DNA of 35,563 bases from a virus (lineage: Duplodnaviria > Caudoviricetes). Of this stretch, positions 1 through 35,563 are shown one piece after another. The notes under the pieces were generated by a model. It was not told the origin of the DNA and ran no database searches. It worked only from the letters and a program-made list of their open reading frames with translations. The position numbers were made by a program, and so were the translations under genes. Position 1 is the first letter of the stretch. Each line of letters begins with the position of its first letter. Location of the stretch: positions 1 through 35,563 of the IMG/VR virus record IMGVR_UViG_3300011338_000058; one strand, given 5' to 3'.

Positions 1-127
1 GAGCTGCAAGCTCGCATCTTGGCCGAGGGTATGAAGAAACTCTTTAAGGGCATTCTGTATTTGATGACCACCCACCAAGACAAGCCACGCATGGTGCGTT
101 TGCGTAATGAGTGGGTGCAGATCGATC
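1..127. repeat. Terminal direct repeat, copy 1 (circular assembly overlap)
   Basis: Identical to 35437-35563. It lies inside the portal ORF, and 127 nt equals a common assembler k-mer size. Confidence 0.95.
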
Positions 128-738
128 CTCGCGTTTGGGACGCTGGCATGGATGTCAATGTCAACATTGGCTTGGGCAATGGTGATTTGGGTGAGCGTAT
201 GCAGGGCCTGACCATGATTGCAGGCAAGCAAGAGCAGATCATGCAGCAGTTTGGCCTGTCCAATCCTGTGGTGACGCCATCCATGTACATCCGCACGATT
301 CAGAAAATCGTTGAGTTGTCAGGGTTCAAGGACGCATCAAGCTATTTCCAAGATTTGCCTGCTGACTTTCAGATGCCACAGAATGAACCAAAGCCCACAC
401 CCGAAGAGGTGCTGGCACAGGTGCAGGCGCAGTCGATCCAAGCTGATATTCAGAAAAAGGCTGCCGAGCTGGAATTGAAGCGCGAGCAGATGATTCGGGA
501 CGATGATTATCGAAGAGATCAATTGGCGCAGGACTTAATGCTCAAGAAGTACGAATTAGAGTTAAAGTACGGCACACAGATAAGCACTGCCGAGATTGAT
601 GCTCGACAGGCTATGGACAGAGAGGCAATGCAACAGCAAACAGCTCTTGTACAAACCGCGGTACAAGCCGCCAACCAAGTACAAGCGCCGCCAGTTGAGC
701 AGATGCCACCCATCAACCTTAATGGAATGGTTCAATGA
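1..738 (+). CDS. Portal protein, C-terminal part (continues from 33991 across the circular join)
   Basis: Same frame as the open frame starting at ATG 33991. It has a Q/E-rich coiled-coil tail like the P22-type portal barrel. The joined ORF is about 727 aa. Confidence 0.9.
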   Translation, partial: ELQARILAEGMKKLFKGILYLMTTHQDKPRMVRLRNEWVQIDPRVWDAGMDVNVNIGLGNGDLGERMQGLTMIAGKQEQIMQQFGLSNPVVTPSMYIRTIQKIVELSGFKDASSYFQDLPADFQMPQNEPKPTPEEVLAQVQAQSIQADIQKKAAELELKREQMIRDDDYRRDQLAQDLMLKKYELELKYGTQISTAEIDARQAMDREAMQQQTALVQTAVQAANQVQAPPVEQMPPINLNGMVQ

Positions 739-995
739 ACGAAGAACAGGTAAGAAAAGGCCGCAAGTCCGAGCAGTTCATGCAGGACGAGGTATTTGCA
801 ACGGCCTTGGAGAAGATGCGCGGAGATTTACTTTGGGAGTTTGAGAACAGCAAACCCGAAGAGGCGGCCAAGCGTGAAATTGTGTGGGCGCAATTGCGTG
901 CCATAGAGAACTTCAAAAATGAGCTGACCAAAATGATCGACAACGGCAAGGTGGCGCAACGCGCCATTGAGCGCGCACAAAAGAATCTTGTTTAA
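735..995 (+). CDS. Small helical head-module protein between portal and scaffold
   Basis: 86 aa, ATGA overlap with the portal stop. Position is typical of podovirus head modules. Confidence 0.75.
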   Translation: MNEEQVRKGRKSEQFMQDEVFATALEKMRGDLLWEFENSKPEEAAKREIVWAQLRAIENFKNELTKMIDNGKVAQRAIERAQKNLV

Positions 996-1011
996 ATAAG
1001 GAAATAGGCCA

Positions 1012-2004
1012 ATGCAAACAGTAGCACCAACGCCAGCGGCGAGTGTTGTACAAGGTCCAATGAATATGGCTGAAGCAGCCAATGCACTTGAGGGATTACT
1101 GCCCGATGAGGGACAACAGGAAGACCGCGAGGCGCAGTTGCCTGATGAGGGCGCGGCGGTAGACGAGGAATTATTAGCAGATGCAAACGCGGCTGATGAT
1201 GAAACCGATACCGAACAATCCGAGTTAGATGAAGACACCGAGGAGCAAGAGCAGCCACAGATATTCTCCGTCAAGGTTGACGGCAAAGAAGTTGAAGTGA
1301 CGCTGGAGGAGCTTCAAAAGGGCTATTCAAGGACTCAGGATTACACACGCAAAACGCAGCAAATCGCAGAGGCGAGGAAACAGACCGAAGCTGAGTTGCA
1401 GGCAGTGCGTGCCGAGCGTGAACAATATGCTCAGTTGTTGGGAGCGTTGGAGGCACAAGTTCAACAAGCGGCGCAGCCAAACATTGATTGGGATACTCTT
1501 TATCGGGAAGACCCCATCGAATACGTCAGGCAGCGCGAGGTGATGCGAGAGAACAAAGAGAAGGCAGAAGCTATTCAAAGTGAACAGCAGAGGCTAGCTT
1601 ATTTGTCTCAGCAGGAGCAAGCACAGTTAATGCAGCAGAAATTGCAGCAGGAACAGGAGGCTTTATTGGCGGCCATCCCTGATTGGAAAGACGCCAAGAA
1701 AGCTCAAGCTGAAAAGGCTTTGCTTGTGGAATTCGGTCAAAAGATTGGATTTACACCCGAAGAGTTGAAAAGTGTCGTGGATCACAGGGCGGTCTTGATG
1801 TTGCGTAAAGCAGCACTCTACGACCAGATGATGTCCAAGCGGGGCAACATCAAGCCGGTGACCAACAACGGCCCTCGACCTGCCAAGCCTGGCGCAGCAG
1901 GGCGAGTCTCAAGTTCCACTGAGTCGGTTCGCGCGCAACAGCGCGTAGCGAAAACTGGCCGTGTCGATGATGCGGCCAATGCAATCTTCCAACTCTTGAA
2001 ATAA
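1012..2004 (+). CDS. Capsid scaffolding protein
   Basis: Acidic N-terminus, VKVDGKEVEVTLEEL..GYSRTQDYTRKTQ motif, long coiled coil, directly upstream of the capsid gene, AAGGA RBS. Confidence 0.85.
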   Translation: MQTVAPTPAASVVQGPMNMAEAANALEGLLPDEGQQEDREAQLPDEGAAVDEELLADANAADDETDTEQSELDEDTEEQEQPQIFSVKVDGKEVEVTLEELQKGYSRTQDYTRKTQQIAEARKQTEAELQAVRAEREQYAQLLGALEAQVQQAAQPNIDWDTLYREDPIEYVRQREVMRENKEKAEAIQSEQQRLAYLSQQEQAQLMQQKLQQEQEALLAAIPDWKDAKKAQAEKALLVEFGQKIGFTPEELKSVVDHRAVLMLRKAALYDQMMSKRGNIKPVTNNGPRPAKPGAAGRVSSSTESVRAQQRVAKTGRVDDAANAIFQLLK

Positions 2005-2014
2005 GGAATAAATC

Positions 2015-2977
2015 ATGACTATCGTAAGCAATACATTCACGTCATACTCTGCAAAGGGTATCCGTGAAGATTTGAGCAATGTGATCACAAACATCGCTCC
2101 CGAAGAAACCCCCTACCAATCCAACATTGGCCGTGAAACCATCTCCAACACTTTGTTTGAGTGGCAAACCGACACACTCGCAGACGCTGCATCTAATGCA
2201 CAGCTTGAGGGTGATGATGTTGCATCGTTTGATTCAGTGACTGCCACTGTTCGTTTGACCAACTATGCTCAGATTTCACGCAAGACCATCATCTTGTCGA
2301 ACACTGAAGAAGTGGTCAACAAAGCAGGCCGCCGTTCTGAGTTGGCTTATCAGATCGCCAAGCGCGGTTCTGAATTGAAGCGTGACCAAGAATTCATCAT
2401 GTTGAACGGCGGTGTGGCTGTTGCCGGTAACACCACCACAGCTCGCGTGACTGCTTCTTTGGGCGCTTTCGTAAAGACCAACACCGACAAGCAGACCAAC
2501 GGCGTTGACCCTAGCTACACCACATTGCCTAACTCAGCTCGCACTGACGGCAACGTGCGTACTTTCACTGAAACCATTCTCAAGAATGTGATTCAGAAAG
2601 TATGGACTGCTGGCGGCACTCCGAAGATTCTGATGGTCGGTCCCGTCAACAAGCAACGTGTGTCAGGTTTCTCTGGCATCGCATCTCAGCGTTACAACAT
2701 CAATGGTGGTGATCGTCCTGCCACATTGATCGGCGCTGTTGACATCTACGTCAGCGATTTCGGCCAAGTTTCAGTCATTGCAAACCGCTTCCAGCGCGAG
2801 CGTGACGCTTGGGTGATTGATCCTGAATACGCAAAGATGACTGTCCTGCGTCCTTACCAACAAGTCGAGTTGGCGAAGACAGGTGACGCTGAAAAGCGTA
2901 TGTTGTTGATCGAATTCGGCCACAAAGTCTTGGCAGAAAACGCTCATGGTCTGGCAGCAGACTTGATCACTTCTTAA
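2015..2977 (+). CDS. Major capsid protein (DUF5309/SU10-like, HK97 fold)
   Basis: REDLS..I.NI.P.ETP, EWQTD.L, NY.QI..K, ELKRD.E and LAKTGDAEK motifs. Strongly biased codon usage, followed by a hairpin. Confidence 0.9.
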   Translation: MTIVSNTFTSYSAKGIREDLSNVITNIAPEETPYQSNIGRETISNTLFEWQTDTLADAASNAQLEGDDVASFDSVTATVRLTNYAQISRKTIILSNTEEVVNKAGRRSELAYQIAKRGSELKRDQEFIMLNGGVAVAGNTTTARVTASLGAFVKTNTDKQTNGVDPSYTTLPNSARTDGNVRTFTETILKNVIQKVWTAGGTPKILMVGPVNKQRVSGFSGIASQRYNINGGDRPATLIGAVDIYVSDFGQVSVIANRFQRERDAWVIDPEYAKMTVLRPYQQVELAKTGDAEKRMLLIEFGHKVLAENAHGLAADLITS

Positions 2978-2991
2978 TCAACTAAGAGGAA

Positions 2992-3019
2992 AAGGGGAGG
3001 AGAAATCCTCCCCTTATTT
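2992..3019 (+). terminator. Hairpin or weak intrinsic terminator after the major capsid gene
   Basis: AAGGGGAGGA-GAAA-TCCTCCCCTT is a perfect 10-bp stem with a GNRA loop and a short TTATTT tail. Confidence 0.7.
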
Positions 3020-3021
3020 AC

Positions 3022-3336
3022 ATGGAAAAACGATTTTTTGATGCAAGCCCCGAAAAAGGGATCACGCGCACTTGGCACTACAACGATGAGACTGATGAGG
3101 CAACGATTCAGACAACTCAGGATATGACTGCTGTCATTGAGGCCAACAAGCGCGACTTTGCTGCTGTGGACAACAAGGCGAACTGGAAAGGCGAGTGGCA
3201 TCATGTTGCCAGCATTCCTGAGTCGGTTTACTTTCAGTTGAAGGCAGAGGGCAAGCTGGATGATCAGGCTTACATGAAGAAATGGCTCAACGATTTTGAC
3301 AATAGATTTTTTAGAGTGAGGCCAGGTAAGGTATGA
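3022..3336 (+). CDS. Hypothetical phage protein
   Basis: 104 aa with HVASIP..KKWLND..N..FR motif, in the post-capsid position. Confidence 0.75.
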   Translation: MEKRFFDASPEKGITRTWHYNDETDEATIQTTQDMTAVIEANKRDFAAVDNKANWKGEWHHVASIPESVYFQLKAEGKLDDQAYMKKWLNDFDNRFFRVRPGKV

Positions 3337-3986
3337 ACTACATCGCAGTCTGCACGCCAGCGCGTGACATGGTCCACACCAATTACACATATTGCATGGT
3401 CAACATGGTTGCGTACCACACGCTCAACACCACTGACGCTGTCAGCCTCAAGATACTGCAAGGCACACTGATTCAGAATCAGCGTGCTGACTTGTGCCTT
3501 GACGCCATGCGTGAGGGGTGCAGCCATATCCTGTTTATCGACTCTGACATGACATTCCCACAAGACATGATCCAGCGGCTGCTGGCGCATGATGTGGACA
3601 TTGTGGCGGCCAACTGCGCTCGCAGACGTATGCCAACAGGACCAACCGCGCAGAACTATGACGAGAATGGCAAGCGTAAGGCTGTTTATACGATGCCCGA
3701 ATCATCAGGGCTTGAAGAAATCGGTTCTGTCGGTACTGGCGTCATGCTGATCAAGCGTGGTGTCTTTGAGGGTATGACTGAACCTTGGTTCGATATGCCT
3801 TGGCAGACTGGCACTCGCGGCTATATGGGAGAAGATGTCTTCTTTTGTAAAAAGGCGCAGGAGCTTGGCTTTAAAGTGTATATTGACCATGATGTCTCGA
3901 AAGAGATCGGACACATTGGCACATTTGAATTCAGACACGATCACACTTGGATCGTCAAAGAAGAGATGGAAAAAGAGGCAGTCTGA
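3333..3986 (+). CDS. GT-A fold (GT2-like) glycosyltransferase
   Basis: HILFIDSD (DxD motif), GTGVMLIKRGVF, GEDVFFC and a C-terminal GH motif. Confidence 0.8.
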   Translation: MNYIAVCTPARDMVHTNYTYCMVNMVAYHTLNTTDAVSLKILQGTLIQNQRADLCLDAMREGCSHILFIDSDMTFPQDMIQRLLAHDVDIVAANCARRRMPTGPTAQNYDENGKRKAVYTMPESSGLEEIGSVGTGVMLIKRGVFEGMTEPWFDMPWQTGTRGYMGEDVFFCKKAQELGFKVYIDHDVSKEIGHIGTFEFRHDHTWIVKEEMEKEAV

Positions 3987-4615
3987 TGGCACTTACAACA
4001 TATGCAGAGCTGAAAACCTCGGTTGGCGACTGGCTCAACCGCACTGATTTGGCAACCGCCATTTCAGATTTTGTCAGCTTGGCAGAGGCTCAAATTGAGC
4101 GCCAGTTGCGTACACGTCAAATGATTGTGCGTGCCAATGCAACATTTGCGGCGGCGGCTGAATACGGCACTGTGCCTGATGACTTCTTAGAAGTCAAAGC
4201 CATAAAGATCAACACCAATCCGATCACCAACCTAACATTTCAGACCATTGATGCGATGGACTCATTGTCGAATACGACATACTTGTCCAGCGGCAAGCCT
4301 TTGTATTTCAGCGTGGTGGGGAATCAATTCAGACTGTTGCCAATCCCTGATGGCGAGTACACCGCAGAACTGGTCTATTACGCCAAGTTGACTAAGTTAT
4401 CAGATACAAACACCACCAACTGGCTGCTGACTCAAGCACCTGATGTCTATTTGTATGGTTCACTTTTACAGGCTGCGCCATACTTGCAAGACGATGCGAG
4501 AATCTCTGTATGGTCATCGCTATACATGGCAGGACTTGATCAGTTGCAGATTGCAGATGATCGTGGTTCTACCTCGGGTGGAGCGATTTTGACAAGGGCA
4601 AGGACATTCGGATGA
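3986..4615 (+). CDS. Head-tail adaptor protein
   Basis: Start MALTTYAELK at 3986 (TGATG overlap). WLNR.DL, F..LAE..I.R.LR and NWLL..APD.YLYG.L motifs are typical of this adaptor family. Confidence 0.8.
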   Translation: MALTTYAELKTSVGDWLNRTDLATAISDFVSLAEAQIERQLRTRQMIVRANATFAAAAEYGTVPDDFLEVKAIKINTNPITNLTFQTIDAMDSLSNTTYLSSGKPLYFSVVGNQFRLLPIPDGEYTAELVYYAKLTKLSDTNTTNWLLTQAPDVYLYGSLLQAAPYLQDDARISVWSSLYMAGLDQLQIADDRGSTSGGAILTRARTFG

Positions 4616-4800
4616 TAGTTAACACCACCAAAGGCGAGATGGACGATTCATTGCTTGAAAAGCGTGAGGGTTCATTGGACAACGATACCGAGACAACCAA
4701 TTGGGTTGAGTATTGGCTGAATGGTGAGTTGGTGCATCGATCTGTCCACATGGTGCTAAAGCGCAGTGTCTTTGCTGACGGCATCAGTCAACAAATTTAA
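4612..4800 (+). CDS. Hypothetical protein
   Basis: 62 aa, ATGA-coupled, WVEYWL.GELVHRS motif. Confidence 0.7.
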   Translation: MIVNTTKGEMDDSLLEKREGSLDNDTETTNWVEYWLNGELVHRSVHMVLKRSVFADGISQQI

Positions 4801-4810
4801 AGGATAAATC

Positions 4811-5266
4811 ATGGCTAATACGCAAGCAATGTGTACCAGTTTCAAGGGTGAGCTGCTTGTCGGCCACCATAACTTTGGCACTGGCGTGGTACGCGCTGCC
4901 ACTACAGCAGACACTTTCAAGGCTGCCTTGTACTTGGACTCTGCCACAGTCAATGCGGCTACCACAGCCTACAGCTCCACAGGCGAGGTGACAGGCACAG
5001 GCTACACCGCAGGCGGTGTTACAGTGACATTTGGTACGCCTCCTAGCACCAGTGGAACTACAGCATTTGTGACTCCAAGCGCCAGCATCAGCTACTCTGC
5101 TGTGACTTTGTCAACAGCCTTTGACGCAGTCCTGATCTACAACTCGACTCAGTCAAACAAGGCAGTCAGTGTGCATACATTTGGCAGTCAGACAGTGACT
5201 GCTGGAACATTCACCTTGACCATGCCTGTCAATGATGCAAGCACTGGCCTGATCAGGCTGGCTTAA
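4811..5266 (+). CDS. Virion structural protein, Thr/Ser-rich beta protein
   Basis: FK.ALY, GEV.GTGYTAGG..V and GTFT.TMP motifs, strong RBS, capsid-like codon bias. Confidence 0.7.
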   Translation: MANTQAMCTSFKGELLVGHHNFGTGVVRAATTADTFKAALYLDSATVNAATTAYSSTGEVTGTGYTAGGVTVTFGTPPSTSGTTAFVTPSASISYSAVTLSTAFDAVLIYNSTQSNKAVSVHTFGSQTVTAGTFTLTMPVNDASTGLIRLA

Positions 5267-5279
5267 CTGGGGCAGCGGT

Positions 5280-5798
5280 ATGGCTGCTTATGGAACAGGC
5301 TATTACGGCAGGGGCGTCTATGGCATAGGTAATGTCGTAATCAGCGGCAATTCGTCTACTGGTGCTGTTGGCACACTACTCACTGACAGATCAGTCCAAG
5401 AAGATGGAACGATTGCCACCGGCAATGTCGGGACTGTAGGGGTTACCAAAACTGTTGCCATTACAGGCAATGCAGCCACTGGCGCTATCAACTCTGTATT
5501 AGTCTCTCCAATCATCACCGGCAATGCTGCGACTGGCGATGTTGGCACAGTATTGGCCGAGGTTATATCGTTCCAAGACATCACAGGCGTTGATGGTACT
5601 GGCGCTGTTGACAGTGCTTTGGCCGTCATTGAGGTTGCGATAATTGGCGTTGAGTCTGTTGGCGCTGTTGGCACAGTGATTGGCTTTGGATGGGGTGCTG
5701 TACCAAACACATCAGAGAGCTGGACGCCAATTTCAGACTCATCAGAAAGTTGGTCTGATTTAGCAGACAATTCAATCACTTGGCAACAAGCCGCATAG
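5280..5798 (+). CDS. Putative tail or decoration protein with G/T/V-rich repeats
   Basis: YG.GYYG.G.YG N-terminus, repeated ITG..ATG.VG.V units, C-terminal SESW repeats. Confidence 0.7.
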   Translation: MAAYGTGYYGRGVYGIGNVVISGNSSTGAVGTLLTDRSVQEDGTIATGNVGTVGVTKTVAITGNAATGAINSVLVSPIITGNAATGDVGTVLAEVISFQDITGVDGTGAVDSALAVIEVAIIGVESVGAVGTVIGFGWGAVPNTSESWTPISDSSESWSDLADNSITWQQAA

Positions 5799-5809
5799 GA
5801 GTTTTTAGC

Positions 5810-7240
5810 ATGGCAGATACCACCACAACAAATTTATTGTTGACAAAGCCCGAGGTAGGCGCATCAACTGACACTTGGGGAAGTAAGGTAAATACAGACT
5901 TAGAAAGTATTGACGCTGTCTTTGCGGCTGCCGGTACTGGTACATCAGTTGGCTTGAACATTGGATCAGGCAAGAAGTTGAAGCTGGTTGGTGATGTCAT
6001 TGATACCAACGGCAATGAGCTGCTAAAAGTGACTGCCACAGCCTCTGCTGTGAATGAAGTAACACTTGCTAATGCTGCTACTGGTGGCACACCAACATTG
6101 ACTGCATCAGGTGATGACACCAATATCGGCATGAAGTTTGTTGGCAAAGGTACTGGTGAAGTGACTGCTAGAGTGAATGGCTCTGATGTATTCAATGCGT
6201 CAAGCAACTTTGGCTTCAAGAACCGCATCATCAATGGTGCGATGGTGATTGACCAGAGAAATGCGGGGGCTAGCGGAACTGCAAACGCTTACACAGTAGA
6301 TAGATTTGCTTATTATGGAACTCAATCATCAAAAGGAACATGGCAACAAAACGCTGGCTCTGTAACCCCACCAACAGGTTTTATTAAATATCTAGGATTT
6401 ACTTCTTCATCTGCGTATTCAGTTATATCAACTGATTTATTTGAAATCTACCAGTTGATTGAAGGATTAAATGTTGCCGATCTTGGTTGGGGTACTGCTT
6501 CAGCATCGTCTGTCACTTTTTCATTTTGGGTTCGTAGTTCTTTAACAGGGACATTTGGTGGCTCACTTGCAAACTCTGCTGGCAATAGAGCATATCCGTT
6601 TAGCTACACAATTTCTGCGGCAAACACATGGGAGCAAAAATCAGTAACGATTGCTGGAGATACTACTGGAACTTGGTTAACAACTAATGGGATAGGGATG
6701 CAAGTTCGTTTTGGACTTGGTTCGGGTTCAACTAACACCGCAACTGCTGGCTCATGGGGCGCAACTAATGCAATCCAACCAACTGGTTCTGTATCAGTAG
6801 TCGGTACATCAGGCGCTACTTTCTACATCACAGGCGTACAGCTAGAAAAAGGCTCAACAGCAACGTCATTTGATTACAGACCTTATGGGACTGAGTTGCA
6901 GTTGTGTCAGAGGTACTATCAAACATCCTATCCTTATGGAGTTGCATTACAGGGTTTGACCAATATAACAGACGGCGCTGTTTTTATTTGTTTTAATACT
7001 TCAGACACAGCAAATGGCGGCCCATTGCCCGTAACAATGAGAGCAACACCAACATTTGCAACATACAGTAGTAATAGTGGCGTTGGTGCAAACTCTGCAC
7101 GCAATGGTGCTGGCGCAGATGTGACTGGTATTACATTAAATGGTGGTTCAACAAATAATTTACCCAGACTAACTAAAGTCAGTATTGGAACTCAAGGAGC
7201 GCCACTTACGGCTCATTGGACTGCTACTTCGGAGTTATGA
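5810..7240 (+). CDS. Tail fibre / receptor-binding protein
   Basis: Start [23 protein letters not shown] after a [44 protein letters not shown] module. AT-richer C-terminal region. Confidence 0.85.
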
Positions 7241-7241
7241 A

Positions 7242-7403
7242 ATGTATAAATTAATTAAAGATAGTATGGAATTGATTGTTAAGTCTGTGATGAGAATAAC
7301 TGACAACGCTTGCATCCCATTCGACCCCGCCAATACCGACTACCAAGCCTACCTAGCATGGCTAGCCGAGGGCAACACACCATTGCCAGCGGATGAATCA
7401 TGA
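7242..7403 (+). CDS. Small tail-fibre-associated protein (possible chaperone)
   Basis: 53 aa from ATG 7242 with [30 protein letters not shown] motif, directly after the fibre gene. Confidence 0.7.
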
Positions 7404-7594
7404 GTGACTTAGAAAAGGATTTTGCCGTGCATGAGGCTATTTGCGCCAAGCGTTATGAGGCCATTGAGGACAAGCTGGAGTCAGGCAAGTCTAGGATGCA
7501 GAAGATTGAGATTCAGCTCTATATCGTCATTGCGGCCATCTTGTTTGGGCCTGGCGTTGCTGCTGACCTAGTGAAGAAGATATTGGGGCTGTAA
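7400..7594 (+). CDS. Small coiled-coil plus TM protein (XhlA/holin-like)
   Basis: HEAICA.RY coiled coil followed by one C-terminal hydrophobic helix. First gene of the lysis cluster. Confidence 0.65.
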
Positions 7595-7598
7595 CGAT

Positions 7599-8285
7599 GT
7601 GGACCCCATATCAATCCTCTTTGCAGCAAACGCTTGTGTTGCAGCCATCAAAGAGGGATGCGAACTCTACAAGCAGGCTAAAACCTCTTTCATGGAGGTC
7701 AAGTCCACTGTTGAAGAAGCTATTGGTGTTGCCAACGAAGTCAAGGGATTCTGGGCAAAGCTATTCGGATCAAAGCCAGCGGCCCAACAGCCTGTCCAAC
7801 AGACGCGCAAAAAGGAAAAGTATGTAGCAGTCAATGAGACTCAGGTGATGATTGATGTGGTTGCACAGCTCACCGAGTTTTTTAAGCTGCAAGAGAAGCT
7901 GGCTGCACACATCAGGGAAGAGGAAGAGAAGAGCAAGAACATCTACGACCCAGACTCCAACCTCATGGAGGCAGCACTCAAGCGAGTGATGGCGATGGAT
8001 CAGATGGCCGAGCTGGAGAAGACGATCAGGGAAACCATGGTCTACCAGTCACCACCTGAGATGGGCGCAATTTATTCAAAGACCTTTGAGATGCGCGACA
8101 TCATAAAGGCTGAACAGGAGAATGCTAGGCTCAAAGAGGAGGCGAAAGAGAGGGTCAAGCAATGGCAACGGCAGGAAGCAAAGCGAAACTTGCACGCAAA
8201 GTCAGCATACCTAGTAGCAACTTTGATATTCCTAATCTACCTTTGGGCGTGGCTGTTGTTCGTAAATCGATTGGGGAAGACATAG
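7599..8285 (+). CDS. Coiled-coil protein with C-terminal TM helix
   Basis: 228 aa, MDPIS start, hydrophobic YLVATLIFLIYLWAWLLFV tail. Confidence 0.7.
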   Translation: MDPISILFAANACVAAIKEGCELYKQAKTSFMEVKSTVEEAIGVANEVKGFWAKLFGSKPAAQQPVQQTRKKEKYVAVNETQVMIDVVAQLTEFFKLQEKLAAHIREEEEKSKNIYDPDSNLMEAALKRVMAMDQMAELEKTIRETMVYQSPPEMGAIYSKTFEMRDIIKAEQENARLKEEAKERVKQWQRQEAKRNLHAKSAYLVATLIFLIYLWAWLLFVNRLGKT

Positions 8286-8452
8286 TGGGATGGGTGGCCG
8301 CTGTTATTCTTGTCGCACTAATGCTTCCAATGCTTGGTATGCTTTACCTCGACATCTTGGAGGCCAAGCATGAGGCCAAAGTGCAGTTGGAAAAGGTGGA
8401 AAAGCTCAGACGGCAGATTGAGGCGCAACAGCGAAAGGATAAAGACAAATGA
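8285..8452 (+). CDS. Small TM plus coiled-coil protein
   Basis: GTG start overlapping the upstream TAG. N-terminal TM segment then a charged coil, 55 aa. Confidence 0.6.
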   Translation: MGWVAAVILVALMLPMLGMLYLDILEAKHEAKVQLEKVEKLRRQIEAQQRKDKDK

Positions 8453-8631
8453 ATGTGTATGAGATTTGGGTTCTGTCAGTCTTGCTGGTGGTGCTGACCG
8501 GCTGCGAAGATCGTTATCGCTACCCATGCCAAGACCCACTTAATTGGCAAAATGCCGAATGCAAGCCGCCAATATGTACTGCGGCAGGAACTTGTCCAGA
8601 GATGCTTGTTAAACCAGAGGAGAAGAAATAA
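8449..8631 (+). CDS. Cys-rich lipoprotein
   Basis: Signal peptide ending in lipobox LTGC, with four further Cys residues. Confidence 0.75.
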   Translation: MNVYEIWVLSVLLVVLTGCEDRYRYPCQDPLNWQNAECKPPICTAAGTCPEMLVKPEEKK

Positions 8632-8954
8632 TGCCGACAGTCGGATACAAACCAAATAATCGCCTCAATGCTGATGAGATTGAGGTCAGGGTATGGGCAT
8701 TCGTTATCGTTGTCTTGGTGACCATCCTGCTGGCCTCTATGGGGATGTTTCTCTACTCAGTTTCATTTGTTACTCAGCCGATGAATGGGCAGATGGCGGC
8801 CATCGATAAGGTGTACACCCAACAGATCAGCACCATCATGGTCTTCATCACTGGTGTGCTTGGCGGTGTGGCTGGACGCTCTGGAGTCAAGGCGATTGCC
8901 AATGCCAGCGCCAAGGCTGAAGCTAATGACAATGATGAACCACCAGCACCATGA
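8631..8954 (+). CDS. Two-TM membrane protein (holin candidate)
   Basis: Two hydrophobic segments, located in the lysis cassette upstream of Rz. Confidence 0.6.
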   Translation: MPTVGYKPNNRLNADEIEVRVWAFVIVVLVTILLASMGMFLYSVSFVTQPMNGQMAAIDKVYTQQISTIMVFITGVLGGVAGRSGVKAIANASAKAEANDNDEPPAP

Positions 8955-9418
8955 GTCTGTTTAATCCTTGGGTGATCCTCGGCATCGTCATGGCGGTGCT
9001 GTCATCATTTGGCGGTGGATACTACAAGGGTAAGCATGACGAGCATACGCGCCAGCAAGTTGAGATTGCCGCGCTAAACGCCAAGGCAAGGGAGACTGAG
9101 CAGGCGATGGCGCAAGTGGCGCAGACTTATGGGCAGACATTACGAAAGGCGAACAATGCTGCAAAGGTTAAAGAAGACAAGTTGCGTGCTGATATTGCTT
9201 CTGGCGAGCGCAGGCTGTTCATTCCTGTCAAAGCCCCCGAGTGCGCCGTATCAGCCGCCGGTGATACCGCCACTGCCAGCGGAGATACAGAAGCAAGAGC
9301 CGAGCTTGACGGACGAGTTGCTCAAGCTCTTGTCGATCTCACCAGCCGAGGCGACCAAGCCATCCGCAGCCTCAACACCTGCATCGACCAATACGAAACC
9401 ATGAGGACCACAAAATGA
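8951..9418 (+). CDS. Rz: Inner-membrane spanin
   Basis: N-terminal TM, periplasmic coiled coil, LRADIASGERRLFIPV and AELD motifs, nested lipoprotein gene. Confidence 0.85.
   Translation: MSLFNPWVILGIVMAVLSSFGGGYYKGKHDEHTRQQVEIAALNAKARETEQAMAQVAQTYGQTLRKANNAAKVKEDKLRADIASGERRLFIPVKAPECAVSAAGDTATASGDTEARAELDGRVAQALVDLTSRGDQAIRSLNTCIDQYETMRTTK
9156..9404 (+). CDS. Rz1: Outer-membrane spanin nested in Rz in the +1 frame
   Basis: ATG 9156 with AAGG RBS. MLQRLKKTSCVLILLLASAG-C lipoprotein signal, Pro-rich mature part, fully embedded in Rz. Confidence 0.8.
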   Translation: MLQRLKKTSCVLILLLASAGCSFLSKPPSAPYQPPVIPPLPAEIQKQEPSLTDELLKLLSISPAEATKPSAASTPASTNTKP

Positions 9419-9879
9419 ATCTATCAAAGAATTTCACTCTGAATGAATTGACCAAGTCCGAGACTGCAACACGCTTGGACATTGACAATACGCCAAACGA
9501 AGAGCAGATCGAATCACTGCGCTTGTTGTGCGAAAACATCCTACAGCCAGTGCGCAATCACTTTGGCAAGCCTGTGAAGATTTCATCTGGGTTTAGGTGT
9601 TCTGCTTTGAATCAGGCGGCTGGTGGGTCGGCTACCTCAGACCATTGCAAGGGCCAAGCCTGCGATTTTGAGATTGATGGCATACCTAACCCAGAGCTGG
9701 CAGAGTGGATTGAAAGTAATCTCAAGTACACCCAATTGATATTGGAGTTTTATACACAAGGTCAGCCAAATTCGGGTTGGGTTCACGCCTCATTTAATCC
9801 AGAAAATCTCAAAGGTCAGTCACTCACCGCCACCAAGATTGCGGGAAAGACTACCTATTTGCCTGGCTTGGTGGCTTAA
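9415..9879 (+). CDS. Endolysin, peptidase M15A family
   Basis: LSKNFTL.EL..S, ISSGFR, S.H..GQA.D and WVH Zn-peptidase motifs. Confidence 0.9.
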   Translation: MNLSKNFTLNELTKSETATRLDIDNTPNEEQIESLRLLCENILQPVRNHFGKPVKISSGFRCSALNQAAGGSATSDHCKGQACDFEIDGIPNPELAEWIESNLKYTQLILEFYTQGQPNSGWVHASFNPENLKGQSLTATKIAGKTTYLPGLVA

Positions 9880-9882
9880 TCC

Positions 9883-10554
9883 ATGGCACTAAACCTTGGT
9901 CAGCAGATAAGCACACCGGCACAGCCAAATCTTGGCACGCCAGCGCCTACCTATGACCAAGGCTTTTTTGGTACTTCATTTGGCGGTTTGAATGCTTACT
10001 TCACCAAGCTGACGGCCATCTTCTCGGCGCTATTTGGTCAACGTGGTGGCAAGTGGATAAACAATCCCTATGGCGCTTTTCAGGACACCACAGATCAGAC
10101 GGCGACTGCCAACACCGCCACAGTGATGACATTCAACACCACTGACTTTGCAAATGGCGTGTCGGTAGTGTCTAACTCTAAGCTGACAGTGGCGCAGGCT
10201 GGTATCTATAACTTGCAATTTAGTGTGCAATTTGAAAATACAGATGTTTTTGAGCATGATGTCACTATATGGCTACGCAAGGACGCATCTGGCGCTGGTG
10301 TTGATATAACTGGATCGGCTGGCCGTGTCGGTATCCCAAGCTCACATGGTGGTATTAGCGGACACGCCATTGTTGGTTGGAATTACTTTATTACGCTCAA
10401 CGCTAATGAGTTTGTTGAGATTTGGTGGTCAACTCCAAGCACTAATGTGTCAATTCAAGCCTATGCCGCCGGAACTTCACCGACAAGGCCATCAACGGCA
10501 TCAGTTGTTGCCACCATGACATTCGTGTCCAATCTGTCAACAGAAACAGCATAA
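9883..10554 (+). CDS. Tail protein with C1q/BclA-C-like beta-sandwich
   Basis: YGAF, AGIYNLQFSVQF and L.A.EFVEIWW pattern, adjacent to the gp10-like gene. Confidence 0.6.
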   Translation: MALNLGQQISTPAQPNLGTPAPTYDQGFFGTSFGGLNAYFTKLTAIFSALFGQRGGKWINNPYGAFQDTTDQTATANTATVMTFNTTDFANGVSVVSNSKLTVAQAGIYNLQFSVQFENTDVFEHDVTIWLRKDASGAGVDITGSAGRVGIPSSHGGISGHAIVGWNYFITLNANEFVEIWWSTPSTNVSIQAYAAGTSPTRPSTASVVATMTFVSNLSTETA

Positions 10555-10561
10555 TTAAGCC

Positions 10562-12043
10562 ATGGCACTCATACCTCTCAAGATTCCACCTGGCGTGTAT
10601 CGCAACGGCACTGAATATCAGTCTGCGGGACGCTGGTTTGACGCCAACCTAGTGCGTTGGTTTGAGAACACTCTCAGACCCATTGGCGGCTGGCGCAAGC
10701 GTTCCAGCAGTCAGATGACAGGATCATGCCGAGCTTTAATTACTTGGCGGGATAACTCAGGCGATAGATGGATTGCGGCGGGTACTGACTCCAAGCTCTA
10801 CGCCATGAATGAGGCAGGCACGCTAAAGGACATCACGCCAACAGGTTTCACTGCTGGTATAGCTGATGCCGCAACAAAGACGGGCTATGGATATGGTCCT
10901 TATGGCTCATATGCCTATGGTGTGGCGCGTCCTGATAACGGCACTGTGACACCGGCAACGACATGGAGCTTAGACACTTGGGGTGAGTATCTAATTGGTT
11001 GCTCTGACTCGGATGGCAAGCTCTATGAGTGGCAATTAGGATTCTCAACGCCGACACTGGCTGCGGCCATCACCAATGCGCCAACAGGGTGTCAGGCTGT
11101 AATGTCAACCGCCGAGCGTTTTGTCTTTGCTCTTGGCGCGTCCAGCAATCCTCGGTTGGTGAAGTGGTGCGATCAGGAGAACAATACTGTATGGACGGCA
11201 GCCGCCACCAATCAGGCGGGTGACTTTGAGTTGCAGACAGTTGGATCACTGAAAGCAGGCAAAAAGGTGCGCGGCATCAATTTGCTGTTTACCGATGTTG
11301 ATGTACACACCGCCACATTTGTGGGTTTGCCATACGTCTACAGCTTTGAAAAGGCTGGATCGGGATGCGGATTGATTTCATCGCAGGCGGTGGCGGCCAT
11401 CGATACTGCCGCCATGTGGATGAGCAAATCAGGTTTTTGGTTATTTGATGGATATGTCAAGCCTTTGCCTTGCGATGTCTCTGACTATGTATTTCAGAAC
11501 ATGAATTACAACCAAGTCAGCAAGGTGTATGCGGTTCATAACTCCAAGTATGGCGAGATATGGTGGTTCTATCCATCAAGCGCCAGCAATGAAGTTGACT
11601 CCTATGTCATCTATAACTACCGCGAAAACCACTGGAATATTGGCTCTATGTCGCGTACAGCAGGCACAGACAGAGGCGTCTATTTGCAGCCATTGATGGT
11701 GTCATCTGACGGCTACATCTATGAGCATGAGGTTGGCTATGACTATGACTCAGGCGCTGTCTATGCTGAGTCAGGACCTTATGAAATCGGTGTCGGTGAA
11801 AACATCATGTCGGTACGCCAAGTGATACCTGATGAGCAGACTTTGGGCGAGGTACAGATCAGCTTCAAGTCGCGGATGTATCCGACATCAACTGAGACAA
11901 GCCATGGTCCATATCCAGCGTCACAGCCAACCGATGTGCGGTTTGCTGGCCGTCAGGTAAAGATCAGGTATACCGGCGCAGTTTTGGAGGATTGGCGCGT
12001 TGGCGTCAACCGAGTTGACACTGTGGCGATGGGCAAGCGTTGA
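10562..12043 (+). CDS. Tail hub / packaged-DNA stabilisation protein (P22 gp10-like)
   Basis: 493 aa, Trp-rich beta-propeller-like sequence, V.WCDQE...W motif, placed before the ejection proteins. Confidence 0.75.
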   Translation: MALIPLKIPPGVYRNGTEYQSAGRWFDANLVRWFENTLRPIGGWRKRSSSQMTGSCRALITWRDNSGDRWIAAGTDSKLYAMNEAGTLKDITPTGFTAGIADAATKTGYGYGPYGSYAYGVARPDNGTVTPATTWSLDTWGEYLIGCSDSDGKLYEWQLGFSTPTLAAAITNAPTGCQAVMSTAERFVFALGASSNPRLVKWCDQENNTVWTAAATNQAGDFELQTVGSLKAGKKVRGINLLFTDVDVHTATFVGLPYVYSFEKAGSGCGLISSQAVAAIDTAAMWMSKSGFWLFDGYVKPLPCDVSDYVFQNMNYNQVSKVYAVHNSKYGEIWWFYPSSASNEVDSYVIYNYRENHWNIGSMSRTAGTDRGVYLQPLMVSSDGYIYEHEVGYDYDSGAVYAESGPYEIGVGENIMSVRQVIPDEQTLGEVQISFKSRMYPTSTETSHGPYPASQPTDVRFAGRQVKIRYTGAVLEDWRVGVNRVDTVAMGKR

Positions 12044-12408
12044 CAGACGAAGAGGATTTAGAGAGGCTGCGCCATCATGTGGAGGCGGCACTAGAATACT
12101 CTGGAGGGACTCATGGAATTGAGGACATTGCAGAGGGACTCAAAACAGGCAGATTTCAACTATGGCCTGCTGATGACTCTGTGGTGGTGACTGAGATCAT
12201 TGTCTACCCGCGACTCAAGAATTTGCACTTCTTTCTTGCTGGCGGCGACCTAGATGAACTCCGATTGATGCGACCTTTAATCGAGCAATGGGGTAAGAAC
12301 ATGGGTTGCACGCGAGTGTCTTTAGCTGGCCGACAGGGTTGGGCAAAGACATTCTTACGAGATGAGGGTTACAAGCCAAAGTGGTTTGTACTTAGCAAGG
12401 ACTTGTAA
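12040..12408 (+). CDS. GNAT-fold protein
   Basis: LHFFLAGG..WGK..GC.RV...GR.GW...GY pattern. Usual position after the gp10-like gene. Confidence 0.6.
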   Translation: MTDEEDLERLRHHVEAALEYSGGTHGIEDIAEGLKTGRFQLWPADDSVVVTEIIVYPRLKNLHFFLAGGDLDELRLMRPLIEQWGKNMGCTRVSLAGRQGWAKTFLRDEGYKPKWFVLSKDL

Positions 12409-13551
12409 ATGGCATACGAAGATTTGATAGCGGGTACTGGATGGACAAATCTGCCATCACCTCAATTTGGCGGTGGTCTTCTTGACGCGCCTACAAATCG
12501 CTATCAGCAGATCATGTCTCAGATTGGTCAGACTGAGCAAGTGCCACAAGGTTTGCTTGACGCTACTGGTGGCTATAAGCCTGAGATTTACAACATCACA
12601 CCAGCTCAAAATCAGGCCATTATGAAGTTTAATTCTGCTGTTGAGCAAAGATTAAGCGGTGGCGGTGCTAGTCCTACTGTTGCTGCACAGCAAGCAGCCG
12701 CACAAGCAGCGTTGGCGCAGATGACGCCAGGCGAGCAAGCCGCAGTGCAGGCCATGACAGTGCCTAATCTTGTGAACTTGATGCTGCCTTTGCCTGTTCA
12801 ATTGATGATGAATGTGATGGGAATTGACGCGCCTGGCGTTACCTCCAGCGGTGGCGTCAGCAAAAGCAGTGGCAGTCCTATGGGAGGCATCGCCAGCAAG
12901 GGTACTAAAGGTCAGGTTGCAAACGCGGTAACTACTACCGGCCTTGCGATTGGTAATGCTGTTGGCGGTAATGTTGGCACATCGCCTGGCACTACCGGCG
13001 GTGGCTTGGCAGGCATGGGCAGTGGCGCAGCGGGAGTCGCCGCCACAGCAGCCGCAACAGGCAGTGGCATGGGTGGCCTTGGCGGTGGAAGCAGTAGCGG
13101 TGGAGGTGGAGGCGGTAGCAGCGGTGGCTCTGGTTTAGGCGGTATGGGTACAGGCGCAGCAGGCGCAGCCGCATCCGCTGGTGTAGGCGGTGGAGGTGGA
13201 GGTGGCGGTGGAGGCGGTGGATGTTGCTTCATCATGCTGGAAGCTCGCTATGGTGATGGCACTATGGATGCTGTTGTTCGCAGATACCGCGATGAGAAGA
13301 TCACCGACCATAACAAGCGTGGCTACTACAAGCTGGCCGAAGTCTTTGTGCCGCTGATGCGCCAATCCAAACTATTCAAGTTCATGGTGGCTAAGACTTT
13401 TGCTGATCCTCTTGTCTCTTATGGCAAGTGGCACTATGGACAAAACAAGCATGGATGGATATTCAAGCCAGTTGAAAGATTTTGGATGAAAGTCTTCAAC
13501 ACATTGGGCAGTGATACGAAGTTTATTCGTGAAAACGGCGAAACGATTTAA
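12409..13551 (+). CDS. Gly-rich putative ejection/virion protein with C-terminal CFI-box-CTERM-like domain
   Basis: Long poly-Gly linker followed by CCFI..RRYRD..GYY. Confidence 0.7.
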   Translation: MAYEDLIAGTGWTNLPSPQFGGGLLDAPTNRYQQIMSQIGQTEQVPQGLLDATGGYKPEIYNITPAQNQAIMKFNSAVEQRLSGGGASPTVAAQQAAAQAALAQMTPGEQAAVQAMTVPNLVNLMLPLPVQLMMNVMGIDAPGVTSSGGVSKSSGSPMGGIASKGTKGQVANAVTTTGLAIGNAVGGNVGTSPGTTGGGLAGMGSGAAGVAATAAATGSGMGGLGGGSSSGGGGGGSSGGSGLGGMGTGAAGAAASAGVGGGGGGGGGGGGCCFIMLEARYGDGTMDAVVRRYRDEKITDHNKRGYYKLAEVFVPLMRQSKLFKFMVAKTFADPLVSYGKWHYGQNKHGWIFKPVERFWMKVFNTLGSDTKFIRENGETI

Positions 13552-13561
13552 GGGGAATAGT

Positions 13562-14326
13562 ATGAGTAAAGGTGGCGGCGGTGGTAGTGGAAATCAAACA
13601 GTAACGCAAACAATTGATCCTCAAATCAAGGCTGCGTATCTCCAAAACTTGGAGCAGGCAAAAAGCGTTGCTGGTGGCCTTGGCGTACAGCAGTTTGCTG
13701 GTTTCAATCCCATGTATCAGCAGGGTGAAGAGCAGCTTGTAAACCTTGGACTCAAACCTTTCACTGGTGCTGATATTCAAGAGTTCATGAATCCCTATGA
13801 GCAGCAAGTCATCCAAGGCACATTGGGCGACATTGAGCAGTCACGCCAAATGGCTGCAAATCAAGTGGCTAATCAGGCGACTGCTGCCAAGGCCTTTGGC
13901 GGTTCACGCTATGGCGTACAGCAGTCACTGACAGATCAGGCGGCATTGCAGCAGGCTGCCAAGACAGCGGCGCAGATGCGTCAGGCTGGTTATGGTCAGG
14001 CTGCTGGCTTGGCTATGAATGCTCGCAATTTAGGATTGGCTGGAGCGCAGTCTGTCATGGGTGCTGGCTCTGCACGCCAACAACTTGAACAGGCTCGACT
14101 TGATGCTGCACGCAATATCGGTTTGCAAAAACTTGGCGTAGTTCAGAGTGCATTGAGTGGTCAGCCTGCTAATGTTGGCGGCACAACAAGTCAGCCAACA
14201 TATCGCAATCAAGCCTCTGGCGCTTTGGGTGGTGCTTTGGCTGGAGCGCAGTTGGGATCAATTGTGCCTGGCATTGGTACAGGTATCGGCGCAGGCATTG
14301 GTGGTCTGATTGGATTACTGGGGTAA
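13562..14326 (+). CDS. DNA ejection / pilot protein (P22 gp7-like position)
   Basis: MSKGG start, MNPY..QV and AFGGSR motifs, Q/A-rich, C-terminal glycine zipper. Confidence 0.75.
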   Translation: MSKGGGGGSGNQTVTQTIDPQIKAAYLQNLEQAKSVAGGLGVQQFAGFNPMYQQGEEQLVNLGLKPFTGADIQEFMNPYEQQVIQGTLGDIEQSRQMAANQVANQATAAKAFGGSRYGVQQSLTDQAALQQAAKTAAQMRQAGYGQAAGLAMNARNLGLAGAQSVMGAGSARQQLEQARLDAARNIGLQKLGVVQSALSGQPANVGGTTSQPTYRNQASGALGGALAGAQLGSIVPGIGTGIGAGIGGLIGLLG

Positions 14327-14329
14327 ATC

Positions 14330-15712
14330 ATGGCAACATTCGCAGACTTATATAACTCTATTGGCGGTGCTGACTATGGCTCAAACTTGCAGCCATCACC
14401 AGTAGCGTCCCCAATGAACTTTGGTGGCTTGCTCTTTGGCGGCATGGATGGTGGCCTCAATGAGTACCTGACAGATGCACAGCGCCAAGCGATGCAACGC
14501 CAAGCAATGATGTCTGCGGCGGCTGCATTGCTTAAATCAAGCGGTAGAAGCACCACACCAATATCACTTGGTCAGGCACTCGGACAAGGCTTGGAGGCTG
14601 GCGCGGCAGGCTACCAGCAGGCACAGCAGGGTGCTATTGCTCAGTTGATGACCAAGCAGAAGCTGGATGAGGCGAAACGCGCACAACAAGCGCAGTTGGC
14701 CTATCAAAACTATTTGACTGGTCAGCCTACAGTTGGCGCAGAGATCACGCCAGAGCAGGCTATTGCAGCGCCTGGCATGGCGCTTGGTCCAACGCAAGAG
14801 CGTGCCGCCATGATTGGTCAGCCTGCGCCTAGCGTTGCCCCTAGTGGGATGTCGAATTTGACACGTGAACAACGTGCGATGCTGGCTCAACTTCCTGCTG
14901 AAAAGGGAATACCTGAGATGCTGAAGTTGACTCAGCCAACAGAGAAAGCAAGACTGCTGGCTGAACTTAACATGAAGCCAACATTGGAAAATTTGCGTCT
15001 GCTTGAAAAGCCCGAGGCTGATCCTGAAAAGATCAGGATTCTTAAAGCACTTGGCATGGATGTGAACTTGACCAATTTACGTCAATTGGACAAGCCTGAG
15101 TCTGCGCCAAATGAGGTGCAGTTGCTTAATGCTGCTGGCGTGCCAGTGACATTTGAAAACATTGTTAAATTGAAGCGTTCAGGCGCAACCAACGTCAATG
15201 TTGACACTGGTCAAAAGGGTTTTGAAAACAAGATGTCGGCCAAGAAGACATTCATGTCAGAACCCATCTACAAGGACTTCACTGACATGAAGTCAGCATA
15301 TGGTCAGGTGATTTCAGCCTTGGATCAAGGTTCACCAATTGGCGATGTGGCTGGTGCTACTAAGGTAATGAAGTTGCTCGACCCTGGCTCTGTCGTGCGT
15401 GAGTCTGAATTGGGCATTGCGATGGCGGCATCAGGCCGTATGGATAGGCTGAAATACTATTTTGACAATTGGGCATCAGGTAACAAGCTCACACCTACAC
15501 AGCGCAGTGACTTCAAGCAATTGTCAAATGAGCTGTACGCGGCTGCTGGACAGGCTTACAACCAAAAGCGTGGTGAGTATCTCGACTTTGGTTCAAGCAC
15601 TGGCGTTGAGCTTGATAAGGCACTTGGTGCGCCTGCCAATATTCCATCAATTATGAAAACGCCTGGCGGTGCAGCCAAGCGCAAACCTCTGACAGACATC
15701 TTCACACGATAA
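14330..15712 (+). CDS. DNA ejection protein (gp20-like position)
   Basis: Q/A-rich N-terminus, three approximately 28-aa internal repeats, K.LDPGSVVRESE motif. Confidence 0.7.
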   Translation: MATFADLYNSIGGADYGSNLQPSPVASPMNFGGLLFGGMDGGLNEYLTDAQRQAMQRQAMMSAAAALLKSSGRSTTPISLGQALGQGLEAGAAGYQQAQQGAIAQLMTKQKLDEAKRAQQAQLAYQNYLTGQPTVGAEITPEQAIAAPGMALGPTQERAAMIGQPAPSVAPSGMSNLTREQRAMLAQLPAEKGIPEMLKLTQPTEKARLLAELNMKPTLENLRLLEKPEADPEKIRILKALGMDVNLTNLRQLDKPESAPNEVQLLNAAGVPVTFENIVKLKRSGATNVNVDTGQKGFENKMSAKKTFMSEPIYKDFTDMKSAYGQVISALDQGSPIGDVAGATKVMKLLDPGSVVRESELGIAMAASGRMDRLKYYFDNWASGNKLTPTQRSDFKQLSNELYAAAGQAYNQKRGEYLDFGSSTGVELDKALGAPANIPSIMKTPGGAAKRKPLTDIFTR

Positions 15713-15721
15713 GGCGCAATC

Positions 15722-17815
15722 ATGGATGAGTTAAAGAAGCAGATTGATACGGCCAGAAAAGAGGGCTACCAAGATGATGAAATCATTGGTTATCTATCAG
15801 CACTGCCTGGCGTAGACACTCAGATCAAGACCGCCATTGAGAACAACTACACGCCATCCGAAATACTGAAGTTCTTGTCTGAGCGTAAGTCTCCTGCTTA
15901 TGAGGCTGGTGCAAAGAAGTCACAGATGGAAAAAGGATTCTTGGCGGCCATGCAGGGTCCGACAATGGGTTTCTATGATGAGTTGGCCGGCGCTGTTGCC
16001 GCACCAGTAAGAGCTATCACTGAGGGCGTTCCACTGTCTCAGGCGTACCAAGAGCAACGCGACATCATTCGCGGCGCTGCTGAGTCCTACACCAAAGAGA
16101 ATCCATATACATCCGCCGGATTGCAAGCTGCGGCTACTTTGCCCACCATGGCGATTGGCGCACCAGCAAGGGTAAGCCAAGCTGTTAGCCGAGGCGTTAT
16201 GCCTGCTGTGGAGGCCATATCTCCAAAGCTGGCGCAATTTGGACGCTACCTCACGCAAGCACCAGCAGCAGGCCAAGTCATGGGTATGGGTCAGCGCATG
16301 GCGCAGGCCGGTGCTACAGGCTTGGGCTATGGCATGGTTGGCGGTCTTGGTACATCTGAGGGCGAAACCATTGCCGACATCAGCAAAGATGTTGCAAGAG
16401 GCGGTGTAGTTGGCGGTGTAGTTGGTCCAATATCTCAGCCAGTCATGTCGGTGCTTGGCGCCGGTGGCCGTCAGATCGCTGCAAGGGTTTCGCCTGCCAA
16501 GGCCGAGCAGTATGCACAGCAAAAGGTGGCCGAGGCTTTACTGCGCGACACGCCACCCGATCTGCTCGCCAGCGCATTGACCATGTCTCAGGCTCGCATG
16601 GGTAGACTTGGTCCAGAGGCACGCATTGCTGATGTGGGTGGTGCAAATATGCGTCAACTGTTGGACACCATAGCAACACTGCCAGGCGAGACAAAGCAAG
16701 CCTTAGAGCGTGCCATCAGAGAGCGCCAAGCTGGACGCGCAGGCCGTTTGGTTTCTGCTGCTGATACGGCTTTAGGTACGCAAGGCGCACAGTTCCAACA
16801 AAGCATTGACAACTTCAGCGAGTTGCGCCGACTTGAATCGCGCCCTTTCTACAACGTCATTGACCAAGCAGTGGTGCAAGTAGATGATAACTTGATGAAG
16901 TTGTTAAAGCGTTCAGAGTCATCTCACAGTGCTGCTGAATTGCTGTACCGCACAAAGACTGGTCAGACGATTGATCTGTCAAAGTTGCAGGCAGGCCAGC
17001 GCGTGCCAATGAATGTATTGGACACACTGAAGCAGTCTCTGTACGACTCAGCGCAAAGCCTTAAGCGTTCAGGTGCAAATCAGCAGGCCAACGCATATGA
17101 TGATGTACGCCAAGAGTTGATCAAAACATTGAGCGATAAGTCACCAAGGATTGGCGGTAAATCTGCCTACGCGCAGGCGATGGAGAAGTGGGCAGGACCA
17201 TCACAGATGATGGATGCCGCCGAGCTTGGCCGCAAAGCCATGACTGGTGACATTGTCAACTTCCAGCAGGAATTGCGCGGATTGACTGATTCTGAGATTG
17301 CAGCATTCAGCGTTGGAGCTTTGCAGGCTCTACGCCAAAAGACAGGCACAGAGGCTGGTCAGACATCATTGCTGAAGATGTGGAAAGAGCCAGCAACGCA
17401 AGAGAGACTTAAGTCTATATTCGGTAAGGACTATCGAGAGTTTGCGGCAGCGGTTGCCAGAGAAGCTCGACTCAAAGGTTTTGAGTCTGCTGGCCGTGGA
17501 TCGCAGACCGCGGCACGCGCTGCTGGCATGGCCGATCTTGATGTCGCACCAGTGATGCAGGCAGGGCAGGCGGTTGCCACCGGCAATGTGCCTGGCATGG
17601 TGACATCAGCCTCCAACCTATTCGGTCAAGTCAGGACTCCCGAAGCAGTACGCAATCAAATGGGGCGTATCCTGCTCTCACGCGAACAGCAAAAACTGAT
17701 TGATCTGTCCGAGTCAATTCGCCGTCTTAACGAGTCACGCGCACGCGCTGCTGGCGCCGGTGGTTATATCGGTGGACAAACTGGAATAATTGGGTCTAAC
17801 TTAGCAGGACAATAA
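15722..17815 (+). CDS. Large DNA ejection protein (gp16-like position)
   Basis: 697 aa, Ala/Gly-rich helical sequence, GPT.GF.DEL and GSQTA.R motifs. Confidence 0.7.
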   Translation: MDELKKQIDTARKEGYQDDEIIGYLSALPGVDTQIKTAIENNYTPSEILKFLSERKSPAYEAGAKKSQMEKGFLAAMQGPTMGFYDELAGAVAAPVRAITEGVPLSQAYQEQRDIIRGAAESYTKENPYTSAGLQAAATLPTMAIGAPARVSQAVSRGVMPAVEAISPKLAQFGRYLTQAPAAGQVMGMGQRMAQAGATGLGYGMVGGLGTSEGETIADISKDVARGGVVGGVVGPISQPVMSVLGAGGRQIAARVSPAKAEQYAQQKVAEALLRDTPPDLLASALTMSQARMGRLGPEARIADVGGANMRQLLDTIATLPGETKQALERAIRERQAGRAGRLVSAADTALGTQGAQFQQSIDNFSELRRLESRPFYNVIDQAVVQVDDNLMKLLKRSESSHSAAELLYRTKTGQTIDLSKLQAGQRVPMNVLDTLKQSLYDSAQSLKRSGANQQANAYDDVRQELIKTLSDKSPRIGGKSAYAQAMEKWAGPSQMMDAAELGRKAMTGDIVNFQQELRGLTDSEIAAFSVGALQALRQKTGTEAGQTSLLKMWKEPATQERLKSIFGKDYREFAAAVAREARLKGFESAGRGSQTAARAAGMADLDVAPVMQAGQAVATGNVPGMVTSASNLFGQVRTPEAVRNQMGRILLSREQQKLIDLSESIRRLNESRARAAGAGGYIGGQTGIIGSNLAGQ

Positions 17816-17818
17816 ATC

Positions 17819-19966
17819 ATGGCAACAATGTATCAAGACCCATTTGGCGCAGCAGACTACTCGGCAGAGGGTATGCCGAGCTTGTTGTCTCTGAGTAATT
17901 TGGAGTCTCTTGGGCGTGGATCGATTGCTGGTTTGCTTGGCCTGCCAGAAGATTTGCGAAAAATGCTGGTCACTAAAAAGATGCAAGAAAACATGGATTT
18001 TCTTTCGTCACAAAGTGGAGTCCCTCAAGTCCCATACTTCTTACCTAGCAGCGAAGAATTAAAAAAGCGCACGCCACGCATGACTGCGCCAAACCAACTG
18101 ACTGGACTGCTTGAAGATATTGGTAGCTTCATGTCACCAGTGCCTGCGGCTGCTGCTGTGCCTTTGGCGAGGGGTGGTAAAGCTGTTGCGCGTATGGCTG
18201 GAACGCGTATGGCTGAAAACGCGGCAATGGGAATACCTAATTTGCCTGGCTTGCTTGCTGAACCATCATCAGTACTGTTCGCAGCTCCACCAGCAAGAAA
18301 AGGTGTTGGAAAGTCAAAGAATAGAGTTGGCACAACTGGTCAATATGTTGGCGCACCACAAGGAATTGACAGTCCACAAAAGTTGGCTGCAATGCGTGCA
18401 AACTACATGAAAGATGTTATTGAGGGTATACCTGGCCGCAATTGGTATGAAGATTCAAGTAAATGGATTGGAGAAGTCGCTCCAGCAAATAGAGAGCAAG
18501 CAATTGCAGACACTATCGGTGTTTCATCACAAGGAACTGGTGTTGATCCAAATCTTGGGTTCGCTGTTAAGGGTGTAAACCAATACGCAGCAGGACTTCC
18601 TGTAGAAACTGGAAGATTCCCTGGAAATCAATCACCATTAATTCAAAATGCACTTGCAGGAATTCAACAGCATCTTGGACCAAAGCGCCAGCCGTTTGCG
18701 TCAAATTTGAGCGTTGATTGGAATCCTGCAATGGCACAACACCCAGTGCATGACATTTGGCAAGGACGCGCATTTGGCTATAAAACTCCAGAGGGAAAGC
18801 CATGGGACGCTGGATTTAGCCCACAGCAACACGCATTCATGGACCAGCAAATGGTTGCAGTTCAAGATCAGTTAAATAAAAATAAAGTTGGTGGATTCAC
18901 TGATTGGAATCCATTGAACACGCAAGCAGCAGCATGGACTGGTGCAAAGATTAGATCAGGTGATTTGGTATCAAGTGAGGCGGCAATGCACTATGGAGAC
19001 TTCTCTCCAAAGTATCAGGCTATGGCTACTCACGAACAAGCGCCAGGTGCTGGAGTTGGACACATTGAAAATTTATTATCTATGCCTTATGAAGAAAGGC
19101 TTGCATTTCAAAATGCTGTCCCGTGGACAGATATAAGAGGACGAGACAAAATTTATGGAGCTGGTGGCCTACTTGTTGAACCATCAACAAAAATGGTTGG
19201 TGCATATACGCCAAAAGGAACTGGTCTTTTAGAGGTTAATCCTGGTGAAGTTGCGCGACCACTTGTCCAACAGGCTGGCGGTTCAATTATTCCAAGTGAT
19301 GCACAAATGCTTAACATTGGTGAATCGTCACGCGCATTTATTGATGCACAAAATGCTGGCGCATGGCACAAAATAATTCCAGATACACAGACAACTGCCG
19401 GAGAAAGAAACAGCTTAAACATTCCATTGAGCGAAAGCCCAACACCAGAACAAATGGCAAAGTTAGATCAAATTGCAAAGCAAAATGGTATGTTTGCTGT
19501 AGACACTGGAAAAGGCGTAAACCTAATTAATGACCCATATTCACCAATTGGCAAAGCGAGGACCGGCGTCACATTATCAAAAGATTTAAAAGGTAACCTT
19601 GGAACTGAGTTGCAAAATGTAATTGGTAGCACTGGTCAACGAGTGAAAATTGAAACTGGATATCAGGATTATGAAAACCTTTGGAAAGAAGCAGGCAAAG
19701 GTAAAGCTACTAAACAATTCTTAGACACATTAAATACAAACCCATATTTTGCTCAAAGTATTGAACCAGCACTGCAACAAAAGGCGCTTGCAAATATGCA
19801 GCGAGATGCAGAATTTGCAAAACGCACTGGTGGGAAAGTAAGAGAAGATATCCAACGCGCAAGAGAGATTTTTGCTGCAAAAGGTATTGCAGGACTTACG
19901 GCTGCTCTGGCTTCTGGTGTTGTTCTTGCTGGTCCTGCACGCGAGGTACTTGATCCAGCGAAGTAG
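17819..19966 (+). CDS. Putative ejected protein carrying an HhH-GPD DNA glycosylase-like domain
   Basis: Ejection-protein-like N-terminus, then ordered motifs WY..S..N..GPK...F..NL..VHDIW..R..QAAAW. Confidence 0.6.
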   Translation: MATMYQDPFGAADYSAEGMPSLLSLSNLESLGRGSIAGLLGLPEDLRKMLVTKKMQENMDFLSSQSGVPQVPYFLPSSEELKKRTPRMTAPNQLTGLLEDIGSFMSPVPAAAAVPLARGGKAVARMAGTRMAENAAMGIPNLPGLLAEPSSVLFAAPPARKGVGKSKNRVGTTGQYVGAPQGIDSPQKLAAMRANYMKDVIEGIPGRNWYEDSSKWIGEVAPANREQAIADTIGVSSQGTGVDPNLGFAVKGVNQYAAGLPVETGRFPGNQSPLIQNALAGIQQHLGPKRQPFASNLSVDWNPAMAQHPVHDIWQGRAFGYKTPEGKPWDAGFSPQQHAFMDQQMVAVQDQLNKNKVGGFTDWNPLNTQAAAWTGAKIRSGDLVSSEAAMHYGDFSPKYQAMATHEQAPGAGVGHIENLLSMPYEERLAFQNAVPWTDIRGRDKIYGAGGLLVEPSTKMVGAYTPKGTGLLEVNPGEVARPLVQQAGGSIIPSDAQMLNIGESSRAFIDAQNAGAWHKIIPDTQTTAGERNSLNIPLSESPTPEQMAKLDQIAKQNGMFAVDTGKGVNLINDPYSPIGKARTGVTLSKDLKGNLGTELQNVIGSTGQRVKIETGYQDYENLWKEAGKGKATKQFLDTLNTNPYFAQSIEPALQQKALANMQRDAEFAKRTGGKVREDIQRAREIFAAKGIAGLTAALASGVVLAGPAREVLDPAK

Positions 19967-20099
19967 AACGATGATTAGCTGATGGGAATAATTTAACTCC
20001 AGCCATTCTTCTGATTTGTTCTGCCTCTTCAGTAGGTGTCAAATTAACCGAGATAATTTCAGTGAATCCATTTTCATGGGTGATGTATTTATAAGGCAT
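19896..20099 (-). CDS. Small hypothetical protein, convergent with and overlapping the 715-aa gene
   Basis: 67 aa from ATG 20099 (MPYKYITHENG) with GGAG RBS, overlapping the stop of the upstream HTH gene. Confidence 0.55.
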   Translation of the reverse strand: MPYKYITHENGFTEIISVNLTPTEEAEQIRRMAGVKLFPSANHRSTSLDQVPRVQDQQEQHQKPEQP

Positions 20100-20466
20100 T
20101 TGATTCTCCAAACAGCGCAGCCACCAGCGGGTCACGCTTAATCTTCCACTTCTTTGCTCTCTCACGCGCCATGCGAAAGGCGTGATCGTCTAGTGTCTCC
20201 TTGGACCGCCAGCGTTTGAGTCTCTCTGCTGGCGTCATAGGTGCAGGCTTGACGGCATCAGTGCCAATGCCATGCCTATATACAGCCACCAGCACATTGC
20301 CTGATCTGCGCCATTCTTGGATGTGTACGACACCTTGCTGGCGCAGCTTATTAATCAGTATCTGCGCCGACCTCTCGGTGCAGTACACCTTGGCGGCCAC
20401 CTCGGGTGCGGTGCATCCAACGCGCTGGAGCAGATCGACAATGCGCGGCAGCCGTACAGACTTCAT
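20089..20466 (-). CDS. Winged-HTH DNA-binding protein
   Basis: CTAPEVAAKVYCTERSAQILINKLRQQGVV helix-turn-helix followed by beta wing, ATGA-coupled. Confidence 0.75.
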   Translation of the reverse strand: MKSVRLPRIVDLLQRVGCTAPEVAAKVYCTERSAQILINKLRQQGVVHIQEWRRSGNVLVAVYRHGIGTDAVKPAPMTPAERLKRWRSKETLDDHAFRMARERAKKWKIKRDPLVAALFGESNAL

Positions 20467-20630
20467 TTGTTGAGATGCTCGCGTCTTAGGTGGCGATCTG
20501 CTTCTTCTTTGTCGGTGAAGATCAAGCCGCAGCGCGTGCAGCGGTAACTCTTACCCTCATAGACGCTGGTCTGCTTCTCAGGGTGCTGGCCTTTGACTTT
20601 TCCAGTAAAGGTGCGAATTGTCTCAATCAT
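20463..20630 (-). CDS. C2H2 zinc-finger microprotein (55 aa, not in the ORF track)
   Basis: Manual translation ends YRCTRCGLIFTDKEEADRHLRREHLNK. ATGA overlaps at both ends. Confidence 0.75.
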   Translation of the reverse strand: MIETIRTFTGKVKGQHPEKQTSVYEGKSYRCTRCGLIFTDKEEADRHLRREHLNK

Positions 20631-20806
20631 TTGCTTGACTTTGCTTGCGAGTAGGCGGTGACTTGTTTCTTCTCATGCAGTCCAATCTTAGCCTGCGCTG
20701 CTTGACCCCATGCTCTGCCTTGGGAGATCATTTTCAGCTCTTTGTCACGACTCCAAATTGATGGTGTGCCATCTTTCCAGTCAAAGGCGGTCTTTATCTT
20801 ATTCAT
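20627..20806 (-). CDS. Hypothetical microprotein (59 aa)
   Basis: MNKIKTAFDWKDG..., GGAGGG RBS, ATGA overlaps at both ends. Confidence 0.7.
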   Translation of the reverse strand: MNKIKTAFDWKDGTPSIWSRDKELKMISQGRAWGQAAQAKIGLHEKKQVTAYSQAKSSK

Positions 20807-21024
20807 GCGTAATCACCCTCCTTTGTGTGTTCTGTCAGTCGCGCAGACAGGCGCTCAATTCGCTGCTCGTTGTACTGGATAGCTGCCCTTGCATATTCAG
20901 CCGCAGTCTCAGCTTCCAACTTGCGTAGGTGCGCCTCATGCAGTTCACTGGCAATGATTTCATGGATGGTCTTTGCCCTGATGACATCCTTGATGTACTT
21001 GATGGTTGTCTCTCTGAATGTCAT
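20803..21024 (-). CDS. Small coiled-coil protein
   Basis: 73 aa, ATGA-coupled, EL.EA....LEA..AAEYA.A...YN..RI.RL. Confidence 0.75.
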   Translation of the reverse strand: MTFRETTIKYIKDVIRAKTIHEIIASELHEAHLRKLEAETAAEYARAAIQYNEQRIERLSARLTEHTKEGDYA

Positions 21025-21590
21025 GTGTTCTTCTCCTTGAGTTTGGCTTCAACTGAATCCATCACAGCTTGAACTTGTTTTGTATATGTATAAAGTTTTC
21101 CATACCATTTAAGAAAGATGTTTTTCTTTTCCTCTGCCGTCAGCCCTACCCATGTGCGCTGTGGTGGTGTTAAATAAGCGTTTGAGTCTTTGAGGTCACC
21201 ACTGCCTATCCATGTGTTCTCCTGTGGTGGTGTGCAAGTGTGAATGGTGGTTAAGTCTGCTGTGCGTTTTCCGCATCGAGGGCAGAAGTTCTGCTTTGTG
21301 CGCTGTGGTGGGGGCATACAAAGATCGCCCTCATTTACCCAACAGAGAACAGCATCACCCGCCGCATAAAGTTCAGGGCTTATGTTTTTGCGCCATTCTT
21401 CAAAGTCATTTCCCTTTACTCGCTCCAATCTTGGGCGACACACCACAGGCTCTTGCGTCTGTGCCAAGGCTTGTGCCGCCATGTTCAATAACATGATGTC
21501 TGACGCATCAATCTTGATGCCCTCATGCCAACCTTCGCTAAATCTCACCGCAAGTTCCTCAAGCTCTATCTTAATTTCTTCTTGTGTCAT
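21021..21590 (-). CDS. Mosaic hypothetical protein with PPQ(R/E) linkers and a CxxC..H.C module
   Basis: QEPV, three PPQ linkers, CPRCG..HTC and an EAKLKEKNT terminus. Confidence 0.7.
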   Translation of the reverse strand: MTQEEIKIELEELAVRFSEGWHEGIKIDASDIMLLNMAAQALAQTQEPVVCRPRLERVKGNDFEEWRKNISPELYAAGDAVLCWVNEGDLCMPPPQRTKQNFCPRCGKRTADLTTIHTCTPPQENTWIGSGDLKDSNAYLTPPQRTWVGLTAEEKKNIFLKWYGKLYTYTKQVQAVMDSVEAKLKEKNT

Positions 21591-21823
21591 GCTTGCCCCC
21601 TTGCTCTGATGGCTTTTAATGCAAAAGTTAGATTAACTATTCTTCCCTCTTTTGAAGCATCTTCTAACACCTTTGCACACGCTTCTCTTTCCTTGTCTGC
21701 GGCATTTGACCAAGCAATCTGTGTAATGCGATGGGCAAATTCTTCCATGTCTTCAGTCGGTAACGGCAAAATTCCACTGCCCTCTTCCCACCACCATGTT
21801 GCGTATGCTTGCTCTTGTGTCAT
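21587..21823 (-). CDS. Hypothetical protein (EREACAK..AIRARG type)
   Basis: 78 aa, GGAGG RBS, ATGA-coupled. Confidence 0.75.
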   Translation of the reverse strand: MTQEQAYATWWWEEGSGILPLPTEDMEEFAHRITQIAWSNAADKEREACAKVLEDASKEGRIVNLTFALKAIRARGQA

Positions 21824-21978
21824 TTCTTCACCTCCTTAATCTCTTTCTGTATCCCTGCGCTCATTTGCAGAAACATCCGCATCCACTTCACACCGCCAAG
21901 CCTTACATACTCGGCGTACTCGGATTGGGTGAGTCGCAACGTGATGGCGCGTCCCAGTTCTGTCTTCTCTTTAATCAT
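21820..21978 (-). CDS. Ribbon-helix-helix-like microprotein (52 aa)
   Basis: MIKEKTELGRAITLRLTQSEYAEYVRLGGVKWMR has an alternating beta strand followed by two helices. GAGG RBS. Confidence 0.6.
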   Translation of the reverse strand: MIKEKTELGRAITLRLTQSEYAEYVRLGGVKWMRMFLQMSAGIQKEIKEVKK

Positions 21979-22085
21979 CAGTCAACCTCAAATTGCAAAA
22001 TAAGCCAAACAAAAATAAACAGCGTTCCAATCACCACAGCAACGCCAAACAAGGCGATCATGAAGAAGATCAGGGCAGTTTGCAT
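21978..22085 (-). CDS. Single-TM microprotein (35 aa)
   Basis: MQTALIFFMIALFGVAVVIGTLFIFVWLILQFEVD, GAGG RBS, TGATG overlap with the next gene. Confidence 0.6.
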   Translation of the reverse strand: MQTALIFFMIALFGVAVVIGTLFIFVWLILQFEVD

Positions 22086-22228
22086 GGCTTGGCCTCACTT
22101 GGTGGAGTCCAACCAAAGCGCCGCCAAGTGGCCTGCACATCAGTTGGCTTGGGATACTTAAACTCTTTGGCGTAGGCGCTTGGGAGCGTCACTTTTGTGC
22201 CGATTGGAGGACGCCAGTCGCCTCTCAT
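22070..22228 (-). CDS. Hypothetical microprotein (52 aa)
   Basis: MRGDWRPP..TDVQATWRRFGWTPPSE, ATGA-coupled. Confidence 0.65.
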   Translation of the reverse strand: MRGDWRPPIGTKVTLPSAYAKEFKYPKPTDVQATWRRFGWTPPSEAKPCKLP

Positions 22229-22494
22229 TTCTGCACCGCCAAGAGTTCCATCTCAGCCTCTTTGAGGCGCTCTTGGATGCACTTCATCTCATACTCAAGC
22301 TGATCGAGCTGGCGCTGCATACGCTCGCGGGTGAACCTCTCAGCGTGCGCCCATCCAATGACAGCGCCACAGGTCACAGACTTGCGGATGAGTTGGACCA
22401 TCTCGGCCTGCGTCATAACGCCAATAGCAGTCTCTTTGGGTGGGGAGAGGCGCAGCACCTCGGCGTCTATTTCGTCTTGCATCTTCTTGCTCAT
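22225..22494 (-). CDS. Hypothetical protein with C-terminal coiled coil
   Basis: Start MSKKMQDE at an ATGA overlap with GAGGG RBS. Confidence 0.7.
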   Translation of the reverse strand: MSKKMQDEIDAEVLRLSPPKETAIGVMTQAEMVQLIRKSVTCGAVIGWAHAERFTRERMQRQLDQLEYEMKCIQERLKEAEMELLAVQK

Positions 22495-22658
22495 ACTTCC
22501 CTCGCTTTCAGTTTGCATTCATAGACTTTTTTGGCGACATAGAACTGCCCCATCTTTTCGCATTCTTCACCAATAATTGATGCTGATATTGCCCATGTCA
22601 AACCAATAAATACACCAACAATGATTGATGTAATTACTCCAACAAAAAAATCAGTCAT
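22491..22658 (-). CDS. AT-rich single-TM microprotein (55 aa)
   Basis: MTDFFVGVITSIIVGVFIGLTWAISASIIGEEC..YECKLKAREV, flanked by 21-bp direct repeats. Confidence 0.7.
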   Translation of the reverse strand: MTDFFVGVITSIIVGVFIGLTWAISASIIGEECEKMGQFYVAKKVYECKLKAREV

Positions 22659-22675
22659 ACTTCCCTCGCTTTCAG
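22491..22675. repeat. Pair of perfect 21-bp direct repeats at gene junctions
   Basis: TCATACTTCCCTCGCTTTCAG at 22491-22511 and 22655-22675. Confidence 0.9.
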
Positions 22676-22864
22676 CATTGCGTCTGCTAGGTCGTAGGCT
22701 TCTGCCGCCAAGCGGTTGCTAGACCATTCCATAGATGGCCCACTTGCACAAATACCTTGCATAACCTTTGCCGCAAAATAATCACGCAATGTCATGCCTC
22801 TTGAATTTGTTTCTTGGTCTTCTATGTAAACGCTTTGACTTGGAAATGCTGGTGGGTTGCTCAT
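22655..22864 (-). CDS. Hypothetical protein (GMTLRDYFAAK type)
   Basis: PAFP..GMTLRDYFAAK.MQ..AY.LADAMLKAR, a motif common in proteobacterial phages. Confidence 0.8.
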   Translation of the reverse strand: MSNPPAFPSQSVYIEDQETNSRGMTLRDYFAAKVMQGICASGPSMEWSSNRLAAEAYDLADAMLKAREV

Positions 22865-23001
22865 GATGTCCACCATGCTGTGATCAAGAGGGCGAGGCCA
22901 ACGCCGATAGCGATGGCGGTGAGGAAGTCAAGGGCAGAGTCAGCGCGGCGATTTAAGTGCCTCTTTTCTGCTTCCATGTAGGGATGTTGGGTGTAGTTCA
23001 T
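22861..23001 (-). CDS. Single-TM microprotein (46 aa)
   Basis: MNYTQHPY..DFLTAIAIGVGLALLITAWWTS, AAGGA RBS, ATGA-coupled to the next gene. Confidence 0.65.
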   Translation of the reverse strand: MNYTQHPYMEAEKRHLNRRADSALDFLTAIAIGVGLALLITAWWTS

Positions 23002-23013
23002 TTCAAAGTTTCC

Positions 23014-23241
23014 TTAGAGTTGAAATTGCTGATGCTGCTTGAGGTCATACTTCATTGTGTCCTTACCACGTATAACGTATTGAACGCAAGCATCGCCATG
23101 TTCTTTGAAAAAAGGAAGATGGTGTTTTGCATCAGGGAAGTGTTGTTGGATTTGTTCAAGGCTCATGTGAGCGCCATCAACCAAACGCAACAGCCATGCG
23201 TTGTTGGCAATGATTGCGGTGATGGTGGTAGTTTCTTTCAT
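23014..23241 (-). CDS. Hypothetical early protein
   Basis: 75 aa, TAAGGA RBS. Confidence 0.7.
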   Translation of the reverse strand: MKETTTITAIIANNAWLLRLVDGAHMSLEQIQQHFPDAKHHLPFFKEHGDACVQYVIRGKDTMKYDLKQHQQFQL

Positions 23242-23253
23242 GGTGTTTTCCTT

Positions 23254-23275
23254 AAAAGTGGAGGCCGAAGCCCCC
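23254..23275 (-). terminator. C(UUCG)G hairpin between the first two leftward genes (weak terminator or mRNA stabiliser)
   Basis: Minus strand reads GGGGGC-TTCG-GCCTCC-ACTTTT. Confidence 0.55.
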
Positions 23276-23282
23276 TGGTTGA

Positions 23283-23510
23283 TTATTTAGAACGGCGAGT
23301 GAAAAGTGCCAAAGCACTTTCAAAGGGTAAGTTTTTCTCAACATAGCGCCAAGTCTTGCTCATGCCGCCATGAACTTTGCCGTTATAGTTTTCACACAGT
23401 TTGTACACCGCATAGGTGCAGTCATCTGCATCAGCAGACAAACCAGTGTGAACGGCAAACAACCCATACTGAACGCCGTTTTTGTTTGTTTTGATTTCGA
23501 CTGCTTTCAT
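23283..23510 (-). CDS. First gene of the leftward early operon, hypothetical
   Basis: 75 aa, AGGGG RBS, directly downstream of the leftward promoter. Confidence 0.75.
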   Translation of the reverse strand: MKAVEIKTNKNGVQYGLFAVHTGLSADADDCTYAVYKLCENYNGKVHGGMSKTWRYVEKNLPFESALALFTRRSK

Positions 23511-23540
23511 TCTGTACCCCTGTTTGCTGTTGATGGATGA

Positions 23541-23568
23541 ATCATATCAGCTTTGATGAAGTCGTCAA
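23541..23568 (-). promoter_or_regulatory. Leftward sigma70 promoter with overlapping palindromic operator candidate
   Basis: Minus strand TTGACG-16 bp-TATGAT with an extended TGn -10. Palindrome TTGATG-aagt-CGTCAA at 23553-23568. Confidence 0.75.
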
Positions 23569-23620
23569 CAACTATTTTATTTACCCTACAAAGTAGTCAA
23601 CTATTATTCCTGTAAACTTA

Positions 23621-23693
23621 ACAACGGCGGTCTTTTTGGGTTCTACCGCCAGTTGCCTTTTAGGGGGTCAGCGTGAGTTGATCCCCTTTTTTT
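23621..23693 (+). ncRNA. Candidate small RNA of about 70 nt (two hairpins)
   Basis: TAAACT -10-like element at 23613-23618, hairpin CAAC-GGCGGT..ACCGCC-A-GTTG, then an intrinsic terminator. No ORF. Confidence 0.5.
23662..23693 (+). terminator. Intrinsic terminator
   Basis: AGGGGGTCAGC-GTGA-GTTGATCCCCT stem with GNRA loop, followed by a T-run. Confidence 0.8.
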
Positions 23694-23702
23694 CATTTAA
23701 AC

Positions 23703-23732
23703 TTGACGCTTTCCACAAAACATGGTTAACAT
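23703..23732 (+). promoter_or_regulatory. Rightward sigma70 promoter, probably giving a leaderless mRNA
   Basis: TTGACG-18 bp-TAACAT. The expected start site falls on ATG 23740, which has no SD sequence. Confidence 0.65.
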
Positions 23733-23739
23733 TCTACAC

Positions 23740-23979
23740 ATGAAAACGATCTCACAGGAAGCACTCCAAGCAATACGCCATAAGGTTGAGGCCGCTGGCT
23801 ACAAGATGAGCGATGTCTGCCGAGTCGCACAAATCGATCAGGCGCAGGTATCCCGCTGGATGTCGGGGACCACAGAGCCACTATACGGCAGTGTGATCCG
23901 CTTGGATCAGGCAGCCGATGCCTTGGTGTCAGCTCGCCTCACAGTCCTCAACAAAGCCATGGAAGACGCCGTCAAATGA
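23740..23979 (+). CDS. Cro/XRE-like HTH regulator
   Basis: MSDVCRVAQIDQAQVSRWMSGTTEP HTH. 79 aa, no peptidase domain. Confidence 0.85.
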   Translation: MKTISQEALQAIRHKVEAAGYKMSDVCRVAQIDQAQVSRWMSGTTEPLYGSVIRLDQAADALVSARLTVLNKAMEDAVK

Positions 23980-24467
23980 TGACCACCAACTTCAAACCTC
24001 GCAGGATCATTGGCATTGACGTTGGCTTGTCAGGCGCAATTGCCATGATGGAGGGCGAGACACTGGTTGGCATTTTCGATATGCCCACAGTGACCCTAGA
24101 CCGCAACGGCAAAGCCAAGCGTCAGATCAGCATCCCTGAGCTGATCGGCATCCTCAATGACTTCAAGCCTGATGAGGCGTACATTGAAAAGGTCTTTGCC
24201 ATGGCAGGCCAGGGAGTCACCAGCGTATTTAGCTTTGGCCGCAGCCTTGGCGCGATTGAGGGTGTCATTGCCGCAAGGTCAATCAAGGCCACTCTGATCA
24301 CGCCACAGACATGGCAAAAGGCGATGGGCGTGACAGGTGGCAAGGATGGCGCAAGGGCGCGTGCCATGGAGCTGTTCCCATGGAATGTGGACTACTTCAA
24401 GCGCAAGAAAGACGATGGCCGAGCCGATGCAGCACTGATTGCCTGTTGGGGACTGCGCCATGGATGA
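23976..24467 (+). CDS. RuvC-like Holliday junction resolvase
   Basis: IIGID.G..GAIA, YIEKV, F.FG...G, P..W.K and DGRADAALIA acidic motifs. Confidence 0.85.
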   Translation: MMTTNFKPRRIIGIDVGLSGAIAMMEGETLVGIFDMPTVTLDRNGKAKRQISIPELIGILNDFKPDEAYIEKVFAMAGQGVTSVFSFGRSLGAIEGVIAARSIKATLITPQTWQKAMGVTGGKDGARARAMELFPWNVDYFKRKKDDGRADAALIACWGLRHG

Positions 24468-24690
24468 CAAAGAACGCGCCATCATGCGAGAACACATCGT
24501 CTATTTGGCGAACCAATTGGAGCTGACACGCAAGGCAAATCAGCAGCACATCGTCTTCATAAAGCGCCTGCTTGACCCCGAGGACTTAGGTCATGCCGTC
24601 AGCAACGAATGCCGACAGATTGCATACACACTTTTAATCAACAGCTCACACCAAGAAAGAGACTCATGGCAACATCAAGACAACAGCTAA
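24460..24690 (+). CDS. Hypothetical protein
   Basis: 76 aa, FIKRLLDPEDLGHAVS.E.R motif, overlaps both neighbours. Confidence 0.7.
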   Translation: MDDKERAIMREHIVYLANQLELTRKANQQHIVFIKRLLDPEDLGHAVSNECRQIAYTLLINSSHQERDSWQHQDNS

Positions 24691-25778
24691 AACTCAGACC
24701 ATCATCAGCGTCCCGCTGGATCGCCTGCCCTGCAAGCGCAAGACTGTCAACGCTTGTGCCTTATCAAGAGAGTGGCGAGGCAGCCAAGATCGGTACTGCC
24801 ATTCACGCGCTGGCCGAGACTTGCTTTCAGCTCGACACCGACCCCATGAAGTTTGTTGGCCAAGTGGTGGAGGGCATCACCATGACTGAAGAGAATTGCG
24901 CCTTTGCCTTGGAGCACTTGCAGGCAATTTGGGCGATTCAGGATGAGCTTGGATCAGTCAAGGTGGAGCAGCTCTTCAAGCTCTACCAAACGCCTCAGTT
25001 CTCGCTACAAGGCACTGCCGATGTCGTTGGTATATCTCAGGACAAGCTGATCATTGCCGACCTTAAAACCGGCCGCGGCTACGTTGACGCCGACAGCGAA
25101 CAGATGAAGATATACGCCTTGGGTGCTTTGATGCACAACAGCCAAAAGCCCAAAGAAGTAGAGTTCCAGATCATCCAGCCACACCATGGTGAGAAACGCA
25201 AATACAGCATGAGCGTGGATGAGTTGGGCGTGTGGGAGACAGAGGTTCTGCTGCCGGCCATTGAGGACGCTGTGAGCGATGCACCGCGTTATGCGCCATC
25301 AGAATCTGCCTGCCAGTGGTGTCCAGCAAAGCATATTTGCTCTGCACAGAAAGAGCAATTCGACATTGTGGCGGCGCAACCTGACATCACCACCATGTCA
25401 AAGGAAGACATCAAAGATGTGATGCTGGCGCTTACGCCTGCACAGATCACAGCACTGCTGGACAAAGCGCCGCTGGTGGAGAAGTTCATTGACGCGGTCA
25501 GAGAACACGCCACCAAGCAGATGGAGGCGGGTGAAGTGATAGCAGGCTGGCAGCTTCAACCCAAACGCGCTTCCCGCAAATGGATTGATTCAGAGACAGC
25601 ACGCAAATCTCTTACTGACGCGGGTCTTACAGACTCACAAATATTTCAAACAGAACTAATTTCTCCTACACAAGCAGAAAAGCTGCTTGCAAAGGACCAA
25701 AGAGTTATCTTGGACGATCTCACGGCCAAGGTATCAAGTGGAGTAACTCTTGCGAGAGATCGCAGTTTTACTCAATAA
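24666..25778 (+). CDS. DUF2800 / Cas4-like PD-(D/E)XK exonuclease
   Basis: PSSA.RW..CP.S, GT..H, GTADV, D.KTG, Q...YALG and C.WCPAK..C Fe-S ligands. Confidence 0.85.
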   Translation: MATSRQQLKLRPSSASRWIACPASARLSTLVPYQESGEAAKIGTAIHALAETCFQLDTDPMKFVGQVVEGITMTEENCAFALEHLQAIWAIQDELGSVKVEQLFKLYQTPQFSLQGTADVVGISQDKLIIADLKTGRGYVDADSEQMKIYALGALMHNSQKPKEVEFQIIQPHHGEKRKYSMSVDELGVWETEVLLPAIEDAVSDAPRYAPSESACQWCPAKHICSAQKEQFDIVAAQPDITTMSKEDIKDVMLALTPAQITALLDKAPLVEKFIDAVREHATKQMEAGEVIAGWQLQPKRASRKWIDSETARKSLTDAGLTDSQIFQTELISPTQAEKLLAKDQRVILDDLTAKVSSGVTLARDRSFTQ

Positions 25779-25813
25779 TGCAAACCCTTGTAATTTAGAA
25801 AGCGAAAAGCGAA

Positions 25814-26422
25814 ATGATCAAGCTAAACCTCTCCAACAGTAGTTCTAGTAACTTCATCCGATTCATGCCAAGCACCAATGCGTGGACCAACAAAGACAAA
25901 GAAGAAATCACCTTAAAGCCATTTGTTTTTGACATCAACAATATCAAGACTGGCTGGTTGCATCTTGATACAGGTGTCAGAGACTGGCAAGAAGACCAAC
26001 AGGTAGGACAAAAAGGTCCACAGCCATCTGCATCTCACGAGAGGGGATTTATTGCAACTTTCTACAACAAATCCATGGGTACAGTTGAGTGGTCATCTAA
26101 CTCTACAGGTGTAAGAATTGGGTTCGAGGATTTGTATAAGCAATGCTCCGATCAGTACGCAGCTAATGAAGGAAAACTTCCAGTCATTAACTACGTCAAG
26201 AGTGAAGCAAAGAAGATAGGTCAAGGTAATACAAGAATCCCAAGGTTTGAAATAGTTTCATGGATCGAACAACCCGCTGGAATGTATCAGTCTGACGCCG
26301 AGTTCATTGCACAGGCAGTGGCTGCGCCACCAGCGCCAGCACCTAAAGCTGTTGCTGCACCAGCTCCTGCACCGCAAAAGTCAGCCATGGCGCAGGTCGT
26401 AGAAGATGACGAGATGTTCTAA
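25814..26422 (+). CDS. Putative single-stranded DNA-binding protein
   Basis: Aromatic beta-rich core, Pro/Ala linker and acidic-aromatic tail EDDEMF. Lies between nuclease and primase. Confidence 0.6.
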   Translation: MIKLNLSNSSSSNFIRFMPSTNAWTNKDKEEITLKPFVFDINNIKTGWLHLDTGVRDWQEDQQVGQKGPQPSASHERGFIATFYNKSMGTVEWSSNSTGVRIGFEDLYKQCSDQYAANEGKLPVINYVKSEAKKIGQGNTRIPRFEIVSWIEQPAGMYQSDAEFIAQAVAAPPAPAPKAVAAPAPAPQKSAMAQVVEDDEMF

Positions 26423-26439
26423 GTAGTAGTCAGTTAAGC

Positions 26440-26469
26440 GCCTGGGTGTCAAAGCCCAGGCTTTTTTTT
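26440..26469 (+). terminator. Intrinsic terminator
   Basis: GCCTGGG..CCCAGGC stem followed by T8. Confidence 0.8.
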
Positions 26470-26493
26470 CCTCTAAAAAATGGCAGCATATAA

Positions 26494-28569
26494 ATGCAAG
26501 CAGAACAAATAGCCAAGAGCTTGGGCAACGCCAAGAAAGCAAACGGCCAATGGGTAGCGTCATGCCCAGTACCGACTCACGGCAAAGGTAACGGCGACAA
26601 GAATCCAAGTCTCAGCGTTCACATTGATGATGAGGGCAAGCCACTCTTTCACTGCCATGGTGGGTGCAGCCAAGAGTCAGTATTCCAAACCATCAGGGAT
26701 AGGAACTTATTACCCGAGCTGGAAGAGCGTCCCGACCCACTCGCCAACATCAAGCCAATGCCAAAGGTGGAATTCCAGCAGGAATGGCAGTACCAAGACG
26801 AGGACCGCGTCACAGTGTTTGTGAAGCACAGGATGCGCGTGGGCAACACCGGCAAGACATACAGGCTCTACAAAATAGATCAAAGTGGCAAGCGATACCC
26901 GACATTGGGTGACGCACGCATCGTCCCCTACAAGCTACCCGAGCTGCTGGACGCGAAGACAGCGGGGCGCATCATCTACTTGGCCGAGGGCGAAAAGGCG
27001 GTGGACGCCTTGATGAGCTTGGGCGTGGCGGCCACAACGAGTCACAGTGGCGCAGGAAACTGGCCGCCAGAGAATACAGAGTACTTTGCTGGCGCCAATG
27101 TAGTGATCCTGCCCGACAACGATCTGAGTGGTTGGGCATACGCCCAACGCGCCGCAGCCGCCATCCTGCCCATCGCCAAGAACCTCAAGGTAGTTGACCT
27201 CGGGCTGCAAGGCCAAGGCGATGACGCATATGAGTTCATTGAGGCAGGCGGTGGACGCGCAGAGCTTGCAGCGTTGGTCAAGGCAGCGCCAAAGATCATC
27301 AGTGTGGATGATGTAACGATACCCGAAAGGCTACAGGCGATTAAAGAAACAGCGCCAGCAGTTGATGCCAATGCAACAAACCTACTAGCCACCATTGATA
27401 TAGCCAAAGAGTTTGCGCCTGATCCAGCACCGCCAAAACAGGAAGAGAAACCCAAACCACTGAAGACGATCAAGATTGAGTCTTGGGATGAGATACAGGA
27501 TGAGCCAGTCGAGTGGCTGATTGAGGGTGTCATACCGGTTGGGAGCTTCACAGCACTGTATGGACCGCCTGGCTCATTTAAGTCATTCATAGCCTTGGAC
27601 ATTGCCGAGGCCATCGCCACAGGGCGCAGCTGGATGGGTAAGCCTGTAAACAAGACAGGCGCGGTGCTGTACTTGGCCGGCGAGGGCTTTGGCGGCATAG
27701 GCGCACGCATCAAAGCCTGCAAGATGCACCATCAGACTGAAGACGGCGCACCCATATACATAGTCAGGCATCAACTCAACCTGAGATCAAGCGCCGAGGA
27801 CTTCAACGCCTTGATGATGGCAGTGGTCATGCTGGTGGAGCAGACAGGCATGGAGTTCAGCCTAGCCATTGTGGATACCTTAGCAAGAGCATTTGGCGGC
27901 GGTAATGAGAACAGCTCAGAAGACATGGGCGCATTTATCACCGCCATGGGAAAAGTGCAGGAGTTCCTCAACTGCGCCTTGATGGTGCTGCACCACAGCG
28001 GAAAGGACGCCGCCAAAGGACTGCGCGGACATTCCTCACTGCTTGGCGCAGTAGATACAGAGCTGGAATTGTTGCGCTTTGACGAGCAGATGAAAGGAAT
28101 CCTCACCATCAGCAAGCAAAAGGACGGCGCAGATAACGAGCGCTTTGGCTTTGAGATGGTCGAGGTAGAGATCAGGCCGGCAGGCTTGGGATTGAGCGAT
28201 CCAGTGGTCAGTTTGGCGGTGCAGGCCAGCGATGAGGCGACAAGAATGCTGTCTGAGAAGTCATCTAAGAAGTCAAAAACATCGAAAAAAATGACCCCAA
28301 ATCAGCGGTTGGCGCTGTCTTCTTTAGAGACTGTCATAAAAGAAAAAGGAACTCCAAAGTTCTCAGATGGTCAGATGCGTACAGCAGTCGATTTGAACGA
28401 TTGGAGAGCTGAATTTCACGCCAAAAAAGGTGTTGATAAGGACTCTGAAGGAGCATTTAGAAAGGCTTGGAAAGATGCCAAAGATTGGTTACAAAATGAA
28501 AAAATGGGTGGAATTAGAGGACAACTGGTTTGGTTGCAATTTAAAGACCATTCGGAAAATGAGTTCTGA
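26494..28569 (+). CDS. Primase-helicase fusion (Zn-binding, TOPRIM, RecA-like AAA_25 helicase, putative C-terminal wHTH)
   Basis: CP..H..D.NPSLS..CHGGC, EGEKAVD, PDND..G, Walker A GPPGSFKS, Walker B IVDT, HHSGKD...GLRGHS. Confidence 0.92.
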   Translation: MQAEQIAKSLGNAKKANGQWVASCPVPTHGKGNGDKNPSLSVHIDDEGKPLFHCHGGCSQESVFQTIRDRNLLPELEERPDPLANIKPMPKVEFQQEWQYQDEDRVTVFVKHRMRVGNTGKTYRLYKIDQSGKRYPTLGDARIVPYKLPELLDAKTAGRIIYLAEGEKAVDALMSLGVAATTSHSGAGNWPPENTEYFAGANVVILPDNDLSGWAYAQRAAAAILPIAKNLKVVDLGLQGQGDDAYEFIEAGGGRAELAALVKAAPKIISVDDVTIPERLQAIKETAPAVDANATNLLATIDIAKEFAPDPAPPKQEEKPKPLKTIKIESWDEIQDEPVEWLIEGVIPVGSFTALYGPPGSFKSFIALDIAEAIATGRSWMGKPVNKTGAVLYLAGEGFGGIGARIKACKMHHQTEDGAPIYIVRHQLNLRSSAEDFNALMMAVVMLVEQTGMEFSLAIVDTLARAFGGGNENSSEDMGAFITAMGKVQEFLNCALMVLHHSGKDAAKGLRGHSSLLGAVDTELELLRFDEQMKGILTISKQKDGADNERFGFEMVEVEIRPAGLGLSDPVVSLAVQASDEATRMLSEKSSKKSKTSKKMTPNQRLALSSLETVIKEKGTPKFSDGQMRTAVDLNDWRAEFHAKKGVDKDSEGAFRKAWKDAKDWLQNEKMGGIRGQLVWLQFKDHSENEF

Positions 28570-28572
28570 ATG

Positions 28573-28588
28573 CTGTGTATTTATACAG
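28573..28588. promoter_or_regulatory. LexA (SOS) box
   Basis: CTGT-GTATTTAT-ACAG. The spacer matches the ATATATAT consensus at 6 of 8 positions, and the site is intergenic. Confidence 0.7.
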
Positions 28589-28708
28589 CGTTACGTTACT
28601 TTCGTTACAAAAGTAACGCACTAGTAACGTACAGGGCGTTACGTTACATATCGAGAGTCTAGGAACTCGATGATATGTAACGCCTGTAACGGCAAAACAA
28701 GGAGTAAC
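28589..28708. repeat. Iteron cluster, putative phage replication origin
   Basis: Ten GTTAC/GTAAC pentamers (5 per strand, 9 as CGTTAC hexamers) in two inverted arrays, right after the primase-helicase gene. Confidence 0.75.
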
Positions 28709-28713
28709 AGAAG

Positions 28714-29394
28714 ATGGCAACAAAGAGAACAGCAAACAAGCATCCAGTGGTGGAGACACCAAGCCCAAAGGCAGACGCTTGGACGATTCATGTGCAATCG
28801 AAGTTGGTCGAGTTGGAGGCAGTCAAAGCCGCCAGCGATAGGAAATGGGGAGAAAACAGACTGTGTACTTTGGTAAGCAGTGAGGTTAGAGAGAAATTCT
28901 GGACTCAGAACGGCAGATTGCATCAAGCGATGGCGGCCAAAGATTGGGCGAAGTTTGATTCCAGCTTGGCAGGGATGATCAGGGCATATGGCGTGCTGGA
29001 CAAACTAGCGACAGATGATGGGTGTGAGCCAGCGTCATCAATACCGAGGATTGAGTGGGAGATGCAAAATGGTCAGACCATGGTGATTGTCAGAAGTGTC
29101 AACGAAGCTGTGGCAATACAGACTCAGCGTCAGGACTTGTCGAATCACCACATTTGGTCGATGCAGGAACTTGAAGCATTGCTGGCTGACGAGCGTATGC
29201 AGGCAGTTATCAAGATCAATGCGCTTGTGCCAACAGCGCAGCTCACCAGCTTTAAGCCAACCTCAGAGTTCAAGCCTGGCGGTGCAACCGGCTTTGATGA
29301 CTTTGAAAATGACTTAACTTTCAACGACAATGACACCATGGAATACAAGTTCAATTCCGAACAGGCAGAAAGGTTCAAGAATGGATCAAATTAA
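28714..29394 (+). CDS. Hypothetical protein
   Basis: 226 aa, AAGGAG RBS, KWG..RL..LV motif. Confidence 0.8.
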   Translation: MATKRTANKHPVVETPSPKADAWTIHVQSKLVELEAVKAASDRKWGENRLCTLVSSEVREKFWTQNGRLHQAMAAKDWAKFDSSLAGMIRAYGVLDKLATDDGCEPASSIPRIEWEMQNGQTMVIVRSVNEAVAIQTQRQDLSNHHIWSMQELEALLADERMQAVIKINALVPTAQLTSFKPTSEFKPGGATGFDDFENDLTFNDNDTMEYKFNSEQAERFKNGSN

Positions 29395-29470
29395 GCGATT
29401 GGCGGCACTTATCCGCGAAAAGGTACTGGACATCGTCCAGCGCGTTAAAACGGCTTTAGGGAGGGTCTGA
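29381..29470 (+). CDS. Amphipathic basic microprotein (29 aa)
   Basis: MDQIKRLAALIREKVLDIVQRVKTALGRV, AAGG RBS, fills the gap up to terS. Confidence 0.45.
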   Translation: MDQIKRLAALIREKVLDIVQRVKTALGRV

Positions 29471-29472
29471 GC

Positions 29473-29901
29473 GTGGCTGGACGACCTAAATTCAGACAGG
29501 ACATGGAATTGCTGGAAGAACTGCCAGACGACATGATCGTGTCAATGCTTGAGGCAGGCAAGTCGCAGACGATGATCTGCTACGAGCTTGGCATTGGGCG
29601 CAGGGCGCTCGAGCAATGGATCGAAGATACCGATCCCTCTATAATTGCGCGTGCGCGCGCGAAAGCCGCCGATAAACTCGCGGTGGAGACTATGACCATC
29701 GCAGACAGCATGGCGGACAGCAATCCGCAGCGCGATGTCCAGCGCATCCGCACTCGCCAGTGGCTGGCCGAAAGGTGGGATCAGAAAACTTATGGTCTAC
29801 AAAAGGCGCAGCAAATCAACATCAACGTGCAGGACTTACGCATGGCGGCACTGCGCCATGTCGAGGTTATCGATGACTTATCCACAGAAAAAAGCGCATG
29901 A
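29473..29901 (+). CDS. terS: Terminase small subunit
   Basis: GTG start with GGAGGG RBS. GRP start, HTH, ARAR..AAD.LA.E...IAD and RI.TR.WLA motifs. Upstream of terL. Confidence 0.75.
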   Translation: MAGRPKFRQDMELLEELPDDMIVSMLEAGKSQTMICYELGIGRRALEQWIEDTDPSIIARARAKAADKLAVETMTIADSMADSNPQRDVQRIRTRQWLAERWDQKTYGLQKAQQININVQDLRMAALRHVEVIDDLSTEKSA

Positions 29902-29974
29902 TGCACACATTGACCTGTGGACAACTGCAAATTGCCTGTTTATTGGGCGAAATCGCTGAAGTTATCCACAATAA

Positions 29975-30002
29975 AGTTAACATAATAGTGATTGTATTAA
30001 AC
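29975..30002 (-). other. dif-like XerC/XerD recombination site
   Basis: Minus strand GTTTAATACAA-TCACTA-TTATGTTAACT in 11-6-11 layout. The XerD arm matches TTATGTTAAAT at 10 of 11 positions. Confidence 0.7.
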
Positions 30003-30035
30003 CGATTATGTAAGCCTCATGTAAGAAAGCATATG

Positions 30036-30048
30036 AATCAATGACTTA
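30036..30048 (+). promoter_or_regulatory. IHF binding site
   Basis: AATCAA-TGAC-TTA is an exact match to WATCAANNNNTTR. Confidence 0.65.
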
Positions 30049-30186
30049 CAAGCGCATCGACCTGTGGATAACTTTTCAGCCGTTTACTGGCCTCCGGTGG
30101 CTGGCTGCGGCCTGCGCGATGACCCCCCCTTTGCTCGCGGCGGCGGGGGCGGCAGCAGTTGCACCTAAACACATATCGCCACCACG

Positions 30187-31665
30187 ATGACCGCACCCCC
30201 TACCCCTACTCCCCCCACCGCGCAAAAGCGCCTCCCGAAAAAAAATTCCAATGATTTGGTGACGAATAACCCATTTGTTGAATTCGTCAAGCTCTACAAG
30301 AATAACCCTGTCCTGTTTGTTAAGGAAGTCCTTAACACCGAGCCTGATGCGTGGCAGATAGAGTTCCTCAATCACATCGCCGCCGGCCACCGCCGCATCT
30401 CTGTACGTTCAGGCCATGGCGTAGGCAAATCGACAGCGTCAGCATGGGCGATGATTTGGTACTTGTTCCTGCGCTTTCCTGTCAAGGTGGTGGTGACTGC
30501 GCCAACCAGCTCACAGCTCTATGACGCCTTGTTTGCTGAAGTCAAGCGTTGGGTTAAGGTGCTGCCACCTATGCTGGCTGACCAGTTGGAGGTGAAGCAG
30601 GACCGCATCGAGGTGAAAGACGCCAACGAAGAGGCGTTCATCTCTGCCAGGACCAGCCGCGCAGAGCAGCCCGAAGCGTTACAGGGTGTCCACAGCGACA
30701 ACGTGATGCTGGTGGCTGATGAGGCATCCGGCGTGCCTGAAAAGGTCTTTGAGGCGGCATCAGGATCAATGTCGGGGCATAACGCTGTGACGTTGTTGCT
30801 TGGCAACCCTGTGCGTTCTAGCGGTTTCTTTTACGACACCCATAATCGATTGGCGGGTGACTGGGTGACGATGCGCGTGAGCTGCGCCGACTCGCCCCGA
30901 GTCAGTGAGGCTTACATTGAGGAGATGAAGTCGAGGTATGGCGAGGAAAGCAACGCCTACCGCATCCGCGTCTTGGGTGAATTCCCCAGAAGTGACGAAG
31001 ATACTGTGATTCCTATGGAGTTGCTGGATTTGGCGATGAATCGTGATGTTGAGGCGAGTCCTTATGCGCCACTGGTGTGGGGATTGGACGTTGCGAGGTT
31101 TGGGTCTGACAGGTCGGCGCTGTGCAAGAGGCGTGGAAATGCTGTGATTGAGCCGATAAAGACTTGGAAAAACTTAGATTTGATGCAGTTGACTGGTGCT
31201 GTGGTGGCTGAGTTTGAGGCGTTGCCGCCAAGCGACAGGCCAGAAGAGATACTGGTGGACAGCATTGGGTTGGGCGCTGGCGTGGTGGATCGGTTGAAAG
31301 AGTTGGGGCTGCCAGCGCGTGGTATCAATGTGTCTGAGAGTCCTGCCATGGGCGGTACTTACAGGAACTTGAAGGCCGAGCTTTGGTACAAGGCCAAGGC
31401 GTGGTTGGAGCAGCGCGACTGCCGGTTGCCTAAAGATGAGCTGCTGGTGGCTGAGTTGGCGACTGTGAGGTATATGTTTACGAGCAACGGCAAGATTCAG
31501 ATTGAGAGCAAGGATGACATCAAGAAGCGTGGTTTGGCGAGTCCTGACAAGGCTGATGCGTTTTGCTTGACCTTTGCGTCAGACGCTGTGATTGGCATGA
31601 TGGGGTCGAAGTCCAGTACGAAGTGGAATCAGCCGTTGAAAAGAAACCTATCAAGGGTTGCATAA
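30187..31665 (+). CDS. terL: Terminase large subunit
   Basis: Walker A SGHGVGKS, Walker B LVADEA, LLGNP, nuclease motifs GLDVARFGSD and SPDKADA. Confidence 0.95.
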   Translation: MTAPPTPTPPTAQKRLPKKNSNDLVTNNPFVEFVKLYKNNPVLFVKEVLNTEPDAWQIEFLNHIAAGHRRISVRSGHGVGKSTASAWAMIWYLFLRFPVKVVVTAPTSSQLYDALFAEVKRWVKVLPPMLADQLEVKQDRIEVKDANEEAFISARTSRAEQPEALQGVHSDNVMLVADEASGVPEKVFEAASGSMSGHNAVTLLLGNPVRSSGFFYDTHNRLAGDWVTMRVSCADSPRVSEAYIEEMKSRYGEESNAYRIRVLGEFPRSDEDTVIPMELLDLAMNRDVEASPYAPLVWGLDVARFGSDRSALCKRRGNAVIEPIKTWKNLDLMQLTGAVVAEFEALPPSDRPEEILVDSIGLGAGVVDRLKELGLPARGINVSESPAMGGTYRNLKAELWYKAKAWLEQRDCRLPKDELLVAELATVRYMFTSNGKIQIESKDDIKKRGLASPDKADAFCLTFASDAVIGMMGSKSSTKWNQPLKRNLSRVA

Positions 31666-31695
31666 TTGACGTAATTGTTTAAAGGGGTATTCAAG

Positions 31696-31863
31696 ATGAT
31701 GAAGAAAACCAAGACAGAGAAGAAGATTTCCAAGGTATATAACGAGTTCAAGGCTGGCAAGCTGCACTCCGGCAAGGGTGGCCCAGTCGTGAAAAGCAAG
31801 GCGCAGGGCTTGGCTATTGCTTTGAGTTCTGCTGGCGTGAAGCCTAAAAAGGGGATGAAGTAA
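31696..31863 (+). CDS. Small Lys-rich protein (DUF6496-like)
   Basis: KV..EFK.GKLHSG.GGPVVKS..Q..AIALS motif. Confidence 0.75.
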   Translation: MMKKTKTEKKISKVYNEFKAGKLHSGKGGPVVKSKAQGLAIALSSAGVKPKKGMK

Positions 31864-32387
31864 TGGCTACCTTAAAGCGCACCATGGATCAAGCCATGGA
31901 TCAAGAGGCTGGCTACCAAGGCGCTGGCGCCAGTTGCCCTGCGCCTACTCAGGACATCACGCTGAATTTGAAGAATCGCGCCAAGGCGATCACTTCAGCG
32001 GGTTATGGTCCTGAGAATCCAGCACTGCCAAACAATGCGTTTTGGTCAAAGAAAGCTGACCAGTGGGATGTTTCTACCGATGACGCCAAGCAGAGCTTAT
32101 GCGGTAACTGTGCCGCGTTCAATGTTGGCGACAAGATCAAGCAGTGCATTGCTGATGGCATTGGCCGAGAGGCTGACCCATGGGGAACTATCAAGCTGGC
32201 TGATTTGGGTTACTGCGAGATATTCGACTTCAAGTGCGCCGCCAGCAGGACTTGTGATGCTTGGGTAGTTGGCGGTCCTAATGAGGGCGATGGCGAATCA
32301 GAGGGTGGCGACTATGAGGAAGAGAGCGATTCTGATGATGGCGAATCCTTACTCACAATCAAGATTGGAGTCAAAGATGAAGACTAA
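31863..32387 (+). CDS. Cys-rich protein with HiPIP-like ligand spacing and acidic tail
   Basis: CGNCAAF..GYCEIFDFKCAASRTCDAW. Confidence 0.65.
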   Translation: MATLKRTMDQAMDQEAGYQGAGASCPAPTQDITLNLKNRAKAITSAGYGPENPALPNNAFWSKKADQWDVSTDDAKQSLCGNCAAFNVGDKIKQCIADGIGREADPWGTIKLADLGYCEIFDFKCAASRTCDAWVVGGPNEGDGESEGGDYEEESDSDDGESLLTIKIGVKDED

Positions 32388-32538
32388 GCCTGGCCTCTAC
32401 GCCAACATCCACGCCAAGCAAAAACGCATAGCGGCTGGCTCTGGCGAGAAGATGAACAAGGTCGGCTCTAAGGCCGCGCCATCCGCTGCTGACTTCAAAC
32501 TGGCGGCCAAGACTGCCAAGAAGAAGCCTAAGAAGTGA
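32377..32538 (+). CDS. Small Lys/Ala-rich protein
   Basis: MKTKPGLYANIHAKQKRI..., GGAG RBS, 53 aa. Confidence 0.75.
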   Translation: MKTKPGLYANIHAKQKRIAAGSGEKMNKVGSKAAPSAADFKLAAKTAKKKPKK

Positions 32539-33233
32539 TCTCACCGATATGCGTCAGCACAGTACACGGCAAAGGTTTGCGGGTGATGCTCACAAGCATT
32601 GCCGAGTATTGTCCCGAAGTGCCTGTCTATTTGCGCGGACCCGAGTCCATTATTGGCGGCTTTGACGCCGACCTCAAGGTATTTGGTGCGCCGCACAATT
32701 TCGGTGAAGATTACAACGACATCATGGATCGTGCCTTTGCTGATGGCTTTGAGTCTGTGATCTGCGCCAATGATGACATTGTGCTGACCCCCACCAGCTA
32801 CCGGCATCTGATGGAAGATGTGGCGCAGTTAAAGGCTGAGACTGGCGAACCTGTCGGTTGGGTATCAGCACGCTGTGACGCGGCGCGTCCTGTGCAGAAT
32901 GTGCGGAGCAATCCCTTTGACCAGCAGCTTGAATACTTCAAGTACCCCTATGAAGACGCCATCATGCCAATGGAGTGTCTAAGCCCGATATTTGCTTGGA
33001 TTGGCAGAGATGCGTGGGAGGTGCAGAAGTTCCCGCCATTGAATTGGTACTCTGATGATGTGCATTGCGAAGACTTGCGTGCCGCGGGTTTCCACCATTA
33101 TTTGAGCCGGTCTTATGTCCATCATGTTGGCAGCCAAACGATTGGCATGGACGGCAATAAGCTGATTCAGCAGGCAGTGCCTTGGTTGCGAAAGAACAGG
33201 CCGAAATATGCAGCAGACTGGTTTGGTTCTTAA
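32535..33233 (+). CDS. GT-A fold (GT2-like) glycosyltransferase
   Basis: NFG..YN, ICANDDIVL, WYSDD..C and YVHHVGSQT motifs. Confidence 0.8.
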   Translation: MISPICVSTVHGKGLRVMLTSIAEYCPEVPVYLRGPESIIGGFDADLKVFGAPHNFGEDYNDIMDRAFADGFESVICANDDIVLTPTSYRHLMEDVAQLKAETGEPVGWVSARCDAARPVQNVRSNPFDQQLEYFKYPYEDAIMPMECLSPIFAWIGRDAWEVQKFPPLNWYSDDVHCEDLRAAGFHHYLSRSYVHHVGSQTIGMDGNKLIQQAVPWLRKNRPKYAADWFGS

Positions 33234-33726
33234 TCTCGGTTCAGGCAAAGACCACCGCGCTGATTGCGTGAATGCTGACATTCGCGCAGATGTTGGCGCC
33301 GATTGGGTTGTCGATATTTGCAAGCCATTGGACACCGACAGGCGCTTTGACAAGATCATTGCCAATGATGTGTTGGAGCATTTGCCCGATTTGGTGGCAG
33401 GCATGACCAACTGCCGCGATTTGCTGATGGATGGTGGCGAGATGCACATCCATGTGCCTTATGACTTGAGCTATGGCGCGTGGCAAGACCCGACCCATGT
33501 GAGAGCATTCAACGAAAAGTCTTGGGTTTATTACTGTGAGTGGGCGTGGTATTTGGGATGGATGGGCAGCAGATTTGAGTTGGTGCATTTGGAGATGCGT
33601 CTCAGCGAGTATGGTGCGAGTCTAAAATTGCCACAAGACGAGGTGATGCGTATGCCTCGCGCAGTTGACTCTATGTATGTCGTTCTAAAGAAAGTCCCAT
33701 ATGAAAACACCCGCGTGGCAGCGTAG
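33208..33726 (+). CDS. Class I SAM-dependent methyltransferase
   Basis: LNLGSG, VNADI, A.DVLEH, L..GG...I.VP and DPTHVR motifs. Confidence 0.85.
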   Translation: MQQTGLVLNLGSGKDHRADCVNADIRADVGADWVVDICKPLDTDRRFDKIIANDVLEHLPDLVAGMTNCRDLLMDGGEMHIHVPYDLSYGAWQDPTHVRAFNEKSWVYYCEWAWYLGWMGSRFELVHLEMRLSEYGASLKLPQDEVMRMPRAVDSMYVVLKKVPYENTRVAA

Positions 33727-33994
33727 TGAGGGTAAAAACCCCAAAGGCGGCTTGAATGCCAAGGGACGCGCCAGCGCCAAGGCCGATGGCATGAATCTGA
33801 AAGCGCCAGTGAAGTCGGGTGACAATCCGCGCAGGGCGAGTTTCTTGGCGCGGATGGGCAATATGCCTGGGCCTGAGAAAAAAGACGGCGAACCCACTAG
33901 ACTCTTACTCAGTCTCAAGGCGTGGGGCGCTTCAAGCAAGGCCGATGCACGCGCCAAAGCAAAAGCAATATCTGCAAGGAATAAAGCAAAATGA
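33701..33994 (+). CDS. Small basic protein (DUF6321-like)
   Basis: AWQR.EGKNPKGGLNAKGRAS..RRASFLARM..LKAWG. Confidence 0.75.
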   Translation: MKTPAWQRSEGKNPKGGLNAKGRASAKADGMNLKAPVKSGDNPRRASFLARMGNMPGPEKKDGEPTRLLLSLKAWGASSKADARAKAKAISARNKAK

Positions 33995-35563
33995 TCAACG
34001 ACATGAACATCAGCACCGACATTGGCGCAATTGAGCCGATGGACGATACCGAATTGCAGGGCATTGTCTCTGCCGAGCTGGAGGACGCTGTCAGTTATAT
34101 TGATTCTGATGTGTCACCCATCCGCGCCAAGGGTACTGAATACTATCGTGGCGACCCCTTTGGCAATGAGGAAGATGGGCGCTCGCAAGTCGTGGCGATG
34201 GAGGTGCGAGACACTGTCAGCGCCATGCTGCCAAGTTTGATGAAAGTCTTTTTCAGCTCTGAGAATGTGGTGGAGTATGTGCCTCGCGGTCCTGAAGATG
34301 TTGCCGGCGCACAGCAGGCGACTGACTACGCCAACTACATATTTACCAACGACAACAATGGTTTCATGACCACCTATGCGTTGTTCAAAGACTCATTGGT
34401 GCGTAAGTGCGGCATTGCCAAGTATTGGTGGGAAGACAACGAAGAAGTCAAGATCGAAGAGTATTCGGGGCTTGATGACCAGACTGTGCAAATCCTGATG
34501 CAAGAGGATGCCGAGGTCAAGATTGTGGTCAGTTATCCTGACGCATCAATGGCGATGCAGCCTGATCCTGCCACTGGCCTACCCATGCAGCAACCTATGT
34601 TGCATGACGTACAGATCAAGCGAAACATCAAAGATGGCCGTATTCGCATCATGGCCGTACCTCCCGAAGAGTTGATCCTAGACCGCAGGGCGAGATCGTT
34701 TGATGATGCTGGCATCATTGCCCACCGCCAGATGGCGACAGTTTCCGACTTGATCGCAATGGGCTATGACCAAGAAGAGATCGAAGAAAACATCAGCAGC
34801 ACCGACTTAGACAGCAATGATGAGTATTTGGCGCGTCAACCTCTAAGCACCACCATGGGCGCTGGCAGCAGTCTGAACCCCATGCAGCAGCGGGTTTTGT
34901 ATGTCGAAGCCTATATGCGCGTTGACTTTGATGGCGATGGCGTGGCTGAATTACGCAAGATTTGTTGCATGGGTTCTGGCTACACCATGGTGCGGAACTT
35001 ACCCGCAAGCTACATCCCATTTGTAGACTTTCCCTGCGACCCAGAACCCCACACATCGCCATTGGAAGCGATGTCAATCTTTGATGTCACGCATGACATC
35101 CAAGAGATTAAGTCCGAGATCATGCGTAATACGCTGGACTCGCTGGCGCAGTCTATCCACCCACGCACTGCGGTGGTCGAGGGTCAGGTCAACATCGATG
35201 ATGTGCTGAATAACGAGACTGGGGCGATTATTCGCATGAGAGCGCCAGGCATGGTGACGCCATTCAGCACCCCATTCGTTGGACAGGCTGCATTTCCGAT
35301 GCTGGACTACATGGACCAGATGCGCGAAGACCGCACCGGCATGAGCAAGGCAGCCATGGGCTTAGACCCTGACGCTTTGCAGTCCACCACCAAGGCGGCA
35401 GTATCTGCCACTGTCAGTGCTAGCCAGTCACGCCTTGAGCTGCAAGCTCGCATCTTGGCCGAGGGTATGAAGAAACTCTTTAAGGGCATTCTGTATTTGA
35501 TGACCACCCACCAAGACAAGCCACGCATGGTGCGTTTGCGTAATGAGTGGGTGCAGATCGATC
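33991..35563 (+). CDS. Portal protein (P22-like), N-terminal part, absent from the ORF track because it runs off the window end
   Basis: ATG 33991 in an ATGA overlap with AAGGA RBS, open to the window end. EYY.G, V..EVRDTV...LPSLM.VF, DYANY.F and KDSLVRKCGI.K..W motifs. Confidence 0.9.
   Translation, partial: MINDMNISTDIGAIEPMDDTELQGIVSAELEDAVSYIDSDVSPIRAKGTEYYRGDPFGNEEDGRSQVVAMEVRDTVSAMLPSLMKVFFSSENVVEYVPRGPEDVAGAQQATDYANYIFTNDNNGFMTTYALFKDSLVRKCGIAKYWWEDNEEVKIEEYSGLDDQTVQILMQEDAEVKIVVSYPDASMAMQPDPATGLPMQQPMLHDVQIKRNIKDGRIRIMAVPPEELILDRRARSFDDAGIIAHRQMATVSDLIAMGYDQEEIEENISSTDLDSNDEYLARQPLSTTMGAGSSLNPMQQRVLYVEAYMRVDFDGDGVAELRKICCMGSGYTMVRNLPASYIPFVDFPCDPEPHTSPLEAMSIFDVTHDIQEIKSEIMRNTLDSLAQSIHPRTAVVEGQVNIDDVLNNETGAIIRMRAPGMVTPFSTPFVGQAAFPMLDYMDQMREDRTGMSKAAMGLDPDALQSTTKAAVSATVSASQSRLELQARILAEGMKKLFKGILYLMTTHQDKPRMVRLRNEWVQID
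35437..35563. repeat. Terminal direct repeat, copy 2
   Basis: Identical to 1-127. Confidence 0.95.

Follow-up and report, generated by a model that had tools for sequence, protein, structure and literature searches.

How does a tailed phage that encodes neither a recombinase nor a DNA polymerase close its genome in the host cell, and why does it carry a cluster of sites for host DNA-binding proteins between its two terminase genes? To our knowledge, the first formation of a circle by short-terminal-repeat phages of this kind is poorly known. The window that we analyzed, that is, the whole 35,563 nucleotides of IMG/VR record IMGVR_UViG_3300011338_000058, is a complete SU10/LUZ24-like podovirus genome (35,436 bp, to which the assembly adds an end overlap of 127 nt); its IMG/VR entry reads 'direct terminal repeats' and 100% complete. 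An earlier note on this DNA had proposed a single system in which host DnaA, XerCD, IHF, and LexA allow the phage to persist as a plasmid or as a prophage integrated at dif.

Gene content and the terS-terL cassette

A profile scan of the ORFs identifies the portal, capsid, and adaptor as SU10-type; phiM5, Venkman, and many Pseudomonas podoviruses are among the relatives of the capsid. The replication block comprises genes for a small HTH protein (23722-23979, the one such protein in the genome), a RuvC-like resolvase, a Cas4-like exonuclease, and a primase-helicase; after it come the gene for a 226-aa protein without assigned function, terS, and terL. Sequencing runs that contain the window DNA are labeled riverine, aquatic, aquaculture, estuary, and freshwater.

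The earlier note had read the genome as apparently complete and without recognizable genes for an integrase, a cleavable repressor, ParA/B, or a DNA polymerase, and two kinds of search agree with it: none is found among the 57 ORFs of the window in a scan with PHROGs and Pfam, and six-frame searches of the window with PF00589, PF00239, PF00717, and PF13614 are all negative (the PHROG labeled 'DNA polymerase/primase' matches the primase-helicase over its helicase half only). PF00589 is also absent from all 30 IMG/VR records searched, 19 of which are at least 90% complete, and ParA (PF13614) is found in 0 of 18 records; HMM searches for an overlooked integrase or S24 repressor found neither in the window or the clade. 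These profile searches support a clade without integrase, S24 repressor, or ParA.

The end of terS and the region that separates it from terL contain the following features, listed with the two genes; the motifs at 29878-30071 are hereafter called the cassette:

29473..29901, plus strand: terS (phrog_1482, PF20901), with DnaA box 1 inside its last codons
29878..29886, plus strand: DnaA box 1, perfect; column conservation 0.998 in 50 sequences
29916..29924, minus strand: DnaA box 2, one mismatch; conservation 0.92
29962..29970, plus strand: DnaA box 3, perfect, with the XerD arm 4 bp away; conservation 0.91
29975..30002, minus strand: dif-like XerC/XerD site, a 28-mer, GTTTAATACAA TCACTA TTATGTTAACT, with XerC arm (29992-30002), 6-bp non-host spacer (29986-29991), and XerD arm (29975-29985)
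30036..30048, plus strand: IHF-type site on the XerC side of the dif-like site; the only consensus match in the genome
30063..30071, minus strand: DnaA box 4, perfect; conservation 0.85
30123..30149, plus strand: C-run/G-run hairpin-like motif, also present in C72C1 and MW202879
30187..31665, plus strand: terL (phrog_2, E 2e-48), 55% identical to the phiM5 TerL

All of the motifs that had been described earlier (the four DnaA boxes, the dif-like site, and the IHF site, as well as the LexA box and iterons considered below) are present where they had been placed. The analysis started from consensus motifs for the E. coli dif, LexA, and IHF; the DnaA box consensus and the TGTATA spacer are both confirmed in the literature (bioRxiv 10.1101/866236 and PMC2533119). 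The only three perfect DnaA boxes of the genome lie in the cassette, and 0 of 100 shuffles reach three; four DnaA boxes within 200 bp are found in 0 of 300 shuffles, and the fitted pattern for the dif-like 28-mer also matches in 0 of 300. Both the DnaA cluster and the dif-like site greatly exceed what chance would give. An IHF consensus match by itself is chance-level (68 of 100 shuffles have one), so the support for the IHF site is its conservation.

We collected 80 relatives from IMG/VR (TerL 85-99%); for 66 of them (49 distinct), the 420 bp that precede terL are available. Each of the 66 keeps three or more DnaA boxes (counted with up to one mismatch) together with the XerD arm; a strict IHF match is present in 47 of the 66, and an IHF-like motif in 147 of 198 cassettes. 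The motif columns are 0.85-1.0 conserved versus 0.74 for the other intergenic columns, and box 1 is conserved to the degree listed above although it lies within terS codons whose neighboring third positions vary; the aligned close relatives shown contain no spacer indels. The expectation that all four motif types would be conserved together thus holds for the DnaA boxes and the XerD arm, but only partially for the strict IHF match and the LexA box.

Arms and spacer of the dif-like site

The arms of the dif-like site are of host type and match the dif of one Burkholderiales family, likely the Comamonadaceae. The commonest variant in the relatives, ATTTAACACGA TGTCCA TTATGTTAAGT, has arms that match the dif of one bacterial genome (G463) at 21/22 positions; the arms of the window itself match the same dif at 18/22 and the Rhodoferax dif at 17/22. 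An XerC arm ending in AC[AG]A characterizes 70 of the 73 sites in one Burkholderiales family (sites found in 70/121 genomes) and 0 of the 87 sites in the neighboring family (sites found in 87/151 genomes). A genome of the same family as G463 (G518) has, letter for letter, the dif of Rhodoferax ferrireducens as tabulated in PMC2731167; because the AC[AG]A family includes this exact sequence, the host is likely Comamonadaceae-like. MAG bins did not establish a host (L084 and L085 are short phage contigs), and two individual candidates were rejected, one (G001) because it has a dif-like site of its own that belongs to the CATAA type and so is no fit, the other (G002) because its fitting site is present only on a 2.2-kb contig. 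A pattern for the host oriC, sought for comparison, was found in 0 of 4 genomes.

The spacer is not that of the host. The 198 distinct cassettes contain 24 different spacers, TGTCCA in 104 of them and the host TGTATA in none. As described in PMC2533119, TGTATA is canonical for single chromosomes, and co-resident non-homologous replicons carry divergent spacers; by analogy with second chromosomes, the altered spacer may keep the phage from fusing with the chromosome. The length of the spacer is that of a Xer site: the two-arm pattern with a 6-nt spacer is found in ~1100 IMG/VR stretches versus ~160 for a 4-nt control (~sevenfold), several arm positions being invariant by construction of the search patterns. 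From its arms and spacing, we infer that the dif-like site would be a target that XerC/XerD bind and recombine. No XerD activator is evident in the sets examined: KOPS around the site are unpolarised in the 198 cassettes (77 toward vs 74 away; the window has two KOPS in total), and the FtsK-gamma domain is found in 0 of 5 phage genomes.

A dif-like site without a recombinase of its own is something that the phage shares with the integrative mobile elements that exploit Xer (IMEX), including CTXphi, VGJphi, TLCphi, GGI, dif-type DJR phages, and gokushoviruses. These integrate at the chromosomal dif; the phages among them that are reported in PMC5357621, PMC12715192, PMC7062461, and PMC9966536 are non-tailed. 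VGJphi integrates by an XerC-first exchange (PMC5357621), and an equivalent reaction could be imagined here: the arms are host-like on both sides, the commonest spacer retains TGT beside the XerC arm, shared with the host and like the arrangement in the VGJphi attP, and the phage has no integrase. We nevertheless regard integration at the host dif, as advanced in the earlier note, as very unlikely. GTDB contains two close matches only, on 7.8-kb and 13.4-kb MAG contigs (short phage contigs), and no integrated close relative, so the dif-flanked related prophages that had been anticipated in bacterial genomes and MAGs were not found there. A junction pattern that joins the host spacer to the phage IHF flank has 0 matches in the JGI metagenomes; with any spacer, the same pattern, which covers the junction type with the IHF flank and not the opposite one (no IHF site), is found in ~130 stretches, and among the 120 that were fetched none has TGTATA or a recognizable host flank (115 have phage marks on the XerD side, three have less than 100 bp there, and two are chance-like). 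Also, integration at the cassette would separate terS from terL, and phage MJing1 has such a site alongside its own integrase.

The replication module and a possible persistence as a plasmid

Upstream of terS, the window contains:

26494..28569, plus strand: primase-helicase (AAA_25/RepA-type helicase; PF13481, E 7e-40; phrog_239, DNA primase/helicase)
28573..28588, no strand assigned: LexA-type SOS box CTGT-N8-ACAG, 3 nt past the primase-helicase stop
28589..28709, no strand assigned: iteron array, a GTTAC/GTAAC repeat cluster with a central palindrome (28652-28669)
28714..29394, plus strand: conserved 226-aa protein, between the origin and terS; 428 homologues

The primase-helicase is likely the initiator of the phage itself and the iteron array, judged from its repeats and position, likely the origin that it uses; 10 of the 36 GTTAC/GTAAC repeats in the genome cluster at 28590-28708. 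The repeat unit varies from relative to relative, and distant primase-helicases in bacterial genomes (L087, L094) also have similar arrays 3' of them; for both reasons the iteron origin is an ordinary feature. The 226-aa protein has no PDB match at E<=0.001, neither by sequence nor by fold, and its fold matches are proteins of uncultured phages, nearly all uncharacterised; we rejected it as a known activator or repressor, given no match in PDB, Pfam, PHROG, or Atlas.

The LexA-type box alone is not above chance (the window has two, a number attained by 20 of 100 shuffles). The box at 28573 is exact in 35 of 57 close relatives and in 4 of 23 distant ones, compared with 0 for a control window placed within the primase gene; with one mismatch allowed, it is present in 41 of the 57 and missing in 16. 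No consensus promoter overlaps it in the window, and the divergent early region (23510-23722) contains no perfect LexA box. From this distribution, the box is probably a real but optional part of the replication module. Together, the LexA box and the iteron origin are a module that is separate from the terS-terL cassette and partly conserved.

Could the phage persist as a plasmid prophage, with host DnaA starting the circle at the cassette, XerCD resolving dimers, and an SOS response at the LexA box triggering replication by the primase-helicase? Several observations are in keeping with this. The DnaA boxes keep set offsets (-109/-98/-75/-60/-19/-13) next to an AT-rich core and the IHF site, with at least two boxes at recurrent offsets in 88 of the 120 fetched stretches with the two-arm pattern; the integrase and the S24 repressor are both absent; among the close relatives, the LexA box clearly exceeds its control (35/57 vs 0); and a non-host spacer also fits a plasmid. 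oriC and datA combine DnaA boxes with an IHF site, and the cassette resembles them in its clustered DnaA boxes, IHF site, and AT-rich DNA; it differs in that a dif-like site lies in the middle of the cluster, 1.2-1.5 kb from the iteron origin. However, we consider persistence as a plasmid unlikely, and searches of plasmids, family genomes, and ParA gave no positive evidence for it. In addition to the lack of ParA in the 18 records, no close relative is found among 72,556 PLSDB plasmids (best TerL ~40%, best capsid ~33%) or, by its primase, in 401 genomes of the host-like family (best 37-39%), these hosts being represented mostly by MAGs, from which episomes are lost; GTDB provides just the two short phage contigs in MAGs described above; and the LexA box is missing in the 16 close relatives and does not overlap a consensus promoter. 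Freshwater hosts are under-sampled and mostly uncultured. With no integrated copy and no partition gene found in the searches, the phage that carries the cassette would be neither an IMEX nor a phage-plasmid.

Position at the packaging end and a possible role of host XerCD

The cassette is found in both orientations and beside diverse terminases. A terminase gene lies within 600 bp of 59 of the 80 loci with long flanks, and the cassette is upstream of terL in all 53 that have a terL match, the terminase queries for these counts having come partly from the loci themselves; the flanking TerL proteins range from ~30% to 96% identity with that of the window, and some show no match. With the canonical CATAA arm pattern, 25 of 80 loci are near a terminase, 0 of these with TGTATA and most without DnaA boxes; all 10 TGTATA loci in that set lie away from terminase genes. 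In one locus (L684), the primase (80%) and the 226-aa gene (84%) are close to those of the window, but the TerL is of another type and the cassette is inverted (83% identity over 143 bp). It is scarcely probable that the terminase recognizes these motifs as pac sequences or that they resemble host sites by chance: their position is typical for packaging signals, and the IHF and LexA motifs are individually chance-level, yet the cassette persists in inverted form next to a terminase of another type, its arms track the dif type of one host family, and the 6-nt spacing is enriched.

Cultured and GenBank phages combine the parts in different ways. BLASTN of the cassette against cultured phages gives chance-level matches only; matches to 'DnaA box + XerD arm' in low-GC contigs are in many cases inside ORFs and were treated as chance. 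Directly 3' of terS, C72C1 (for which we found no publication) and MJing1 (in which terS is assigned by position rather than by a search match) combine C/G runs and an IHF-like motif with a dif-like site; C72C1 has no DnaA boxes. In Venkman, the ends of the record contain DnaA boxes together with an IHF-like motif, and there is no dif match. A strict mutual exclusion between integrase and dif-like site seemed to hold until MJing1, which has an integrase plus the site at the same position. Because C72C1, Venkman, and MJing1 combine them differently, the dif-like site, the DnaA boxes, and the LexA box are separable parts; with the uneven distribution of the LexA box in close and distant relatives, this argues against the single four-factor system of the earlier note. 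Many relatives by capsid or terminase have neither integrase nor dif match (4 of 5 in one set; also P26218, HTVC010P, HTVC024P, Venkman, and the DSL-LC05 terminase region); phages of this morphotype can therefore do without the site. The closest GenBank relative, MW202879 (TerL 69%), has no dif-like site by the pattern used; its terS is followed by the hairpin, one short ORF, and then a serine resolvase gene (PF00239, E 3.5e-27). A resolvase in the slot of the cassette, although a single case, fits a role of the cassette in resolution.

The cassette also coincides with a stretch of about twofold contig depth (29727..30309). One exact contig with these limits has a depth of 77 in one run (X2) versus 35-51 for the other listed pieces, and of 130.5 in another (X5) versus 57-72; in a third run (X4), the bin 29828-30111 has a depth of 80.7 versus 39-46 elsewhere, each value being one figure per assembled contig, not raw reads and not a copy number. 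These values were obtained at 98% likeness instead of 90%, which mixed strains; a further run (X9) was too shallow. The runs are possible sources of the window and, from their equal word shares, probably represent two samples. Depth is high in X2 and X5 for the summed bin 32384-32667 as well, and a co-occurring strain identical over 29727-30309 would mimic raised depth. Contig ends of relatives are spread over 29700-30450, with a bias from the way in which the loci were collected, so we rejected their pile-up as a map of the termini.

Sinorhizobium phage phiM5 (MF074189) provides a comparison. This LUZ24/SU10-like phage (TerL 55%, capsid 50%) has the same terS-hairpin-terL layout and an annotated 357-bp terminal repeat that spans the 3' part of the ORF before terL; the inner edge of its left repeat is just after the C-run/G-run motif, the equivalent of which in the window is at 30123-30149. 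It differs in having an integrase and a DNA polymerase and in lacking a dif-like site and any perfect DnaA box. From contig depth and homology with phiM5, we infer that the raised depth likely reflects a direct terminal repeat and that the cassette probably lies inside the terminal repeat of the virion DNA, a placement that the earlier note had overlooked.

At such a position, the motifs might be a protein-binding pad without productive recombination, that is, DnaA, IHF, and XerCD would anchor or shield the ends, prime duplication of the repeat in packaging, or be recruited so that DnaA and XerCD are titrated and host replication and division stall. DnaA clusters do occur at the ends of phages without a dif match (e.g., Venkman), and no Xer activator was found. 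The terminal repeat of T5 (iss region) likewise has conserved DnaA boxes in non-coding DNA that are unrelated to the phage origin and are proposed as an anchor in a hypothesis paper (bioRxiv 10.1101/866236); T5 differs in its 10-kb repeats and two-step injection, and the available portion of that paper mentions no dif site. We judge a pad of this kind rather improbable. A decoy gains nothing by avoiding the host spacer, yet TGTATA is absent from the 198 cassettes, and MW202879 has a resolvase gene in the same slot. A single-strand hairpin between DnaA boxes 1 and 2, which we considered as a means of priming, shows no covariation, and a pair is broken in 2 of 10 sequences.

An explanation has to accommodate conserved motifs that lie at the packaging end, a dif-like site with the arms of a host family but not its spacer, a depth that is raised there, and a phage that lacks its own recombinase. 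The explanation that we prefer, and hold to be somewhat probable from these sequence patterns, is that host XerCD recombines the two terminal copies of the cassette and so circularizes the genome or keeps it monomeric. One unit-length circle would result from two direct copies of a Xer site that share the same spacer and lie at either end of the linear DNA; the same site would later resolve dimers, keeping the replicating circles monomeric, and the non-host spacer would limit fusion with the host chromosome. Replication of the circle would follow, starting at the iteron origin and carried out by the primase-helicase with the host polymerase. The orientation of the site would not matter, which agrees with the inversions of the cassette that we observe. 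The weakest step is the part given to the DnaA boxes and the IHF site, which would probably assist in bending, bridging, or priming the ends. Candidate helpers are the DnaA boxes phased along the XerD side; an origin, a T5-like anchor, and a DnaA sink are alternatives for these boxes.

By analogy, the cassette may work like the dif of a second replicon or like the loxP of P1 with a borrowed enzyme. P1 Cre/loxP circularizes the genome through terminal redundancy. It is, as would be the cassette, a tyrosine-recombinase site that acts on the phage's own genome, and it also unlinks sister copies (PMC7192630); P1 encodes Cre, ParA/B, and a plasmid replicon, whereas the window phage, in which none of these is detected, would rely on the enzyme of its host. 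V. cholerae dif2, ColE1 cer, and pSC101 psi share with the phage site two 11-bp host-type arms, a 6-bp spacer other than TGTATA, and, likely, self-self resolution by XerCD (PMC2533119 and PMC5357621). Such sites of secondary replicons and plasmids differ from the phage site, which is located at the packaging end of a tailed phage and has no polarised KOPS; also, cer and psi have an accessory region of ~180 bp bound by PepA and ArgR/ArcA, where the phage flanks hold DnaA and IHF motifs.

The earlier note knew of no such combination in a tailed phage, and we can add that, among the papers listed by searches of open-access PMC and bioRxiv, no title or abstract start reports dif sites at the packaging end of tailed phages. 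A broader proposal, which we advance tentatively and think doubtful as a whole, is that recombinase-free tailed phages, a large and abundant set, close their genomes by host XerCD acting in terminal repeats; in the freshwater clade, DnaA and IHF would be the accessory proteins that join the ends or fire the first round of replication. Such an Xer pathway would be new and independent of FtsK, and it could in addition maintain the phage as a quiet circle until SOS.

If host XerCD does circularize these genomes, a group of aquatic phages that is very common would have xerC and xerD as host factors, and a dif-like site in a viral contig would no longer imply integration. The sequence of the arms would then serve as a tag for host prediction, here of a Comamonadaceae-like family, and a Xer reaction assisted by DnaA and IHF would be a new mode of control.

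Variation at the cassette-terL junction

In several relatives, large variable ORFs (470–830 aa) are inserted between the cassette (DnaA boxes, a dif-like XerC/XerD site and an IHF-type site) and terL; in the six loci listed here, these ORFs have few or no family matches.

ORFs inserted between the cassette and terL
L254, 1573-3621
L253, 2160-3785
L297, 3278-5224
L316, 4254-5666
L307, 2424-3827
L255, 268-2772

The cassette occurs twice on one 67-kb metagenome contig (loci L647 and L656), with a spacing of ~35.3 kb and identical gene offsets; the duplication could reflect a dimeric phage genome or have arisen artefactually during assembly.

Different arrangements in GenBank relatives

The closest GenBank relative, MW202879.1 (locus L482), encodes a serine resolvase near the position of the dif cassette in the window; two DnaA boxes (L482, 3059 and 3179) are located downstream of the primase gene instead. 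In the record of Venkman, a cultured Methylophilales podovirus, DnaA boxes and an IHF-like motif are found at both ends, and no dif match was found in this record.

L482, 966-1634: serine resolvase gene, separated from terS only by the C/G hairpin and a single short ORF
L608 (MT375522.1, Venkman), 52, 365 and 38614: DnaA boxes and IHF-like motif

Other features of the window

28652-28669: palindrome within the iteron array
23510-23722: divergent early control region, upstream of a small HTH gene
3333-3986: glycosyltransferase-like gene (Anp1), located within the head gene region
33208-33726: methyltransferase-like gene, upstream of the portal gene

The palindrome is retained in 56 of the 80 relatives, even where the iteron unit differs. 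The divergent region contains no perfect LexA box, and a CI-like gene was not found on the left.

dif-like sites in other phages

L431, 276-303: E. coli-like dif site, near the start of a 155-kb viral contig
L738 (OQ540923.1, MJing1), 1497-1524, minus strand: dif-like site, after the likely terS

Five DnaA boxes flank the L431 site on its XerC side. In some phages (L241, L268, L386, L391 and L399), a lambda-O-like replication gene adjoins the dif-like site, which is then 0.4-1.6 kb upstream of terS. MJing1, labeled as a Microcystis phage, has an integrase as well as its dif-like site. The XerD arm of that site, TTATGGAAAGC, is similar to alphaproteobacterial dif rows in the table of PMC2731167; the Microcystis host label may, therefore, warrant checking.

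Follow-up and report, generated by a model that had tools for sequence, protein, structure and literature searches.

We find that a freshwater tailed phage carries, between its two terminase genes, a core site for XerC and XerD, recombinases of the host, and that this site, which would lie at the ends of the phage genome, most likely works in the way of loxP or cer but by means of the host's enzyme. The phage is IMG/VR record IMGVR_UViG_3300011338_000058, and the window is the whole stretch of DNA that we analysed, 35,563 nucleotides long. It is a complete phage genome, assembled as a circle with an assembly overlap of 127 bases, and it holds the complete gene set of a podophage. PHROGs and Pfam profiles identify a portal, a capsid protein and an adaptor of SU10 type, a primase-helicase, an exonuclease and a RuvC-like Holliday-junction resolvase (23976..24467, plus strand), as well as the terminase small subunit gene terS (29473..29901, plus strand; phrog_1482, PF20901) and the large subunit gene terL (30187..31665, plus strand; phrog_2), 55% identical to phiM5 terL. 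The window terS has no match among GenBank phages, and the 226-aa frame directly before it (28714-29394) matches no PHROGs, Pfam or NCBIfam family. A methyltransferase-domain gene (32535-33726) and a glycosyltransferase-like gene (3333-3986) sit among the head and packaging genes, and a short leftward block of small genes without known function (20089-23510) diverges from a helix-turn-helix gene at 23722. Three close terL relatives (P0066, P0071 and P0073) are about 820 aa long, with the extra Pfam domains PF13403 and PF14890, and probably contain inteins.

The site occupies positions 29975..30002 of the minus strand, within the 285-base gap between terS and terL, where it reads GTTTAATACAA TCACTA TTATGTTAACT, as a first-pass annotation of this DNA had it. 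It consists of two 11-bp arms with partial dyad symmetry around a 6-bp centre (XerC arm 30002-29992, spacer 29991-29986, XerD arm 29985-29975). Compared with the E. coli-type dif of locus L178, the XerD arm has one mismatch, which bears out the claimed 10/11 match and 6-bp spacing, and the XerC arm has six. The annotation had called the XerC arm degenerate and likened its inner TACAA to the ColE1 cer site. This holds against E. coli but not against a host-type dif in the style of the Comamonadaceae (L399), from which the two arms together differ by a single base, and metagenome contigs contain host-type sites with arms one or two bases away from those of the window. Thus, the XerC arm is a copy of a host arm rather than a degenerate cer-like one, and the comparison with cer is unneeded, given that host dif arms ending in TACAA exist.

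Scoring the site against the genome background, a check that the annotation had proposed, sets it well above other AT-rich sites: with a weight matrix of the arms only, built from 29 dif sites of the Limnohabitans genus, it reaches 22.6 bits, where the next best position in the genome reaches 4.7 and host sites range from 20.5 to 39.9. It is also the only match to the XerD arm with at most one mismatch in the whole genome. The gap is AT-rich, and a chance match within such intergenic DNA could be invoked, but none of 150 local dinucleotide shuffles attained 22.6 bits (maximum 17.2), all 71 assessable relatives keep the site, and across distant phages its arms follow the host lineage; chance is a vanishingly improbable explanation. 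By its sequence, the window site is a real Xer core site of the dif-like kind.

The arms also point to the host, which is probably a Limnohabitans/Rhodoferax-type betaproteobacterium. We took 127 genomes belonging to the same genus as a Limnohabitans bin; 66 of them match a dif pattern, mostly with spacer TGTATA, and the Rhodoferax dif has the inner arms of the window site (PMC2731167). The centre of dif is described as telling replicons apart and preventing their fusion (PMC2731167). We ran the suggested comparison of the 6-bp spacer with dif of candidate hosts, and found that three of six positions differ from the common host spacer TGTATA and one of six from the rare host spacer TCAATA. The latter occurs together with an arm ending in TACAA in three host dif sites (G051, G089, G454); L311 and L544 are loci with this rare host variant, the first of which lies in the usual dif neighbourhood.

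The annotation would have given up the site if its arms and spacing were not conserved in relatives. A scan of IMG/VR confirmed at least 597 terL relatives, from which the best 80 were kept and nine then excluded for too little upstream DNA; each of the 71 that could be assessed among these best 80 carries the site, once in inverted orientation, with the proviso that these relatives are closely related and the counts not independent. Across 47 distinct regions, conservation is 0.95 in the XerD arm, 0.85 in the XerC arm, 0.80 in the spacer and 0.70-0.77 in the flanks. Ten spacer types occur among the 71, and the common host spacer TGTATA is never one of them, nor was it found at any of 120 loci in a free-spacer scan. 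The XerC-side triplet of the spacer is TGT or TCA, both of which are found in host dif sites, in 56 of the 71 relatives and lacks such a half-match in 15; the XerD-side triplet is never ATA.

Farther afield the site becomes patchy. We examined 85 more distant terL loci, namely five from GenBank phages and 80 out of 170 found in bacterial genome bins. Eight have a clear site within 900 nt of terL, some in each orientation, with terL identity going as low as about 45%; the others show no clear one within that distance. A loose pattern matched in 5 of 17 phage records, with the match between terS and terL only in C72C1 and MJing1; we discounted those in Venkman, which lies inside the portal gene, and in Thiohalocapsa phage MD04, which has no terminase annotation near it within the 5 kb inspected. 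A Bradyrhizobium record also gave a match. In a second lineage the terL gene does not match that of the window, yet the lineage has the same layout of DnaA box, Xer site, TGTAAG words, IHF site and DnaA box, and in its members (L428, L430, L435, L437, L445 and similar) a G-run replaces the C-run described below. A third group of viral contigs (L460, L467, L474, L476, L484, L489) combines the same host-type arms with GC-rich spacers and has no DnaA boxes; the frames that flank its sites have no PHROG match.

What is the site for? The first-pass annotation had offered two roles, an attP for integration at host dif and a site that resolves phage dimers. Integration was thought to separate terL and the virion operon from upstream transcription and so to act as an off switch. 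As the main role, attP lacks support, because we found neither a split site nor a host-phage junction, the spacer is three positions off that of the common host, and cultured lytic phages hold the same kind of site inside their terminal repeats. The switch would moreover turn the other way, since recombination would be expected to join terS and terL rather than part them. A narrower version deserves more thought, namely an attP of the VGJphi type, in which XerC exchanges the first strands with host dif, the resulting junction is resolved by replication and integration between terS and terL would silence the virion genes. VGJphi is described as integrating by spacer homology on one side only (PMC5357621), and the spacers lend this idea some of their weight: the XerC-side triplet agrees with a host triplet in the 56 relatives noted above, with the XerD side never ATA, and the TCAATA dif sites with a TACAA arm are one position away from the window spacer. 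For the window itself, XerC-side homology is absent with TGTATA and present with TCAATA. In addition, no integrase was found in the window. Among the scanned frames (51 against PHROGs and Pfam, 18 against NCBIfam), families of integrase, partition and repressor proteins had no match, a weak helix-turn-helix match at 23722 being the sole exception. PF00589 was without a match in a six-frame search of the whole window, and was absent from 22 relatives (seven of them near-complete) and from 16 further records.

The search for integrated copies weighs on the other side. Among 70 loci that combine phage-type arms with a host spacer (69 from metagenomes, one viral), a pattern designed for hybrid junctions, none has phage genes within 2.5 kb, and terS, terL, primase, portal and capsid find no match at any of them; we rejected these loci as junctions, since the pattern matches ordinary host dif sites. 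The window has no tblastx match in 101 host-type dif loci and 25 further ones. No integrated close relative occurs in the 127 Limnohabitans-genus genomes, mostly incomplete bins in which rare lysogens could be missed; terL matched in three of them, and the sole close match is a 3-kb binned contig. Of the 66 genomes with a dif match, 65 have a single dif-type site, and the extra one sits in a satellite. Beyond the missing repressor match, 15 of 71 relatives are without the half-match, a single relative carries the site in inverted orientation, and the spacers of rV5-like phages differ on both sides. We weigh the XerC-side triplet against the missing junctions, and regard a VGJphi-type attP as clearly unlikely.

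The extra site belongs to a satellite-like element with an integrase, AlpA and a DUF927 primase at a tRNA-Thr (G060:C2, about 107351-117516; L315, L320), and was rejected as a prophage junction, since the element has no similarity to the window. Its spacer, TGTCCA, is the commonest of the phage clade, which would in principle allow recombination between satellite and phage. Another integrase-bearing element (L554, G289:C1:666506-669526) has an Xer site with a non-host spacer far from its genome's own dif, accompanied by two DnaA boxes and by genes that probably form a toxin-antitoxin pair. Since integrase-bearing elements (L184, L223, L315, L554) keep such sites, the site is not needed as an att there. 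Set against the integrative elements known as IMEX, the window lacks an integrase of its own, as they do, but no integrated copy with hybrid sites was found in the incomplete host genomes. The TLC type, with a degenerate XerD arm and XafT, does not apply either: the XerD arm is intact, and PF12375, which we take to be XafT, has no match. On these observations we do not class the window phage as an IMEX.

We think instead that the gap is probably a direct terminal repeat, judging from a hint in sequencing depth and from analogy with phiM5. When contigs of at least 99% identity are laid on the window, the bin 29667-30117 is the deepest of 30 in four of four runs, at 2.09, 2.11, 2.37 and 2.17 times the median (run medians 12 to 74); these values are depths of assembled contigs, which are no measure of copy number, and the runs, from two studies, are possibly the source samples. 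Headful packaging would be expected to give a step, whereas the peak seen here is narrow. Contigs of the phage's own strain that run from 29727 or 29757 to 30309 have a depth of only 1.5-1.7 times, run X1 yielded a single long contig that shows no local depth peak, and the left ends of contigs from relatives do not cluster at one position. The annotated left terminal repeat of phiM5 is 357 bp long and stops just before terL, 13 nt past a C-run and G-run motif that the window shares (30123..30149, plus strand) and that lies just inside the right end of the phiM5 repeat. Mapped by this motif, the equivalent right end in the window is at about 30162, and the predicted repeat, which would mark the physical ends of the genome, spans approximately 29757..30162, both boundaries being approximate. 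We rejected the motif as a hairpin, since 195 of 200 shuffles fold as well. No Xer site was found in the phiM5 terminal repeat, and phiM5 is described as temperate (PMC10386132). If the phage genome ends as predicted, terS and terL are probably parted already by the physical ends of the virion DNA.

The gap is crowded with other candidate binding sites, among them four DnaA boxes, an IHF-like site and three TGTAAG words that the first-pass annotation had overlooked. With the consensus of 10.1101/866236, all three perfect DnaA boxes of the genome, for which 0.27 would be expected, fall here, at 29878..29886 (plus strand, among the final codons of terS, where it reads in frame as Leu-Ser-Thr), 29962..29970 (plus strand, 4 nt from the XerD arm) and 30063..30071 (minus strand). 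A further box with one mismatch, at 29916..29924 (minus strand), is conserved in position. Three TGTAAG words between 30009 and 30050 (30009 and 30020 on the plus strand, 30045 on the minus strand), present in 59 of 81 non-redundant regions, are candidate sites for the small terminase or an accessory protein. They enclose the genome's sole match to what we take to be the IHF consensus (30036..30048, plus strand), found at the same distance in 56 of the 81 regions. This IHF-like site and the TGTAAG words probably belong to packaging, because an IHF-like site between repeated words recalls what we presume to be the arrangement of lambda cosB. A KOPS-like octamer at 30198..30205 (minus strand) points at the Xer site, as it does in 55 of 71 relatives and never away from it, but it may reflect a C-rich strand; a C-rich control word scored 26 against 66, the octamer of the second lineage points away, and the KOPS-like support is weak. 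A promoter scan of 29300-30400 stayed at chance level.

DnaA and IHF sites beside an Xer site also recall a pSC101-like module, that is, an origin together with a psi-like site for dimer resolution, on which the phage would persist as a circular carrier-state plasmid. The concentration of perfect DnaA boxes and of the only IHF consensus in the gap suits such a module, as do the primase-helicase, with no DNA polymerase identified among the profiled frames, and the contigs of relatives in host bins (L087, L088). We consider it very doubtful all the same, for the window has no profile match to ParA/ParB or a plasmid initiator, the depth peak points to a terminal repeat, and the DnaA boxes are missing from three cultured repeats (those of phages Gotham, UPEC06 and SYP), and several distant relatives have lost or lack them while the Xer site is still there. 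The boxes, which probably serve origin firing or membrane tethering, are thus an optional neighbour of the Xer site. They are also described in the terminal repeat of T5 (10.1101/866236).

Terminal repeats with Xer sites do exist in cultured phages. A 46-base dif-like query matched 143 GenBank phage records, mostly rV5-like. In Gotham, an rV5-like phage (MT682716.1 1-459), perfect E. coli arms flank the spacer TGGGTA at 170-197 of the annotated 459-bp repeat at both ends, and end repeats that we measured from the record ends enclose the sites of UPEC06 (462 bp) and of Pseudomonas phage vB_PpS_SYP (351 bp). EdH4 and HdK5, with terminal redundancies of 458 bp (PMC6563267), match the query twice. 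Counting matches at any position, the query also found Klebsiella, Cronobacter, Salmonella and Erwinia phages of Vequintavirinae size and Rheinheimera phages. The repeat sites of the rV5-like and Pseudomonas phages (L337, L347, L349) appear to be unannotated. rV5-like phages are unrelated myoviruses, and support the class of site rather than the window phage.

A breadth scan of IMG/VR with the canonical dif pattern, which does not match the window's own site, gave at least 120 loci, an estimated 1100 in total, counted without dereplication. We annotated the largest frame on each side for the first 80 (147 frames), the other 40 being left out for short flanks. Thirty of the 80 adjoin terL and four terS only, so that 34 have a terminase gene beside the site; 11 are inovirus-like by our own assignment and 35 have no assignment. 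At 29 of the 30 terL loci the site lies upstream of the gene, and at 20 its XerC arm is the one toward terL. The host spacer occurs at none of the 34 terminase loci, as against 8 of the 11 inovirus-like ones, and an integrase in 4 of the 26 records tested. In several phages (L185, L216, L231, L232, L241, L244) a dif-like site adjoins a lambda O-like initiator gene.

To explain these results, we propose that the window site is a self-recombination site for host XerCD, which joins the phage's ends or resolves its multimers; on balance, we hold this to be probable. Taken separately, end-joining is a tentative reading, and later multimer resolution, the second role foreseen by the first-pass annotation, fits the evidence but is the more tentative one. 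The 28-bp site consists of host-type dif arms with a different spacer, likely within a direct terminal repeat, so that a virion with the repeat would contain two directly oriented copies. A single Xer crossover of one end copy with the other would then yield a unit circle, a crossover between two molecules would join them head to tail, and a crossover on a dimeric circle would release monomers. All three outcomes need only that the spacer be identical to itself, which explains why it varies freely. We infer that XerCD cuts at the window site, and that entry into the host chromosome is prevented by the mismatched spacer. Joined ends would put terL and the virion genes behind the transcript of replication genes and terS, and any junction that XerC makes could be completed by the RuvC-like resolvase of the phage. 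It is ordinarily FtsK, acting near the septum, that activates XerD, and XerC forms junctions at a low basal level that are resolved by replication (PMC9226527); cer requires supercoiling and accessory proteins (PMC5357621). The need for FtsK or for such cofactors weighs against a reaction on fresh linear DNA.

The site might serve for docking rather than crossover, with bound XerCD or XerD recruiting or blocking other host machines through Topo IV decatenation, condensin unloading or FtsK stopping. The greater conservation of the XerD arm (0.95, against 0.85 for XerC) agrees with docking, as do the unloading of SMC by XerD at extra dif-like sites in Bacillus and Staphylococcus (PMC9226527) and the place of the site amid other host-protein motifs, for which the DnaA boxes of the T5 repeat offer a parallel (10.1101/866236). 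On the other hand, 71 of 71 relatives, as well as the rV5-like phages, retain both arms at a spacing of exactly 6 bp, whereas described XerD-only sites have a degenerate second half, and binding alone would not need a spacer that is always non-host. Docking strikes us as rather unlikely.

Should self-recombination by XerCD be the function, its reach would extend beyond this phage. To our knowledge, how ends are closed or concatemers formed after entry is poorly known for most groups of phages with short terminal repeats. We envision, as a conjecture that may well prove wrong, that a host Xer site came to lie in the terminal repeats of many tailed phages, among them virulent rV5-like coliphages and abundant freshwater podophages, on independent occasions, and that host XerCD serves these phages as their Cre, closing the injected genome or building concatemers; closure would here switch on the virion operon, and the private spacer would be a lock against the host chromosome. 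XerCD would then be a lytic-cycle host factor in a wide range of tailed phages, including rV5-like ones. The phage uses of XerCD that we found in the literature concern integration of non-tailed phages. For uncultured phages, the arms of the site offer a signal for host prediction and a marker of genome ends, and a dif-like site alone is poor ground for calling a phage temperate.

How does this compare with known systems? Published accounts of phage Xer use treat filamentous phages, tailless phages and microviruses (PMC7062461, PMC12715192, PMC9966536, as far as these texts were available), and a literature search in which subscription papers were thinly covered and supplements lay outside returned no description of a tailed phage whose terminal repeat contains a host Xer site, nor of the rV5-like site. 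The chromosomal dif of the Comamonadaceae, the substrate of XerC/XerD and FtsK, shares the 11-6-11 layout and has arms within one or two bases, but the window site is on a phage, has a non-host spacer and weak KOPS support. The cer site of ColE1 and psi of pSC101 likewise let a mobile element use host XerCD on its own multimers, with conserved protein-binding words on the XerC side, where the window too has conserved words. Accessory DNA at cer and psi is bound by PepA together with ArgR or ArcA. However, the centre of cer is 8 bp long and its accessory DNA for PepA and ArgR takes up about 180 bp (PMC5357621), where the window has a centre of 6 bp and words of the DnaA, IHF and TGTAAG type, and the window has no plasmid replicon and no par or rep match. 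IMEX (VGJphi, TLCphi, CTXphi, gokushoviruses, GGI) resemble the window in lacking an integrase and having a dif-like site, with a VGJ-like one-sided spacer in most relatives. The described phage IMEX are non-tailed or satellites, however, and no integrated copy was found here; moreover, the window XerD arm is intact, in contrast to TLC and GGI, and the paired hairpin att of CTX is absent.

Other comparisons concern the terminal repeat itself. T5 also has ordered DnaA boxes in its terminal repeat, but that repeat is about 10 kb long and tied to two-step injection, and the preprint on it does not contain the word Xer (10.1101/866236). The Vequintavirinae share dif arms with a non-host spacer in a repeat of about 460 bp; they are unrelated myoviruses of 135-150 kb, and their repeat has neither DnaA boxes nor an IHF consensus. 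In P1, Cre and loxP circularise terminally redundant DNA. They are also described in multimer resolution (PMC10999674). Both systems rest on a tyrosine-recombinase core site used from phage to phage, but the window phage, in which no tyrosine recombinase was found, would use host XerCD, its ends look like a fixed short repeat, and it is without plasmid-prophage genes. As with loxP in P1, the packaged DNA of Gotham, UPEC06 and SYP contains two copies of the site, and the depth hint and the analogy with phiM5 suggest the same for the window.
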